A DNA stretch of 63,862 bases. Origin: Myxococcota bacterium (GTDB lineage Bacteria; Myxococcota_A; Polyangia; HGW-17). Both the position numbers and the translations under genes were made by a program. Every line of letters starts with the position of its first letter. Positions within the stretch are counted from its first letter, which is position 1. The notes below the pieces were generated by a model, which did no database searches, was not told the origin of the DNA, and saw only the letters and a program-made list of their open reading frames with translations. This document shows positions 1 to 63,862 of the stretch, piece by piece. The stretch spans positions 1 through 63,862 of the forward strand of contig JAHJMN010000085.1 in the NCBI GenBank assembly GCA_018821305.1. The letters are read 5' to 3'.

Positions 1-140
1 AATACCAACTTTTCAAGTTAACGTCTATTTCTATCACAGGACATTAAGAATGAAGACCTTGAAATTATTGTAGTGTTCTGAATAGCATGTTTTCGTAAAC
101 ATGCTCAATTTTGACAAAAATTGAATTTCAGGACACGAAC
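1..140 (+). repeat. S-T composite repeat (partial S right arm plus complete T module), copy 1
   Basis: Positions 52-140 match 63775-63862 with 1 mismatch over 89 nt; hairpin agcatgttt-tcgt-aaacatgct at 84-105; positions 31-51 resemble the S right arm (cacaggacattaa vs caggacagtaa). Confidence 0.85.
84..105 (+). other. conserved 9-bp-stem hairpin of the T module (also at 6044-6065 and 63807-63828); weak terminator-like
   Basis: agcatgttt-tcgt-aaacatgct followed by caattttga; the copy at 6044 keeps pairing through c-to-t and g-to-a compensatory changes. Confidence 0.35.
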
Positions 141-182
141 TCCTTAGTAATACGATAGTGAATCATTTTAAAGAAATACTTC
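141..182 (+). repeat. M-element left-end fragment (solo end)
   Basis: ccttagtaatacgatagtgaatcattttaaagaaatacttc aligns to the left end of M-d (8310-8350) and M-a. Confidence 0.7.
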
Positions 183-254
183 TTTGATGTTGTTCACATT
201 GCGGGTATGTTATAGTATTCTCACTGTTGTTCTCTTAATATTACTGGAGGCGAG

Positions 255-1589
255 ATGAGGCTTTTACATACATCCGACTGGCATCTGGGACGGTCTTTAT
301 ATGATCGCAGACGATATGATGAATTTGAAGCATTCCTTAATTGGCTTCTATCCATAATTATAGAAGAAAACGTGGACACTTTGCTGGTAGCTGGGGATAT
401 CTTTGATACTCCGTCTCCGGCAAACCGGGCTCAGCAACTGTATTACAGATTTTTATCTCAAATCAACAAAACACAATGTGAACATGTGGTTATAACAGCC
501 GGAAATCATGACTCCCCATCTTTTCTGGATGCTCCGGGGGAACTGCTGAAGGCATTGGATGTTCATGTAGTGGGAAGCGCTTCACCGGGAAATCCATTCA
601 ATGAAATAAAGGTCCTTTTAAACAGTCCCTCCATGAGAGGGCCTGTCCCCGAGGGAGATTCACTGTTACATGAAATTGAATGCGGAAATATTATTGCATC
701 TGATGTGAAAGCTGTTGTTTGTGCGGTTCCTTACCTCCGAGACAGGGATATCCGAACAATGGAACCGGGGGAGACTATTGATGATAAAAACCGGAAAATG
801 GCTCTGGGATTACGAAATCATTACAAGGAAGTAATCCAGGCCGCAGAGACAATTTTAGCGGCACTTTACAAAACCGACCTTGATTCGACCCAGAAAAAGA
901 TACCTCTTATTGCCATGGGACATCTCTTTACGGAAAAAGGCCAGACAGTTCGCGGCGATGGAGTCCGGGACCTGTATGTCGGAGGCCTGGTTGGCGTTGA
1001 TGAAAGTGTATTCCCTGAGGTCATAGATTATCTGGCCCTCGGACATCTTCATATGCCCCAGACCGTCGGAGATGCAGCTCATATGCGCTACAGCGGCTCG
1101 CCGATTCCCATGGGGTTTGGTGAATCTAAACAACAGAAATCCGTAATAATTGTTGATTTTGAAAATGAAAACCCCAAACCTCAAGTCAGACTTCTGCCAG
1201 TACCATGTTTTCAGGAGCTAATTCAAATTCAGGGTGATCTTATTGAGATTCAGCAAAAGATACATGAATTGAAACGAGAAAAATCAAGAGCCTGGCTTGA
1301 GATCGAGTATACGGGAAACGAAATTGTTCCCAACTTGAGGCAGGACATTATTGATGAAGTTTCAGACTCTTTGATGGAAGTGAGACGTATTCAGAACCGC
1401 ATGGTAATTGAACGGGTTATGACAGCTTCATCTTCCGGTCAATCCCTTGATGACCTTGATGAGATTGACGTTTTTAACCGTTTGCTCGATGCAAGCGACT
1501 TTGATAATGATTCAAAAGATGATCTTATTGAAGCATTTAATGAAGTCCTGAAAAATCTCTCTGAGGAAGATAATCATGAAGATACTTGA
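255..1589 (+). CDS. sbcD: DNA repair exonuclease SbcD (Mre11-like calcineurin-fold nuclease)
   Basis: N-terminal HTSDWHLG, later VAGDIFD, GNHD and GHLH phosphoesterase motifs; RBS ggagg precedes the ATG; 14-bp overlap with downstream sbcC. Confidence 0.9.
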   Translation: MRLLHTSDWHLGRSLYDRRRYDEFEAFLNWLLSIIIEENVDTLLVAGDIFDTPSPANRAQQLYYRFLSQINKTQCEHVVITAGNHDSPSFLDAPGELLKALDVHVVGSASPGNPFNEIKVLLNSPSMRGPVPEGDSLLHEIECGNIIASDVKAVVCAVPYLRDRDIRTMEPGETIDDKNRKMALGLRNHYKEVIQAAETILAALYKTDLDSTQKKIPLIAMGHLFTEKGQTVRGDGVRDLYVGGLVGVDESVFPEVIDYLALGHLHMPQTVGDAAHMRYSGSPIPMGFGESKQQKSVIIVDFENENPKPQVRLLPVPCFQELIQIQGDLIEIQQKIHELKREKSRAWLEIEYTGNEIVPNLRQDIIDEVSDSLMEVRRIQNRMVIERVMTASSSGQSLDDLDEIDVFNRLLDASDFDNDSKDDLIEAFNEVLKNLSEEDNHEDT

Positions 1590-4500
1590 ACTTCGTTTTA
1601 AGAACCTTAATTCACTTTATGGCGAGTGGATTATAGATTTTACGGATCCGGCTTATGCAGCGGAAGGAATTTTTACACTTACGGGGCCCACAGGAGCCGG
1701 GAAATCGACGATACTGGACGCCATCTGTCTTGCTTTGTACGGGGCTACGCCTCGACTTAAGAAAATAACTAAGAGTGAAAATGAGATAATGTCTCGACTT
1801 ACGGGGGAATGCTATTCCGAGGTGTTATTTGAAACCCGGGAGGGAAGATTCCGATGTCACTGGGTACAGCGCCGAGCCCGCAAACATCATTCTGGTAACC
1901 TTCAGGATTATGAGCATCAGATTGTCGAAGATGAAACTCAAACAATAATAACGGCTAAAAAGAGCGAGGTTCCTTCCGTTGTGGAAGAAAAAACTGGTAT
2001 GGACTTTACTCGCTTTACGCGGGCCATTTTGCTTGCTCAGGGAAGTTTTGATTCATTTTTGAAAGCAGATGATGAAGGGAAGTCCCTGATTCTGGAACAG
2101 ATTACAGGAACTGATATTTACTCAAAAATTTCAATTGCAGTTTATGAACGTAACAAAAAAGAAAGTGAGAAACTGGATTCACTCAGAGGTGAATTAGCTG
2201 GAATCAATGTCCTTGACATCATACAGGAACAGACACTGCGTCAGGATCTCGAAGCAAAACTGGCAGAGGAAACGGGACTTTCTTCAACTTTGAAAAAATG
2301 CACTGAGGCTCTTTCCTGGCTTTCAGGTATGGATTCTTTAACTAAAGAAATTGTTGAAATAGATGCTCTGAAAGCAAAAAAACTGCAGGAAATCGAAGCT
2401 TTCGCCCCACAACGACTGAAACTCGAAAATGCCCGGAGAGCTGCAAATATTGAGGCAGTATATTCTCCAGTCACCGTAAGAAGAAAACAGCTGGCCGAAG
2501 ATGAGGTTAAGCTGGGAATTCAGGAAAAAGCCCTCCCTTTACTTGTTAAATCTGCCGATGATCTGTCTGCTGCTCTCCTGACGGCGGAAAAATACACTAC
2601 TCAGACCAGAGATAATATAACCATCGAAGCTCCGATCTGGAGTAAAATCAAGCTTCTGGATCAACAGATAGTACAAATGTCAACTGTAGTTACAGAACTT
2701 ACCCAGAGCTGTCTGAAAGAAACCAGTGCAATTGAAGAAAAGCAAAAGGAGCGCTCTTCAGAAGTGAAAAAGCGCGATAATGAGGTTATTAAACTTGAGA
2801 AGGCAACTGCATACATTGCAAAGCACGCTTCGGATGAAATGCTTATTTCCGAACTTGGAGCGATTTCAGAGCAATGCCGCAATATCATTGATTTGCAAAC
2901 TGAAATTTCCGCGAAAGCTTCTGAAATTTTAAAAACTGAAAAGGCAGTGTCTGACGGGACGAGGAAACTTGAAACTATCCTGGGGCAGCGCAAACTCAGG
3001 GAAAAAGAAATCGAAGAAACCATTAATAAAAAGCAAATTATTAAGGATGAACTGAAAAAACTCCTCGGGGAAAAGCTCCTCCGTGAATATCGCGCAGAGA
3101 AAGATTCTCTCCAAAAAGAGTTTACACTGCGCATGACCATTGCTTCACTGGAAGAACACCGTTCAAAGCTGGAAGACGGCATTGCGTGTCCCCTGTGCGG
3201 ATCTTTGGAACATCCCTTTGCCAGCGGAAACGTGCCCGAGTCTGATGATGTAAAAAATCGAATCGAGAAACTCCAGGATTTAATCCGGCAATCTGAAGAA
3301 CTCGAAGAAGTCATCCGACTTACGGAAATCACGGAAACTGAAAATCGCAATTTACTTTCAACTGTGATGAAACTGGAAACAGAGGTTGAAATTGATAAAA
3401 AATCAGCACTGCAGACCCTTGAGAATCTGAAAAACGATTTGGAAAAACTGAATGCCAGAGAAGAAATGCTTTTATCTGAGCTTTCTACGAAACTTGGGCC
3501 CCTTGGTATTACGGAGTTTAAAGTACAGACACTTCCATCTATCCTCAAAGAACGAAAAACTGCATATGAAAATCAGATAACCCTTAAAAACGACTGTCAA
3601 AAACAAATTGATTATATTTCCGGGGAAATCAAACGATTTGAAGCTGTTATCGAGAACCTTGAGAGTACCAGAATCGAAAAAAATGAGCACCTCAGACTTC
3701 GTAAAGAAGAACACATCAAACTTGAAACTGAACGAAAACGGTTGTACGGCGATAAAAATCCCGTTGAAGAGGAAGCTCGTTTTAATAAACTACTTGAACA
3801 GGCCATGGAAACGGAAAAAAAGAGCAGAAATCAGCTGGATTTGAAAAAACAGGAACTGACGGGAGCGAAAACCCAGATTGATAGTTTAAAAGGGAGTATT
3901 TCAGGAGGTACAGAAGAACTGAAAAAGTGCGAGGTTGAGTTTGCTGAAGCATTAAAAGCTGCCGGATTTCATGATGAAAGTGAATTCCTGGGGGCAATGC
4001 TTCCATCAATTGAGCGAACTGAACTGGTGAAAAAGGATGATGCTCTGAAATCTGTTTTATTTGAACTCAATACGAAAATGGAGGACCGTAAAACGAGGCT
4101 CGATGTTGAAAAAGAGCGAAAACTTACGGAAAAGAATGCATCAGAACTCAGGACACTCATGGAAACGCTGGAGAAAGATCTTACTTCTTTACGCAATGAT
4201 ATTACGGAATTAAAATTCAAACTTCGGGGAAATGAAGAAGCAAAAAGCAAGATGAGTTCCAGTATTGCCGCTTTAAAAGCTCAGGAAAATGAGGCTGCCA
4301 GATGGAACAAACTGAATACACTTATAGGGTCTAGTAATGGTAAAAAGTTCCGGCATTTCGCCCAGGGATTGACATTTGAAATTCTTGCAGGTCATGCAAA
4401 TGAACAACTTAAAAATATGACGGATCGGTACCTTTTGATTCGTGATGAAAACAAGCCACTTGAGCTTAATGTTATTGATAATTATCAGGCTGGAGAAAGA

Positions 4501-4833
4501 AGATCCATTAAGAATCTCTCCGGAGGGGAGAGTTTTATTGTCAGTCTGGCACTTGCTCTGGGGCTTTCACAGATGTCCAGTGGTAAAATACTTGTGGAGT
4601 CACTCTTTCTTGATGAAGGATTTGGTACCCTCGACGATGAAGCACTTGAAAGCGCGCTGGAGACTCTCTCTACTCTTCAGCAGTCTGGCAAACTCATCGG
4701 TATCATCTCACATTTGTCAGTTTTGAAAGAAAGGATTTCAACGACAATTATGATAAAACCCATCACAGATGGCCGCAGCACAATATCAGGCCCCGGCTGC
4801 CGAAACATTGATCTTGGCAGTGTCAGCTCCTGA
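1576..4833 (+). CDS. sbcC: DNA repair ATPase SbcC (Rad50-like SMC)
   Basis: Walker A GPTGAGKST at N-terminus, long coiled coil, zinc-hook CPLCG in the middle, LSGGE signature and Walker B LFLDEGFGTLD at C-terminus; 1085 aa. Confidence 0.9.
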   Translation: MKILELRFKNLNSLYGEWIIDFTDPAYAAEGIFTLTGPTGAGKSTILDAICLALYGATPRLKKITKSENEIMSRLTGECYSEVLFETREGRFRCHWVQRRARKHHSGNLQDYEHQIVEDETQTIITAKKSEVPSVVEEKTGMDFTRFTRAILLAQGSFDSFLKADDEGKSLILEQITGTDIYSKISIAVYERNKKESEKLDSLRGELAGINVLDIIQEQTLRQDLEAKLAEETGLSSTLKKCTEALSWLSGMDSLTKEIVEIDALKAKKLQEIEAFAPQRLKLENARRAANIEAVYSPVTVRRKQLAEDEVKLGIQEKALPLLVKSADDLSAALLTAEKYTTQTRDNITIEAPIWSKIKLLDQQIVQMSTVVTELTQSCLKETSAIEEKQKERSSEVKKRDNEVIKLEKATAYIAKHASDEMLISELGAISEQCRNIIDLQTEISAKASEILKTEKAVSDGTRKLETILGQRKLREKEIEETINKKQIIKDELKKLLGEKLLREYRAEKDSLQKEFTLRMTIASLEEHRSKLEDGIACPLCGSLEHPFASGNVPESDDVKNRIEKLQDLIRQSEELEEVIRLTEITETENRNLLSTVMKLETEVEIDKKSALQTLENLKNDLEKLNAREEMLLSELSTKLGPLGITEFKVQTLPSILKERKTAYENQITLKNDCQKQIDYISGEIKRFEAVIENLESTRIEKNEHLRLRKEEHIKLETERKRLYGDKNPVEEEARFNKLLEQAMETEKKSRNQLDLKKQELTGAKTQIDSLKGSISGGTEELKKCEVEFAEALKAAGFHDESEFLGAMLPSIERTELVKKDDALKSVLFELNTKMEDRKTRLDVEKERKLTEKNASELRTLMETLEKDLTSLRNDITELKFKLRGNEEAKSKMSSSIAALKAQENEAARWNKLNTLIGSSNGKKFRHFAQGLTFEILAGHANEQLKNMTDRYLLIRDENKPLELNVIDNYQAGERRSIKNLSGGESFIVSLALALGLSQMSSGKILVESLFLDEGFGTLDDEALESALETLSTLQQSGKLIGIISHLSVLKERISTTIMIKPITDGRSTISGPGCRNIDLGSVSS

Positions 4834-4920
4834 TTGATATTGTGTCGCTTTTTTTATGTAGTTCATGTACTGTAATTCTCATCGCAAAGAAATTTATTAG
4901 AATTTCATTAGGGAGAAATT

Positions 4921-5949
4921 ATGGCAGTAAATAATAAAATTACATCATTGATTACATTGTCATTTCTTTGGTACTTGTCTGCCTGCTCCACTCCAAAGCG
5001 GCCAGAGGGCAATTCTCAAAAAAAAATAGTCATTGAAAAGGTTTTCGCAGAGCCGAAAGTAAAACAAGTTGAAAAGTTAAAACAAAAGCCATCAATTCAG
5101 CTTACGCAGACGCAACCAGTTCCTGAAATGAAATCACCTCTGGTTGTATTCAGTTACAAGTTGGGTTGCCAGGAGGCAGCAGCATATATATACCCCGTGA
5201 CATGTTATGATCCGGCAGTAGGACTATGGATTACCGGCCCAAGGTGCCTGCGTTCTTTTGTCGGGACACGTTACCATCTTTTGTCTGATGGAGATGAAAA
5301 AGAAATTAAAGCATCGGCTGCCCTTGATTACAAAATTCCTGGTGTATTTACCTTCCTGCCATACAACAGTGAGCTTTTCGCATTCACAATAATTAAGGAT
5401 ATGACACATATAAAACTGGAAGCGGACAAAAGTCCAAAACTGAGTTGGAGCGAGAAGAAATTTATCAACGCTTTTACACGTCGAACAGCACCTGCATTGG
5501 CAAGAGACAGCGTCGTAAAAAAACCAGTCTTCTGGAAAGAACCGGAAATTGACAATATAAAAATTTTTGAGAGAACCATTGCTGATATTGACGAAGATGG
5601 TAAAAAGGACAGTGTTTATGCTGTGGAAATAACTTTCTCAGGAACAATTTCTCTCACTGCGACCATGCTTGTGTTTGCTCCCAGTGGTGATTTAAAAAAG
5701 CTTTCCTTTTTATTGGACAGCAAGGGAGCTCTAAGCACGCCTCGCTTTGTAGTCAATATTGGCAAAAAGCGATTTGTCCTCTTTCAGGATGATTCATTTT
5801 TATCTGGAGCCCGGGATGGGATAAGACTCATGCTTTGGGAAAATGGACGCCTTACTCCCGCTTTTCATATCTGCTGCATTTACGACAAAAAAATACAGAA
5901 AAACACTCCTGTCATATGTCCGGAAAAGAAAACAAAATCAGTGAAATAG
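4921..5949 (+). CDS. hypothetical lipoprotein (LSAC lipobox)
   Basis: Signal peptide with LWYLSAC lipobox; no recognisable catalytic motifs; ORF of 342 aa with upstream gggag RBS. Confidence 0.6.
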   Translation: MAVNNKITSLITLSFLWYLSACSTPKRPEGNSQKKIVIEKVFAEPKVKQVEKLKQKPSIQLTQTQPVPEMKSPLVVFSYKLGCQEAAAYIYPVTCYDPAVGLWITGPRCLRSFVGTRYHLLSDGDEKEIKASAALDYKIPGVFTFLPYNSELFAFTIIKDMTHIKLEADKSPKLSWSEKKFINAFTRRTAPALARDSVVKKPVFWKEPEIDNIKIFERTIADIDEDGKKDSVYAVEITFSGTISLTATMLVFAPSGDLKKLSFLLDSKGALSTPRFVVNIGKKRFVLFQDDSFLSGARDGIRLMLWENGRLTPAFHICCIYDKKIQKNTPVICPEKKTKSVK

Positions 5950-6077
5950 TTATTGTCCTGTAATACGTTCGTTTCAAGTTTACAGCAATTTTTACACATG
6001 ACATAAAAAATGGAAACCTTGAAATTATTGCAGTGTTCTGAAAAGTATGTTTTCCTAAACATACTCATTTTTGCAAG
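5950..6077 (+). repeat. S-T composite repeat, degenerate copy 2
   Basis: ttattgtcctgtaatacg directly after a TAG stop; T module 6012-6077 shares about 85% identity with copy 1, with the hairpin retained through compensatory changes (agtatgttt / aaacatact). Confidence 0.8.
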
Positions 6078-6122
6078 ATAGTAGATCCTGAGGATTTCCG
6101 GAACAGTATTGTAATTGAATTT

Positions 6123-6190
6123 TACCGCTTCCTTAAATGGTTATGACCTGATCCTGCCCCTGTTTCCTGACTGCCTGTCTACCTGAGATA
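6123..6190 (-). repeat. M-element internal-deletion fragment (right-type end plus CCTG arm)
   Basis: taccgcttccttaaatgg then ttatgacctgatcctgcccctgtttcctgactgcctg resembles the reverse complement of the M right end and CAGG arm. Confidence 0.55.
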
Positions 6191-6241
6191 TACGATATAC
6201 TATATTGCAATACTCTGGCTCAACTTACGTGGGCATCGCTG

Positions 6242-6294
6242 TAATGTCCTGTAATACAGTTTTTCAAATTTTTCGCCGATTTTTCGCTCAGGAC
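6242..6294 (+). repeat. S-like module (degenerate)
   Basis: taatgtcctgtaatacagtttttcaaatttttcgccgatttttcgctcaggact compared with 63712-63768. Confidence 0.6.
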
Positions 6295-6354
6295 TCTCAC
6301 TGTTTTCTGCGAAAACAGTTGTCGATTTTGACGATTTCATGCGGAAATACGAAC

Positions 6355-6566
6355 TAGACCGCTTGCGGAATAAAAGGATTGAAAAGTGAAAAGTGTAAGT
6401 TTTCATCAACCATTTGTAATTATGCTTTGATGTTGTAAGTTTATGACCTGATTCTGATCCTGTTTGCCTGACTACCTGAGTTTCTGTTTAAAATTTCAGG
6501 GAAACAGGAAATCAGTAGCAGGAGCAGGACAATCAGGGTCTCTTTCCTGAAGCATTTCTTTAATAA
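6355..6566 (-). mobile_element. M element, reverse orientation, lacking its left-type terminus (copy M-f)
   Basis: tagaccgcttgcggaataaaaggattgaaa (right-type end) ... cctg arm ... cagg arm ... tctttcctgaagcatttctttaataa; aligns with M-g along its length. Confidence 0.8.
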
Positions 6567-6723
6567 TAATAACCATATGGTTTTCATCCATAAATTTACC
6601 CAGAACTTTGTCCTTTATTGAAGTAATCTTTTTCTCAAGGAAATGGATGGTTAATCCGCATATGGCTACAGTTGCATAATATACTTTAGAGTGTTGCGGA
6701 AGTCAAGGGCGTTTATTATATTT

Positions 6724-6817
6724 AGTTCGTGTCCTGTAATTCGCTTCGCTAAGGATTTTATTAAAAATCCTAACTAGACCGCTTGCGGAGTAATACGATT
6801 GTGACTCGGTTTAAACA
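6724..6817 (+). repeat. composite: caggacacgaac module (reverse complement), 8-bp hairpin, then solo M left end
   Basis: agttcgtgtcctg; aggatttt-atta-aaaatcct hairpin; ctagaccgcttgcggagtaatacgattgtgactcggtttaaaca is identical to the M-a left end over about 40 nt; ends 35 bp before the 6851 start codon. Confidence 0.8.
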
Positions 6818-6850
6818 TATGTAGTTCAACGAAAAAACTGGAGGAATATT

Positions 6851-8236
6851 ATGATACTGGATGAGAACACGTTAACTTCATCTAAAATCGGACTATTTAT
6901 TGTTATCTTTTTTCTATCCGCCTGCGCCGGTAGTGGGAAAAAGACTTCAGGATCCGGAGCGCCTACAGACCTGTCGGTCACTCCTGACTCCACAACGGAG
7001 CTTTTTCTTACATGGAAAGACAATACCGATACCGAGACCGGTTTCGTTATTGAACGCAGCGTAGATGGTCTCCATTTTGCAAATATCCATGAGACATTAC
7101 CTGACGAGACATCATGGACTGACACCGGTCTTAACCACTCAACAATGTACTACTATCGGGTTCAAGCAAAATTTGGCGATGCATTTTCCGGGTATTCCAA
7201 CGTGGCCTCCACATCCACACTTTGTGATGGGAACACTTCCCTTCGCTGTGGAGATCTATGCGTTAATCCCAACTATGACAAACTCAACTGTGGAACGTGC
7301 GGTAATGACTGCGATGACGGTCAGGTCTGCATCGAGGGAAGTTGTACGGAATCTCCTTGCGATCCTCCATGTCAAAACGGCGGAACATGCAGCGGACTCA
7401 ACCAATGCGAGTGCCTGAATGGATGGTCTGGGGAAACCTGTGAGGAATCGCTTTGCGATCCACCTTGCCAAAACGGTGGAACTTGTATCGGCGTAAATCA
7501 GTGCGAGTGCCTGAGCGGATGGTCAGGAGTAACCTGTGAGGAATCGCTATGCGATCCACCTTGCCAAAACGGTGGAACCTGCAGTGGCCCTGATCAGTGT
7601 TCATGTCCAGCTGGATGGTCGGGAGACATCTGTAATGTACCAAACTGCAATCCATCCTGCCAGAATGGTGGAACCTGCATAGCTCCGAATCAGTGTACAT
7701 GTCCTAATGGGTGGACAGGACAAACTTGTGAAACAGTAACTGATGCAATTCCCATCGACAAAATAGATATGGCTGCTCGGGGTGTTGGTAGTGAGCAGGT
7801 TTTAACCTGGCCACAAACAGCTCAATTGAACAGTATGAATATCCACTGGGGCAGTTGGTACGGAGCACCAACATGGTATGTCGATATTGACGCTGTGGGT
7901 CACCTTTCCTGGACTGAATATCGACCTTATGGAGGCCCTAACGATGTGTTGATTACCGGGAACATTTGGATCCTCGTTCCCCAGTCCGGTTCAGATCGTT
8001 GGTGGGCCGCTCCTTTCGAGGGACTGGTTAAATTTACTACCATTCATTGCGCGGGGAATCTTAATTTTGAACGTACCAACATCCTCGAAAACTCGCCTCT
8101 GGCTTCCCCCTGGCAGCCACAAGCAGGTGTGACTTACGGATGGATGATATCCACTAATGTATCCACATTCTTTCCTAGCTCTAACGATGATCAGCGCAGT
8201 AACATTATCCTCGAGACATGGCCTCCGAATCCATAA
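6851..8236 (+). CDS. secreted lipoprotein with fibronectin-III domain followed by five tandem EGF-like repeats
   Basis: Lipobox FFLSAC; FN3-like segment (LTWKDNT...YYYRVQA); five repeats of CDPPCQNGGTCxGxNQCxCxxGWSGxTCEES with classic EGF cysteine spacing; ggagg RBS at 6839. Confidence 0.65.
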   Translation: MILDENTLTSSKIGLFIVIFFLSACAGSGKKTSGSGAPTDLSVTPDSTTELFLTWKDNTDTETGFVIERSVDGLHFANIHETLPDETSWTDTGLNHSTMYYYRVQAKFGDAFSGYSNVASTSTLCDGNTSLRCGDLCVNPNYDKLNCGTCGNDCDDGQVCIEGSCTESPCDPPCQNGGTCSGLNQCECLNGWSGETCEESLCDPPCQNGGTCIGVNQCECLSGWSGVTCEESLCDPPCQNGGTCSGPDQCSCPAGWSGDICNVPNCNPSCQNGGTCIAPNQCTCPNGWTGQTCETVTDAIPIDKIDMAARGVGSEQVLTWPQTAQLNSMNIHWGSWYGAPTWYVDIDAVGHLSWTEYRPYGGPNDVLITGNIWILVPQSGSDRWWAAPFEGLVKFTTIHCAGNLNFERTNILENSPLASPWQPQAGVTYGWMISTNVSTFFPSSNDDQRSNIILETWPPNP

Positions 8237-8298
8237 ATTGCTCTTTGGAGCACTGATTCACATTCAAATAAAGACATCTTCATAACCAATTGCAATCA

Positions 8299-8576
8299 CT
8301 AAACCGCTTCTTGAGTAATACGATAGTAACTTAATTTAAAGAAATACTTCAGGAAAACGACGCTCAATAGCATTCCCCTGCGCGAAATTGCCTACCTGAT
8401 TGTCCTGATTCTGCTACTGGTTGCCTGTGTACCTGAAATTTTTACAGGTAAGTAGGTAAGCAGGAAACAGGAGCAGCAGCAGGTCGTAAACATTCAGCAT
8501 AAAGGCATAATTACAAAAGAAGACAATAATCCACTCAGTTTGAGATTTCGATCTTTTTACTCAAGAAGCGGTTTAG
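8299..8576 (+). mobile_element. M element, complete copy M-d (MITE, IS630/Tc1-like: TA-flanked, 21-bp perfect TIRs)
   Basis: TA at 8299-8300 and at 8574-8575; left aaccgcttcttgagtaa is the exact reverse complement of right ttactcaagaagcggtt; central cctg-arm / cagg-arm hairpin 8389-8487; conserved core cattcccctgcgcgaaattgcctacctg. Confidence 0.9.
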
Positions 8577-9667
8577 TAATCAAATAACTTCAGTTGTACG
8601 GGTTTTGAGTTTGCAGTGGGTTTCGGTTTGACATCTCCGAGGTTGGAAACGGATATTCCCAGAAGTCTTACTTTGACATCTCCTACAATGGCAATTTTTA
8701 AAAGGTCCCGGGCGGTCTTTATAATAAGTTCAAGATCATCAATGGGATGTGGAAACGATCGATTTCGAGTGATTTGCCGGAAATCACTGAATTTAATCTT
8801 TAAAGTAACCGTTCGGCCCTTTGTTTTATGTTTTAACATCCTTTTATGAACGATGTTCGCGATACGATCCAGTTCATAAGCCATCTCTTCAAACGTAGTT
8901 AGATCCTTCGCAAAAGTATCCTCAGCTCCCACGGATTTTGTTTCTCGATGAGGTTCTACTCTGCGCTCATCAATACCTCTTACAATTTTGTAATAAAACC
9001 GTCCAACCTTACCGAAATGCATCACAATATCTGCTTCAGAGAGTTTTTTAAGGTCAGACCCCGTGTGAAGGCCCATTTTCTTCATTTTCTCCGCAGTAAC
9101 TTTTCCCACTCCGAAAAACTTTTCCACAGGTAAGCTTTCAATAAAGCTTTCAACTTTCGAAGGACCGATAAAAGTGAGTCCGTCGGGTTTGTTCATATCT
9201 GACGCTACCTTGGCGACAAACTTGTTTACAGAAACCCCGGCGGAAGCAGTGAGATTGAGTTCTGTTTTAATTGCTGTGCGTATCTGCTCTGCAATTTCAA
9301 GAGCGGATCCGATGCCCTGTTTGTCCTGCGTAACATCAAGATAAGCTTCATCCAGAGAAAGTGGTTCAATTAAATCAGTGTAACGGGAAAAAATTTCCCT
9401 AATCTGTTCGGAAACGCGCTTGTAAACTTCGAATCGGGGATAAACAAAAATCAAATGAGGACAAAGCTTTTGTGCTCGCTTTGATGGCATGGCAGAATGG
9501 ATCCCATACTTTCGTGCTTCATAACTGCAGGTTGCTACAACACCGCCGCGCCCATCGGGGGATCCACCAACAGCAATGGGTTTTCCACGATAATCCGCAT
9601 TGTCCCGCTGCTCAACGGAAGCATAAAACGCATCCATATCAATATGAATTATTTTCCTGTCAAACAA
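8573..9667 (-). CDS. dinB: DNA polymerase IV (Y-family, error-prone)
   Basis: N-terminus KIIHIDMDAFYASVEQRDN and SYEARKYGI are canonical DinB/UmuC motifs; 364 aa; stop codon overlaps the terminus of repeat element M-d. Confidence 0.9.
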   Translation of the reverse strand: MFDRKIIHIDMDAFYASVEQRDNADYRGKPIAVGGSPDGRGGVVATCSYEARKYGIHSAMPSKRAQKLCPHLIFVYPRFEVYKRVSEQIREIFSRYTDLIEPLSLDEAYLDVTQDKQGIGSALEIAEQIRTAIKTELNLTASAGVSVNKFVAKVASDMNKPDGLTFIGPSKVESFIESLPVEKFFGVGKVTAEKMKKMGLHTGSDLKKLSEADIVMHFGKVGRFYYKIVRGIDERRVEPHRETKSVGAEDTFAKDLTTFEEMAYELDRIANIVHKRMLKHKTKGRTVTLKIKFSDFRQITRNRSFPHPIDDLELIIKTARDLLKIAIVGDVKVRLLGISVSNLGDVKPKPTANSKPVQLKLFDY

Positions 9668-9714
9668 GCAAAACCGCTTTCGTCCATATGATATTTCCCG
9701 GGAAATACTGCAAA

Positions 9715-10668
9715 TTAAAGGGGAAGAGGAACGTTTTCGATTATTGAATTGAGGATTTCCTCTGTGTCCGTGTATTCGAGACCCATGAGTTCCTGACGAG
9801 CGACCATGCGGTGTGCAAGAGCACAGGGAGCAAGTTCGTGAAGATCCTCAGGTACTACGTATTTGCGACCGTCGACCAGGGCAAGGGCTTTAGCTGTGCG
9901 AATCCATGAAATGAGGGCACGGGGACTGATGCCCAGAGCGAGCATTTCGTTTTTCCTGCTGTAAAGGCCGATTTTAAGTATGTATTCCACAAGCGAATCC
10001 GCGAGTTTTACGGTATCCACCATCTCCATTATGCCGGAAATCTCATCGGGCTCCAGCATTGTGCGAGCCTTTACGGTATTGCCGCGACCAGCACGTTTGA
10101 GGAGAAACATCTCTGACTCAGGTTGCGGGTAGCCGAGACGGAGCCGGATATCGAAACGATCAAGTTGGCTTTCGGGAAGAGGGTAAGTGCCAGCAATTTC
10201 AACGGGATTTTGTGTTGCAATTACGAAAAACGGGCGAAGCAGAGGATATGTTTCACCCTCAACCGTAACCTGATTTTCTTCCATAGCTTCTAAAAACGCA
10301 CTCTGAGTTCTCGGAGCAGCACGGTTAATTTCGTCAACAACAATTATATGGCTGAAGATGGGACCTTTACGGAAAGAAAGTTCACCATTCATTCCCCGGG
10401 GAATACTGTAGCCTACAACATCCGAAGGCAGAAGATCCGGTGTACACTGAATACGCTGAACACTGACACCAAGAACTTCACCCAGAGTGCGAGCAAGAGT
10501 AGTTTTACCAACTCCCGGTACATCTTCTAAAAGCAAATGCCCACCGGCAAAAAAGGCAGCAGAAGCAAACCGCACAATACGGCGGGGCCCAAGATAGTGG
10601 CGGCCGACTTCTTCAACAAGGTTTCGCAGGAGATTCTGGGAAGTTTCGTGATCCATTATAGTGACCAA
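9715..10668 (-). CDS. MoxR-family AAA+ ATPase (orphan, no adjacent VWA/DUF58 partner)
   Basis: Walker A GVGKTTLAR, Walker B IIVVDEINRA, 317 aa typical MoxR size; no partner gene on either side (MITE copies instead). Confidence 0.85.
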   Translation of the reverse strand: MVTIMDHETSQNLLRNLVEEVGRHYLGPRRIVRFASAAFFAGGHLLLEDVPGVGKTTLARTLGEVLGVSVQRIQCTPDLLPSDVVGYSIPRGMNGELSFRKGPIFSHIIVVDEINRAAPRTQSAFLEAMEENQVTVEGETYPLLRPFFVIATQNPVEIAGTYPLPESQLDRFDIRLRLGYPQPESEMFLLKRAGRGNTVKARTMLEPDEISGIMEMVDTVKLADSLVEYILKIGLYSRKNEMLALGISPRALISWIRTAKALALVDGRKYVVPEDLHELAPCALAHRMVARQELMGLEYTDTEEILNSIIENVPLPL

Positions 10669-10697
10669 GTCCAGTGCAACTTTTTGTGTTTTGTAAT

Positions 10698-10901
10698 GAG
10701 TTCGTGTCCTATTGCATTCCGCTGCGTGAAATTGCCTGCCTGAATTCCCTTTTACTGCTACTGCTTACCTGATTTTTTTAACAGACAATCAGGAATTCAG
10801 AAAATCAGGTTCAGGATCTGTGTAACCATTCAGAATTAAAACGAACGTAATTTTTAATTCAATTTCCCGGTTTCGATCCTTTTATTCCGCAAGCGGTCTA
10901 G
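10698..10901 (+). mobile_element. M element copy M-b, left end replaced by caggacacgaac module (reverse complement)
   Basis: gagttcgtgtcct then conserved core attgcattccgctgcgtgaaattgcctgcctg, hairpin arms, right end tttcgatccttttattccgcaagcggtc followed by TA (10899-10900). Confidence 0.85.
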
Positions 10902-12145
10902 AAAACATAACCCTTTGGTATAACGACGATATCTTCATCTGTGACGAAGAATCGCTGACGATCCCGGTATACGTCGTATCCGATTTCCTCGTTGGCTGGA
11001 ATCTGTATGTTTTTGTCAACTATACATCGTCTCAACCTTGCATTGCGTCCTACCTCGACGTTTTCGAAAAGAATTGAATCCTCAATTTGAGAATAGGAGT
11101 TAATGCGTACACAGGTACCGAGGATGGAGCGATCAATGCGACCACCGGAAATAATACACCCTTCAGAAACCAGTGAGTTCGTGGCGACACCCACGCGGGG
11201 ACCGTCGGCAAATACGAATTTGGCCGGAGGAAGTGGTTGATTATATGTATGAATAGGCCAATGCCGATTATAGAGATTGAACGTAGGGCTTACGCTTATC
11301 AGTTCCATATTGGCATCGAAGTAACTCTGAAGATTACCGACATCTCGCCAGTAGCCCTTCTCTCGTTCGGTTTCGCCGGGAACTATATTGCTTGAAAAAT
11401 CATAAACAAAAACCCTGTAGGACTCAACCATCTTGGGGATAACGTCCTTGCCGAAATCGTGACTTGAAGTTGGGTTTTCCGCATCCCGGGAAAGCTCGCT
11501 GACCAGCGGTAGGGGATCAAAAACATAGTTACCCATGGAAGCCAGTGCCCAACCGGGACGACCGGGAATTTCTTTGGGTTCTTTTGGTTTTTCCTGGAAT
11601 CCGAGAACCCGCCAGTTGGTGTCGACTTCAATGACGCCAAAAGAGCGTGCTTCTTCCACGGGGACTGGAATCGCAGCAATTGTGAGATCCGCACCAGCCA
11701 TGAGATGAAAATCGATCATCTGACGGATGTCCATAGTGTAAATGTGGTCGCCACCGAAAATACACATGATATCAGGACGTTCGTCAACGATTATGTTCAT
11801 GCTCTGGTAAATGGCATCAGCACTTCCTTTGAACCAGCTTTTATCCACTCGCTGCTGTGCAGGAACTGCTTCAATGTATTGACCAATGGTGAACGGAAAA
11901 TGCCAGCCTCGACTCAGGTGCTTGTTGAGACTGTCGGATTTGTATTGAGTCAGTACTTTAATCTTGTAAAGACCGCTATTTACGAAGTTTGACAGAACAA
12001 CGTCAATGAGACGGTACCGGCCACCGATGGGAACGGCGGGTTTTGCCCGGTCTGCGGTTAGAGGAAACAGGCGGCTTCCCACTCCGCCTGCCAGAACTAC
12101 GCTGAGTATTTTCGCAGTGGTTCTCTTTATGAGTAAATCGCGCAT
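10898..12145 (-). CDS. glgC: glucose-1-phosphate adenylyltransferase
   Basis: VLAGGVGSRLFPLT nucleotide-binding loop, PAVPIGGRYRLIDVVLSN motif, left-handed beta-helix C-terminus; stop codon overlaps terminus of repeat element M-b. Confidence 0.9.
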   Translation of the reverse strand: MRDLLIKRTTAKILSVVLAGGVGSRLFPLTADRAKPAVPIGGRYRLIDVVLSNFVNSGLYKIKVLTQYKSDSLNKHLSRGWHFPFTIGQYIEAVPAQQRVDKSWFKGSADAIYQSMNIIVDERPDIMCIFGGDHIYTMDIRQMIDFHLMAGADLTIAAIPVPVEEARSFGVIEVDTNWRVLGFQEKPKEPKEIPGRPGWALASMGNYVFDPLPLVSELSRDAENPTSSHDFGKDVIPKMVESYRVFVYDFSSNIVPGETEREKGYWRDVGNLQSYFDANMELISVSPTFNLYNRHWPIHTYNQPLPPAKFVFADGPRVGVATNSLVSEGCIISGGRIDRSILGTCVRINSYSQIEDSILFENVEVGRNARLRRCIVDKNIQIPANEEIGYDVYRDRQRFFVTDEDIVVIPKGYVF

Positions 12146-12274
12146 TCATTACCTCCGCATAAAAGCCGTGGTGTATCAGTTTCAAGTAAATCTAATAGAT
12201 TTTTCCCCTTTTGTACAGATAAGCTGAAAAAATCTTTCCAGCATTGCTGCATTCAGGGAATCAGTTAGAGTGGA

Positions 12275-13918
12275 CTACTCTACGAGGGAGAAAGACAGGA
12301 TCATTTTCCAGTGGTCTTCGTGGGTCTCGACATTATCGAGTTCCGTCATTACTTCCGGGCCCGGATCCCCGTTTAAAGTTGTGAGAAGCGATGAAGACAT
12401 TTTAATAATGGGAAAAGTGGAAAACATATCGCTTACTACACCGGGGACAGCAGTATTCAGCAATTTAACGACTTTATCCGTATCAACAAGTTCGTTCATG
12501 CGATCAAAACCCGTATCGTAAAAGACGATTGTGCGACTGGTATCGCGCATCAGTCGGAGAGAATTGCCTTCCTGAACAAAATAAACAGGGACTTTTCCCG
12601 CTGTGTGAGCTGTGGTGTCTGCGGCGCCTTCAACGGCCATGGTAATCTGAATTCCGCCCATCACAAGCCACGGTCCATCTGATTCCCACTCAAGAATTGG
12701 CGGTAAAAGCAGGTTAATTTCCGAAGAAGAAATACGATCGTAGTAGCCCCCGAGTTTTTCCATTCCGAGGTTATAAAGCTGCTCTTTGGTGTAGACTATA
12801 TTATTAGTATTACCGGCATCCCAGATGGCAAAAGCTATCTGATTTACAAGAGAACTACCGAAAGTAATGGTCATACCCTGCTCAAAATTGCCATCAGGGT
12901 GCGTGCGTTTGAGCACTCCATGGTCGGGTTTTGCATAAATCGGTGTTTCAGCTTTAATTTCCGTTCTATACGTGAGACTAACATTTCCAGCACCACTCAC
13001 CAGACTTTCCACTTGAGTCACCTGGGTAATGGGATACTCAAAATCCAGTTGCACCTGAGGAACCAGAGTCGTCATGAGTGTGTTAAATACAACCCGGGAA
13101 GAATTACGAGTGGTTTCCATAATTGCCTTACGAACTTCCTCGTCCAGGGCGTCAATTACAAAACCGAAAGCTTCCTCAGGAATACCGCCATCATCAGTTA
13201 CGTGCGGGTCAGAAGCAATGGCGGACATATTGATGAGATCACTGTCTGTTGTGCTCAGAATTACTTCTCCGGATACTTCCATCCACTCGTATAAAGCCTG
13301 TCCTGATGAATTGATGCCAGCGGTTTTAGCGTTGTAGACGATGTTCACGTTAGACAGAAGCGAATGAAAATAAAGTGTATCGCCATCATAATACATTGAA
13401 ACATCAATTCCTTCGGCGATGACGGATGTGGAAGTAACTTCAATTGTAACGGGAATAAATGCGATAGTTGTTTCAACGGTAATGGGGTTTGGCATGTACT
13501 CAACGAGTTCCTGCCCTTCCATCATATCGCTGCATAAAGAAGCAAATGAAACTCCCTGAGCCTTGTCTATTATGTCAGGGCCGAGTCTGGTTTTTACTGT
13601 TCCGCTATGAAAACCTGCAGGTTCAAGGAATTCACCCTGATGATAGGACCGTACAGTCAATAACCGGGAGCCTAGTTGGCCCGCTACAATAAAACCCAGT
13701 CCGTCAACGGGATCCAGTGATACTGACGCAGATTTACCTGAATAAATCTGACCATTTATATGAATAGGACCTGATTTGCCAGAAACAAAAACCTCAGCTT
13801 GCTGCCTCGGTGCGAGCATGGAGCCCGGGGGAGGATTATCAATTACGACATTATTAACTTCTTCACAGGAAACGGCTGTCAGAGCAAGAATAAGTGTGAT
13901 AATCGAAATAATTTTCAT
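12275..13918 (-). CDS. hypothetical lipoprotein (547 aa)
   Basis: Signal peptide with LTAVSC lipobox; long ORF with even codon usage; no recognisable motif. Confidence 0.6.
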   Translation of the reverse strand: MKIISIITLILALTAVSCEEVNNVVIDNPPPGSMLAPRQQAEVFVSGKSGPIHINGQIYSGKSASVSLDPVDGLGFIVAGQLGSRLLTVRSYHQGEFLEPAGFHSGTVKTRLGPDIIDKAQGVSFASLCSDMMEGQELVEYMPNPITVETTIAFIPVTIEVTSTSVIAEGIDVSMYYDGDTLYFHSLLSNVNIVYNAKTAGINSSGQALYEWMEVSGEVILSTTDSDLINMSAIASDPHVTDDGGIPEEAFGFVIDALDEEVRKAIMETTRNSSRVVFNTLMTTLVPQVQLDFEYPITQVTQVESLVSGAGNVSLTYRTEIKAETPIYAKPDHGVLKRTHPDGNFEQGMTITFGSSLVNQIAFAIWDAGNTNNIVYTKEQLYNLGMEKLGGYYDRISSSEINLLLPPILEWESDGPWLVMGGIQITMAVEGAADTTAHTAGKVPVYFVQEGNSLRLMRDTSRTIVFYDTGFDRMNELVDTDKVVKLLNTAVPGVVSDMFSTFPIIKMSSSLLTTLNGDPGPEVMTELDNVETHEDHWKMILSFSLVE

Positions 13919-14060
13919 AGGAAATCCTGAGCCAGTATGAGAAGACTGACAGGATGTAATCTAGAGGGCCAGGATTGCATTGTCAATAAAAACTTCAAAA
14001 TTTAGATAATATATTCATACACTTATGACGCAGCGTGTCAAAATAAAATCAGGACATTGG

Positions 14061-15524
14061 CTAAAACCGTTGGAGTGTTTTTCCTGAGATAATCCGGAAA
14101 GAATGAGGGGCTAAAAGCATGTCGTGCAAGTCACCCCCAGCGGGATAGATCAAACGAGAGGGTTGAAATTCGTCCGGATATTTGAAAGCGGTACCAAAAC
14201 GGGATTTATTGAAAATGCAAAGAAAACAGGTCTCTGAATCCTGTCGATAAAAACTGAAAATGTCACCCTTTGCTATGGCGCGACGATATTTTCCGTCCCG
14301 GAGGACCGAATGCTCCTTTCTGAGGGAAGCAAGATCTGAGAGTCCCTTATAAATAGAATTCTCAAACGCATTATTAAAAATTTCTGAAGGAATTGTCTTT
14401 CTACAATGAGGGTCTTTTCCACCTGTGAGGCCAATTTCATCCCCGTAGTACACACAGGGAAGTCCCGGAAGCAGATATATAAGGGCGTGGGCAAACAAGT
14501 GCTTGCGAGGATTTTGACGCAATATTGTAAAAGTGCGCGGAGTATCGTGGCTACCGAGCAGATTCAGTTGTCGTAAAAGCGATTCAGAATCGAATAATTT
14601 AAAATAAGAGTCAATCCAGTCTGCTACTGATTCGGCGTCAAGGGGCTGAATATCCCTGTAATTTGAATTCTGCACAACAGATTTTGCCGGAGATTCATCC
14701 ACGGTAAAACCGATGATTTTCTTTGCAAGTTCATAATTCATTATTGAATCAAAGAGGTTTTCAGTAACCCAGCTGGATCCGTTTTCCCAGATTTCCCCCG
14801 TGAGATAGCACGACGGATTAACTTCGCGAACCTGAGCGCAGAACAAAGGCCAGAAATCAGGGTTTTCAATTTCTTCAGGAACATCAAATCTCCAACCGTC
14901 AATCCCCCTCTCCGTCCAGAATCGAGCTACTTTGAGAGCAAATTCTATAACTTCCGGATTGTAAGTATTAAATTTTGGCAAGGCAGGAAGTCCCCACCAG
15001 CAACGGTAACCGAACTTCTGTATATCACTGTTTCCGCGCATACGACCGTAGGGCACAATACCGCCACCATCCTTTAGAGCGGACTGATCAAAATGAAACC
15101 AGTCGATATAGGGTGATGCACTGCCGTTTTCCGCAGTGTGGGCAAACTGCAGGAATGAGCGGGAGGCATGATTAAAAACCCCATCAATAATAATGCGCAT
15201 ATCACGTTCATGGGCACTCTTGATAAGAGCATCAAAAGCGGGCATTCCCCCAAGGATGGGATCCACGTTGAAGTAATCCGTTGTGTGATAACGATGATTT
15301 GCCGTAGAAGTAAAAACCGGTGTCAGATAGATTGCATTGATGCCTAGATCTCTTAGATAATCCAGATGCTCAACTACCCCGTATAGGTCACCACCTTTGA
15401 ACCCGTAAACTGATGGTGGAGAATCCCATTCTTCAAAAACACCAACCTTTTCTACACGCTCACTCCTGGCAAACCGGTCAGGAAAGATTTCATAAAAAAC
15501 AGCTCTTTTCCAGTCATACGTCAT
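14061..15524 (-). CDS. GH13 alpha-amylase family glycosidase (cyclomaltodextrinase/neopullulanase-like)
   Basis: GH13 conserved regions: DGVFNH, GWRFDV (nucleophile Asp), GEIW (acid/base Glu), LLGSHDTPR. Confidence 0.85.
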   Translation of the reverse strand: MTYDWKRAVFYEIFPDRFARSERVEKVGVFEEWDSPPSVYGFKGGDLYGVVEHLDYLRDLGINAIYLTPVFTSTANHRYHTTDYFNVDPILGGMPAFDALIKSAHERDMRIIIDGVFNHASRSFLQFAHTAENGSASPYIDWFHFDQSALKDGGGIVPYGRMRGNSDIQKFGYRCWWGLPALPKFNTYNPEVIEFALKVARFWTERGIDGWRFDVPEEIENPDFWPLFCAQVREVNPSCYLTGEIWENGSSWVTENLFDSIMNYELAKKIIGFTVDESPAKSVVQNSNYRDIQPLDAESVADWIDSYFKLFDSESLLRQLNLLGSHDTPRTFTILRQNPRKHLFAHALIYLLPGLPCVYYGDEIGLTGGKDPHCRKTIPSEIFNNAFENSIYKGLSDLASLRKEHSVLRDGKYRRAIAKGDIFSFYRQDSETCFLCIFNKSRFGTAFKYPDEFQPSRLIYPAGGDLHDMLLAPHSFRIISGKTLQRF

Positions 15525-15548
15525 ATAAAATAACCTTATTGCTTAAAA

Positions 15549-16331
15549 TCAGTGGAGTTCAATGAGGCGGAGGGTTTCTGATATGTGTTCATCCATGGGT
15601 TTATCCCACTCTCTGGAATAGCCGCAGGCCACACTTTCCCAATTGACTCCGTTACCCACATCTGCATGAAAAAAGCACCGGTGGAGATGACCGCTGAAAA
15701 TATGACGAACACGTTTTTCCGAGAGTATGGTTTCTCCAAGACGATCTGAGCCCTGATAAGAAAGAATATCATCTGGTACCATATCTTTTACAAGGGAAAG
15801 AAATGGCACTGTGTGGCACACAACTACAATTCGTTCAATAGTTTCAGGAACTTCTTTAAACTGTTTTTTAAGGAGTTCACACTGCCAGGACACAACATCA
15901 ATGGGAGTATCTAAACCCGGGAAAATGCAAAGCTTTTCATCCGGGGAATGTTTATCACCGGAAGGAAAAGCATCATACCATCCCGTTATTCCCACAAATG
16001 CAGTATTCCCAATAATTACCGGCATATTTCCCAAGTAATCAACGCCGCTACGCAGAGCAATACCTCTCAGAACTTCTGTGTAGAGGACTGAGGAATTAAG
16101 GGTCCCGGCGGTTTCCGTGAGCCACAGGTCGTGATTCCCCGGCACAAACAGTAAACGCGGGACAATATCTTTGATTCGTTTCAGAATTGCACCAAGGCGG
16201 GAAGACCCGTTAAAGAGATCTCCCCCTAAAACAAGAACATCGGGCCTCAGTTTTTTTACCCGATCTTCCAAAACCGGGAGTAATCCAATATTATGGTCAA
16301 AGTGAAGATCGCTGATACAAGCCAGTCTCAA
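15549..16331 (-). CDS. metallophosphoesterase (calcineurin-like)
   Basis: DLHFD, GGDLFNG and GNHD motifs. Confidence 0.8.
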   Translation of the reverse strand: MRLACISDLHFDHNIGLLPVLEDRVKKLRPDVLVLGGDLFNGSSRLGAILKRIKDIVPRLLFVPGNHDLWLTETAGTLNSSVLYTEVLRGIALRSGVDYLGNMPVIIGNTAFVGITGWYDAFPSGDKHSPDEKLCIFPGLDTPIDVVSWQCELLKKQFKEVPETIERIVVVCHTVPFLSLVKDMVPDDILSYQGSDRLGETILSEKRVRHIFSGHLHRCFFHADVGNGVNWESVACGYSREWDKPMDEHISETLRLIELH

Positions 16332-16589
16332 TTGAATAACGTCCTCTCAACCTGTTGCATTTCACAAGGCGAAATTGCTTGCCTGTAATCCATTACGGAA
16401 CACAAAAGATATTTTATGTCCTGAATTCCGAAACGAAACAACATAAATTGACTATTTTATATGCCCATAGTTGCGAATTTAATTTATTAAAAGTGTGTTT
16501 TGAAGAAAAAATTACAAAAAAATCAACACTCCACTTTGCACAGAACAGACAAAGGTGTATACTGTCATACCATTTCAGGAGGAGTACCC

Positions 16590-18077
16590 ATGAAAAAACT
16601 TACAATCTCTATAATTTTAGGTCTTGCGATGATTGCAGCTCCGGGTTGCGACGATGATTCTTCAAATCCGGCTCAGGAGATCTGTGATAACGGTAAGGAC
16701 GATGATGGCGATGGATTTATTGACTGTCTTGACCAGAACTGCTTTGGTGATCCCGCCTGCAACAGCACTCAGGAAATCTGCGACAACGATCAGGATGATG
16801 ATGGTGACGGATTTGTGGATTGCGATGATGCCGATTGCGTAAACGAATGCGAATACACAGAAATCTGCAACAATGAAATCGACGACGATGACGATGGTTA
16901 TGTAGACTGCGATGATCAGGATTGCTCCGGCAGCCAATTCTGCAATGCAACAGAGGAAATCTGCAACAATAACCTTGATGATGATCTCGATGGTGCCATT
17001 GACTGCGATGACTCCGATTGTTCCGAACATCCATCCTGCATCACAAATGATGAAATCTGTGACAATGGCGTTGATGACGATGGGGACGGGTTTGTGGATT
17101 GCAATGACGCCGATTGCGAAGACGAATGCGAATTAACAGAAGTCTGCAACAATGAGCAGGACGATGATGAAGACGGTTTTGTAGATTGTGAAGATCAGGA
17201 TTGCTGGAATCACCAGTACTGCAACCTTCCTGTGGAAAACTGCACAAACGGCATTGACGACGATATGGACGGCGATGTTGACTGTGAAGACGGCGACTGT
17301 CGTGAACACCCTGACTGCTGGATCACTCAGGAAGATTGTGAAAACGGCATTGACGATGACAACGACGGCTTCGTTGACTGCAACGATTCCGACTGTGCGG
17401 ATCAGTGTGTCTTCCTTGAAAATTGTAATAATCAGATTGATGATGATGGCGATGGATATGTTGACTGTGAAGATCAGGATTGCTGGAACAATCAGGTTTG
17501 TCAGGCTCAGACGGAAATCTGCTATAACGGCCTTGATGATGACGGTGATGGCGACATCGATTGCGATGACTGGGACTGCTATAATTCACCCTATTGCCCG
17601 GGCTCTGAAGAAATCTGCAATAACATGTGGGATGATGATGGCGATGGCGACATCGATTGCGCCGATGCAGACTGCGCAATGGATCCATGGTGTCAGACTC
17701 CTAGAGAACAGGATTGCTCAAACTGGCAGGACGATGATGGCGACGGATATCGTGATTGCCGTGATTCCGACTGCATAGGAGATGCAGCATGCGGTGAATG
17801 TAACGCAGTGGATGGCTCCGGATGCGGAAATGGGACTTATTGCTACTTTGATCGTCAGGATAATTATCAGGGCAACTGCACAACGGAGCATGGTACAGGA
17901 AGTGTTGGAGATCCCTGCCAGACGGAAACGGAATGTTCCGTAGGTCTTTTCTGCAATCAACAAACAGATGTTTGTGACGAACTTTGCCTCCTTGGCACTG
18001 TATGTTCATCCTCAGGCGGCACTGCAACCATGTGTACTGAAGCATGGAACGGAAGCCCCTACGGCTACTGTCCGTAA
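16590..18077 (+). CDS. secreted lipoprotein made of ~11 Cys/Asp-rich putative metal/Ca-binding repeats (ICDNGxDDDGDGFVDCxDxDC)
   Basis: RBS aggagga then ATG at 16590; lipobox LAMIAAPGC; tandem ~37-aa repeats with higher-order ~330-nt nucleotide periodicity; the ORF-track start at 16500 is upstream of the RBS and judged too early. Confidence 0.7.
   Translation: MKKLTISIILGLAMIAAPGCDDDSSNPAQEICDNGKDDDGDGFIDCLDQNCFGDPACNSTQEICDNDQDDDGDGFVDCDDADCVNECEYTEICNNEIDDDDDGYVDCDDQDCSGSQFCNATEEICNNNLDDDLDGAIDCDDSDCSEHPSCITNDEICDNGVDDDGDGFVDCNDADCEDECELTEVCNNEQDDDEDGFVDCEDQDCWNHQYCNLPVENCTNGIDDDMDGDVDCEDGDCREHPDCWITQEDCENGIDDDNDGFVDCNDSDCADQCVFLENCNNQIDDDGDGYVDCEDQDCWNNQVCQAQTEICYNGLDDDGDGDIDCDDWDCYNSPYCPGSEEICNNMWDDDGDGDIDCADADCAMDPWCQTPREQDCSNWQDDDGDGYRDCRDSDCIGDAACGECNAVDGSGCGNGTYCYFDRQDNYQGNCTTEHGTGSVGDPCQTETECSVGLFCNQQTDVCDELCLLGTVCSSSGGTATMCTEAWNGSPYGYCP
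16650..17700 (+). repeat. intragenic tandem DNA repeats (about 111 nt units in about 330-nt higher-order blocks) encoding the Cys/Asp-rich repeats
   Basis: Recurring gaaatctgcgacaa ... gatgatgatggcgatgg ... gattgcgatgat strings at about 111-nt spacing across 16650-17700. Confidence 0.7.
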
Positions 18078-18232
18078 TTCCTCTCTTTCGTTTAAAACTT
18101 CAGTTTTACCCTTTAAAAATCAAAATAACATTGATCTTGTCAAACTCATGCATTATATTGTCGTCCCTTATGGTTTTTGTACGTGTCCGGTCATCTCAGA
18201 ATATACCTGCTTTGCCGAAGACATGAACATCT

Positions 18233-18505
18233 TTGAAGGAGAAATCCATGGCCAGAGTTACCGTTGAAGATTGCCTTGAAAAAGTACCAAATCGTTTTGC
18301 CCTCGTTAGACTTGCATCTGAACGAGTTCGTGAGTTAGCGCGTCCGGGAATGACACCCCTGGTAAAATGTAAAAATAAACATGCTGTTACAGCCCTTCGT
18401 GAAATTGCTATAGGCGTAGTACGGTATGAAGAAGATGTCAACGAAGTTGTAAGAGCATACTCTGAAGAAATGAAGTATTCTCTGCCCCAACATTTCACTT
18501 TCTAA
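18233..18505 (+). CDS. rpoZ: DNA-directed RNA polymerase subunit omega
   Basis: [30 protein letters not shown] is the canonical RpoZ N-terminus; 90 aa. Confidence 0.85.
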
Positions 18506-18520
18506 TTTCATGGTGTAAAT

Positions 18521-19150
18521 ATGCCACTCATCGTCGACTGGGAAGAACTGGAACTGGCCTGTGAACGAAATGCACCAAACGTGTATTCGTATCTTGACCT
18601 TGTAACCGGCGCTGTACTGGTATTCTACGGTGAAAGTGAAGACGAGGAAGAGCGCAGACGCGAAGTTGAAGCTAACACTGAACGCTATCTCCGGGTTGAG
18701 CCGGCATCATCAAGGGAACAGTACCGCTGGATGGAAAAATTCGTCTCAACGGTCACAGAAGACAAAATTAAAGAAAAACTACTTGTCTCCATTGACGGAA
18801 AAGGTGCTTTCAGGCGTTTCAAAGATCTTCTCGTCCATTTTCCTGGTATTCGTGAACGATGGTACAGTTATCGCGCAATTCACCTTCATGACCACATTAA
18901 CACCTGGCTTTCCGCATTAAATCTCCCCGTTGAAATTGCCCCTCCCTGGGGTGATAATGTAGAAGTACCCGAAGATGAGCCCGTTAACGTTACCGCTGCC
19001 GTTTCCATTCTTTCCCCCGCCGAAACTCTCAGAAAACAAGCCCGGGAACTGATAGATATGATTCCAGCTGTTGACCTTAACGCAGCTATTGCGTTCCTTG
19101 AATTTCTGAAAGAACGTGCTGCAAACAACAGCGACGATCCTGAATACTGA
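18521..19150 (+). CDS. hypothetical cytoplasmic protein (209 aa), possibly co-transcribed with rpoZ
   Basis: ORF starts 15 bp after rpoZ; no signal peptide; acidic; no recognisable motif. Confidence 0.5.
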   Translation: MPLIVDWEELELACERNAPNVYSYLDLVTGAVLVFYGESEDEEERRREVEANTERYLRVEPASSREQYRWMEKFVSTVTEDKIKEKLLVSIDGKGAFRRFKDLLVHFPGIRERWYSYRAIHLHDHINTWLSALNLPVEIAPPWGDNVEVPEDEPVNVTAAVSILSPAETLRKQARELIDMIPAVDLNAAIAFLEFLKERAANNSDDPEY

Positions 19151-19159
19151 AATATAAAT

Positions 19160-19310
19160 CCCTGTTTTCAATCCTGATCCCTGCCCCTGTTTTGCTGATT
19201 CCCTCGCTACCTGATTTCCTGAATGTTCTTGATTTTATCAATGCTTATTCTTTTTTTTAACAATAACAGTTAATACGCCTTAACCAAATAGCATTGGGTA
19301 TAGAAACCTT
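19160..19310 (-). repeat. partial M-k-like unit (CCTG arm) fused to a Q-like module
   Basis: ccctgttttcaatcctgatccctgcccctgttttgctgattccctcgctacctgatttcctgaat then ttaatacgccttaaccaaatagcattggg; compare 60390-60528. Confidence 0.6.
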
Positions 19311-19449
19311 TCGTAACAGACTTTGGTGCGCATGTTGGTTTATATCAATCGCTCAAAATTTTTACATGTTTTATTGGCATATGTTATTTACATTTATCAA
19401 TAAACGCGTTATCAGAATCCAGGACCGCAATGGGTCCAGGAGGTGATTT

Positions 19450-21141
19450 ATGTCAGAAAAAGTAATCATTATTGGTGGTTCCGCTGCCGGACCAAAAACC
19501 GCTGCTAAAGTGCGCAGACTCAGTGAAGATGCGGACATTACTATCATTGAAAAAGGTAAATTCCTTTCCATGGCAAGCTGCGGTTATCCCTATTTTGTAG
19601 GAGGAGTGTTCGATAACCGAAACATGCTGCTTTGCACCCCCACAGGCGTTTTGCGTGACCCAACTTTCTACATGAATGCAAAAGCAATAAAAGCTGAAAC
19701 TGAAACTGAAGTTGTTGCAATTAACCGTGCAGAAAAGACCGTTAGTTGCAAACGCACAAATGGTGAAGAGTTCGTCCTTTCTTATGATAAATTGATGATT
19801 TCTACCGGTTCCATCCCTCGAATGCCTTTTAAAGAAGGCCTTGAACTTGATGGAGTAACAACACTTCAATCCATTTCTGATGCGGAATATTTAAGAAAAA
19901 TTCGTGATGAAAAAAAGATTCGCAAGGCTGTCATCATCGGTGGTGGTCTCATAGGTATCGAGACCGCTGAAGCCCTTCGTCTTGCTGGAATCGAAATCAC
20001 AATTGTTGAAATGGCGGATCAGGTCCTGCCTTATCTTGACTGGGAACTTGCCGCTCATGTTGAAAAACACCTTAAAACAAAGGGAGTAAATGTTTTCACC
20101 GGGATGAAAGTTGAAAAACTTATAGGCGAAAACGGAGTAATAACGGCAGTCAAACTTGGAAACGGAACAGAAATCCCATGTGAACTAGCCGTAGTCGCCA
20201 TCGGTGTTTTACCAAACAGGGAGCTAGCTGAAAAAGCAGGCCTTGAAATCGGTGCTGCCGGTGGAATTAAGGTCAACAGTTTTCTCCAGACCAGTGATCC
20301 GGACATATACGCCGCGGGTGATTGTATTGAAATAAATCATATAATTACACAAAAGCAAACATACAGTCCTATGGGCGATCTGGCAAATCTTCAAGGCCGT
20401 ATTGCAGCAGAGAACATGATAAACGGCCCAGAGGTAAAGTTCTCCGGAACTATACAAACAGCCATCTGTCGCATTTTCGAGTACAGTGCTGGCGCTACGG
20501 GCTGCAATGAAAAAGCCGCAAGAGCCGCTGGCTACGATGTCGAAACTGTCATTATAACAGGACCAGACAAACCTGGCTTTATGAATGGTTTGCTCCTGAT
20601 TTCCAAAATGGTTGTGGATCGCAAAACAGGTAGACTAATCGGTTTCCAATGTACAGGCCCCGGGGATGTATCTAAACAGGTAGCTCAGGCAGCTTTAGCA
20701 ATCAAAGGCGGTCTAACGATCAATGATCTCAGGGATCTCGACCTGCCCTATGCACCTCCATTTTCTCTGGCTGTGGACAATTTCATTGCTTGTGCCCACG
20801 CTATGGAGAACAAACTTCTTGGACGAATGAAGGGCATCAGCGCGAGGGAAGTCCGTAAAATGAAGTGTGACAACACATCAAAACCCTTCATTCTGGATGT
20901 CCGTGGTCCTGACGAATTTGAAGCTATGCGCCTTGGAATAGGAGAAGTCCTGATTCCCCTTGGAGCCCTGAGAAAACGAATCAATGAACTTCCCGCCGAT
21001 AAAAATCACGAAATCATTACTTTTTGTAAGATTTCCCTCCGAGGATATGAGGCGGCCCTGATTCTGGTGTCAGCTGGCTACACAAATGTGAAAGTCCTCG
21101 AAGGTGGCATTATGGCATGGCCCTTTGATAGGGAAAAATAG
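19450..21141 (+). CDS. CoA-disulfide reductase/NADH oxidase-like flavoprotein with C-terminal rhodanese domain
   Basis: FAD motif IIGGSAAGPKTA, redox-active Cys in SCGYPYFVGG, second Rossmann GGGLIGIE, C-terminal rhodanese with Cys in FCKISLRG. Confidence 0.85.
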   Translation: MSEKVIIIGGSAAGPKTAAKVRRLSEDADITIIEKGKFLSMASCGYPYFVGGVFDNRNMLLCTPTGVLRDPTFYMNAKAIKAETETEVVAINRAEKTVSCKRTNGEEFVLSYDKLMISTGSIPRMPFKEGLELDGVTTLQSISDAEYLRKIRDEKKIRKAVIIGGGLIGIETAEALRLAGIEITIVEMADQVLPYLDWELAAHVEKHLKTKGVNVFTGMKVEKLIGENGVITAVKLGNGTEIPCELAVVAIGVLPNRELAEKAGLEIGAAGGIKVNSFLQTSDPDIYAAGDCIEINHIITQKQTYSPMGDLANLQGRIAAENMINGPEVKFSGTIQTAICRIFEYSAGATGCNEKAARAAGYDVETVIITGPDKPGFMNGLLLISKMVVDRKTGRLIGFQCTGPGDVSKQVAQAALAIKGGLTINDLRDLDLPYAPPFSLAVDNFIACAHAMENKLLGRMKGISAREVRKMKCDNTSKPFILDVRGPDEFEAMRLGIGEVLIPLGALRKRINELPADKNHEIITFCKISLRGYEAALILVSAGYTNVKVLEGGIMAWPFDREK

Positions 21142-21165
21142 CCTTCACATTTACAGCGATGCCCA

Positions 21166-21447
21166 CGTTACCGTTTTCGGAGTAATACTATAGTGAACAA
21201 TTTTCAGTAAATGCTACAGGAATGAGCCCCTCTAAAGCATTCCGCTGCGCGTTATTGCCTACCTGATTACCTTGTTCATGCTAATGATTTCCTGTTTGCC
21301 TGATTTTTTTTAACAGGAACTCAGGCAGTCAGGCAAACAGGCTCAGGATCAGGTCATAAACATTCAATATCAATGTAAAATTAAAAAGACTGAAAGAAAA
21401 TACTCACTGTTCTATTCTCGATCCTTTTACTCGAAAGCAGTCTAATC
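21166..21447 (+). mobile_element. M element, complete divergent copy M-c
   Basis: TA-ccgttttcggagtaatactatagtgaac ... conserved core aaagcattccgctgcgcgttattgcctacctg ... hairpin ... ctcgatccttttactcgaaagcagtc-TA. Confidence 0.85.
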
Positions 21448-21534
21448 CCCCTTTGCCACCAGACAATATATATTTTTCTCTGAAAATATAACGCAATCAG
21501 TCGATATAGTTGAATATAGACCGTGAGGATTTAA

Positions 21535-22614
21535 ATGACTGATCCGAAAAAGGAACATGCTGACAAACTCCTTTCCCGCTGGAAAGTAAAGAACCCTGAA
21601 ACAGGAAAACCTGAATGGCAGGAAACTTATGATTTCCTTAAATCGTCCTGCAATTATGGCAATTCCCAGCGACCGGCTGCAATGGATCTTCGCCAGATCC
21701 CACTCGTAAATCTCGATTTAAGCGAGCTTGATCTTTCAAATTACGATCTTACCGGAGCTAACCTGAATCGTTCGGACCTTTCCGGATCCAATCTGAGTTA
21801 TACACGCCTGAATCACGCCCATCTGGAAATGGCAACGCTGAATCGTACGGAGTTTTTAGGGGCTACGGCCCGTCATGCCATATTTAATGAATGCAGTGGC
21901 ACTAACGCCGGATTCGCGGGAGCTGATTTCAGCCATTCCAGTTTCATCGGTGCCAAACTTGTTAATTCATCCTTCAGTTCTTCGATCCTCCACAAAAGCG
22001 ATCTCCGGGCTTTGCATGCAAAAGAGTGCCGTTTTGCTCAGACAGATCTTTCCGGAGCCCTCCTGACGCGGGCTAACGTTGCCGGATCCGATTTCAAGTT
22101 AGCTGATGTTAAGAATACAAGTTTCGAGATGGCGGATATGCAGCGTTGCCGACTGATTACTCTGAAAAACTATCGACAGGCTAACTGGATTGGAGCGGAT
22201 ATCAGGGATATGGATCTACGGGGGGCATTTCTGATCCGCCGGTTTATTGCTGACGAAAACTACCTTTATGAGTTCCGGACAAAATCATCCTGGCACGAAT
22301 TCATTTATAAAGTCTGGAAAATTTCATCAGACTGCGGGAGAAGCCTTATAAGATGGTTCACATGGATGCTTGTAATTACCGTTATCTTTGCTCTTGTTTA
22401 CACCATTGTTGATATCGACTTTGGGATCTATGAAACACCAATTTCGCCGCTATATTTCAGCGTTGTAACAGTTACAACTCTGGGTTATGGTGATGCTGTT
22501 CCTATGTCACAGGCAGCCCAGATTTGGGTCGTCATTCAGGCAATTACCGGATACATGGGTTTGGGCGGCCTTTTGAGTATCCTTGGGAATAAAATGTCCC
22601 GTCGAGCTGAATAG
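21535..22614 (+). CDS. pentapeptide-repeat domain fused to a 2-TM K+ channel pore
   Basis: About 200 aa of A(D/N)LxG pentapeptide repeats, then TM helix, pore helix and the K+ selectivity filter TVTTLGYGD, then a second TM. Confidence 0.75.
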   Translation: MTDPKKEHADKLLSRWKVKNPETGKPEWQETYDFLKSSCNYGNSQRPAAMDLRQIPLVNLDLSELDLSNYDLTGANLNRSDLSGSNLSYTRLNHAHLEMATLNRTEFLGATARHAIFNECSGTNAGFAGADFSHSSFIGAKLVNSSFSSSILHKSDLRALHAKECRFAQTDLSGALLTRANVAGSDFKLADVKNTSFEMADMQRCRLITLKNYRQANWIGADIRDMDLRGAFLIRRFIADENYLYEFRTKSSWHEFIYKVWKISSDCGRSLIRWFTWMLVITVIFALVYTIVDIDFGIYETPISPLYFSVVTVTTLGYGDAVPMSQAAQIWVVIQAITGYMGLGGLLSILGNKMSRRAE

Positions 22615-22644
22615 AAAATAACCACTTGGAACCACAGGAGATTC

Positions 22645-23496
22645 ATGTTTTCCTTTTTTTCTAAAGCATTTGATCCTGCGAGCAATTTGAAAAAGGTCCT
22701 CAAGGGATACGAGTTGCCATCTTTTCCAGCAGTAGTGATGGAAATTCTTCGTAAATTAAGAGATCCAAACTCAAGTTATTCTCAGATTGCTGCCTCTTTC
22801 TCTCTTGACCCGGGATTGTCAGTGAAACTTCTGCGCATGGCCAACTCTCCGGCGTTCTGTCCTGTTAAACGCATTGACAACATCACGCAAGCCATTGCAC
22901 TTGTTGGTCTTTCTCAACTTGAATCACTGGTAATCAGTGTGGGAATTGCCCGAAACATCCCAAGAAAAAGATGTAATTCCCTTAATCCATCCGATTTCTG
23001 GCTTGTATCGGCCCAGAGGGCAATGATAGCTGATGAAGTAGCAAAACGAATTTGCCCCGCCCGGGAATCCGAATGCTTTACAGGTGCCTTCCTTCAAGAT
23101 ATGGCACTTCCATTTCTCGCATGCCAGAGAGTAGAAGACTATGAACCTATTTTAAGCCGCTGGGCGAAAGATGGCGGAAATCTCGCAGACATTGAACGTC
23201 AGTCACTGAAGTGGGATCACGCAGAAGTGGCTTCATGGATTTGTGATTTGTGGCAACTTCCTGAAAATATTGCCGCTGGAATCCGTGGTCATCACGGGTC
23301 TGAAGTAAACGGGCATGAAATTTTACCTCCCGTGCGTATTGCAGCTCTGCTTAGAACACCTGATAAAGATGGTGGAATTACGGACATTTTCGATGCCTGC
23401 TTATTGCTTGGTATAAACGAAACCGAAGTGAATGCAATATTTGAATCTGCTCTCAAGCGTGCGTCTTCCCTTGCAGGTCTTATAGCTTCAGTTTAG
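22645..23496 (+). CDS. HDOD-domain signalling protein
   Basis: LPSFPAVVMEILRKLRDPNSSYSQIAASFSLDPGLSVKLLRMANSPAF matches the HDOD signature. Confidence 0.8.
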   Translation: MFSFFSKAFDPASNLKKVLKGYELPSFPAVVMEILRKLRDPNSSYSQIAASFSLDPGLSVKLLRMANSPAFCPVKRIDNITQAIALVGLSQLESLVISVGIARNIPRKRCNSLNPSDFWLVSAQRAMIADEVAKRICPARESECFTGAFLQDMALPFLACQRVEDYEPILSRWAKDGGNLADIERQSLKWDHAEVASWICDLWQLPENIAAGIRGHHGSEVNGHEILPPVRIAALLRTPDKDGGITDIFDACLLLGINETEVNAIFESALKRASSLAGLIASV

Positions 23497-23642
23497 ACAA
23501 CTGTTCACCTTTCATTGTGACATATGAAAAATTGTGTTATTGATCCAGTGGGTTTGTGCATTTTACGCACCCTGGTTTCACCCGCCACATGGTAAAAAAA
23601 TGCACGGTGCATGGCAAAACATGCACTGTATTGGAGGTTTTA

Positions 23643-24671
23643 ATGGGTTCCAGAGCACTGCAATTCAAAGTCGGACTTCTGATCATCATCTCCCTGGTGG
23701 TTTTAGGTGGGTTCATTTTTATTCTTGGCAACTACAGTCTGGGCAAGGGTTATTATATATACGTTGATTTTGATTTTGCAGGCAACTTGAGTCCCGGAGC
23801 CCCGGTTAAGATCTCCGGCATTAAAATGGGACGGGTGGAAAGTATCCGCTTCATGGGTGGAGAATTTGATACCAAAGTAAATCGCCGCGTTTTTGTGCGA
23901 ATCAAGCTGTGGATCAACGAAAAGGCCCGGAATGCCGTTCGTTCAGACAGCCGTGTTTTTATTAACACTCAGGGTATTTTGGGAGAACAATATGTAGAAA
24001 TTGAGCCAGGTAATATGGACAGCCCCCAGAGTTCAGTTCTATCTGGGGAAAGCCTTGCCATAAAAGGTGAAAGTCCTCCCCGAACTGACCTTGTCATTGG
24101 AAAACTCTATACTTTTCTGGATCAGGTAACAAATATACTTTCGTCTGAACAACAGAACATACGCCTTGCAATCCAGCGTACCACTAAAACACTTGGAAAT
24201 GTCAATGATATTCTTGAAAAGAATAAAACAGAGATCAACTCAATGGTCGCGAAAAGTTCCAATGTTCTAACTGAAGTAGAAAAGAGTCTTTCAACTGTTA
24301 ATTCGAGTATCGGAGATGGAAAAAAGATCGTCCACATCATTCGTTCCACTGATTATATGCTTAACGTTCTGTCAAGCCGCCTTCCGAGCGTAATGACAAA
24401 AATTGACACGACTTTGACGGATGTCAGCACCATGACAAAAATCATTAACGTCAATGATAAGGAAAAGATTTTCCAGTCTTTAGACCGTATAAACAACCTC
24501 AGTTCCGAAGCTATAACTCTTACCCGAGAGGGGACAAAACTGGCTCGCTCTGTCAGTTCGGGTAACGGAACCGTGGGCGCACTGATGACAAAGCGTGAAG
24601 TCTATGAAGACCTCAAAGAACTTGTACGGGATCTCAGAGAAAATCCCTGGAAACTGTTCTGGAAAGACTGA
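23643..24671 (+). CDS. MCE/MlaD-family protein (N-terminal TM anchor plus coiled coil)
   Basis: Start chosen at ATG 23643 behind a ggagg RBS (ORF-track start 23556 judged too early); TM helix then MCE beta-barrel signature (KISGIKMGRVESI). Confidence 0.75.
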   Translation: MGSRALQFKVGLLIIISLVVLGGFIFILGNYSLGKGYYIYVDFDFAGNLSPGAPVKISGIKMGRVESIRFMGGEFDTKVNRRVFVRIKLWINEKARNAVRSDSRVFINTQGILGEQYVEIEPGNMDSPQSSVLSGESLAIKGESPPRTDLVIGKLYTFLDQVTNILSSEQQNIRLAIQRTTKTLGNVNDILEKNKTEINSMVAKSSNVLTEVEKSLSTVNSSIGDGKKIVHIIRSTDYMLNVLSSRLPSVMTKIDTTLTDVSTMTKIINVNDKEKIFQSLDRINNLSSEAITLTREGTKLARSVSSGNGTVGALMTKREVYEDLKELVRDLRENPWKLFWKD

Positions 24672-25666
24672 TGGAATCACCCAAATATCAGAGTTTACTG
24701 GGTTTTGTTGGAATACTGGCTTTTGCAGCAATGCTGAGTTGGGTTTTCCTGTTTGGAAAAGGTTTCCTTGAAAATGGTTATTATATAAATGTTGACTTCG
24801 AACGAATCGGAACCATTGAAAACGGAAGTGATGTCAAAATAGGAAATATAAAAGTTGGTCATGTCCAGGGGTTTTACCTTTTAAAAAAAGATAATATGCA
24901 TATGACCCGCCTGAAACTATGGATAAATAACCGTTATCGTAACTATATCCGTAAAAACAGTCGTGTCTACTTTGAATCCGTAAGCATTATAGGTTTGCGG
25001 CACATTAATATAGTTATGCCCGAAGATAACACGGACCCTGGCCCCCCCGTGAAACCGGGAGAAACCCTTCGTGGAGTAGATCCAAGTCAGATAGACAGAC
25101 TGCTCGAACAGTTATACAACACTGTTGAACGTTCAATGAAAATCATTGATAATCTAGCCCCCGATGGTGTCAAGCTAGGGATAGCTGCTTCAAAATTTCG
25201 TGGTCACATGGCCTCAGTTTCTGGAGATACAAAACTGACACGGCAAATCATTAATCGAATTCGTAATCTTACGGGATTTGAAGGGGTGCAGCACATCGGC
25301 AAGAATGCCCCACAAGTCAGCCTTATTGCGAGAATCTGGGCCCTTGATAAATACATTCGCCATGCGAGTAATGAACTGGAAAAGAAATCATTAGCGATTG
25401 AGGCGTACATTAAAAATCTTCAACTTCCGGAAATAAAGAAAAAGCTGGAAATAACCAAGTCGAATATTGCAGTTTTACGCAAAGAACTTAACTTTGCAAA
25501 GGTGGAAACGGAGAAGACCCTGAAGATACTCAAGGGCCGAAACGGGGCTATTTTCAAAATTATCGAAGATCCGGAACTCTTTGACGATCTGAAAGTAATG
25601 GCAAAACGCCTTAAGAATGCGGTATTCGATATTGTTTTTAAAAAGAAGGAAAAAACCCTTCACTGA
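24671..25666 (+). CDS. second MCE/MlaD-family protein
   Basis: Start overlaps the upstream stop (TGATGG); TM helix then MCE core (KIGNIKVGHVQG); no MlaE/MlaF genes nearby. Confidence 0.75.
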   Translation: MESPKYQSLLGFVGILAFAAMLSWVFLFGKGFLENGYYINVDFERIGTIENGSDVKIGNIKVGHVQGFYLLKKDNMHMTRLKLWINNRYRNYIRKNSRVYFESVSIIGLRHINIVMPEDNTDPGPPVKPGETLRGVDPSQIDRLLEQLYNTVERSMKIIDNLAPDGVKLGIAASKFRGHMASVSGDTKLTRQIINRIRNLTGFEGVQHIGKNAPQVSLIARIWALDKYIRHASNELEKKSLAIEAYIKNLQLPEIKKKLEITKSNIAVLRKELNFAKVETEKTLKILKGRNGAIFKIIEDPELFDDLKVMAKRLKNAVFDIVFKKKEKTLH

Positions 25667-25678
25667 AAGGACTTCCAG

Positions 25679-26059
25679 ATGGCTATCGGACACATTGACG
25701 AATTAAAATCCATTGAACTGTCAGGAGAAGGAATCAAAGGCGCTTCAAAAAAGGTACTTATCCATCCGGAAAACGGCTGGGACAACCATGTAATGCGTTT
25801 ATTCACTCTGGAAAACGAAGGGTTCACTCCGCGTCATTCTCACCCATGGCCCCATATTAACTACATAACATCCGGGCAAGGCACTTTGTTTCTTGAGGGA
25901 GAACTTCATGAAATAAAAGCTGGCTCATATGCTTATGTACCTGGCAATTCCCTGCATCAATTCATGGCGGATCGAAACTCCGATTTGAGTTTCATCTGCA
26001 TTGTCCCTCTTGAAGGAGATCCAAACTTCCTGCAGGGCACCTCAGGCTATGCGCGGTGA
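25679..26059 (+). CDS. cupin-domain protein
   Basis: Two His-containing cupin motifs (HSHPWPHINYITSG ... AYVPGNSLHQF); overlaps the downstream kinase. Confidence 0.7.
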   Translation: MAIGHIDELKSIELSGEGIKGASKKVLIHPENGWDNHVMRLFTLENEGFTPRHSHPWPHINYITSGQGTLFLEGELHEIKAGSYAYVPGNSLHQFMADRNSDLSFICIVPLEGDPNFLQGTSGYAR

Positions 26060-27573
26060 TACTACTCTCGCTTCCCACTCGATTATTTTCTGGATTCGCC
26101 GTATTGGTCCTCGTTTTTTCCGGGGTTCAGTTGTACGGATTGAGAAGTCTCAACCGCACAAGCGAGGAATTTCAAATTCTTAAAGACTTTCATCTGAATT
26201 TTATATTTCAGATTCAGAGTCTTGAGACAAGTCAGTCATCACTCATTCTGCTTTTAAAGAGCTTGACTGAAAGCACTGGAAAGAGCCCCCGCAAGACGGA
26301 ACTTCTAAAGCGATGGATAGTTCTAACCAGAGATAAGCGGGACCGTAGCTTTCGTAAACTCGAGAAAATGATTCTCTACCGTGTCACATCCGTTCCAGGC
26401 CGTGAAAAAGAATTCGTTAAAGAAAAAATCACTCCACTGATTGAAGCAATAAGTAAAGATATTAAAGACTTGACGACTCGTTTTAATGAACTTCTTACGA
26501 CAGATACAGATTCTCCTCAGGCAAGACTAAAATATATCAGCCGACGGGAACAGGTCATCATGTCGAAAATTAAAAAAATGGTTACAGTTTCCAGAAGTCG
26601 GATTATGACTGTAGCGAGCGTCATGGAAAAGTCCGAAAAAACAACCATGGACAGTCAGATTTTTCTTCTCATTATTTCATTGTTCATCAGTCTTCTTGTT
26701 ATCTACTTGAGTTCAATTCCCCTTAAATATCTTAAGAATCTTGCAGCGGCAGTTGGCCGAATCGGCAAAGGAGACCTCAGCGTTCAGGTCAAAGTTAATT
26801 CGGATGATGAAATTGGTACTCTCGCACGTGAATTTAACCGCATGGCAAAGGCAATTGAAGAAAGAGAAAACCGCCTTATCCAAACGGAACGTCTTGCCAC
26901 AGCAGGAAAACTGGCTTCCCAGATTGCTCATGAAATTCGGAATCCCCTTGCGGCAGTAAGCTTTCAGGTAGATTTACTCACGGAACTGGTGGAGGATTTA
27001 TCAGAGGAATCGCAAGGTAACATTGAAATAATAGAAACACTTCAGGCTCTTGGTAAAGAAGTCGACAGACTTTCAACAATTACCGATGGTTATTTACAAT
27101 TTGCCCGGGCGCCAAAGATGACTCTGACAAAAGTCAACATAATTGATTTGCTTAATGATTTCCTTGATTTCATTGAAGGAGATTTGGCACTAAGCAACAT
27201 TGTTATTGTTAGAGACTTGAATGTTGAGGACATCTTTACTCCTGCAGATGAAAACCTTTTACGTCAAGTATTAATGAATCTTATCCGGAATGCAGGTAAT
27301 GCTATGGAAAATGGCGGAGAAATAGTTGTTTCCTGCCGAGCAGATAAACAACATATAAAAATGCAGGTAAAGGATACAGGGGAAGGAATACCGGAGAAAA
27401 TTCAAGGGAAAATTTTTGATGCCTTTTTCACAACGAGGCGATCGGGAACCGGCCTGGGACTCGCTCTGAGCAAACAGATTATTGAGGACCATCGAGGAAC
27501 AATCACTGTAGCAAGCTCCGCTTCCGAAGGCACTGTTTTCACAATACTTCTTCCGGTATATGACGAAATATGA
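26056..27573 (+). CDS. sensor histidine kinase (2 TM, HAMP, HisKA, HATPase_c)
   Basis: GTG start overlapping the cupin stop; HAMP region, H-box ASQIAHEIRNPL, N-box LMNLIRNAGNA, G1 DTGEGIP, G2 GTGLGLALS. Confidence 0.9.
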   Translation: MILLSLPTRLFSGFAVLVLVFSGVQLYGLRSLNRTSEEFQILKDFHLNFIFQIQSLETSQSSLILLLKSLTESTGKSPRKTELLKRWIVLTRDKRDRSFRKLEKMILYRVTSVPGREKEFVKEKITPLIEAISKDIKDLTTRFNELLTTDTDSPQARLKYISRREQVIMSKIKKMVTVSRSRIMTVASVMEKSEKTTMDSQIFLLIISLFISLLVIYLSSIPLKYLKNLAAAVGRIGKGDLSVQVKVNSDDEIGTLAREFNRMAKAIEERENRLIQTERLATAGKLASQIAHEIRNPLAAVSFQVDLLTELVEDLSEESQGNIEIIETLQALGKEVDRLSTITDGYLQFARAPKMTLTKVNIIDLLNDFLDFIEGDLALSNIVIVRDLNVEDIFTPADENLLRQVLMNLIRNAGNAMENGGEIVVSCRADKQHIKMQVKDTGEGIPEKIQGKIFDAFFTTRRSGTGLGLALSKQIIEDHRGTITVASSASEGTVFTILLPVYDEI

Positions 27574-28649
27574 AGATTGCAGTTTTTACCGACTTTTATG
27601 ATCGAAAAACATTTTTTTTGCCGGATGGTTTTTTGTCAACTTGCCAAAATCTGGGAATGGAGTTCGAAATTTTCTGCCGCAAGAATAACGTCTTGAAAGC
27701 ATTGAATATTCATGAATACGACAATGGCATTTTCGGAATAATTGCCCCATCAAGACTCGCCACTCTTCCCACAAACTGGAAGTCAATCATTGAGGAAGGA
27801 CATTTTGATCTGGCATTGGGATTTGATGAAGCAGGTCTTGTTATGGCTGCGCAAACAAGCCTGCCACTGGTCGCTGTTTTCTCAAGGCTCCCACAGAGTT
27901 GGAGAGCTGTACGGTCTTTCATTAAAGCCGGTCCGGCCGCCGATGAAATCAAATCTGCATTAAACAAAGCTTGCGCATTTTTAACCCGTTGTACGGAAGT
28001 GACTGAAATCCTTGTATCACACGGAGTCACACGGGATAAAATAATGGTTCTACCTATGCCACCTGAATTTAATGAGTACATTCATCAGGACGTCCGGTGG
28101 GGAATTGGAACATTTGCGTCCGACCCAACATCCCTCAATTATGCTGTAATCTGTGCATCTTTAATAAATGATCTGGGATTTAACACTCCCCTGCGTATTT
28201 TCTGCGAAAAAGATCACTTTGATTTTTCGAACTGTCTCAAGGATTCAAGAACCAGTGTTGAAATTATTACAATTGAAAACTATAAAGATTTTTTCCAGAA
28301 AGTTCCTCAGTGCCAGCTATTTTTAAGTCCCGATGTGACCAGGATTGATGGTGAAAGGGATTTCAGCGGAATTTACTCAATACTTTCATCCCTTGCTCAG
28401 GTGCCTCAGGTAGCTTCCTGTCACGGAATTTTTCCGGATATTATTGAAGAAGGAGTCACGGGGTTTTTAGTACCTGAAAGGAATGCAGAAATAATGCAGG
28501 ATCGTTGTCTGGAGATTCTCGAAGACACTAATAAAGGATCCGAAATGGGTCAAAGCGCCCGGGCAAAAATTGAATTTCAGTTTGAATACAAAAATCTTGC
28601 GGCAAAACTTGAAGGATTTTTAAACCACACATTGCGCCGGAGAAATTAA
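27570..28649 (+). CDS. glycosyltransferase-like protein (GT-B fold, GT4-like C-terminus)
   Basis: ATG overlaps the kinase stop (ATATGA); C-terminal EGVTGFLVPERN resembles the GT1/GT4 E-x7-E region; N-terminal half diverged. Confidence 0.55.
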   Translation: MKIAVFTDFYDRKTFFLPDGFLSTCQNLGMEFEIFCRKNNVLKALNIHEYDNGIFGIIAPSRLATLPTNWKSIIEEGHFDLALGFDEAGLVMAAQTSLPLVAVFSRLPQSWRAVRSFIKAGPAADEIKSALNKACAFLTRCTEVTEILVSHGVTRDKIMVLPMPPEFNEYIHQDVRWGIGTFASDPTSLNYAVICASLINDLGFNTPLRIFCEKDHFDFSNCLKDSRTSVEIITIENYKDFFQKVPQCQLFLSPDVTRIDGERDFSGIYSILSSLAQVPQVASCHGIFPDIIEEGVTGFLVPERNAEIMQDRCLEILEDTNKGSEMGQSARAKIEFQFEYKNLAAKLEGFLNHTLRRRN

Positions 28650-28657
28650 TTGTTAGG

Positions 28658-28712
28658 TTACTGTCCGAAATACTGGTTTCGACTTTTTAGACTGAATTTT
28701 AATTCAGGACAG
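28658..28712 (+). repeat. S-like hairpin module between the glycosyltransferase-like gene and hslV
   Basis: ttactgtcc (28658-28666) ... caggacag (28705-28712), 9 nt after the TAA stop. Confidence 0.55.
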
Positions 28713-28735
28713 AGGGACAAAATGGAGTTTGCTTT

Positions 28736-29272
28736 ATGAAAACTAGATCAACGACAATCATTGCAGTTCGAAAAAACGGCGTTATAGCCATAGCCGGGGA
28801 TGGACAAGTCACCCTCGGAAGTCAGGTTATGAAATCTGGAGCGAAGAAAGTACGTCTCCTTTCGGGGGGAAAAGTTATGGCAGGCTTTGCTGGAAGTGCC
28901 GCTGACGGAATTGCACTTTTTGAACGCCTTGAATCAAAAATGGAAAGTGTCGGTGGAAATCTTACTCGTGCCGCTGTTGAACTTGCAAAAGATTGGCGAA
29001 TGGATAAATTCCTGAGGCATCTGGAAGCCGTGCTAATAGTAAGTGATGGGAAAAACATGTATCTCATCAGTGGAAACGGAGACATCATTGAACCTGACGA
29101 CGATATTCTCACCATTGGAAGTGGCGGTGGATACGCCCTTGCAGCAGCAAAAATGCTTATAAAACACACGAAAATGACGGCCCTTGAAATAGCTAAAGAG
29201 GCGCTTCAAACCGCATCAGAGATTTGCATTTATACAAACAATTCTATTACGGCTCTTGAACTTGGCCAATGA
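28736..29272 (+). CDS. hslV: ATP-dependent protease subunit HslV
   Basis: [23 protein letters not shown] with N-terminal Thr nucleophile; 178 aa. Confidence 0.95.
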
Positions 29273-29290
29273 TTTGCCCGGAGATAATCC

Positions 29291-30670
29291 ATGGAAATAA
29301 ATAACGGAGAACAATTTAACTTAACCCCCAGAAGTATTGTAGACGAACTTGACCGCTACATTATCGGTCAGAAAAAGGCTAAAAGAGCTTGTGCTATAGC
29401 CCTGCGAAACCGTTGGAGGAGACAACAGGTCGAACCGGAACTCAGGGATGAAATACTTCCTAAAAATATAATTATGATCGGCCCTACTGGTGTCGGAAAA
29501 ACTGAAATTGCCCGACGTCTTTCACGCCTCGCAGGCGCTCCATTTATAAAAGTCGAAGCAAGTAAATTTACAGAAGTCGGCTATGTTGGCCGCGATGTAG
29601 ATTCCATGATACGCGATCTTGTGGAAATGGGTATTGGAATTGTTAAAGAAGAGGAATCCACGAGGGTTCAGGAAAAGGCTCGCATCAGCGCCGAGGAAAA
29701 ACTTCTTGATATCCTCTTCCCGACACCGGTTCCAGCCCCGGCAACTCCTGGCACACTCCCTGATGCATCTAATGATCCTGATGCTCTTGAAAGACGCAAA
29801 ACCACCAGAGAAAAGCTTCGCAAGATGTTAAAAAGCGGGGCTCTTGATGATCGCACTGTTGAAATTGAAACTTCAGACAATAACCAGCCTTTTGTAGAAA
29901 TTTTTTCGCCTCAGGGCATGGAAGAAATGGGTATTAATCTCAAAGATATGTTTGGTGGCATGTCAAAAACTAAAAAACGGAAAGTCACGGTTCCGGAAGC
30001 TCTTGAAATTTTAACATCTCAGGAAGCTGGCAAACTTATCGATATGGATCGAGTAACAAAGGATGCCATTAATCGTGTTGAAAACCATGGAATTGTTTTC
30101 CTTGACGAAATAGATAAAATTGCCGGTCGCGAAAGTGCGCGAGGACCTGACGTTTCACGTGAGGGAGTACAGCGGGATCTCCTTCCGATAATTGAGGGTT
30201 CAACAGTAATGACAAAGCATGGTTCGGTACGAACAGATCACATCCTCTTTATTGCCGCTGGTGCTTTTCATGTGGCAAAGCCATCGGATTTGATCCCTGA
30301 GATTCAGGGTCGTTTCCCAATCAGGGTTGAACTGGACAATCTGGGTGAAAATGAGTTTTACAGGATTCTCACAGAACCTCAAAATGCCCTTTTAAGACAA
30401 TACAGTGCCCTTCTTTCCACGGAAGGTGTCATCCTTGAATTCGATGACTCTGCTGTACGAAAAATCGCTTCAATTGCAGCAGATCTTAACCGAACCCATG
30501 AAAACATTGGAGCCAGACGACTTCATACTGTAATGGAAGCTCTTTTGGATGAGCTCAGTTTCACTGCGCCGGAGCGTTCAGGGGAACGGTTCATCATCGA
30601 TGAAGCCCACGTTGTAAATACTCTGAAGCCAATTCTCGAAAAAGAAGATCTCAGCCGCTACATTCTTTAA
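29291..30670 (+). CDS. hslU: ATP-dependent protease ATPase subunit HslU
   Basis: [17 protein letters not shown], Walker [16 protein letters not shown], Walker [10 protein letters not shown]-domain insertion; 459 aa. Confidence 0.95.
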
Positions 30671-30989
30671 TTTTTCCGTCTGAATTCTCTAACCTGTTAT
30701 AAACGCAATGATTCAAATGTTTTAATTTTTTAAAATAACAGGAAAATTTATCTTCACCATCAATTTAGCCCAATAATATTTGTAAAACCATTTGACTTGA
30801 AGCATTTGGTGACTAAAATCTGCACCGGAACCGATGAAGACGGATATCGTGATTTTAAACACCATTGAAGTTTTCATGCCTGACAAGCCGTAATCAACTC
30901 GTTCTTAATATTGTATTATCGGCATGTTATGGCACTTTCACCAATGGATGAATTCTCTGGAAATTATCCATCGGAATGAGGATTTTAAA

Positions 30990-31394
30990 ATGGGTTTCAG
31001 GCGTATGTTCAAATCCAAGATCCATCGAGCCACCGTGACTCAGGCGGATCTAGAATATGAAGGCTCGCTTACCATCGATACGGACCTTCTTGAAAAAGCA
31101 GATATACTTCCATGGGAGGAAGTGCACATCTGGAACGTCACTAACGGCTCAAGGCTAACGACCTATGCCATTGAAGGACCTCGCGGCAGCGGTACAATCT
31201 GCATCAATGGAGCAGCTGCACATCTGGTAAACCCGGGAGATGTTGTTATTATTGCTACTTTTACAGATATTGAAGAATCTGCTGCCCGAAATTATCAACC
31301 CACCGTTGTGTTGGTCGACTCCTCTAATAAAATATTAGATCCTGCCTATACCGAAACCCCGGGACCGAATCTTCCCCTTCGTAAATTCAGCTAA
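30990..31394 (+). CDS. panD: aspartate 1-decarboxylase
   Basis: [25 protein letters not shown] with the Gly-Ser self-processing site; start placed at ATG 30990 behind a gagga RBS (ORF-track start 30924 judged too early). Confidence 0.85.
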
Positions 31395-31395
31395 A

Positions 31396-31450
31396 TAGTT
31401 ACTGTCCTGAAATTCAATTTTTCAAAGGGTTCTTTGCCTGAAGTTTTTCT
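31396..31450 (+). repeat. S-prime module (tagttactgtcctga ... ttcaaagggttctttgcctgaagtttttct), truncated by the M-g insertion
   Basis: Matches 31719-31795 (about 80% identity); begins 2 nt after the panD TAA stop. Confidence 0.7.
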
Positions 31451-31451
31451 T

Positions 31452-31697
31452 TTGACCGCTTCATGAGTAAAAGGATCGAAATCTAAAAAGTGAATATTGT
31501 CATCCTACCCTTTGTAATTATGCTTTGATTTTAAATGTTTATGACCTGAACCTGATCCTGATTGCCTGACTACCTGTGTCCCTTTTTAAAATTTCAGGGA
31601 AACAGGAACTCAGTAGCAGGAACAGGAAAACAGGGGGCTCATTCCTGAAGCATTTCTTTAAAACAAGTCACACTCGTATTACTCCGCAAGCGATCTA
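31452..31697 (-). mobile_element. M element, complete copy in reverse orientation (M-g)
   Basis: ttgaccgcttcatgagtaaaaggatcgaaat (reverse complement of right-type end) ... cctg/cagg hairpin ... cattcctgaagcatttctttaaaacaagtcacactcgtattactccgcaagcgatc-TA. Confidence 0.85.
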
Positions 31698-31718
31698 CTT
31701 ATATTTTCAACACCTTGC

Positions 31719-31836
31719 GGTTACTGTCCTGAGCAATAATTGGGCGAAAAATTTGATTTTCGGTATTTCAAAGGGGTCTTTGCCTGAAGTTTTTCTCTAA
31801 AATTCAACACAATCGTATTACTTCACAAGCGGTCAA
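31719..31836 (+). repeat. second S-prime module plus a left-type M terminus in reverse orientation
   Basis: ggttactgtcctgagc ... ttcaaaggggtctttgcctgaagtttttctc then caatcgtattacttcacaagcggtc. Confidence 0.7.
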
Positions 31837-31877
31837 TTTTCGTTTCGTTTGCACATAGATCGGTTTTAAAGAAAGAG

Positions 31878-31896
31878 TTCACATTTTGTTTGTGAA
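31878..31896. promoter_or_regulatory. palindromic candidate operator TTCACA-N7-TGTGAA upstream of the lipoprotein-rex operon
   Basis: Perfect 6-bp inverted half-sites at 31878-31883 and 31891-31896, about 105 bp upstream of the 32002 start codon; half-site order is everted relative to the canonical Rex box TGTGAA-N6-TTCACA. Confidence 0.3.
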
Positions 31897-32001
31897 TTTT
31901 TTCCTGATCAGGTATAAAAGTATCTTCAGATTTTTTAGACGCTTTTATCCGCATGAGTTCCTTTCTGGAACATTTAAGCGGAAACTTTATTATGGTGACC
32001 T

Positions 32002-32814
32002 GTGAAAACTTTTTTTCTGATTTTTCTATCTTTGTTTCTAGTAAACTGCAAATCCAGTAAGGACGACAAACCACTGCTGGTGGAAAATACAAAAGACACA
32101 CCTGAGACACAGAAGAGCGATCTGAAAACTCCCGATAAAATCAAGAAACCTGCTCCAGAACCGGTTCTAACGGATGAGTTCAAACTTCCGGAAGGTAGCG
32201 CCGGGTATATCTGGATCTCGGACAAAAATCTGACCACAACAGGAAAGATTTTAAAAACTTCAGGTTCCGTGAGCAGTCTTTATTTCATTAAACTCAATAA
32301 TGAAGGCAAATTTGAAATCCTTTCTGCAGCTCCGGATCCAAAGGGTCCCATCGGGATAAACAAAAAATATTTTAATTACCCCAAGGGGCTTTCAGCGGGT
32401 TTGAGTTCCGTCAAAATAAACCATGAAGTTTCGTCAATGGCTGTATATCTTAGTCAATTCAAGAAATCCACCCTTGAAAAAGTTTTCAAAAAACTTCCTG
32501 GGTTCAAACTTAAGACAATACAAGTTGTTGAAAAGCAGGGTTTATTTGCCATTAGTTTAATTTCGACCGTTAATTATTCCAATGATCTGTTTAATGCCCT
32601 GACCTATTGGAAACAACTGGCCTTAAACAGCCGTATCCATATTGAAAAATTAGCACCGGGGGCATCTAAAACTGGTATTGCTTTGAATAATATCAAAATT
32701 ACAGGAAAAAAGAGAACCATTACCGTGGAGATTCCCTTCGCATATGATGACATTCTCTGGTCAGTAAATGAACTGAACCGTCTTTACATTTTTGTTAAAA
32801 GAGGTGGACAATGA
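32002..32814 (+). CDS. hypothetical lipoprotein (LVNC lipobox), upstream of and overlapping rex
   Basis: Signal peptide and lipobox; lysine-rich; ATGA overlap with rex start. Confidence 0.55.
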   Translation: MKTFFLIFLSLFLVNCKSSKDDKPLLVENTKDTPETQKSDLKTPDKIKKPAPEPVLTDEFKLPEGSAGYIWISDKNLTTTGKILKTSGSVSSLYFIKLNNEGKFEILSAAPDPKGPIGINKKYFNYPKGLSAGLSSVKINHEVSSMAVYLSQFKKSTLEKVFKKLPGFKLKTIQVVEKQGLFAISLISTVNYSNDLFNALTYWKQLALNSRIHIEKLAPGASKTGIALNNIKITGKKRTITVEIPFAYDDILWSVNELNRLYIFVKRGGQ

Positions 32815-33482
32815 ACGGAGATAGCACCATTTCATCGAAAGGAAATCCCATTCCTCATGCTACGATGGAGCGTTTGCCCAGATATCTGATGCAACTCTAT
32901 CGCTTCCGGGTTATTGGTGATGCCAATGTATCATCTCAGGCTCTGGGTGAAAGCCTGGGACTCAAAGACACTCAAATCCGAAAGGATCTCTCGTACTTTG
33001 GTGTCTTTGGGAAAGCTCGTTATGGATACAATATTGACTTTCTCATCGATGCTCTGGAGAAAATTCTCGGACTGACTCGAGTTTATAATCTAGCCATCGT
33101 TGGAGCTGGAAACATCGGCCGAGCCCTGGCAACGTACCGAGGTTTCGAGAGTAGAGAATTTAGAGTAAAACTGATTTTCGACAATAATAAAGGTCTCATC
33201 GGTCAGGATATTGGAGGCATTGTTGTTCAGGACTTTCGACTGCTTGAAGAAAAGATAAAAGAAATTCCCGTCGATATAGCGATAATTGCGGTTCCTGAAA
33301 AAGCCGCTTATGAAGTAGCTGAAACCCTTGTAAAAGCAGGCATTAAAGCAATTTATAACTTTACACCTGCGGAACTTCACCACCACGAAGGTGTTTTCAT
33401 TGAGCATGCAAGTATATCCTTCGGGATTTACAAACTTGCTCACCACCTTTCCGGCCACTGGCCCCGGAAATCCCAGCGCTAG
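32811..33482 (+). CDS. rex: redox-sensing transcriptional repressor Rex
   Basis: N-terminal winged helix IPHATMERLPRYLMQL and Rossmann IVGAGNIGRALA NADH-binding motif. Confidence 0.85.
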   Translation: MNGDSTISSKGNPIPHATMERLPRYLMQLYRFRVIGDANVSSQALGESLGLKDTQIRKDLSYFGVFGKARYGYNIDFLIDALEKILGLTRVYNLAIVGAGNIGRALATYRGFESREFRVKLIFDNNKGLIGQDIGGIVVQDFRLLEEKIKEIPVDIAIIAVPEKAAYEVAETLVKAGIKAIYNFTPAELHHHEGVFIEHASISFGIYKLAHHLSGHWPRKSQR

Positions 33483-33561
33483 TCCGTTTCCTGAGAAAAA
33501 GGATCGAGATTAGAAGAGTGAATATTGGCTTCCCGCTTTTGTAATTTTACATTGATATTGG
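33483..33561 (-). repeat. M-element fragment (right-type end and first about 60 nt), truncated
   Basis: gtccgtttcctgagaaaaaggatcgagattagaagagtgaatattggc ... ttttgtaattttacattgatattg aligns with 31452-31530. Confidence 0.6.
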
Positions 33562-33565
33562 ATGC

Positions 33566-34012
33566 TTATGAAACTCTTATCTGCTGTCCAGGCATTCTCA
33601 TTACTGGACAACCATTTCTTCGTTTATCATTATTTTTCTCGCCCTTTGTATTTGGGCAGGCATCATCAGTATCTGGAATTCCGTCACCATCATTATCCAA
33701 ATCAGGACATCCATCTGAGTCATCAAACCCATCACGATCCTCGGGCTTATCTGGACAAGCGTCTCGAACATCGGGGATTCCATCTCCGTCAGTATCAACT
33801 TTCGATGCCGGATCCGGGATATTGGAATCTTTGGATGTATCGGTTTTATTACTGCTTCCTTTCCGATCTTCAGGAGTTACTATTGTGGATTCAGTTGACG
33901 CACTTCCACAACTGGAAACAGTCAGAACAAAGGACAAGCCCGCTATTATTGAAGACACTGATTTCCCTGATGGATATTTGACTTCATTTGTTTGGATCTT
34001 TTGCAGTTTCAT
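33566..34012 (-). CDS. small lipoprotein with thrombospondin type-3-like Ca-binding repeats
   Basis: Lipobox LTVSSCGS; repeats [16 protein letters not shown] / [17 protein letters not shown]. Confidence 0.6.
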
Positions 34013-34160
34013 GAATGGAGCATAATCAATTTTTCAGATTCTTCAACGCCTTTTTTAATTCGCCATAATAGAATCCTGATTCCTGAATATTTCATTGACA
34101 AATAAACTTTTGCTTTTAAAATCAGTCTAGATTAAAACCCGCAAAGGAAAGGAGAATCTC

Positions 34161-34622
34161 ATGAAATCATTAAAAAACAGAATTTTAGTTGTGGCATTCG
34201 TAGGTCTTTTTACTATTTCTGCCGGATGTGCATATATCCTTCATCCGGATCGTAGAGGTGGCGGAGCAAAAGGTGGACAAATGGATACCGCAGCCCTTGT
34301 CATGGATATTCTATGGCTGATTCCAGGTCTTATTCCCGGAATCATAGCACTTGCCGTCGATTTTTCCACAGGAGCAATCTATGGAAGTTCAAGCCTCGGT
34401 GAAAATAATTCAGATACTAAACCAATCAATATGGTTGCTGGAAAAACTATAAAATTTAATTCTAAAACACCTCTGAATTTCACTTTAAGAATTGATAAAA
34501 ATATTATCGCTCAGGGTGCTGGCATGCTGGATATACCAGCAAAGGCCCCAAAAGGATTTGCTTCTCTTGATGCCGTTGATAAACACGGTAAGAAAATGAC
34601 CTGGAAGGCCGTAATCCAGTAG
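34161..34622 (+). CDS. hypothetical lipoprotein (153 aa)
   Basis: RBS aaggagaa; lipobox TISAGC; internal hydrophobic segment. Confidence 0.55.
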   Translation: MKSLKNRILVVAFVGLFTISAGCAYILHPDRRGGGAKGGQMDTAALVMDILWLIPGLIPGIIALAVDFSTGAIYGSSSLGENNSDTKPINMVAGKTIKFNSKTPLNFTLRIDKNIIAQGAGMLDIPAKAPKGFASLDAVDKHGKKMTWKAVIQ

Positions 34623-34655
34623 TTTTTCTCTTTTACACCTATGTTTTTACAAAAT

Positions 34656-35000
34656 CTAATTTCTAAATATAAAATATACAGCGCCCAGAATACATAAACC
34701 AGCCCATAGAAAATCCAGACGGAATTTCTGGCCCATATAAAGAACCGAAAACGGAACAAAAACAATCAATGTTATTACTTCCTGCATTATCTTCAATTGT
34801 GCCAGATCCAGATGTCTGAACCCTATCCTGTTCGCTGGAACTTGAATGAGATACTCAAAAAATGCAATCCCCCAGGAGATAAGGATGGCTATAAACAGCG
34901 GCTTTTCCCTGAGTCCTTTGAGGTGACCATACCAGGCAAACGTCATGAAAATGTTACTTGCTAAAAGCATTGTGGAAAATAATAGAAAGGATCTGGCCAT
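34656..35000 (-). CDS. small DMT-superfamily membrane protein (DUF486-like, 4 TM)
   Basis: 114 aa, four hydrophobic helices, MTFAWYGHLK motif typical of the small EamA-like family. Confidence 0.65.
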   Translation of the reverse strand: MARSFLLFSTMLLASNIFMTFAWYGHLKGLREKPLFIAILISWGIAFFEYLIQVPANRIGFRHLDLAQLKIMQEVITLIVFVPFSVLYMGQKFRLDFLWAGLCILGAVYFIFRN

Positions 35001-35010
35001 AGCATCTCCG

Positions 35011-35118
35011 ATTAGACCGCATTCGGAATAAAAGTATCGAAACCATATTATTGTGAGTGTAAAATTGAATGATATTTTAAAAATTCAATTCAATCGTATT
35101 ACTCTGAAAGCGGTCTGG
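35011..35118 (-). mobile_element. mini-M element (internal-deletion derivative, about 104 bp between the flanks)
   Basis: TA-gaccgcattcggaataaaagtatcgaaacc ... caatcgtattactctgaaagcggtc-TG; both termini present, central hairpin absent; internal 8-bp hairpin aattgaat / attcaatt. Confidence 0.8.
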
Positions 35119-35278
35119 AAGGTCAAATAAGTTAATATCCTGACATACAGTCTTTACAGAACCACAGGGCGATTTTACTTTGACGTTATTAAAAATCAGC
35201 TTTATTTTTCTTCTTCAGGAGCTATTCTTAGAGATTAAGACTCGTCTAAATGGCATATGCTCACAACAGGACACACAT

Positions 35279-36022
35279 ATGACTGATCAAATTAATGAAA
35301 ACCAACTTACCAGTGCTCTCGAAGATTACCTTGAAACTATTTATCTTTTCACACAGAAACAAGGGTTTGTCAGGGTGCGTGATATTTCAAAAGCCAGAAA
35401 TGTAAAAGCTGGCAGTGTAAGCCCCGCTATGAAACGACTTTCAGACCTTGGTCTAATTGACTACGCTCAAAGGGAATATATTAAACTTACAGATGAAGGC
35501 ACTGCTCTTGCTCGAAAAATTCTCAGCAGACATCATGTTCTCACAAGATTTTTCACTGAAGTCTTAAAAATGGAATCACAGCAAGCTGAAGATGACGCAT
35601 GTGCAATGGAGCACTCCCTTTCCTCCATAGCAATGGACAGTCTTGTGAAGCTTCTTGAATTTCTTACAATATGTCCTCACAGTCCACTAAAATACTGGGA
35701 AAAGTTTGTTGAGAACATTGATTCAGATAATCACACCCTGATATGCCGGGGTTGTGAGGAAGAATGCATCTATTCCAGTGAGAGGACAGGCCTCAGACAC
35801 CCACGTACAATAAAGGATCTGGCTCAGGGGGAAAGCTCAACTATCATTGCAATAGAAGGTAACGAGGAAACAAGGCATAGACTGCTGGATTTTGGTCTCC
35901 TACCTGAAGTAACTGTTTTTGTTGATCATTTTGTAAACAGCAAAAATGAAATCCACTTGAGAGTAAATGACTACACACTTGTTTTAAACACCGATGATGC
36001 ATCGAGAGTTATTATCCGCTGA
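35279..36022 (+). CDS. DtxR/MntR-family metal-dependent repressor with C-terminal FeoA-like SH3 domain
   Basis: LTSALEDYLETIYLF start typical of DtxR family; metal-site His/Glu/Cys residues; C-terminal FeoA-like domain (LAQGESSTIIAIEG ... HLRVNDYTLVL); start moved from ORF-track 35180 to ATG 35279. Confidence 0.8.
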   Translation: MTDQINENQLTSALEDYLETIYLFTQKQGFVRVRDISKARNVKAGSVSPAMKRLSDLGLIDYAQREYIKLTDEGTALARKILSRHHVLTRFFTEVLKMESQQAEDDACAMEHSLSSIAMDSLVKLLEFLTICPHSPLKYWEKFVENIDSDNHTLICRGCEEECIYSSERTGLRHPRTIKDLAQGESSTIIAIEGNEETRHRLLDFGLLPEVTVFVDHFVNSKNEIHLRVNDYTLVLNTDDASRVIIR

Positions 36023-36211
36023 GTCTCCCACTTCGCACCTGATTTGTCGCAATCCAGTTTACTCGCTCAAAGTACAGCAACCTAAAATCAGTTTGAAAAA
36101 TCTATTTTTGATTTACCGGAAAGAGACTTTTCTGCTTGACCTTTTCTTTACAAATGAATAACGTTTGCTCCGTAGGTTTTTAACATTGAGACACTAACAA
36201 GGAAGGTCGTT

Positions 36212-37132
36212 ATGCCAGATTTCAGAAGTATGGGAATTACTGATTTACTTCTTGCTCATCCGTCTTTACAGACAATGTTCATTTTTTTACTCCCAACGTT
36301 TGCAATATTTCTATTTATTGTCCAGTGGGCTGAAAGTAAAAAAGAAGACGCACTCAAAGATAATTTAGCAATGTTAAAAACAGGACTATACATTGTTGAG
36401 ATTATGGCAGTATTTTATGCAGTTGGTGGTGTTTTCCTTCTTATCGATTTCATATTCAGCAAAATGACTTCAGAACCACTCAACACATCTGCACTGAAAG
36501 CCGGTCTTGGATACATCATTGGTGGTGCTGCCGTTACGATTGCCATGGAGCTTGCAATTGTTTTCCTTGGTACTCCTGAAAAAAATCGCCTGCCTCGAAA
36601 ACTTGCTTTCACAAGCATGCTTCTTATTTTCGCCATCGTTGCAGCTGAAAGTATGCTCAGACTCCTTGCATCCATCACCATGTTCCCCAAAGGAGCTGCA
36701 TTCCATGTTCCGCTGTCCGGATTCCTGGTATACGTTCCCGCTACTTTCTTCGCTATGCTTTACTACAAAGCAATCTTCAGTAGCGACAACGGGCCAGTGA
36801 CTTTCCTTCCGGGAAGTTTTGTTAACAAAGCCAATCAAATGGTAGAAAAATCCGGCGTTGGATCCTTCGGCGCTGCTGCAGTCGGTGGTGCCGCTGCTGC
36901 TGGAATGGGCGGAGCTCCCGCTGCATCTCAACCCCAGCAGTATTCTCAACCCGTTGCTCAGGCTCAGCCTCAGCAGTTTTCTCAACCTGTTGCTCAGGCT
37001 CAGCCCCAGCAGTTTTCTCAACCCGTTGCTCAGGCTCCTGCAGCAAATGCATGTCCCACCTGCGGTGCTGCCGGTCGTCATATTCCCCAGTACAGCCGCT
37101 ACTGGTGCGATACCTGCCAGAAATATCTCTAA
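36212..37132 (+). CDS. polytopic membrane protein with triplicated QPQQFSQPVAQA repeat and C-terminal zinc ribbon
   Basis: About 6 TM helices; three near-perfect 12-aa repeats (nucleotide-level identical); C-terminal CPTCG...CDTC. Confidence 0.6.
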   Translation: MPDFRSMGITDLLLAHPSLQTMFIFLLPTFAIFLFIVQWAESKKEDALKDNLAMLKTGLYIVEIMAVFYAVGGVFLLIDFIFSKMTSEPLNTSALKAGLGYIIGGAAVTIAMELAIVFLGTPEKNRLPRKLAFTSMLLIFAIVAAESMLRLLASITMFPKGAAFHVPLSGFLVYVPATFFAMLYYKAIFSSDNGPVTFLPGSFVNKANQMVEKSGVGSFGAAAVGGAAAAGMGGAPAASQPQQYSQPVAQAQPQQFSQPVAQAQPQQFSQPVAQAPAANACPTCGAAGRHIPQYSRYWCDTCQKYL

Positions 37133-37327
37133 TTTCTAATTTCTCCACTTGTCACACAATCTGTTTTCAATCCTATATTCAAACTAATGTACCAGGAATA
37201 AAAAAGCAGTGGATCCATTTCTCTGCTGGTTAATTTTTTAGTGTTTTTAAAACAAAGTTTGTCAAAATCGGATTTAACAATATAATATATGCGGCATCTG
37301 AATATCCATAACCAATGTGAGGTTATT

Positions 37328-39283
37328 ATGAAACTTTCCAACGCTCTTAAACTTGTATTTTTCGGCATTTTTTTCATTTTTGCCGCTTGTGACGATAAAT
37401 CTTATAATCCGCCACCACCTATTGATGGTGGTACTGACGGTGATGTAGTTGAGGACCACGTTACCCCACCTGACAACATTGATGCAAACCCCGAAGGTCC
37501 TGATATCATTATCACTAATCCGCTTTCTGGAGCTACTGTTGCGTCGGAATTCCTTCAGGTACGTGCCGTTATCACCAGCACTTCATCCACCATTGATTTC
37601 AATTCCTGTCAGGTGTACATTGAGGGAAATTACTACAGTATGACCGTAGACACAGGTATCGAGGATGGATTTAAATCCACGGTGGATCTAAGCGAGATTC
37701 CAGCGGGTGAAATTCTGGTCCGGGTAATTGCTTCTGATACAGAAGGCCGTACCAATTATGCCGATACTACATTCAATCTGGATAAGGGGCCTGCATTTTC
37801 CATACTTTCCCCCATCGATGGTGAACGTTACACCGGTGCAGCCAACCTGGCCTTTATTGTGACGGACAATGACGGCGTCGTCGAAACTACTGTAACAGCA
37901 AAAATTGGTGATATTTTATTACCGCTTTCAGTTACTGATACTTCAACGGAAACTGCCAACGGAAATCCTGTTTCAATTTCTTTCGAATCAGACGTTGTCT
38001 TTAACAGTTCAATGTTTTCCCCTCCTCTATCCGGAGAGCAGAGGATAGCCCTCTATGCAGAGAACGCCCTTGGAAATGATGGCAGTGCTTCCGTTGATTT
38101 TATGATCGACAATGAGGGGCCACTTATCAACATTACATCTCACGAACCCGGTCAAATCATCGGATCAATCATCACAATTATTGCGGAGATCACCGATCCC
38201 GCCGGCGTTTTATCATCATCCGTAGTAGCTGTCATAGGTAACAACGACACCCACTATGACATCCCGCTTGCAAAAATTACTGGAACCAATAACTATGAGG
38301 GCTCTTTCGACACAAGTGTTCTTCCTTCTTCGTTTATCTGGCCGGCACTTCAAGTCTTTGCCACGGATATGCTGGGGAATGAAAGTTCCGTTGCCTTCGA
38401 GCTTGCCCTTGACAATAATCCACCTATTTCCAGTCTTGATCCTCCTGAGAATTTTCGACTGGCCAAAAGAAACAGCGATGGTGACTTCCAGTGTACAAGG
38501 CCCTTTGACCCCGTAGGTTTCATGGCTGCAAACGATCAGGCCATTGTAAATCAAGTTTTCTGGCTCCGGGCAAGAGTTGAAGATACTGGAAACTCCGCTC
38601 CGGGAATGGCATTTGCCCCAATGGCACTTGTCAATCAGTCCACAGTTGAAATTTATATACTGGATGATGTTTCCAATTCACTGACGGTGGATACCAACAG
38701 TGACGGAATTTGCGATGATATCAACCCTCTTCTTGTTCCCACAATCCAACTCACAGGATCCGGGATGGAAGCACTGAAACTTAATATGCTTGCAATTCCA
38801 CCTACAGGTGCCGGAGACTATCAACCGGACCTTGGCATCTTACCAGCGGCCTGTGACCTTCCCGGGGACAGCCTTACGCCTCCGGATGCCCTTTGTCCGG
38901 TTACTGAAGCTGATATGACTATTGCCATCTGGTACACTTTTGAGAAAGATGAACCTGCCATTTATACACTTCCGCCCGTTGATAGCGGCAGTTCACTCAT
39001 GTGCAGTGGAATCCAGTTTGACGCATGGGCCAATAACATCCAGGAAGGGTGGGCATGTATTGCAGTAAAAGCCATTGATAATGCTGGTAATGTCGGGGTC
39101 AGTGCCCCAATGAGAGTCTGCATTGATTATGATCCGGATGACGGTGCTTTACCTGCAGATTGTCAGAATCTTGCTTCTGCGCCGAACTGCACAGGTACCT
39201 GGAATGCAGTGACAGGAACAGTGTCCGCAACGCCATGTGTATCTCTCACATTCTCGGAAAATCAGGTAAGGCGCGAACTATAA
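37328..39283 (+). CDS. large secreted lipoprotein with tandem Ig-like/beta-sandwich domains
   Basis: ATG 37328 after a gaggt RBS; lipobox IFAACD; repeated about 100-aa segments with conserved ITSxxxGxxV / DxxGN features. Confidence 0.65.
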   Translation: MKLSNALKLVFFGIFFIFAACDDKSYNPPPPIDGGTDGDVVEDHVTPPDNIDANPEGPDIIITNPLSGATVASEFLQVRAVITSTSSTIDFNSCQVYIEGNYYSMTVDTGIEDGFKSTVDLSEIPAGEILVRVIASDTEGRTNYADTTFNLDKGPAFSILSPIDGERYTGAANLAFIVTDNDGVVETTVTAKIGDILLPLSVTDTSTETANGNPVSISFESDVVFNSSMFSPPLSGEQRIALYAENALGNDGSASVDFMIDNEGPLINITSHEPGQIIGSIITIIAEITDPAGVLSSSVVAVIGNNDTHYDIPLAKITGTNNYEGSFDTSVLPSSFIWPALQVFATDMLGNESSVAFELALDNNPPISSLDPPENFRLAKRNSDGDFQCTRPFDPVGFMAANDQAIVNQVFWLRARVEDTGNSAPGMAFAPMALVNQSTVEIYILDDVSNSLTVDTNSDGICDDINPLLVPTIQLTGSGMEALKLNMLAIPPTGAGDYQPDLGILPAACDLPGDSLTPPDALCPVTEADMTIAIWYTFEKDEPAIYTLPPVDSGSSLMCSGIQFDAWANNIQEGWACIAVKAIDNAGNVGVSAPMRVCIDYDPDDGALPADCQNLASAPNCTGTWNAVTGTVSATPCVSLTFSENQVRREL

Positions 39284-39299
39284 TCCCCAGAGTTCCTAA

Positions 39300-40166
39300 A
39301 TGAAATTCACTACTGTATTACTTCTGATTCCACTTATTTTGAGTTGTACTCCAAAGAAAAAGCGAAAGAAAAACGAATTCTGGGGTGAATGCACTGTAAA
39401 TATTCACTGTGGAACGGGAAAAATCTGCCGTGATAACAAGTGCGTTGATATGAAAAAGACTGGTTTAGAAAAATCAGTAAAAAGCCCACCGGGAATGGTT
39501 TTTATTCCTGCTGGGGAGTTTATAATGGGAGCAAATGTCGGTCATCCCAATGAAAAACCACAGATTGCGCAAAAAACTGATAGTTTTTATATTGATATCC
39601 ATGAAGTAACCTGGTCTGATTACTCTGAATGTTTAAAAAAAGGTCACTGCACTCCCGCATCCTGTTCCGGAAGTGGCAAGTTTCCAGTTTCGTGCGTTTC
39701 ATGGCATCAGGCCCAATCTTATTGTAATGCTGTTGGAAAGCGCCTTCCGACAGAGGAAGAATGGGAAAAAGCTGCGCGTTCAACGGATGCAAGAAAATAT
39801 CCATGGGGGGATTCTTCTCCTGATTGTAAAAAAGCCGCCTACAACAGATGTAACCTCAATGGCCCCGTTGCAGTTGATACCCTGACTGATGGCAAATCAA
39901 TTTATGGAACCGTTGGCCAGGCAGGAAATGTTTGGGAATGGACATCCACAACCCTTTGGCCATGGGATCAGAGATCAGATCCCGAAATGCTGACCGCCGG
40001 CTATAAACCTTCCAGGAAAATCGATAAAAGTAAGACAAGTCACTTCAGAGTCATTCGTGGGGGAAGCTGGAAAGAAGGCCCCGAGGGAATCCGGATAACA
40101 ATCAAACATCTTCTTAAAATGGATTTCTCAAGCCCCCTGATCGGTTTCCGGTGTGCAAAAGACTGA
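39300..40166 (+). CDS. formylglycine-generating-enzyme (SUMF1/FGE-sulfatase) family lipoprotein
   Basis: Lipobox ILSCT; FGE-domain hallmarks MVFIPAGEFIMG, VSWHQAQSYCNAVGKRLPTEEEWEKAAR, RVIRGGSW. Confidence 0.8.
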   Translation: MKFTTVLLLIPLILSCTPKKKRKKNEFWGECTVNIHCGTGKICRDNKCVDMKKTGLEKSVKSPPGMVFIPAGEFIMGANVGHPNEKPQIAQKTDSFYIDIHEVTWSDYSECLKKGHCTPASCSGSGKFPVSCVSWHQAQSYCNAVGKRLPTEEEWEKAARSTDARKYPWGDSSPDCKKAAYNRCNLNGPVAVDTLTDGKSIYGTVGQAGNVWEWTSTTLWPWDQRSDPEMLTAGYKPSRKIDKSKTSHFRVIRGGSWKEGPEGIRITIKHLLKMDFSSPLIGFRCAKD

Positions 40167-40179
40167 CTCAGGCCCAGCA

Positions 40180-41082
40180 TTATCTTCCTGCGAGATAGCA
40201 TCGCACCATTCTGCCATCAATATCTTTAAGCTCCGGAATTCCTTCCTTATCGCAAGTATCCATTCTCTGACGACAACGGTTAATCCATGGACATTTTCCA
40301 GGAGGAACAGTTTTATCAGGAGAAAGTCCCTTTTTTTTATGAACAAATGCATCGAAAAGATCTTTTGTATAAGGATGAAGTGGATTTGTAATCAAATCTT
40401 TGGTGTGGCAGTACTCCATAATATAACCTTGAAAAATCACAGCTGAATAGGTACTCACATGAGATATCAGTGCGAGATCATGAGTTATGAACATCATTGT
40501 AATTCTGTCTCGCAGACTGTCGAGTAACTGAATAATATGCCCCTGTAAACTAACATCAAGAGCACTGGTGGGTTCATCGGCAATTATGAACTCTGGATTT
40601 GTAATCAAAGCTCGCGCAATAGATGCCCGCTGCCTTTGGCCCCCGCTCAACTGAGAAGGATATTTGTTTAAAATCTCCTTACTCAGTTTCACAGTTTCAA
40701 GAACAGAGTCGAGGGTTTCTTCATGATTTACTTGAATTTTATGAATCAAAAGCGGTTCGGTCAGGGAGTATTTCATCTTAATTGATGGGTCAAAACTGGC
40801 AAGAGGATCTTGAAAGATCATCTGAAAACGGCTTTTAAGTTTAATTACCTCTTTTTGATTTACTTCATAAATCGGAGTTCCAAGAACTTTTATGTTTCCA
40901 CAAACGGGTTTAAGCATCCCACAGATTACCTGAGCAAGTGTGGTTTTTCCACTTCCAGATTCACCTATAATGCTCAGATCACTATGTTTTTCGCAAGTCA
41001 GATTCATACTTCGAATAACTGGATTTGCTCTGTCCCAAGCTACTGTAATATTCTCAATTTCAAAACAATTATTCATTTTCAC
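40180..41082 (-). CDS. ABC transporter ATP-binding protein (oligopeptide/dipeptide OppD/F-like), orphan
   Basis: Walker A GESGSGKTT, signature LSGGQRQR, Walker B IIADEPTSALD, H-loop ITHDL, C-terminal Cys-containing oligopeptide-type extension; no permease or SBP gene nearby. Confidence 0.9.
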   Translation of the reverse strand: MKMNNCFEIENITVAWDRANPVIRSMNLTCEKHSDLSIIGESGSGKTTLAQVICGMLKPVCGNIKVLGTPIYEVNQKEVIKLKSRFQMIFQDPLASFDPSIKMKYSLTEPLLIHKIQVNHEETLDSVLETVKLSKEILNKYPSQLSGGQRQRASIARALITNPEFIIADEPTSALDVSLQGHIIQLLDSLRDRITMMFITHDLALISHVSTYSAVIFQGYIMEYCHTKDLITNPLHPYTKDLFDAFVHKKKGLSPDKTVPPGKCPWINRCRQRMDTCDKEGIPELKDIDGRMVRCYLAGR

Positions 41083-42325
41083 CTGTAATTATTGTTAAAT
41101 CAACAGTTTCCTTTGGAGCAACGGAAATACAATACATGTTTTTCAGAACGCTGTCCCAGGCCATTTGTACTCTTTTGGCTGACCAGGAATCAGCAATTGC
41201 AAGGATGCCAGTTAGAGTCCTTTTATTGCCCTCAAGAAAAATTAGCCGGTCAAGCAGTTTTCGGAAATCAATTTTGTTTCTCCTGACCATAAACTGGATT
41301 TTCCACAATTGTCGATATTTTTCAACTTCTGCCTCGTGAAACTTCAATTTGTCAATATTTTGTTTAAATATCCTGAGAACTTTTCCCGATTCACCAACCT
41401 GAGTTTTAATATAAAAGAACACAACAGGGGTTCCCCTTAAAAGACTACCAAACTGGATTTCCACATTTTCCGACTTTATCTTCCCGGAAATAAATCCACT
41501 GTACATATCCCAGATTACCCACTGCCTGAAAGGGACATTAACGGAACATTTAATATATGCACTGTTTCCTGAGTGAGGGATATTAAATGACTTGAGAGAT
41601 GGTTTAAATACTACCCTGGGTTGATAAAATGGGTACGCATTCATTGCGGTTTTAAATTTTATATTTTTAAGAAATTCCTGATCTGTTTTTTTATTGAACG
41701 GACCATATATTTGAATCAATTTCTGAGATTTTAGAAACATTTCATCGAGTTTTTTATTTACAATTATAAGATCAATGTCCATCAAGTCATGAAGCGTCCC
41801 CCGCTGTGGATTGCCTGACAAAAAACGATCTGTATATTCTTCAAGAAGAAGCTCTGGATTTTTCTCTATTTTTTCGGCAGATTGCTTGAGTTTTTTCCGA
41901 ACTTTTTCCCAAACTTCATCGTCTCGCCTACCTTCAAGGATTTGCCTGAAAAATGCCCGCAGTCCATCAAATGCATATTCTCGTTTCCAGATTCCGTTAA
42001 TCTGATTGATGCCTCCCATTCTTCCCGCCCAGATCCTGAGGCCATATCGTTCCTTTAGATTATTCCATTCTTTCTCTGACATGGTTTTAGGGTGACCGGA
42101 AACCGCAAATATAAGAGATGCATTTGTCAGAGAAGAATTTTCTTCAGATTTGTCGGGAAAGACAATCTGGATAGTACAAAACTGCCATCCCGGATCAGAA
42201 ACCTGATAAAAAATCTGAAAATTGTCTCCGTAAAGAGTTCCTGTAGATGTTTCCGGGGGAAGTTTTACATACCGGATACAAGAGGCCATGTTTAAAATAG
42301 TTACCAATGCTAAAAAAAGTCTCAT
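41069..42325 (-). CDS. hypothetical lipoprotein (418 aa), translationally coupled to the ABC ATPase
   Basis: Lipobox NMASC; 14-bp overlap with the downstream ABC ATPase gene; no recognisable motif. Confidence 0.55.
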   Translation of the reverse strand: MRLFLALVTILNMASCIRYVKLPPETSTGTLYGDNFQIFYQVSDPGWQFCTIQIVFPDKSEENSSLTNASLIFAVSGHPKTMSEKEWNNLKERYGLRIWAGRMGGINQINGIWKREYAFDGLRAFFRQILEGRRDDEVWEKVRKKLKQSAEKIEKNPELLLEEYTDRFLSGNPQRGTLHDLMDIDLIIVNKKLDEMFLKSQKLIQIYGPFNKKTDQEFLKNIKFKTAMNAYPFYQPRVVFKPSLKSFNIPHSGNSAYIKCSVNVPFRQWVIWDMYSGFISGKIKSENVEIQFGSLLRGTPVVFFYIKTQVGESGKVLRIFKQNIDKLKFHEAEVEKYRQLWKIQFMVRRNKIDFRKLLDRLIFLEGNKRTLTGILAIADSWSAKRVQMAWDSVLKNMYCISVAPKETVDLTIITGENE

Positions 42326-42614
42326 ATAATTCTCCGAAGAAAGAGAGATCTCTTCTAAATCAGTTTGCTGTCACTGTCCTGAACCTAAAATTGTTGAAAA
42401 AACTGAAAAGAACGTATTTCAGGAAAGTGACTAATTATGTGCATAATTAAATTTACCACAACAATCTAAATATCCGCCCATTTCCGGATATCAGCAATTA
42501 TTACTTTATATCGGACAGAATGTATGCTAAGCAAAATATTAATTTCATATTGTACTTTCTCTGGAAAGTTATAGATTTAGGGTTCACAATTGCCTGTAAT
42601 GTTTACAGGGTCAG

Positions 42615-44813
42615 ATGCTGGAGGACTGGATGTCAAAACTGACAGTTTTTCTTATTGTAATTTCAATATCTTTTACTAACTTTGCATATGCTCAAAAAAC
42701 TGCAAAAAATCCTGCAACAGGCCCAGCAGGACCAGTTGGTTCCTTCGGCGATGCAGCGAAAGCGGAACCAACGCCACCAGCACCGGCTCCAGTAAATGCA
42801 GAAAAGCCTGATGTTTCCCCTGCTGCTCCGGTAATTCCTGAGTCAAAAACCTCAGTGCCAACTCCGGAAAAATCGCTGTATCCTATCCCAGGGGTAAATG
42901 CTGGACTTTATTACGGTTCTGGTTTGTTCTACACCATGGACGCCATCCCCCGCACACCGTGGACTTTCCTTCTTTCTCTTCACACAGAGTTTTTCCGATA
43001 CAGTGACTTTATTGTGGCAAATCGAGGTGAAGTTAATACAAGATTTGCCGGCGCCATTTCTGCCAGCCTCTTTCTCCCGAAAGGCTTTGAAATTTTTGCT
43101 AATCTTTATTCAACCTCCAACCTTAATGAGAGAGATCCTGAAACCGTATCTGCTGAACCTAAAATGCAAATGGCTCTAGGCGATCTTACACTTGGGGGGA
43201 AATACTCCAGAGAAATTCTTCCATATCTGAATGCTGGTGGAGCTATTTTTGCTAAGTTTTACAGCGGTGTAGGTGAAGTCAGTCCGGACCTGGGAGCAAC
43301 TGCTGCAGGCTTTTTCCTGACTTCTACATTTAAAGCAGCAGCTCTGAGACCATCCAATCCATTGCCCTTCATGGTTCATGTAAATATCGGTTATATTTAC
43401 GATAATAGCAAATCGCTAATGGAGAATGTTCCTCTTTCTTCAGAAAACACTTCTCTTCAACCGTTTTACCAGTACCTTATCCGGTCATTTGCGCTTGGAG
43501 TTTCTTCAAGCAGAGTTGCCGGTTCTATTGGTTTCGAATACCCCTTCAAAGCTGGCAAAATGGTTGTAACACCAATGTTGGAATGGGCATTCCGCTACTA
43601 CACTGATTCCGCAGACAAAGATATACTTGATTGGCAATCCCGCGTCAGTACATCCGGAGATGCTTCCCCTGATAGCGCATTCTCTCATAACCTCATGATC
43701 GGAGCAAAAGTTGATTTGAATAACAACTTTTCCCTTGCTGCAGGTGTAGATATTACGCTTTCATACCCTGGCTTTGCCATATCCCCTACCCTTCCAGTGT
43801 ACAATATTTTCACTCAGGTTTCCTATCGCAGCACGACATGTGCTGACAGCATAAAAATTGTAGAAAAAACAAAAGAAATTGTTAAATATATCGATAAACC
43901 AGTGGAAAAGAAACTTGGGTCAATAGCAGGAAAAATTGTCGATGCTAAAGGCATGCCTGTACCAGGAGCAATTATCAGCTATGTTGGGACAACAAACAGC
44001 GATCAAGCCGCGGATGAAACCGGTTCGTTCAAGAGTTATCCAATGGCTCAGGGGACTCATACCATCGGAATTTCAAGACGTGGTTATATTGCAAAAGAGG
44101 AAAAAGTTGTAATCAAAGATCAGAGTGTCCATAACGTTACATTCCGAATCGAAAAGAAAGTCGACCCTGTTTGCAGTGTTCGATTTAATATCAAGGACTC
44201 AAAAGGTAAAATTCTTGAGTCGGAAATCAAGATCGAAGGCAAAACTCTCGAAAATAAACCTGTTCTCATTGATCAGATGTCTGAAAAGGCAGGTGCCACC
44301 ACCGTCAAATTCCGTCCAGGAGCGTATTCAGTTACTGTTATCAAAAAGGGTTATCTATCAAAAGTTCATTCTATGGTAATGACCAAATGCGAAGAAAATG
44401 TCATTGAAATTGAACTGAAAAATAAGCCAAGAACCAGTTCTGTAAAAATAAATAAAAAAAGTAAAATAATTACTATTTCAAAACGCATTCATTTTGAGTA
44501 TAATAGCGCAAGGCTGAAGGCTAATGCTTCAGTCATATTAGATGAGGTGGCATCAGTACTCATCGAAAATCCAGATATACTGCTTGTGAGAATTGAGGGG
44601 CATACGGACAATAAGGGGAATGCGGCTTATAACCTCAAGCTTTCACAAGACAGGGCCGACGCAGTGAGATCTTACCTGGTCAAACAGGGAGTAAAGGCTG
44701 ACAGGCTCGAAGCAAAAGGTTATGGGAGAACTAAACCCCGTTATGCAAATATTTCGGAACGTCTCAGACAAAGAAATAGAAGGGTTGAGTTCAAAATACT
44801 TAAACATAAATGA
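42615..44813 (+). CDS. OmpA-family outer-membrane protein with beta-barrel, carboxypeptidase-regulatory-like beta-sandwich domains and C-terminal OmpA peptidoglycan-binding domain
   Basis: Signal peptide ending AYAQ; C-terminal FEYNSARL ... RIEGHTDNKGNAAYNLKLSQDRADAV OmpA_C signature; strong T-rich region follows the stop. Confidence 0.8.
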   Translation: MLEDWMSKLTVFLIVISISFTNFAYAQKTAKNPATGPAGPVGSFGDAAKAEPTPPAPAPVNAEKPDVSPAAPVIPESKTSVPTPEKSLYPIPGVNAGLYYGSGLFYTMDAIPRTPWTFLLSLHTEFFRYSDFIVANRGEVNTRFAGAISASLFLPKGFEIFANLYSTSNLNERDPETVSAEPKMQMALGDLTLGGKYSREILPYLNAGGAIFAKFYSGVGEVSPDLGATAAGFFLTSTFKAAALRPSNPLPFMVHVNIGYIYDNSKSLMENVPLSSENTSLQPFYQYLIRSFALGVSSSRVAGSIGFEYPFKAGKMVVTPMLEWAFRYYTDSADKDILDWQSRVSTSGDASPDSAFSHNLMIGAKVDLNNNFSLAAGVDITLSYPGFAISPTLPVYNIFTQVSYRSTTCADSIKIVEKTKEIVKYIDKPVEKKLGSIAGKIVDAKGMPVPGAIISYVGTTNSDQAADETGSFKSYPMAQGTHTIGISRRGYIAKEEKVVIKDQSVHNVTFRIEKKVDPVCSVRFNIKDSKGKILESEIKIEGKTLENKPVLIDQMSEKAGATTVKFRPGAYSVTVIKKGYLSKVHSMVMTKCEENVIEIELKNKPRTSSVKINKKSKIITISKRIHFEYNSARLKANASVILDEVASVLIENPDILLVRIEGHTDNKGNAAYNLKLSQDRADAVRSYLVKQGVKADRLEAKGYGRTKPRYANISERLRQRNRRVEFKILKHK

Positions 44814-44863
44814 CCCAATGTTTGGTTTTTATTAAATTTTTTCCTGTTTGAAAGGAGTAATAT

Positions 44864-45208
44864 ATGGCTAAAGAACAGAGTAACGCAGTTAAAATGATTC
44901 CCTGGGTTGCAACGCTCATCACTGCAGCAGTTGTACTCATAACTTCCATCACATTCGATGGTCCAGGGTTTGGTAAAACCTGGCCGTTGATACCCACGGT
45001 CCTGTTTGCATCTCTCGCTCTAACATTTTTTATGGCGGACGCCGGAGCTGCCTGGCCTGGAATGATTTTTGTCAGTTCCTTTTTCCTTTTCTGGCTTTTA
45101 GGGAATACAAAAGTGGCACCTTTCAGCAAAACGTGGCCGTTTTTAATAGTAGTCGCAGTTGTCCTCATCTTCCTTACGGTGGCGATGGCAAAAAAGAAGA
45201 AAAAATAA
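44864..45208 (+). CDS. small membrane protein (4 TM, 114 aa)
   Basis: RBS aggagtaa; four hydrophobic helices; KKKKK C-terminus. Confidence 0.5.
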   Translation: MAKEQSNAVKMIPWVATLITAAVVLITSITFDGPGFGKTWPLIPTVLFASLALTFFMADAGAAWPGMIFVSSFFLFWLLGNTKVAPFSKTWPFLIVVAVVLIFLTVAMAKKKKK

Positions 45209-45228
45209 TCATATAAAGGAGACCCATA

Positions 45229-45714
45229 ATGGCAGTACTCGATTATATCATTCCCGGTTATAAAGGTTATCGTGAACGCACAGAAGGCAGAGCAACTGAC
45301 AGAGCTTTCCGTGACTATATGGCATCTAAACTCAAGGAAGTCCACGACCGACTTGAAAGAGTAAAGTTCAGTATTACGAGTGATTTCAGCAAAATCGCCC
45401 TTCTGAATGATGCCGAGCAAGCAACCTTGCTGCTTACAAAAGTTCGAGATCGCATGCGATGGTCAAATCAGGGGTTTGCAGGTACTTTAACGGGGTCCGT
45501 TGCTGAGACAGAGGCAATTAAAGCGATTGAGCAGTTCGATCAATCCCTTGAACAACACCGTAATACCGTTGAAACAGCTATAAATAATATTGAAAATCAG
45601 TTTGCCGGTGGTGGGGATATGAAACCAGCATTTTTCCACCTTACAAGTGCACTGAGGCAGATGGACTCTCACATGAACGAACGAGAAGCACTTCTGCGTA
45701 AAACAATTGGCTAG
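45229..45714 (+). CDS. hypothetical cytoplasmic protein (161 aa, helical)
   Basis: RBS aaggagac; 20 bp after the upstream gene; no motif recognised. Confidence 0.5.
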   Translation: MAVLDYIIPGYKGYRERTEGRATDRAFRDYMASKLKEVHDRLERVKFSITSDFSKIALLNDAEQATLLLTKVRDRMRWSNQGFAGTLTGSVAETEAIKAIEQFDQSLEQHRNTVETAINNIENQFAGGGDMKPAFFHLTSALRQMDSHMNEREALLRKTIG

Positions 45715-45785
45715 ATTTTGTTGCCCTGTCGGATTAACTCAGGTAATATTACCGGCAGGTTTGACGCACTGATACAGGAGTAAAA

Positions 45786-47114
45786 ATGGCACTTATTGAT
45801 ATTCTTGAATTTCAAGACCAGAGCAGAGAAGTGATGGCCAAAAGACTGCCTGACGATCTTCAGGCAGACATTAAAATGGGCGCGCAGCTCATCGTCAGAG
45901 AAGCCCAGGTTGCTATTTTCTACCGCGGCGGACAAGCTCTTGATACCTTCGGCCCCGGAAGACACACTCTCACAACGGGAAATCTTCCCATACTTGCAAA
46001 ACTCGTTAACCTGCCTTTTGGTGGAAATACTCCATTTAAAGCTGAGGTCGTATTTGTCGATACTGGTCTCATTGACGATCAAAAATGGGGCACCAAAGAA
46101 CCAATTTCCTTCAGAGATACCGTGCTGAAGGTAGTTCGTTTACGCAGTTTCGGAACAATGACTTACAAAGTCACGGATCCCGTTCTGTTTGTAAACAAAC
46201 GCATGAAAAGCTCATCAAAATATACAGCTTCTGATTTTGCAAACTGGGCAAGGGATTCCGTCGTTCAGCGTATGACCGACGTTCTCGGCGAAGTTATGAA
46301 ATCAATTTTCGATCTTCCCGCAGTATACGATGAAATTTGCATCGCCTGCAAAGCTCGTTTAGCGGAAGATTTTGCAAAAAATGGTATCGAGCTTGAAGAT
46401 CTACGCATCAGCGCCATAAGCCCACCAAAAGAAGTTCAGGAAAAAATCGACGAAAGATCCGGAATGGGTCTCTTCGAGGATTCTATGCCTGCCTTCCAGC
46501 AATATCAGATGGGTTACGCTATGCGTGATGCCGCCAAAAACGAAGGTGGCGTTGCGGGTCAAGGCATGGGCATGGGTATGGGACTTGGAATGGGTTTCAT
46601 GATGCCTGGAATGATGGCTCAGGGCATGGCTCCCGGCATGCAAGGACAGCATGGACAGATGCCTCCTCCCGGTTATCCACCACCTCAAGGTTATGCTCAG
46701 GGTTATCCACCACCTCAGGGTTATGGTCAGGGTTATCCACCACCGGGAATGCCACCTCAAGGTTATCCACCGCCAGGAATGCCACCTCAAGGTTATCCAC
46801 CACCAGGAATGCCAGTTGGCAATGCAGCACCGCCGAGTGCTCCACCTGCTGCCACTTCCGCTTGCATTTCTTGCGGTTATGGTCTCGGGGCTGGCCAGAA
46901 ATTCTGTCCCAATTGCGGAAAGCCTCAAGCAGAGCCCGATCAGGTTCCATGCATCAAGTGCCAGGCAATGCTTCCTGCGGGAAGTAAGTTCTGTCCCAAT
47001 TGTGGTTCTTCGCAGGTACAAGATACCCCCAGGACTGCCTGTGTAAAATGCCAACAGGAACTTGCACCTGGTGCCAGATTCTGCCCGTACTGCGGTTCAC
47101 CTCAACCAGTCTGA
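45786..47114 (+). CDS. SPFH/band-7 domain protein with Pro/Gly-rich linker and three C-terminal zinc ribbons
   Basis: SPFH core (QLIVREAQVAIFYRGG ... VVFVDTG); (GYPPPQ/GMPPQ) repeats; three CxxC-x10-13-CPxCG ribbons. Confidence 0.8.
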   Translation: MALIDILEFQDQSREVMAKRLPDDLQADIKMGAQLIVREAQVAIFYRGGQALDTFGPGRHTLTTGNLPILAKLVNLPFGGNTPFKAEVVFVDTGLIDDQKWGTKEPISFRDTVLKVVRLRSFGTMTYKVTDPVLFVNKRMKSSSKYTASDFANWARDSVVQRMTDVLGEVMKSIFDLPAVYDEICIACKARLAEDFAKNGIELEDLRISAISPPKEVQEKIDERSGMGLFEDSMPAFQQYQMGYAMRDAAKNEGGVAGQGMGMGMGLGMGFMMPGMMAQGMAPGMQGQHGQMPPPGYPPPQGYAQGYPPPQGYGQGYPPPGMPPQGYPPPGMPPQGYPPPGMPVGNAAPPSAPPAATSACISCGYGLGAGQKFCPNCGKPQAEPDQVPCIKCQAMLPAGSKFCPNCGSSQVQDTPRTACVKCQQELAPGARFCPYCGSPQPV

Positions 47115-47134
47115 CATTTCAAAAGGAGATAAGT

Positions 47135-47938
47135 ATGCCCAGTAATGCACTGAAAGCAAATATTTATTATGGTGACATCCTTCTTGGTTCCGAATTGGAA
47201 GTAAAGGATTTTTCTCTGGATAAATTCATTGTTTTTTACAATGAACCCATGCCCGTGGCCACGGATCTTATAGTAGAAATAAACTCCGATGAATCACCGG
47301 TAAAGGGCAGTGCAGTTGTAATTAAGGCAGTTGAGGGCGAAAAAGATAATACTCCCTTTATGGAAATAAGGTGGGTTGAAATTGCTGATGAAAACATCAA
47401 GGTTTTAAATTCCGTAGCTGAAAAAGCCAGTGCTCCTGAGCCGCAAGCCGTGGAAACTGAGATTATTCCGGAAATTACGGAACCCGAAACCCAACCGTCC
47501 GAAGATATATCGGAATCCAATGAAGAAACTCCGGATCCTGTGGAATCAGTCCCTGATGTCGAGGACATTGATACTACAATGAAAATTGACTTAAATCAGG
47601 AATCTGAAAGTGAGTCAAATGAGGAATCAGTTGACAATGAAGCTTCCACTGAATCAGAAAACTCAGTAACGGGAGAAGAATCTTCTGATGAACCGGAACC
47701 AACTCCCGAACCTGATTCACCAGTATCAGACTCCCCAGATGAAATTGATGCAGAAAAAAAGGAAGATGACTCCCAAGCTCCAGAAATAAACAGCGAAGGT
47801 AGTGAAGAAGGCGTTTTGCCTGATTCTGATGGCAATGGGGAAGAGAAGCCCGACGATTCCAAAGTCACCGGTGATGGAGCTTCTGAAGACGACAAACCCG
47901 TCAAGAAAAAAGTTCGTCGCCGCACAAAAAAATCATAA
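47135..47938 (+). CDS. acidic protein with N-terminal PilZ-like beta-barrel and long Glu/Asp/Ser-rich tail
   Basis: Start at ATG 47135 after aaaggaga RBS (ORF-track start 47000 would overlap SPFH gene and lies upstream of the RBS); C-terminal 170 aa low-complexity acidic; KKKVRRRTKKS tail. Confidence 0.55.
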   Translation: MPSNALKANIYYGDILLGSELEVKDFSLDKFIVFYNEPMPVATDLIVEINSDESPVKGSAVVIKAVEGEKDNTPFMEIRWVEIADENIKVLNSVAEKASAPEPQAVETEIIPEITEPETQPSEDISESNEETPDPVESVPDVEDIDTTMKIDLNQESESESNEESVDNEASTESENSVTGEESSDEPEPTPEPDSPVSDSPDEIDAEKKEDDSQAPEINSEGSEEGVLPDSDGNGEEKPDDSKVTGDGASEDDKPVKKKVRRRTKKS

Positions 47939-47955
47939 ACAACTGAGTCCCCTCC

Positions 47956-48831
47956 ATGAATAGAAAGACCCGTGCTGGAATTGTTTTTCCAGGGAGTTCT
48001 GTAGATATTGAATCTATTAATAAGAGTTTATCGGAACTCGCTGACATAGCAGATTTTACAGTTTTTCCTGCAGATAATAAACATCAGAATCCTTATTTCT
48101 CAGGTACAGATTATTCTCGTACGGCTTCCCTTACTCAGGCAATTTCAGATCACACAGATATTCTTGTTCCTGTACGTGGCGGGTATGGGTCCATAAGACT
48201 CAATCACCCTGAATTACTTGCCCAACTTGAAAAATATCCTGTTCCTATCAGTGGTTTTTCAGATTTGACAATTCTTCTAGAGTTATGGTCGAAGAACGGA
48301 TTCAAGGCGTATCATGCTCCTGTGATGAATCAATATCCGTTTCTTAATACATATTCCCAAACCGCTTACAGGCACTTTCTGGCTCAAACAAAATTACCAT
48401 CCCTTGAATTAGTTCAGTTGGGTTCCGCACCTGAAGCAAGACTTTATCCTGTAAAAGGTGGTAATTTAACAGTTTTTGCATCTATGGTCGGCACAAGCGT
48501 GTCGCCTTCTTTCAAAGATCACTTTGTACTCATTGAAGATATTAACGAGCCTGCATACAAAGTTGACCGATGCCTTCAGCAATTAATTCAAGGAACTGAC
48601 CTGAAAAAAGCATCAGGAATCATCATCGGGGATTTTACAAATTGCTCAGGAATTATTGAAAACACAATTATTGATATACTTTATTCAAACTCTTTTAAAA
48701 TCCCGGTTTTTAAATGCCATGATGTGGGCCACGGCTCTTCCAATTTTCCTTTTGAATATGGGGGTATGTATAAATTTACAGGAATTTCTGAAAACCGTTT
48801 TATAATGTCTCCGGAGGCTTCTCAGAAATGA
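47956..48831 (+). CDS. LD-carboxypeptidase (peptidase S66, LdcA/MccF-like)
   Basis: Ser-containing motif ISGFSDLTILLEL equivalent to LdcA GYSDxTAL; C-terminal His/Glu region; 4-bp overlap with downstream CHAT gene. Confidence 0.75.
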   Translation: MNRKTRAGIVFPGSSVDIESINKSLSELADIADFTVFPADNKHQNPYFSGTDYSRTASLTQAISDHTDILVPVRGGYGSIRLNHPELLAQLEKYPVPISGFSDLTILLELWSKNGFKAYHAPVMNQYPFLNTYSQTAYRHFLAQTKLPSLELVQLGSAPEARLYPVKGGNLTVFASMVGTSVSPSFKDHFVLIEDINEPAYKVDRCLQQLIQGTDLKKASGIIIGDFTNCSGIIENTIIDILYSNSFKIPVFKCHDVGHGSSNFPFEYGGMYKFTGISENRFIMSPEASQK

Positions 48832-50414
48832 ATCTCAAAATCCTGATTGTTGAAGATAAAGTTATCTATACATTCACATCAGGACGAAATCTTTTAAAGT
48901 ATACTAATACTTACAATCCGGAATCTATTAATAAAATACTTAATAGATTCAGATATTTATTTTATAACGCTATTGAGGGGAATGTTGAAAACCTTTCCCT
49001 TGAATTAAAAAGTGCTGCTTCCGAACTTACTGCTACACTGATCCCCCGCGACCTTGCTCACGAACTTGAACAGGCTGGAGGAACTCTGATCCTTGAAATG
49101 GAAGAGCCCCTTTTTTCAATTCCCTGGGAACTGTTGATAACAGGAAACAGACACCTTTTTGATCAGTTTGACATATCAAGGGTCCTGATCTCGACAGAAA
49201 AAGTCACTGAGTCACTTATTTCAACACCGGCCAATCTGGATATTGCAACCATAATTGTCAGCGATCCATCGGAGAACCTTCCTTCTTCAATTGAGGAAGG
49301 AACTCGTGTACTCTCTTTACTTGAAAAAATTCCTGACATTTCATGCAGATTGATTGTAAATCCTTCAAAGGACAAAGCTTCTGAGCTAATTCGTCAGAGT
49401 CGGATATTTCATTATATCGGCCATGGAGATTTTGTAGATGACCCGGGTTGGCGTTTCAGCGATGGGGTCTTTACGGATGCTGATATTAAAAATCTCGCTA
49501 TCCACAGTAAACTTCCTTCATTTGTTTTTTCTAATTCATGTCCCCCAAGGAAATCGGAGAACTACTCGAAATTGTACAGCATTCCGCTTTCTTTTATAAA
49601 AGGAGGATGCGGAGTTTTCATTGGTTCTCACTGGGATTTAAAAGACGCGGAAGCTACGGAATTCAGTTATTCCTTCTATACTGAACTTGCTCGCGGAAAG
49701 TCCGTCGCATCTGCCTTCCAGTCAGCAAAGAATCAACTTCGCATCACAAGCCGCAGTGACAGCATTGCATGGGCAACATATTTCATAACCGGTGATGCAG
49801 AGTTATGTCTTGTGCAAAACACCTACGATTCCAATGATTTCATCAGCCATCGTGGAGATCTCCCTGCTAAAAAGGGATATGATAATATTCAGAATAAGTT
49901 ACGATATTATGACCAACTTTGGGTAGAAGAATCTAAAAGCAATAAATTTCTCAGGAAGTATTCAGGATATGCTCTACTTTTATTTATACTTGTTGGTAGT
50001 TTTGTAATATTTATGCATTTTTATTCCAGAAATTTGCCACTGAGGGTAGTTGTTGACAAACCACAGAATATTCTTGAACAGAATAGGAAAATTGACTTTA
50101 TAGGCCTGCACCCGAAGCATCAATTGCACGAAGTAATGCTCGAAAAAACGGAGTTATGCTTCATTCGCCACCTTACATCCCTTCACAAAGGTAAACTTTT
50201 CGATCGCCGTGAGGCAAACGAACCTGAAAGTGACAGTTATTTCCGTGTCTCCGGCAAATTGGTCACTGAAGGAGATCAATCACGAATTTTAATTATTGTA
50301 CATCGCACAAAGGATAGAGCTGTTCTTTATGCTGATGATTTTGTTCTGAATCCATCTGATGAATTTCCCTGCCTGAAACTCGCTGACTGGTTTAAGAAAA
50401 ATTATGGTTTCTGA
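48828..50414 (+). CDS. CHAT-domain (caspase-like) protease with one TM helix and C-terminal extracytoplasmic(?) domain
   Basis: Catalytic dyad context FHYIGHG (His) and FVFSNSC (Cys) typical of CHAT/caspase fold; TM helix YALLLFILVGSFVIFMHF; about 150-aa C-terminal domain. Confidence 0.75.
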   Translation: MNLKILIVEDKVIYTFTSGRNLLKYTNTYNPESINKILNRFRYLFYNAIEGNVENLSLELKSAASELTATLIPRDLAHELEQAGGTLILEMEEPLFSIPWELLITGNRHLFDQFDISRVLISTEKVTESLISTPANLDIATIIVSDPSENLPSSIEEGTRVLSLLEKIPDISCRLIVNPSKDKASELIRQSRIFHYIGHGDFVDDPGWRFSDGVFTDADIKNLAIHSKLPSFVFSNSCPPRKSENYSKLYSIPLSFIKGGCGVFIGSHWDLKDAEATEFSYSFYTELARGKSVASAFQSAKNQLRITSRSDSIAWATYFITGDAELCLVQNTYDSNDFISHRGDLPAKKGYDNIQNKLRYYDQLWVEESKSNKFLRKYSGYALLLFILVGSFVIFMHFYSRNLPLRVVVDKPQNILEQNRKIDFIGLHPKHQLHEVMLEKTELCFIRHLTSLHKGKLFDRREANEPESDSYFRVSGKLVTEGDQSRILIIVHRTKDRAVLYADDFVLNPSDEFPCLKLADWFKKNYGF

Positions 50415-50494
50415 GATTTTCACTCCACTGTAATTTTCCACAATTTCAATATTTTCTGTTGATCTTTTCTCGCTAATAATCTAGTTTTTCAGCT

Positions 50495-51232
50495 GTGGAA
50501 ACGGATATGTCTGGCTTATCTATACTGCACCTGGAACACCTTGATTCTACTAATACTTTCTTAAAAAATCGTATTAAATGTGGTGATATTTCCATAAAAG
50601 CCGCCACGGCGGACATCCAAACAAGTGGTCGTGGAAGAGGTTTCAATCAATGGGTTTCATTGAGAGGGAACCTGCATCTTAGTGTCGCGGTTGAATACAC
50701 CTCAGATCCAATTCCTGTTGGCCCGTGGTGTACGAAGATTGCTCATGCAGTTATTTCAGAAAAGTTCGGAATCAAACCGCAAATAAAGTGGCCCAATGAT
50801 CTTTTATATGACAATACGAAAATTGCTGGTTTTCTTCTCGAAATGGTCAGTTCCCCCTGTGGACGCAAATTCGTCATTTGTGGTTTTGGTTTGAATTTAA
50901 CCAAAGTTCCTACGCCCGATTCATCGTTCCATTACAAACCTGGATGCATTGCGGATTTTTCCGATGTAAAAATATCACCCAGAATCATTGGCGAAGAATT
51001 AGCTGCCGGGTTTTTAAATTACAATGATTATATAAATAAAAATGACCTCCGATTATGGATAAGCGAAAACAGTGCCACAATTGGCACAAAAGTTCAGGTA
51101 ATTCTTCCGGGGAATCGAGTTATTACGGGAACAGCAACATCCCTTGGAGATGATTTCGCTCTTGAAGTTCAGACATTGGACTCAACTATTAAAATTACAG
51201 GTGGAGATCTTGTTCACCTCATGGAGAATTAA
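50495..51232 (+). CDS. birA: biotin--[acetyl-CoA-carboxylase] ligase, class I (no HTH)
   Basis: GRGRRG-type motif QTSGRGRGFNQW, KWPNDL motif, 245 aa; sits immediately upstream of biotin-dependent oad operon. Confidence 0.8.
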   Translation: METDMSGLSILHLEHLDSTNTFLKNRIKCGDISIKAATADIQTSGRGRGFNQWVSLRGNLHLSVAVEYTSDPIPVGPWCTKIAHAVISEKFGIKPQIKWPNDLLYDNTKIAGFLLEMVSSPCGRKFVICGFGLNLTKVPTPDSSFHYKPGCIADFSDVKISPRIIGEELAAGFLNYNDYINKNDLRLWISENSATIGTKVQVILPGNRVITGTATSLGDDFALEVQTLDSTIKITGGDLVHLMEN

Positions 51233-51234
51233 AA

Positions 51235-51501
51235 ATGCAGGAAGGTTTAACTATTACACTTTTCGGAATGGGCGTCGTATTTACAGTTCTGGCAATTATC
51301 TGGCTCTTTACACTTTTGCTGAGTAAGTTGGATCTTAAATTTGCTCCCGCTGTTGCAACCTCATCGACTGCTCCCGTCGCTAGTTCATCACCAGTTTTTT
51401 CAAAATCTGGACCCACCGATGAAGAATTGGCTGCGGCAAAAGCTGCTATTGCAGCTCAAACGGGAACATCCCCGGATCAATTTGATTTAATAGTAAAATA
51501 A
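51235..51501 (+). CDS. oadG: oxaloacetate decarboxylase gamma subunit
   Basis: 88 aa, N-terminal TM LTITLFGMGVVFTVLAIIW, Ala/Pro-rich linker, position in oadGAB operon. Confidence 0.7.
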   Translation: MQEGLTITLFGMGVVFTVLAIIWLFTLLLSKLDLKFAPAVATSSTAPVASSSPVFSKSGPTDEELAAAKAAIAAQTGTSPDQFDLIVK

Positions 51502-51523
51502 ATATCTTTAAGGAGTATATAAA

Positions 51524-53284
51524 ATGGTTAAAATTACAGAAACAATTCTACGGGATGCGCATCAGTCACTTATTGCAACAAGAATGAGAACTGAAGATAT
51601 GATTGGTGCCCTTGAACACCTTGATGCTGTTGGATATCACAGTCTGGAAGTTTGGGGGGGAGCTACTTTCGACAGTTGCCTTCGCTTTCTAAACGAAGAT
51701 CCGTGGGAGAGACTTCGGACAATTCGTAAGCACGTAAAAAAGACAAAACTTCAAATGCTGCTTCGTGGGCAGAATCTCGTTGGTTACAGGCATTATGCAG
51801 ACGATGTTGTAGAACGTTTTGTAAGTCTTGCAGCACAAAACGGAATAGATATTTTCCGCATTTTTGATGCCCTCAATGACATGAGAAATGTCGAGAAGGC
51901 TATTAAAGAAGTAAAAAAAGCAGGAAAACACGTTCAGGGCTGTATATCCTACACACTCAGTCCCGTTCATACTGAAGAAAAATTCATTCAATTTGCCATT
52001 GAATTAAAAAATGCCGGTTGTGATTCAATTGCTATTAAGGACATGGCGGGACTTATGGACCCTGCTGGGGCAACAAGCCTCGTAAGTGGACTCAAGAAAC
52101 AAGTGGGACTCCCTGTTCAGGTACATACTCACTGCACAAGCGGGCTTGCCATGCTGACTTACTTTGCTGCCGCACAAGCTGGCGCAGATGTCATGGACTG
52201 TGCACTTTCACCATTCAGCTGGGGAACGTCTCAACCCCCCACCGAAAGCATGGTTTTCGCCCTCAAAGGAACTGAATGGGATACAGGGATTGATACTGAC
52301 AAACTGTCCCCCGTCACAGCTCATTTTAAAGCAGTAAGGGAAAAATACAGCGCTCTAATCAACCCAATAAGTGAAAGACTCGATGTGGACGTACTTACTT
52401 ATCAGATTCCCGGCGGTATGCTTTCAAACCTTGTTAGCCAACTTGAGAAACAGAAAAAGCTTGATAAGTATGATGAAGTTCTTAAAGAACTTCCCCTTTG
52501 CCGAAAAGAATTAGGATATCCGCCCCTGGTTACGCCAACAAGTCAGATCGTCGGTACTCAGGCCGTTATGAATGTCATAGCTGGGGAACGTTATAAAATG
52601 ATTCCCAAGGAGACAAAAGAACTTGTCCGAGGAATGTACGGAAGAACTCCCGCCCCTATTTCAGATGAAATACGTAAAAAAATCATTGGAGATGAGCCCG
52701 TTATCACCGGAAGACCCGCAGACACTATTGAACCGGAACTTGCCAGTGTTGAAAAGCAATATGCTTCCATAATAAAAAAGCCGGAAGACGTTATTTCCCT
52801 TGCTCTTTATGGTGAAGTCGCCGCTAAATTCCTCCGTGGAGAAACTACAGCGGAACCAATTCCATCAAAAACAACTCCTGCAGCAAGTTCTGCACCTGCT
52901 ACGACACAGGCAGCAGCGCCTGTTGCAAACGCCGCCGCTAAAGGCTCCTGGGATGTGACAGTAAATGGAAAACAATTCAGAGTTGATGTTGTTCCGGCAG
53001 GTTCCGGGCCCGTTTCCGTTTCAAATCAGGGTTCTCAAGTAACACCGGCAGCTTCTGCACCGACAGGTACAGGAAAACCACTTCCCAGCCCCCTTCAAGG
53101 GACAATATTTAAACTGATTAAAAAACCTGGTGACACCGTTAAAGTCGGCGAAACTATTTTAATTCTGGAAGCCATGAAAATGGAGAATGAGATTTCCTCA
53201 CCATTTGACGGCGTAATTGAAGCCATCTTAGTCAAAGAAGGTCAGGCTGTCGAGGCAGACACTCATCTGGCTATTATTATTTGA
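51524..53284 (+). CDS. oadA: oxaloacetate decarboxylase alpha subunit / pyruvate carboxylase subunit B (carboxyltransferase plus biotinyl domain)
   Basis: TIM-barrel carboxyltransferase motifs (ITETILRDAHQSL, VHTHCTSG), Ala/Pro linker, C-terminal biotin attachment EAMKMEN. Confidence 0.9.
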   Translation: MVKITETILRDAHQSLIATRMRTEDMIGALEHLDAVGYHSLEVWGGATFDSCLRFLNEDPWERLRTIRKHVKKTKLQMLLRGQNLVGYRHYADDVVERFVSLAAQNGIDIFRIFDALNDMRNVEKAIKEVKKAGKHVQGCISYTLSPVHTEEKFIQFAIELKNAGCDSIAIKDMAGLMDPAGATSLVSGLKKQVGLPVQVHTHCTSGLAMLTYFAAAQAGADVMDCALSPFSWGTSQPPTESMVFALKGTEWDTGIDTDKLSPVTAHFKAVREKYSALINPISERLDVDVLTYQIPGGMLSNLVSQLEKQKKLDKYDEVLKELPLCRKELGYPPLVTPTSQIVGTQAVMNVIAGERYKMIPKETKELVRGMYGRTPAPISDEIRKKIIGDEPVITGRPADTIEPELASVEKQYASIIKKPEDVISLALYGEVAAKFLRGETTAEPIPSKTTPAASSAPATTQAAAPVANAAAKGSWDVTVNGKQFRVDVVPAGSGPVSVSNQGSQVTPAASAPTGTGKPLPSPLQGTIFKLIKKPGDTVKVGETILILEAMKMENEISSPFDGVIEAILVKEGQAVEADTHLAIII

Positions 53285-53299
53285 CAGAAAGGTCAACAC

Positions 53300-54466
53300 A
53301 TGAAGGGCTTCGAACAAATCATAAGTACACTCGGTGTTACAAATATAACCGCAGGTCAGATTCTGATGCTGATTGTCGGCGTGACGTTGCTTTACCTGGG
53401 CATCAAGCGAGGATTTGAACCGCTTTTACTCATCCCAATTGCAATGGGTGTTATTCTGGCTAATGCTCCATTAGCAGATGTAATGGCTCACCCCGATCTC
53501 AACAATCCTCTTATTCCGAGCAAAATATCTGACTGGGGAGTTGTTTATGTTGTGTATTTCTGGGGGATAAAATCCGGACTCTTTCCCCTGCTGATCTTCA
53601 TGGGCGTTGGAGCGCTCACGGATTTCGGCCCTCTAATCGCCAACCCCAAAACATTATTTCTCGGGGCCGCGGCGCAATTTGGAATTTTTGCTACCCTTTT
53701 AGGTGCTTTAGCACTCGGGTTTACCCTTCCTGAAGCCGCCAGTATCGGCATTATTGGAGGAGCGGATGGTCCAACTGCAATTTTCACCACGACGAAACTT
53801 GCTCCTCATCTTTTAGGGCCCATTGCCGTTGCCGCATACAGTTATATGGCGCTTGTTCCACTTATCCAGCCACCAATTATGCGGTTTCTGACAACGGAAA
53901 AAGAACGTCGCGTTCGAATGGAACAACTTCAGCCCGTTTCTAAAAGAGCAAAAATCATTTTCCCTATTCTTGTTACAATGATAACAATTTTCCTGATCCC
54001 CAGTGCAGTTCCTCTCATCGGGATGCTTATGTTTGGAAATCTGCTTAAAGAATGTGGCGTTGTTGAAAGACTTTCAAAAACTGCTGCCAATGAACTGATT
54101 AATATCGTTACTATATTGCTCGGCATTTGTGTCGGTGCGACAATGGATGCTGCCACATTCCTTAAAGTCTCTACAATTAAAATTGTTCTGCTGGGACTTG
54201 CGGCATTTTCCGTAGCTACGGCAGCGGGTATATTTTTTGGAAAAATCATGTACGTACTTTCCGGTGGAAAAATCAATCCACTCATTGGAAGTGCCGGAGT
54301 AAGTGCCGTCCCCATGGCCGCCCGAGTTTCACAGAGAGTTGGACGTGAATCTGATCCCAATAACTACCTTCTCATGCACGCCATGGGTCCCAACGTTTCC
54401 GGTGTAATTGGAAGTGCAATTGCTGCCGGCGTTTTAATTGCAATGGTAGCAAAAGTAGCGGTCTAG
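53300..54466 (+). CDS. oadB: oxaloacetate decarboxylase beta subunit (Na+ pump)
   Basis: About 9 TM helices, conserved [13 protein letters not shown] and Asp/Ser Na+-site motifs of OadB/GcdB/MmdB family. Confidence 0.85.
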
Positions 54467-54500
54467 TTAGTTACTGTCCTCTAATACATTCCACTTGGCG
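54457..54500 (+). repeat. TIR-like agcggtctag overlapping the oadB stop, followed by S-module left arm ttagttactgtcctctaatac
   Basis: 10-nt match to the M right terminus ending in the TAG stop of oadB; ttactgtcct at 54471-54480. Confidence 0.45.
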
Positions 54501-54511
54501 GAATTGCGTAA

Positions 54512-55084
54512 ATGAAAAAACTAATACTTGCATCATCCAGTCGGTACAAGAGAATGCTCCTTGAGTCCCTGAGCATTGAGTTCAGCGTCTTTTCCCCTGA
54601 TGTAGATGAATCATTGCTTTCGGGCGAAGCACCACTGGAATACGTAAAAAGACTGTCTGAATCGAAAGCTCGCAAAGTGCTGGAGGCCTTTCCTGAAGCA
54701 ATCTGCATCGGTGCGGACCAATGCGTAGCTCTCGAAGGACTAATTCTTGGGAAAGCTCCGGATTTTACTTCCTGTCATGCTCAACTTATGAATATGCAGG
54801 GAAAAACTCATGAGCTTCTTACAGGAATATGTGTTACTTCTCAGGACTTTCTTAAAACAGATGTTGAAATCCATCAGATGAGAATGCGTAAATTGAATTC
54901 TGAGGCCATAAAACGCTATATTGAACGAGAAAATCCATTTGATTGCGCCGGAAGTTATAAAATTGAAGGCCTTGGCATTTCACTTTTTGAGAAAATTGAC
55001 GGTAACGACCCCCGGGCGATTATCGGCCTCCCACTCATTAAACTGGTTTCAATCCTGTCAGAAATCGGAATTGATATTCCCTGA
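54512..55084 (+). CDS. maf: Maf-like nucleoside triphosphate pyrophosphatase
   Basis: LILASSSRYKRMLL, SPDVDE, GADQ motifs of the Maf/Ham1 family; 190 aa. Confidence 0.85.
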   Translation: MKKLILASSSRYKRMLLESLSIEFSVFSPDVDESLLSGEAPLEYVKRLSESKARKVLEAFPEAICIGADQCVALEGLILGKAPDFTSCHAQLMNMQGKTHELLTGICVTSQDFLKTDVEIHQMRMRKLNSEAIKRYIERENPFDCAGSYKIEGLGISLFEKIDGNDPRAIIGLPLIKLVSILSEIGIDIP

Positions 55085-55088
55085 AGTT

Positions 55089-56513
55089 TTAAAACTGGAA
55101 ATAAATAAAGGGGACAACCTGTGAAGATGTCATTTTCTGCAGTAAGATTGCAAAGCCAAACAACGCAATGGTCTGAACAGCAATGGACGACTTCATGTAT
55201 AAATTCTCCAGAATTACTAAAATACGTAAGGGCAGGAAATTAACAGCGTAAGCACCGAAAATAAGAGTCAGAACTGTCCATGGAAGATTTGCATGAGAAA
55301 AGGTCAGATCCCCCAGCCTTGCGAAAAGTGATAGTGCCTGGGTGAAACTCGATGCTCTGAAAAACACAAATGCTGCAACAACAAACTGAAGTGTAAACAC
55401 AACCCCACCAATTTTAATCAACATATTCGTGGATTTAGCTTGATTATCACGTATTCCCATTGCCCGGGTCAGTGCAAGTCCAAATCCATGCAGACCTCCC
55501 CATACCACAAATTTCCAGGCACTGCCATGCCATAGTCCGCCTAAAAGCATCGTGATCATTAAATTGAGATAAGTAAGAGCCGGAAGCCTGGTTTTCGAAC
55601 CGCCAAGGGGAATATACAAGTAGTCTCTGAGCCATGTACTCAAACTTATGTGCCATCGGTGCCAGAATTCACTCAGGTTTGAAGCTCTGAATGGTTGATT
55701 AAAGTTTTCAGTAAGATTGAAACCAAGTAAAAGTGCTGCACCGATAGCAACATCACTGTAACCGGAGAAATCACAGTATATCTGTGCAGTGTAACCGTAA
55801 AGGCCAACTAAAATCTCCAGAGATGACATCATTTCGGAAGCATTGAAAACCCTGTCCACAAGATTTATTGCAATAAAATCAGCCGTGACTTTCTTAAAAA
55901 GGCCAATCATAATAAGAATAACGCCTCTAGCATATAGTGCATCAGAGAGCAGAGGGCGTTGATTTATCTGAGGTAAAAAATCCGAAGCACGTACAATTGG
56001 CCCCGCCACGAGCTGCGGAAAAAAACTTACATAAAAAGTATAATTTAGAAGACTGCGCTCCGGAGCAATTTTGCCACGAAAGACATCTATTGTGTAACTC
56101 ATGGTCTGAAAAGTATAAAAAGAGATACCCACCGGGAGTGTTATTTTACTTAAAAAAGCTATTTCGGGAGAAAAATGTACTCCAAAAACAGAAAAAACGG
56201 TTTCAATGCTCGACTTAGCGAATAAGGCATACTTGAATATAACTAAAACGCTGAGGGATGTAATTACACTTACGCCAAGCCAGAACTTCCTACGGGAAAG
56301 AGTTGTTTTTCGATGAAGTCGGTTGGCACTTTCCCAGGACACCCAGGTGGTTAAAAGAATCAAAGGCAAATACCATGGATTCCACATTCCGTAGAAAAAC
56401 AATGAACTGATTGTTAGAAAAAAAGTCCTGAATCGAAGGGCGTTTACTGCCATCCATGCGACGGAAAAAACAATAAAGAAAAAGATGGCAAAGGAGATAC
56501 TGTTAAAAAACAT
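55089..56513 (-). CDS. MBOAT-family membrane O-acyltransferase (AlgI/DltB-like)
   Basis: Multi-TM; conserved His in WHRWHISLSTWLRDYLYIPLGG; 474 aa. Confidence 0.85.
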   Translation of the reverse strand: MFFNSISFAIFFFIVFSVAWMAVNALRFRTFFLTISSLFFYGMWNPWYLPLILLTTWVSWESANRLHRKTTLSRRKFWLGVSVITSLSVLVIFKYALFAKSSIETVFSVFGVHFSPEIAFLSKITLPVGISFYTFQTMSYTIDVFRGKIAPERSLLNYTFYVSFFPQLVAGPIVRASDFLPQINQRPLLSDALYARGVILIMIGLFKKVTADFIAINLVDRVFNASEMMSSLEILVGLYGYTAQIYCDFSGYSDVAIGAALLLGFNLTENFNQPFRASNLSEFWHRWHISLSTWLRDYLYIPLGGSKTRLPALTYLNLMITMLLGGLWHGSAWKFVVWGGLHGFGLALTRAMGIRDNQAKSTNMLIKIGGVVFTLQFVVAAFVFFRASSFTQALSLFARLGDLTFSHANLPWTVLTLIFGAYAVNFLPLRILVILENLYMKSSIAVQTIALFGFAILLQKMTSSQVVPFIYFQF

Positions 56514-57982
56514 CAGTGACTCCCCTGACCTTTCAAGTATCTTCTATATGCTTTGATAACTTCCAGATAGATAATACTTCCTAAAAGTGCGCCCCCGTCA
56601 TCAGTAAAATGTGTCAGATCGCCTACGGCAAGCCGTGGTTTTCGTTCATACCATTTAACAATTGATGCATTTCCCCCCATCGCCTTCCAAGCATTGAAGT
56701 AAGCACAACCATAGTTCGTGGCAATTTCTCGTTGAAATTCAATAATATGATGTATTACAGGTTTTGTCTGATACTCGCCACGGTACTTTCTAACAACATC
56801 CGTTGGCCCAATTATTAGACAGCTCATTTTTTCAAACCTGGAAGAAATACTTGCCATGAGTTTTCGCACGGTATTTTTATAATTATCGTCAATACCGCCG
56901 TCACTTTCATTCAGCCCAAACTGCATTACCATCAGTCTGGTTCCTCGCTTATCAAGGTTCCCAAGCATACTTTCAGTCTTCATGGTGGCGAGATTACTCA
57001 TTCTCGCCCCCGTAAGAGATATCGTATCAACCGAAACCCCGGGGGAATTATTTGAAAGTACGGCGCCCCCGGCCTGAACAAATCCACCCAACGTTTCCAC
57101 TGTGATTATATCCGTTTCAAATCCATCAACTCTAACATAATCTTCCTTTGAGGATTTTCCTGCGGTGGAAATTGTCTTAAGTACGCGGTCTCGAATCCGA
57201 ATAGAAACATCCCCTCCTTCTGGGTGCCTGATAAAATGAAAAACGATGGAATTAAAGGGTTTTTTATAATTTTCGCGTAATTTCCATGTTGTCATCCCAC
57301 CCATTCCGGTCTTTTCCACAAGTATGCCACCCAAGCCAAACATTCGATGGTTTACAGGATTTTTAAGAATATTGTATGTAACATTCCAATAATTATAAGA
57401 TAAATATAACTGGCTATGAGTCTGCCAATGCCAGATATTTTTAATAAAAACGAAACCGGGGCCAGAATCACCAAACTTTTTCTGGATTCTATCTCTGAAT
57501 GTAGAAATGACTTTATCACCAGAAGTAATGGAGTCGCCATACCAGGTTACAACCGACTGTTTCCCTGACTTTATTTTGTCAAGACTTTCAAAAAACGAGT
57601 CCAGAGCCCATTTCTTACATCCCGGACCTTCTTTAACGCATGGAATTTCGAAGATCCTGCTAATTTCCGGCTTCATCAACTGACCTTTTTCAATATAGGG
57701 CAGGTTTCTTTTCATTGTTTTTACAGGAGATACCGCTTTTTCCACGGAAGTATCATTCTCGAGACTTTTCTCTACATCTTCAATCTCGCTCGTCACTTTC
57801 TCGGGCTCCGGAGGCATTTCTGAATAAACCTTCATGTTCCTGTCGCGAGTGACTCTCTTGTAGAAAATTTTGACGGAAGGAAAAAGAGACCATTTAACTG
57901 GAAGAAAACCCAAAACAACGACACTGATAATCAATATAGAGAAGACAATAAATGGTTTTGCAGGAAAAGATTGAAAAGACAT
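56513..57982 (-). CDS. membrane-anchored SGNH-fold partner of the MBOAT (AlgJ/AlgX/DltD-like)
   Basis: N-terminal TM; SGNH block I WYGDSITSG; 1-bp start/stop overlap with the MBOAT gene. Confidence 0.6.
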   Translation of the reverse strand: MSFQSFPAKPFIVFSILIISVVVLGFLPVKWSLFPSVKIFYKRVTRDRNMKVYSEMPPEPEKVTSEIEDVEKSLENDTSVEKAVSPVKTMKRNLPYIEKGQLMKPEISRIFEIPCVKEGPGCKKWALDSFFESLDKIKSGKQSVVTWYGDSITSGDKVISTFRDRIQKKFGDSGPGFVFIKNIWHWQTHSQLYLSYNYWNVTYNILKNPVNHRMFGLGGILVEKTGMGGMTTWKLRENYKKPFNSIVFHFIRHPEGGDVSIRIRDRVLKTISTAGKSSKEDYVRVDGFETDIITVETLGGFVQAGGAVLSNNSPGVSVDTISLTGARMSNLATMKTESMLGNLDKRGTRLMVMQFGLNESDGGIDDNYKNTVRKLMASISSRFEKMSCLIIGPTDVVRKYRGEYQTKPVIHHIIEFQREIATNYGCAYFNAWKAMGGNASIVKWYERKPRLAVGDLTHFTDDGGALLGSIIYLEVIKAYRRYLKGQGSH

Positions 57983-58417
57983 GTTCAGATATAGTAAACC
58001 AACGGTTAAAGTCGCTCAGAGACTAAATCATTTAAATGCCATGGTAAAGAAATAAAAATCAAGCAATCATTTTTATTTATCCCTTTTACATTCATTGTGT
58101 TAATCGCCTTTTGGGGAAAAATATTCCCCCATAAAAAAGAACTGACTAGTAAATTGTTGGAAAAACAATATTAGAACACTAAGAATAATACCCAGTACTT
58201 TTTCCAGAGAAATTCTCTTGAATTCCTTTGGATACCGCTGATTCGGTGGATAACCATGTCAATTTTATATTAAATATACGTCGCAAAAACAAGAAAATGC
58301 TTGATAACAACAAGGGGCCTGATTAAAATGATTTGGAGCTGAGATTTCTTTTGAGAAAATTTTTGAATCAATTTTTAACACCTCCGTCATCTGACATCAG
58401 TTGACAAGGATGGTTTC

Positions 58418-59209
58418 ATGAAAAATATTTTTTTTATCACATCATTTTTCTTATTTTCCACAATGTTTCCCTCTCGCTCGTCTGCGGACAGTGTTGACGT
58501 ACTTATAAACACTTTAAAAACCAGCGACAACTATAAAGTAAGGGTTACGGCAGCTATGCTCTTATCCCGACATAAAGGGATACCCAAAGCATTCAGCGCA
58601 CTTGTATATGCTCTCAATAATGACAAACATCCTACAGTTCAGGGAACAGCAGCTATGTCTCTTGGAAAACTCGGAAACAAATCTGCCATCCCCTTTCTTC
58701 AGACCGCCTCTAAAAAAGGTAACAGTTACGTGCGCAAAATGGCAAAAGATGCCATAAAATTGCTCGAAAACGATTGTCCTCCTGTTGAATTAAAAGGAAA
58801 ACAGATTTACCTCAATATTGGGTCATTCAGTGTGTCCGGGTATAAAAGCTCTCAGGCAAAAATTCTGGAGTCCCTTAGAAGTCAATTTACTTCAGAATTT
58901 GAAAAAGTTTCATATATCAGTCCCCGGTGGCCAAAGTGCAAAAAACCTTCTGACAAAGAGCTAAAAAGCAAAAAAATGAAGGGCTTCATGCTTGATGGCA
59001 CTCTTATTATATCGCATTCAGGAGGTGAACTCAGTTGTCAACTTAAGGTTTTTTTGACAACTTACCCAAGAAAAGCCATAAAAATGATGACAAGTGCAAA
59101 TGCAGCGCTGACAGGAAATCTTGATACGTCAACGATTCAGCAGTGTTTTGAAGCTGCTGTTCCTGCGGTAGTTCCTAACGTTAAACGATTTCTTGCAAAC
59201 CAGTTGTGA
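58418..59209 (+). CDS. HEAT/PBS-lyase repeat lipoprotein
   Basis: Signal peptide; three HEAT-like repeats (YKVRVTAAMLLSRH, HPTVQGTAAMSLGKLG, SYVRKMAKDAIKLL). Confidence 0.6.
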   Translation: MKNIFFITSFFLFSTMFPSRSSADSVDVLINTLKTSDNYKVRVTAAMLLSRHKGIPKAFSALVYALNNDKHPTVQGTAAMSLGKLGNKSAIPFLQTASKKGNSYVRKMAKDAIKLLENDCPPVELKGKQIYLNIGSFSVSGYKSSQAKILESLRSQFTSEFEKVSYISPRWPKCKKPSDKELKSKKMKGFMLDGTLIISHSGGELSCQLKVFLTTYPRKAIKMMTSANAALTGNLDTSTIQQCFEAAVPAVVPNVKRFLANQL

Positions 59210-59222
59210 TATTGAGGTTAAA

Positions 59223-60149
59223 ATGAACGCTCCAGCAAAACCAAAGCGACATCTAAAAAATTATCTTCTCGATAAAGAATTCCAGTTGACCTATGCTCTC
59301 ATCATGGCGTTTATTGCCATTATTCTTTCGGGTCTCATGGGATACCTGATGTTCAAACAGGTACGTGATTCCTCAATGATGCAGGAACGTCAAGCCAATG
59401 AAAACATTGGCATTTTCCAATCGCAATCCAATGATACTATCAAAGTTTTCAAAGAAGCATCAAACAAGACGGAGTCGGTTTTTTCAAGTCAATCTGAGGA
59501 AACTAAAAAAGTTTTTGAAAACAAAACCAAAGTTGCCACAGAAATTCTGAAACTAATGATGACTGTGGAAGATCTCAAAATAATGGCTGAGGACAATCTG
59601 AAGAGAATAAAAGAAGATGATAAAAAAGCCATTGCAGAAATGGCTAAGCGAATAGATAAAGACAAGGGAATTCTGAAGTCTGAAATCGCCAACGGTATCA
59701 AGCAGAAAGAAAGTCAACTTAAAGTTGCTTTGGAAAAACTTCAGAAAGATAAATCCCGTGCCCTTGAAGTTCGCAGAATCAACAATCGCCGTATTCTCTT
59801 TGGAATAATTATCTTTTCAATAATCTTCATAGTTGTCATCTTCCTTTATACAATTGTGCTTACTCACAAAGTTGCTGGGCCGTTGTTCAAAGTCAGTCTT
59901 TATCTTAAAAAAATGGAAGATGCCAACTTTACTCCGATCTGGCCACTTCGTAAAGGCGACCAACTTCAGGATTTTTATGAAAAATTCTCCACAGCATATA
60001 AAGCTGTTGCCAGTAGAATCACTACTGATGTAAGCGAACTGGATCGAATTATCACAGAATTTGAGACTTCTGGTGCTGATGAAAAAACACTTAACGATCT
60101 CAAAGCCCTTCGCGACCGTAAAAAAGAATCTGTAAAAGAATTCAAATAG
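59223..60149 (+). CDS. membrane protein with long N-terminal coiled coil, one TM and C-terminal domain
   Basis: Start at ATG 59223 behind a gaggt RBS (ORF-track start 59193 lacks one); Lys/Glu-rich coiled coil; TM ILFGIIIFSIIFIVVIFLYTIVL. Confidence 0.55.
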   Translation: MNAPAKPKRHLKNYLLDKEFQLTYALIMAFIAIILSGLMGYLMFKQVRDSSMMQERQANENIGIFQSQSNDTIKVFKEASNKTESVFSSQSEETKKVFENKTKVATEILKLMMTVEDLKIMAEDNLKRIKEDDKKAIAEMAKRIDKDKGILKSEIANGIKQKESQLKVALEKLQKDKSRALEVRRINNRRILFGIIIFSIIFIVVIFLYTIVLTHKVAGPLFKVSLYLKKMEDANFTPIWPLRKGDQLQDFYEKFSTAYKAVASRITTDVSELDRIITEFETSGADEKTLNDLKALRDRKKESVKEFK

Positions 60150-60161
60150 TTCGTCAGTTTA

Positions 60162-60528
60162 ACTTAACCCCAACAGTATTGTGTCTAATGGCAATGCTGA
60201 TCGGTTAGCGAACTTCCGAGTGAATTAATTAATAAATACAATCTTGTATAATAATTTCAGGCAGGCAGGAATTCAGGAAAACAGGGATCAGGAACAGGGC
60301 GTTTACTTTGAAGGTGTGCGTTTTTGTGGCATAAAGACCGCTTTCGTAAGCGGTCAAGATCGATTTCAATTCAGTATTTGCATATACACCTTCAGGAACA
60401 AGACCCTGTATCCTGATTCTGCTCCTGTTTCTGACTCCCTGAATATTTTTACTATTACTTATTATTATTATTTTTGTTAACAATATCAACTAATACGCCT
60501 TAACCGATCAGCATTGTGTCTAATGGCA
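60162..60528. repeat. composite locus: Q module (A-B), inverted CAGG/CCTG hairpin unit M-k with palindromic core agaccgctttcgtaagcggtc, then Q module (B-prime-A)
   Basis: 60174-60207 cagtattgtgtctaatggcaatgctgatcggtta and 60490-60528 aatacgccttaaccgatcagcattgtgtctaatggca share attgtgtctaatggca directly and gctgatcggtta inverted; cagg arm 60258-60296; cctg arm 60392-60440. Confidence 0.7.
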
Positions 60529-61248
60529 GATACAGTCTTCAGTCCACCCCATATGGGGACACATGCTCCAGCCGTAGTAATCTCCCTCAAAGTCAAGAAC
60601 CACCATTTCCGTTCCGTCAACTGTGGAACGATAGAAGCCGGAATCTATTTGTCCCCCACTGCCATTCAGCAGCATCAAACACAAAGGCGCCGAAACACCT
60701 TCATCGAATTCGGTGCACACACCATCAGCATATGAAGCTCTTGGCTCGTCGGGTAAAAAATCAGAACAACCGTATGCAAAACAGTCTTCTTGGTTGGTGA
60801 AAGTATCACATACAGCAGGATCAAAGTCCGGACAGACGCATTGGAGGCGGAGAAGACGGTCATTTTCACCTGACATATCACACATTGTCCATCCTGCAAG
60901 ATCACTCAGATTTGACTCAAGTCTGATTCCCTCTCTTCCGGTGGCCGTATCTCTTACCCAGATGTAACTGGATGGTTTGGTATTGTCATCTTCCATTGAA
61001 GCTACACAGAGGTATGTATACACGGACTCAAAGTTTGTGCAAACCGTTCCATCCAGTGTAGCATTTCCAGCTACCCGAATCCAGGCACCGCATCCGGCAT
61101 CAAGGCAGCTGCTCTCAGTAGTGAATTTTTCACAGTCCTTCGGTGGTCCATCATCATCGCAGGCAACAAAGAGGAAAGTACTCACAAAGATTACACCTGA
61201 AAAGATAATTTTCTTTATCGTCTTACTCCAAGTAAAGGTCAAGTACAA
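60520..61248 (-). CDS. cysteine-rich secreted lipoprotein (242 aa)
   Basis: Lipobox FLFVAC; about 24 Cys; flanked on both sides by repeat elements; stop codon inside repeat module Q. Confidence 0.55.
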   Translation of the reverse strand: MYLTFTWSKTIKKIIFSGVIFVSTFLFVACDDDGPPKDCEKFTTESSCLDAGCGAWIRVAGNATLDGTVCTNFESVYTYLCVASMEDDNTKPSSYIWVRDTATGREGIRLESNLSDLAGWTMCDMSGENDRLLRLQCVCPDFDPAVCDTFTNQEDCFAYGCSDFLPDEPRASYADGVCTEFDEGVSAPLCLMLLNGSGGQIDSGFYRSTVDGTEMVVLDFEGDYYGWSMCPHMGWTEDCICH

Positions 61249-61379
61249 GGAAACAGCTTATAGGCATACTTCAGAGAAACACTTCTGTACCATGATAGAA
61301 ATTCAAGATTCTAACTGAAATATATTTCAATAAAAGCTTATTTACAATAAACATTTAAACTCTAACACTATACTCCAAT

Positions 61380-61660
61380 TCTAGACCGCTTGCGGAGTAA
61401 TACGATTGTGACTCGTTTTAAAGAAATGCTTCAGGAAAGAGCCCCCTCTATGGCATTCCGCTGCGCGAAATTGCCTACCTGTTTTCCTGTTGCTGCTACT
61501 GCTTACCTGGTTACCTGAAATTTTAAACAGGTATACAGGAAGTCAGGAAAACAGGTTCAGGATCAGCGGTTAAACATTCAATATCAATAATAATTAAAAA
61601 GAATGTAATTTTTAATTCATTTTCCCAATTTCGATCCTTTTAATCCGCAAGCGGTCTAAT
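61380..61660 (+). mobile_element. M element, complete reference copy M-a (about 277 bp between TA flanks)
   Basis: TA-gaccgcttgcggagtaatacgattgtgactcg ... core gcattccgctgcgcgaaattgcctacctg ... cctg arm/loop aaattttaaa/cagg arm ... cgatccttttaatccgcaagcggtc-TA; followed at 61689-61702 by ttcaggacacgaac. Confidence 0.9.
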
Positions 61661-61733
61661 TTCCATTTTCGCATTCGCCATTTTAATTTTCAGGACACGA
61701 ACGAATTAAGTGGTGGACTGGATATCGGAAATT

Positions 61734-63149
61734 ATGCACACTGTGGAAAGAATATGGAGGAGACATTCTTTGAAAAATATTACTTATTATCTACTGTTTT
61801 TATTTGTCTTATCATGTATATCCTGTTCAGATGATAAATCTACTAAATCATCTGTCATTTATGAACCAGATGAAGAAGACCTTGATGAAAACGGTTTACC
61901 CAAACCTGGATTCGAAGTTCGAATTCCCGTTATAACTGATATTGATGAATACGTTATTGAACTCGAGAGATGGGAAATTCCTTCCGATGGCACTGATTTC
62001 GCAACGACGACTACCAACTTGCAGGCCGCTATTGATTGGGCACACAATGAAGGCTATTCCCGCGTAGTTTTGCCCCAGGGCCAATACCTGGTAAGTAAAG
62101 ATGTAAACGACAATTATCAAGGTGGAATTGAAATTTATGGAAATACAGAGTTTGTATTCAGTGAAGGTGCCGAAATAATAATGGATACAAACGACAAATG
62201 GAACTATTGCGTGCTGCGCCTGAATGGTGACAACATTATCGTCCGTAATGGCATTATTACCGGAGATCGCGATACCCATGTGTTTACACCGAGATCTGAC
62301 GGTGGTACTGCTCATGATGAAGGGCATGGAATTTGTGTGTGGGAAAACAACAACGTGCTCATTGACAATATGGAAGTCCGGGATTTGACCGGGGACGGTT
62401 CCCTCGTGCTTGATTCAACGGACATTACTATTGTTTCCTGTGATATTTACAATAATCGAAGGCAGGGAATTTCTATTGTGGGTGGCGTGAGGATTGCGGT
62501 AACTGATAATACTATTCACCACATTAATGGTACAGCACCACAGTTCGGTATAGATATCGAGGGTCCCGGTCGCCTGGATAAAGATATTCTGATACAAAAT
62601 AACAGTTTTCATCACAATACAGGTGGGGATATTGTTAATGCCACTGGCGAAAACGTTTATATTCTCGATAATGTAATGGAGCAGGGTGAAGGCAGCACTT
62701 ATGTCGATGGTCCTTTGGTAACCTGGCATAAAACCCACAGCATAATTGCAAGAAATACAATCTCAATGATTTCAGGTTCGGTAAACGGTCGTCTGGGTTT
62801 TATACAGTACTCCGGCGGTGGTGACAAAGGGCACAATCGGGCAACCTACGTTCACGATAATATCTGTAATAATTGTGGAATGTACATGTATAAAAGCTCC
62901 CAGGCGGATGTACGTCGGAATCAATTCCTCGGGTACTTTATGGCGTTCAGCAAATTCGTGAACGTCATACTGATTGATAATCTTGTGACATTTTCCGATG
63001 AATACCCTGACCTCAGGTATTGCTGGTCATACCGTTTTGATGATGTTACAGGTTTCGCAAGTGGAAACCGTTTAGGAGACGCCATCGAAGAAATTCCCCT
63101 TTCTGAAACCGAGCCCTACACACTCCAGTGTGTCCTTTACGGCTGGTGA
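61734..63149 (+). CDS. right-handed parallel beta-helix (pectate-lyase-fold) secreted protein
   Basis: Repeated NxxxxGI/V beta-helix coils (GDRDTHVF, NRRQGISIVGG, NTGGDIV); lipobox-like LSCISC; alternative TTG start at 61770 has the better RBS (ggagg at 61756) and gives a clean lipoprotein signal. Confidence 0.6.
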   Translation: MHTVERIWRRHSLKNITYYLLFLFVLSCISCSDDKSTKSSVIYEPDEEDLDENGLPKPGFEVRIPVITDIDEYVIELERWEIPSDGTDFATTTTNLQAAIDWAHNEGYSRVVLPQGQYLVSKDVNDNYQGGIEIYGNTEFVFSEGAEIIMDTNDKWNYCVLRLNGDNIIVRNGIITGDRDTHVFTPRSDGGTAHDEGHGICVWENNNVLIDNMEVRDLTGDGSLVLDSTDITIVSCDIYNNRRQGISIVGGVRIAVTDNTIHHINGTAPQFGIDIEGPGRLDKDILIQNNSFHHNTGGDIVNATGENVYILDNVMEQGEGSTYVDGPLVTWHKTHSIIARNTISMISGSVNGRLGFIQYSGGGDKGHNRATYVHDNICNNCGMYMYKSSQADVRRNQFLGYFMAFSKFVNVILIDNLVTFSDEYPDLRYCWSYRFDDVTGFASGNRLGDAIEEIPLSETEPYTLQCVLYGW

Positions 63150-63172
63150 ACTATACAAAAACTGTTCATGAC

Positions 63173-63285
63173 TATACCGCTTCCTGAGTAATACGATTGT
63201 GACTCGTTTTAAAGAAATGCTTCAGGAAAGAGCCCCCTGTTTTCCTGTTGCTGCTACTGCTTACCTGGTTATCTGAAATTTTGAG
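63173..63285 (+). mobile_element. M element 5-prime portion (copy M-j), with a 32-bp internal deletion removing the conserved core, truncated within the hairpin
   Basis: Near-identical to M-a positions 61383-61447 and 61480-61521 (one mismatch, tt vs ta, at 63270-63271); breaks off after ctgaaatttt. Confidence 0.85.
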
Positions 63286-63416
63286 AAAACATCTTCTCCA
63301 AAAAAAGGTTTACACCTTATATATGTTAGGTTATAAATCATTTAAGCCCGAAGTTTTCGGGTTTAAATGCAAACAGATCATGAGCACCAGTTTGCTCAAA
63401 CAATGGAGGCAATAAT

Positions 63417-63707
63417 ATGGAATTATCGGTATGCGGAGTTGATTGCAGTGAATGTGAATTTTTCAAAAACCAAACCTGTGCAGGTTGTAATGCCATAAAG
63501 GGAAAGGTTTTCTGGACCACCCATCTGAATACAGATGTATGTCCAATTTACAGTTGTGTTTCAACTGTCAAAAACGTAGATGATTGTGGAAAGTGTGGCG
63601 ATGTTCCCTGTAAAATATGGAAAGACTTACGCGATCCCGCCTGGGATGACCAGCAGCACGCCGAAAGCATCCGCAAACGCCTCGATAACCTGAAAACCCT
63701 CAAATAA
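63417..63707 (+). CDS. small cysteine-rich protein (DUF3795-like)
   Basis: 96 aa, about 14 Cys in CxxC-like pairs (CGVDCSEC ... CAGC ... CGKCGDVPC); RBS tggaggc. Confidence 0.6.
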   Translation: MELSVCGVDCSECEFFKNQTCAGCNAIKGKVFWTTHLNTDVCPIYSCVSTVKNVDDCGKCGDVPCKIWKDLRDPAWDDQQHAESIRKRLDNLKTLK

Positions 63708-63709
63708 TT

Positions 63710-63862
63710 AATTACTGTCCTGTAATACAATAAATCAAATTTTTCGCCGATTTTTTGCTCAGGACAGTAACAACGAAGACCTTGAAATTATTGTAGTGTT
63801 CTGAATAGCATGTTTTCGTAAACATGCTCAATTTTGATAAAAATTGAATTTCAGGACACGAA
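63710..63862 (+). repeat. S-T composite repeat, copy 3 (complete S hairpin plus T module, running to the window edge)
   Basis: TA-ctgtcctg (63712-63722) ... caggacag-TA (63760-63770); T module 63775-63862 nearly identical to 52-140; hairpin 63807-63828. Confidence 0.85.

Follow-up and report, generated by a model that had tools for sequence, protein, structure and literature searches.

The 63,862-nucleotide stretch of DNA analysed here (the window; contig JAHJMN010000085.1, from a MAG labelled Myxococcota) carries a bacterial MITE family, which we call M. M has the terminal inverted repeats (TIRs), the small size and the copy number of such a family, and it has target duplication as well, with caveats that are given below where the empty site is described. 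It is a previously undescribed family of a well-known MITE kind. We consider it probable that the M elements, of about 273 bp, are non-coding deletion derivatives of a cut-and-paste transposon, and that they are mobilised in trans by a TA-duplicating enzyme of the IS630/Tc1-mariner type. We know of no TA-targeting MITE families from Myxococcota, and a literature search on MITEs and IS630 elements in Myxococcota found no such family. M challenges no current view. It brings to a lineage labelled Myxococcota one MITE family that targets TA, and a further such family that is nested with it. The least ordinary features of M are the mirrored variants at its ends and its periodic foldback, and its value would be higher if the partner transposase were unusual or if the mirrored ends reflected a new copying mechanism.

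Copies of M and of a second repeat family

An nhmmer profile was built from four complete M copies. It gave 15 M-related loci in the window, six of them near-full copies and the rest fragments (Table 1), and a repeat search and BLASTN gave concordant copies. The E-values of the larger copies, from 1e-89 to 1e-28, are far beyond chance, and the repeat family that a sequence-only reading of the window had proposed is real. The stretch 61380-61660 reads TA-GACCGC...GCGGTC-TA, all loci listed in that reading were recovered, and two were additional (31771-31836 and 19169-19214). Its description of a dispersed, non-coding, TIR-bounded and TA-flanked family with no transposase in the window was also upheld.

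All 15 loci are intergenic, and copies occur in both orientations relative to the neighbouring genes. The longest ORF within the M-a copy has 42 aa, and no M copy has a longer one. M-derived sequence makes up about 3 to 4% of the window, and further copies lie in the 2.25 kb past its end (locus L049, same species). The near-full copies span 242 to 274 bp between their flanks, and M elements as a whole 101 to 274 bp (273, 272, 274, 242 and 101 bp between the flanking dinucleotides). Inserts of 274 to 277 bp between the TAs had been claimed. We measured 273 bp for M-a, 272 bp for M-d and 274 bp for M-c; values of 276 to 277 bp are reached only in M-a and M-d, when both TAs are counted. Pairwise identity of the full copies is 74 to 87%. 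A 29-bp core had been ascribed to all copies, but among the seven that were aligned, three (31451-31698, 6354-6576 and 63172-63284) lack it and show a clean 34-nt gap.

Table 1. Positions of M and N repeats in the window and, where marked, in locus L049
Feature	Position	nhmmer position	Strand	Description
M-a	61382-61658	61381-61659	+	Complete; 273 bp (61384-61656) between TA flanks
M-a, left TIR	61384-61408
M-a, 29-bp core	61453-61481
M-a, right TIR	61632-61656
M-a hairpin, CCTG arm	61474-61517
M-a hairpin, loop	61518-61527
M-a hairpin, CAGG arm	61528-61566
M-d	8300-8575	8299-8576	+	Complete; 272 bp between TA flanks; both TIRs of the CTTG variant
M-c	21167-21444	21170-21445	+	Complete; 274 bp; degenerate TIRs; flanks GT (left) and TA (right)
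M copy	31452-31697	31451-31698	-	Complete; 242 bp; without the 29-bp core; flanks TA (left) and AA (right)
M copy	6355-6576	6354-6576	-	Without the left ~40 nt and without the core; right end abuts TA, then the "B part" of an N-family repeat (filled-right junction)
M copy	10708-10900	10708-10901	+	Left ~66 nt missing, with an N-family terminus (10700-10711) instead
M derivative	35013-35117	35012-35117	-	Internal-deletion derivative; 101 bp; both ends, no hairpin; flanks CA and TA
M, left half	63173-63284	63172-63284	+	Stops at the hairpin apex; without the core; left flank TA
M, right-end fragment	33480-33571		-	Same junction in locus L042 of a relative
M, left-end fragment	6775-6821	6774-6821	+	47 nt; TA plus the "A part" of an N-family repeat ahead of the M left end (filled-left junction)
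M, left-end fragment	31771-31836		-	Flank TT; fused to N-family sequence
M, left subterminal fragment	142-182		+	Directly joined to the N-family terminus CAGGACACGAAC at 129-140
M fragment	6119-6190		-	Starts from the hairpin apex: CAGG arm plus ~30 nt
M, hairpin-arm fragment	19169-19214		-	Isolated
M-related unit	60249-60450			Rearranged; CAGG arm first, CCTG arm last, around the palindrome GACCGCTTTCGTAAGCGGTC
N family, window	15-140, 4856-4902, 5949-6099, 6242-6354, 6723-6774, 10700-10711, 28658-28710, 31398-31450, 31720-31770, 61659-61702, 63713-63862
N family, L049	8480-8632, 10578-10795
N, 55-nt mini-unit	6243-6296, 63714-63768			TA-CTGTCCTGTAATAC...GCTCAGGACAG-TA

The second repeat family, N, is likewise TA-flanked, and its termini are TA-GTTCGTGTCCTG(T/A)AAT... 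and ...CAGGACACGAAC-TA. N is repeatedly nested with M or abuts it, and the motif GTAATAC is common to N and to the left end of M. Both families may be substrates of one transposase or of related ones.

Contigs end in M or N repeats at window positions 1 and 63862 and at the ends of loci L033, L034, L042, L045, L050 and L051. The start of contig JAHJQC010000097.1, which corresponds to window position 6473, also lies within M or N, and one contig end sits at the hairpin apex of M. Because assemblies break on these repeats, the genome-wide copy number is probably high. The repeats thus explain where assemblies of this uncultured lineage break.

Terminal repeats and insertion at TA

The ends of M form an imperfect TIR of about 27 nt, with 23 to 24 of the 27 positions matching between the two ends in M-a and M-d. 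Recognisable TIRs occur in six complete elements, one of which comes from another genus. Each end has two conserved blocks with a variable 4-nt block between them. Going inward from the TA, GACCGCTT comes first; the second block is AGTAATACGAT(T/A)G in left ends and AGTAAAAGGATCG in right ends. Ends of the M type can be written as TA-GACCGCTT...AAGCGGTC-TA. Perfect TIRs of 19 to 21 bp had been claimed for both elements; this holds for M-d (19 nt including the TA), but not for M-a (15 nt).

Left and right ends differ at TIR positions 20, 22 and 26, and these differences are identical in every copy, the other-genus element included. Therefore, these positions are conserved as sequence and not as base pairs. 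The constancy of the differences indicates recognition by sequence rather than pairing, as expected of a protein-binding site. IS630 and ISY100 insert at TA with duplication of the TA, and the ISY100 transposase binds the element ends via two HTH motifs (PMC2170065). End recognition of this two-HTH kind would fit the two end blocks of M, and the target and its duplication are alike in both. Unlike M, which is non-coding, these insertion sequences are autonomous, measure about 1 to 1.2 kb and encode a DDE transposase.

The variable block is mirrored within an element. GCGG stands at both ends of M-a and CTTG at both ends of M-d, as the sequence-only reading had noticed, and a third variant, CATG, stands at both ends of an element from a related genus (locus L040). 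The 31452-31697 copy is a hybrid of a GCGG left end and a CATG right end. A mirrored variable block is not predicted by the simple MITE model. Subfamily-specific transposases or conversion between paired ends are possible sources of it.

The 21 independent termini compared, from the window and from related loci, include 17 with an adjacent TA (P about 1e-18). The base outside the TA is C at 10 of these 17 termini (P = 8e-4) and a pyrimidine at 15 of them (P = 9e-4). Both sides read together give a palindromic YTAR target, most often CTAG. A direct repeat is possible for the TA only, and the 4-mers at the two ends of an element are reverse complements (in M-d, left CTAA and right TTAG).

A paralogous empty site is provided by an N-family copy of the same species (L049:10674-10800), which has a single TA and no M. 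It reads ...atcctaac-TA-caacgtatttcc..., and is also given as ...aaaaatcctaac-TA-caacgtatttccgaaggaaatcg.... In the window, 6724-6776 contains the left part as in the empty site (95% identical), followed by TA and the left end of M. On the reverse strand, 6357-6294 runs from the right end of M through TA into gttcgtatttccgcatgaaatcg..., which is the right part of the empty site (91% identical). The TA is single in the uninterrupted paralogue, yet it stands beside each M end. Therefore, this comparison, with n = 1, a paralogue rather than an allele, and 3 nt beside the TA that differ (caa versus gtt), supports TA duplication. If gtt is used, the reconstructed target is AAC-TA-GTT, i.e., CTAG. 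The two filled junctions are about 420 bp apart in an inverted arrangement, which would reflect either one insertion followed by an inversion or separate insertions into the same TA of two N copies. The paralogous empty site, the bias toward C and pyrimidine, and the differing occupancy in related genomes point to insertion of M with TA duplication.

Three genes borrow their stop codon from an M terminus. The dinB stop TAA (8573-8575, minus strand) consists of TA plus the first base of the M-d right end. The rex stop TAG (33480-33482) is TA plus the first base of the 33480-33571 fragment, and the TAG of a glgC-like gene (10898-10900, minus strand) is TA plus the first base of the right end of the 10708 copy. 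DinB and Rex are of normal length, each ending within one residue of the ends of its homologues. Both M termini begin with G or A, and an M copy that enters a TAA or TAG stop at its TA therefore rebuilds the stop in either orientation. This would explain the three genes that end in M, and it gives a simple reason why such sites are tolerated, as the insertion does no harm there.

The target and the two-block ends point to a DDE transposase of the IS630/Tc1-mariner type. The title of Tenzen & Ohtsubo 1991, as it appears in the reference list of PMC2170065, has IS630 prefer TA within CTAG. The IS630/Tc1 assignment had been made from the letters of the window. TA duplication and the CTAG bias now speak for it, no IS with matching ends was found in our scans, and it rests on the target and the bipartite look of the TIRs.

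It is unlikely, in our judgement, that M is a MITE moved by a transposase outside this superfamily, either of the IS5-family/PIF-Harbinger type or of an undescribed family. Some IS5/PIF-Harbinger-type subgroups make 2-4-bp TA-containing duplications at YTAR-like targets. YTAR is the IS5 target consensus (ISfinder family table), and many IS5-family ends start with GA, as M does. Both points count for such an enzyme. So do the inferred target itself, YTAR with C only slightly ahead of T, and the lack of an IS630-type partner among the scans made. However, only the central TA of the target reads as a direct repeat, the 4-mers at the ends being reverse complements, and IS630/Tc1 elements are the textbook case of a 2-bp TA duplication.

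The window itself gave no candidate for the enzyme: no transposase, recombinase or RAYT was found among the 50 of its ORFs that were scanned with Pfam, or among 10 of the unassigned ones with NCBIfam. A 342-aa ORF beside a repeat cluster (4921-5949) was considered as a hidden transposase and rejected; its product has a lipoprotein-like signal sequence and no family match. A genome collection was scanned with a pattern of 16 specified bases, and the matches listed, at least 32, were all chance matches, none with M, a result from which absence does not follow. Metagenomes gave no match to the TIR pattern and only two chance matches to the right-end pattern, both in coding DNA of low-GC genomes. 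Scans of viral collections found no M element, a plasmid search with the whole element found one AT-rich chance match only, and a literature search on the M terminal sequences found nothing relevant.

We suggest the following route for an enzyme of the IS630/Tc1-mariner type. Most probably, a transposase encoded elsewhere in the genome would bind the two conserved blocks of each M end, i.e., GACCGCTT together with AGTAATACGAT at the left end or with AGTAAAAGGATCG at the right end, and with the variable 4-nt block between them. It would then excise M and reinsert it at a TA, which would become duplicated. The preferred context of insertion would be pyrimidine-TA-purine, most often CTAG.

RUP of S. 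pneumoniae is a precedent for an IS630-mobilised bacterial MITE (PMC2229807). Like M, it is non-coding, intergenic, multi-copy, TIR-bounded and inserted at TA, and its mobilisation is attributed to an IS630-family transposase acting in trans (IS630-Spn1; PMC2229807), as we propose for M. Compared by description, the two differ in that RUP has 107 bp and TIRs that match a known IS, whereas M has about 273 bp, a long internal foldback of CCTG/CAGG at 8-nt spacing and no partner IS found. The Correia/NEMIS elements of Neisseria resemble M in their terminal TA with duplication, their TIRs of about 24 to 26 bp, and the long stem-loops of any transcript (PMC2229807). In both families the presence or absence of an internal segment distinguishes size variants; this is a 50-bp block in Correia and the 34-nt core block in M, and no cognate transposase is known for either family (PMC2229807). 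Correia elements are shorter, with 107 to 155 bp, and live in a different host phylum. They contain an IHF site and are documented as RNase III substrates and promoters. Their end sequence presumably differs from the M terminal sequence.

Eukaryote-type parallels were weighed by analogy. Stowaway MITEs are TA-flanked and mobilised by Tc1/mariner enzymes, and FB elements have inverted repeats of short tandem units, like the CCTG/CAGG arms of M. In FB elements these repeat-built arms are the termini, whereas in M the arms are internal and separate TIRs lie outside them; we draw the analogy only and claim no homology.

The central foldback

Most M copies have a central foldback of CCTG and CAGG at 8-nt spacing. 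The pattern CCTGN4CCTG occurs 24 times in the window, where 1.2 would be expected, and every occurrence lies in M-related DNA. Compared with shuffled sequence, M-a has a folding z of -7.6, whether it is treated as DNA or as RNA. For the central hairpin by itself, z is -3.2 to -5.3 in five copies and -1.0 in the 10708 copy, where it is decayed. The hairpin arms are paired in 87% of cells, and 11 of the 23 main-helix pairs are invariant. Another 8 of the 23 depart only through broken pairs. Double changes occur in two pairs, and 195 of 500 shuffles gave the same, which is no excess of covariation. The hairpin is inherited and decaying, without compensatory maintenance, and the CCTG/CAGG foldback looks like inherited cargo rather than a selected structure.

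Fragments at 63172-63284, 6119-6190, 19169-19214 and 60249-60310 end exactly at the hairpin apex, and the L040 element of the related genus lacks one hairpin arm. The apex-ended fragments and this arm loss suggest that the hairpin provokes deletion, and the foldback appears to promote truncation of M at its apex.

Could M be a multi-copy structured ncRNA gene or RNA regulatory module, with ends that pair around the central hairpin and a spread that is secondary? The strong fold of M-a would agree with this, and the mirroring of the outer 19 nt in M-a, M-d and the L040 element resembles compensatory change. Even so, we hold this reading to be highly improbable. Across the whole window, Rfam gave no match at the gathering threshold, and at a permissive threshold only hairpin-like miRNA models with E >= 0.2. 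No promoter or terminator was found that recurs at a fixed position in M. The copies lie in both orientations relative to their neighbour genes, and many are truncated or rearranged. Pairing is kept by conservation and not by covariation, it has decayed in the 10708 copy, and conserved left/right mismatches lie inside the supposed terminal stem.

We also considered that M is no passive IS630-type passenger and that its copying or processing takes place on a folded single strand, of DNA or RNA, with its ends pairing; M would then be mobilised by, or serve, an enzyme not yet linked to TA-flanked MITEs. The idea arises because the outer 19 nt are mirrored in three versions (GCGG, CTTG and CATG), with a fixed difference between left and right over the 8 nt that follow, and because the foldback has an 8-nt period. 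We think such copying decidedly unlikely. In a weaker variant of the idea, the CCTG array could offer binding sites to a protein of the host or of a transposon.

More specific readings of M were rejected. A CsrA-titrating RNA (sponge) fails because the base after CAGG is not conserved as A and the GGA motifs are not kept. A cassette with an intrinsic terminator or promoter was set aside, as no such sites recur in M, and an IHF site was rejected with no match to WATCAANNNNTTR by eye. A retron-like ncRNA, which would have inverted ends and a long hairpin, was rejected as well: no reverse transcriptase lies next to M, whose copies are dispersed and decayed.

Near the start of the window, sbcD and sbcC (255-4833) encode a DNA-hairpin-cleaving nuclease, in a genome that is rich in long foldback repeats, many of them truncated at the apex. 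This co-occurrence may be coincidence. After a CCTG arm, the segments 19211-19302 and 60431-60522 have in common a conserved stretch of about 90 nt (76% identity; ...TTAACAATAnCAnnTAATACGCCTTAACCnAnnAGCATTGnGTnTA), for which Rfam gave no match. A regulatory leader and the terminus of an M-related variant element are possible readings of this stretch.

Age of the family and neighbouring features

Two further MAGs of the species (GCA_018819425.1 and GCA_018820545.1) are 100% identical to the window over 12.1, 8.6 and 6.5 kb, and no insertion polymorphism was found among the three MAGs over the 27 kb compared. A more distant relative, 86 to 88% identical in coding DNA, was available in Logan run SRR32001354 (loci L033, L042 and L045). 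It has heavily diverged M-like ends at the dinB and rex stops, in the same positions as in the window, and also upstream of moxR. At least three M insertions are common to the window and this relative, where they have decayed. Beside the orthologous beta-helix gene, the relative has neither M-a nor the 63173 copy and carries N-type repeats or different DNA instead; these are not clean empty sites, as the alignment breaks at repeats. In a related genus (GCA_016937155.1, syntenic contig), the spacer downstream of PanD has 181 bp, versus 607 bp with M copies in the window. One short M-like element was found in 42 kb of that genus, versus 15 loci in the 64-kb window. These occupancy differences, in the relative and in the related genus, fall where synteny or alignment breaks.

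The family appears to be old, lineage-restricted and expanded in this species group, because its full copies are 74 to 87% identical, decayed insertions are shared, and the related genus has a single element. Most M copies in the window are old and decaying. Recent activity had been proposed from a single mismatch between 63175-63285 and M-a. The two match at 105 of 110 aligned bases, i.e., there are 5 differences, three of them within the TIR, plus the 34-nt gap. With the divergence of the full copies, the insertions shared with the 87% relative and the uniformity of the three MAGs, the claim of recent activity is weak. M-a and the 63173 copy lie 1.8 kb apart in direct orientation with a single gene between them, and local duplication or conversion explains this near-identical pair as well as recent transposition does.

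The age of several copies, which are common to relatives, and the three assemblies without polymorphism would also suit a non-mobile or host-domesticated repeat of the REP/BIME or CIR type, one that spread by recombination or duplication and has the TA as part of itself. The mosaic of M loci with N would suit it too. We find this reading very hard to credit. In the empty paralogue, the single TA and the C before it belong to the target and not to M, and unrelated flanks share the target-like bias. In addition, 273 bp with a 27-nt TIR is unlike the 20-40-nt REP palindromes, and no RAYT-like (Y1-transposase) gene lies within the window. Trans-mobilised MITEs that duplicate TA remain the reading that we prefer.

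The moxR-dinB spacer contains a decayed remnant of an M right end at 9668-9714 (..ACGAAAGCGGTTTT..). The 87% relative shares it (L033:1114-1216) and carries about 26 more bases in this spacer; the remnant there is an ancient fragment. DinB and the beta-helix protein are 70 to 73% identical to Bacteroidota proteins, though the MAG, with a GC content of 42%, is labelled Myxococcota. The loci of DinB homologues in Bacteroidota (L035-L039) have no M elements and no synteny with the window. Rex matches only MAGs labelled Myxococcota or "Deltaproteobacteria".

About 1.5 kb past the window end there is a tmRNA gene (L049:10169-10518, minus strand) with the tag AEDNSLALAA, flanked by nested M and N fragments. 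Two sets of tandem repeats in the window are coding. At 16677-17774, 12 units of 87 or 96 nt encode Asp/Cys-rich modules in an ORF without a Pfam family. At 7325-7708, the gene of a protein that has fn3 and EGF domains contains four units of 96 nt, which encode EGF-like modules.
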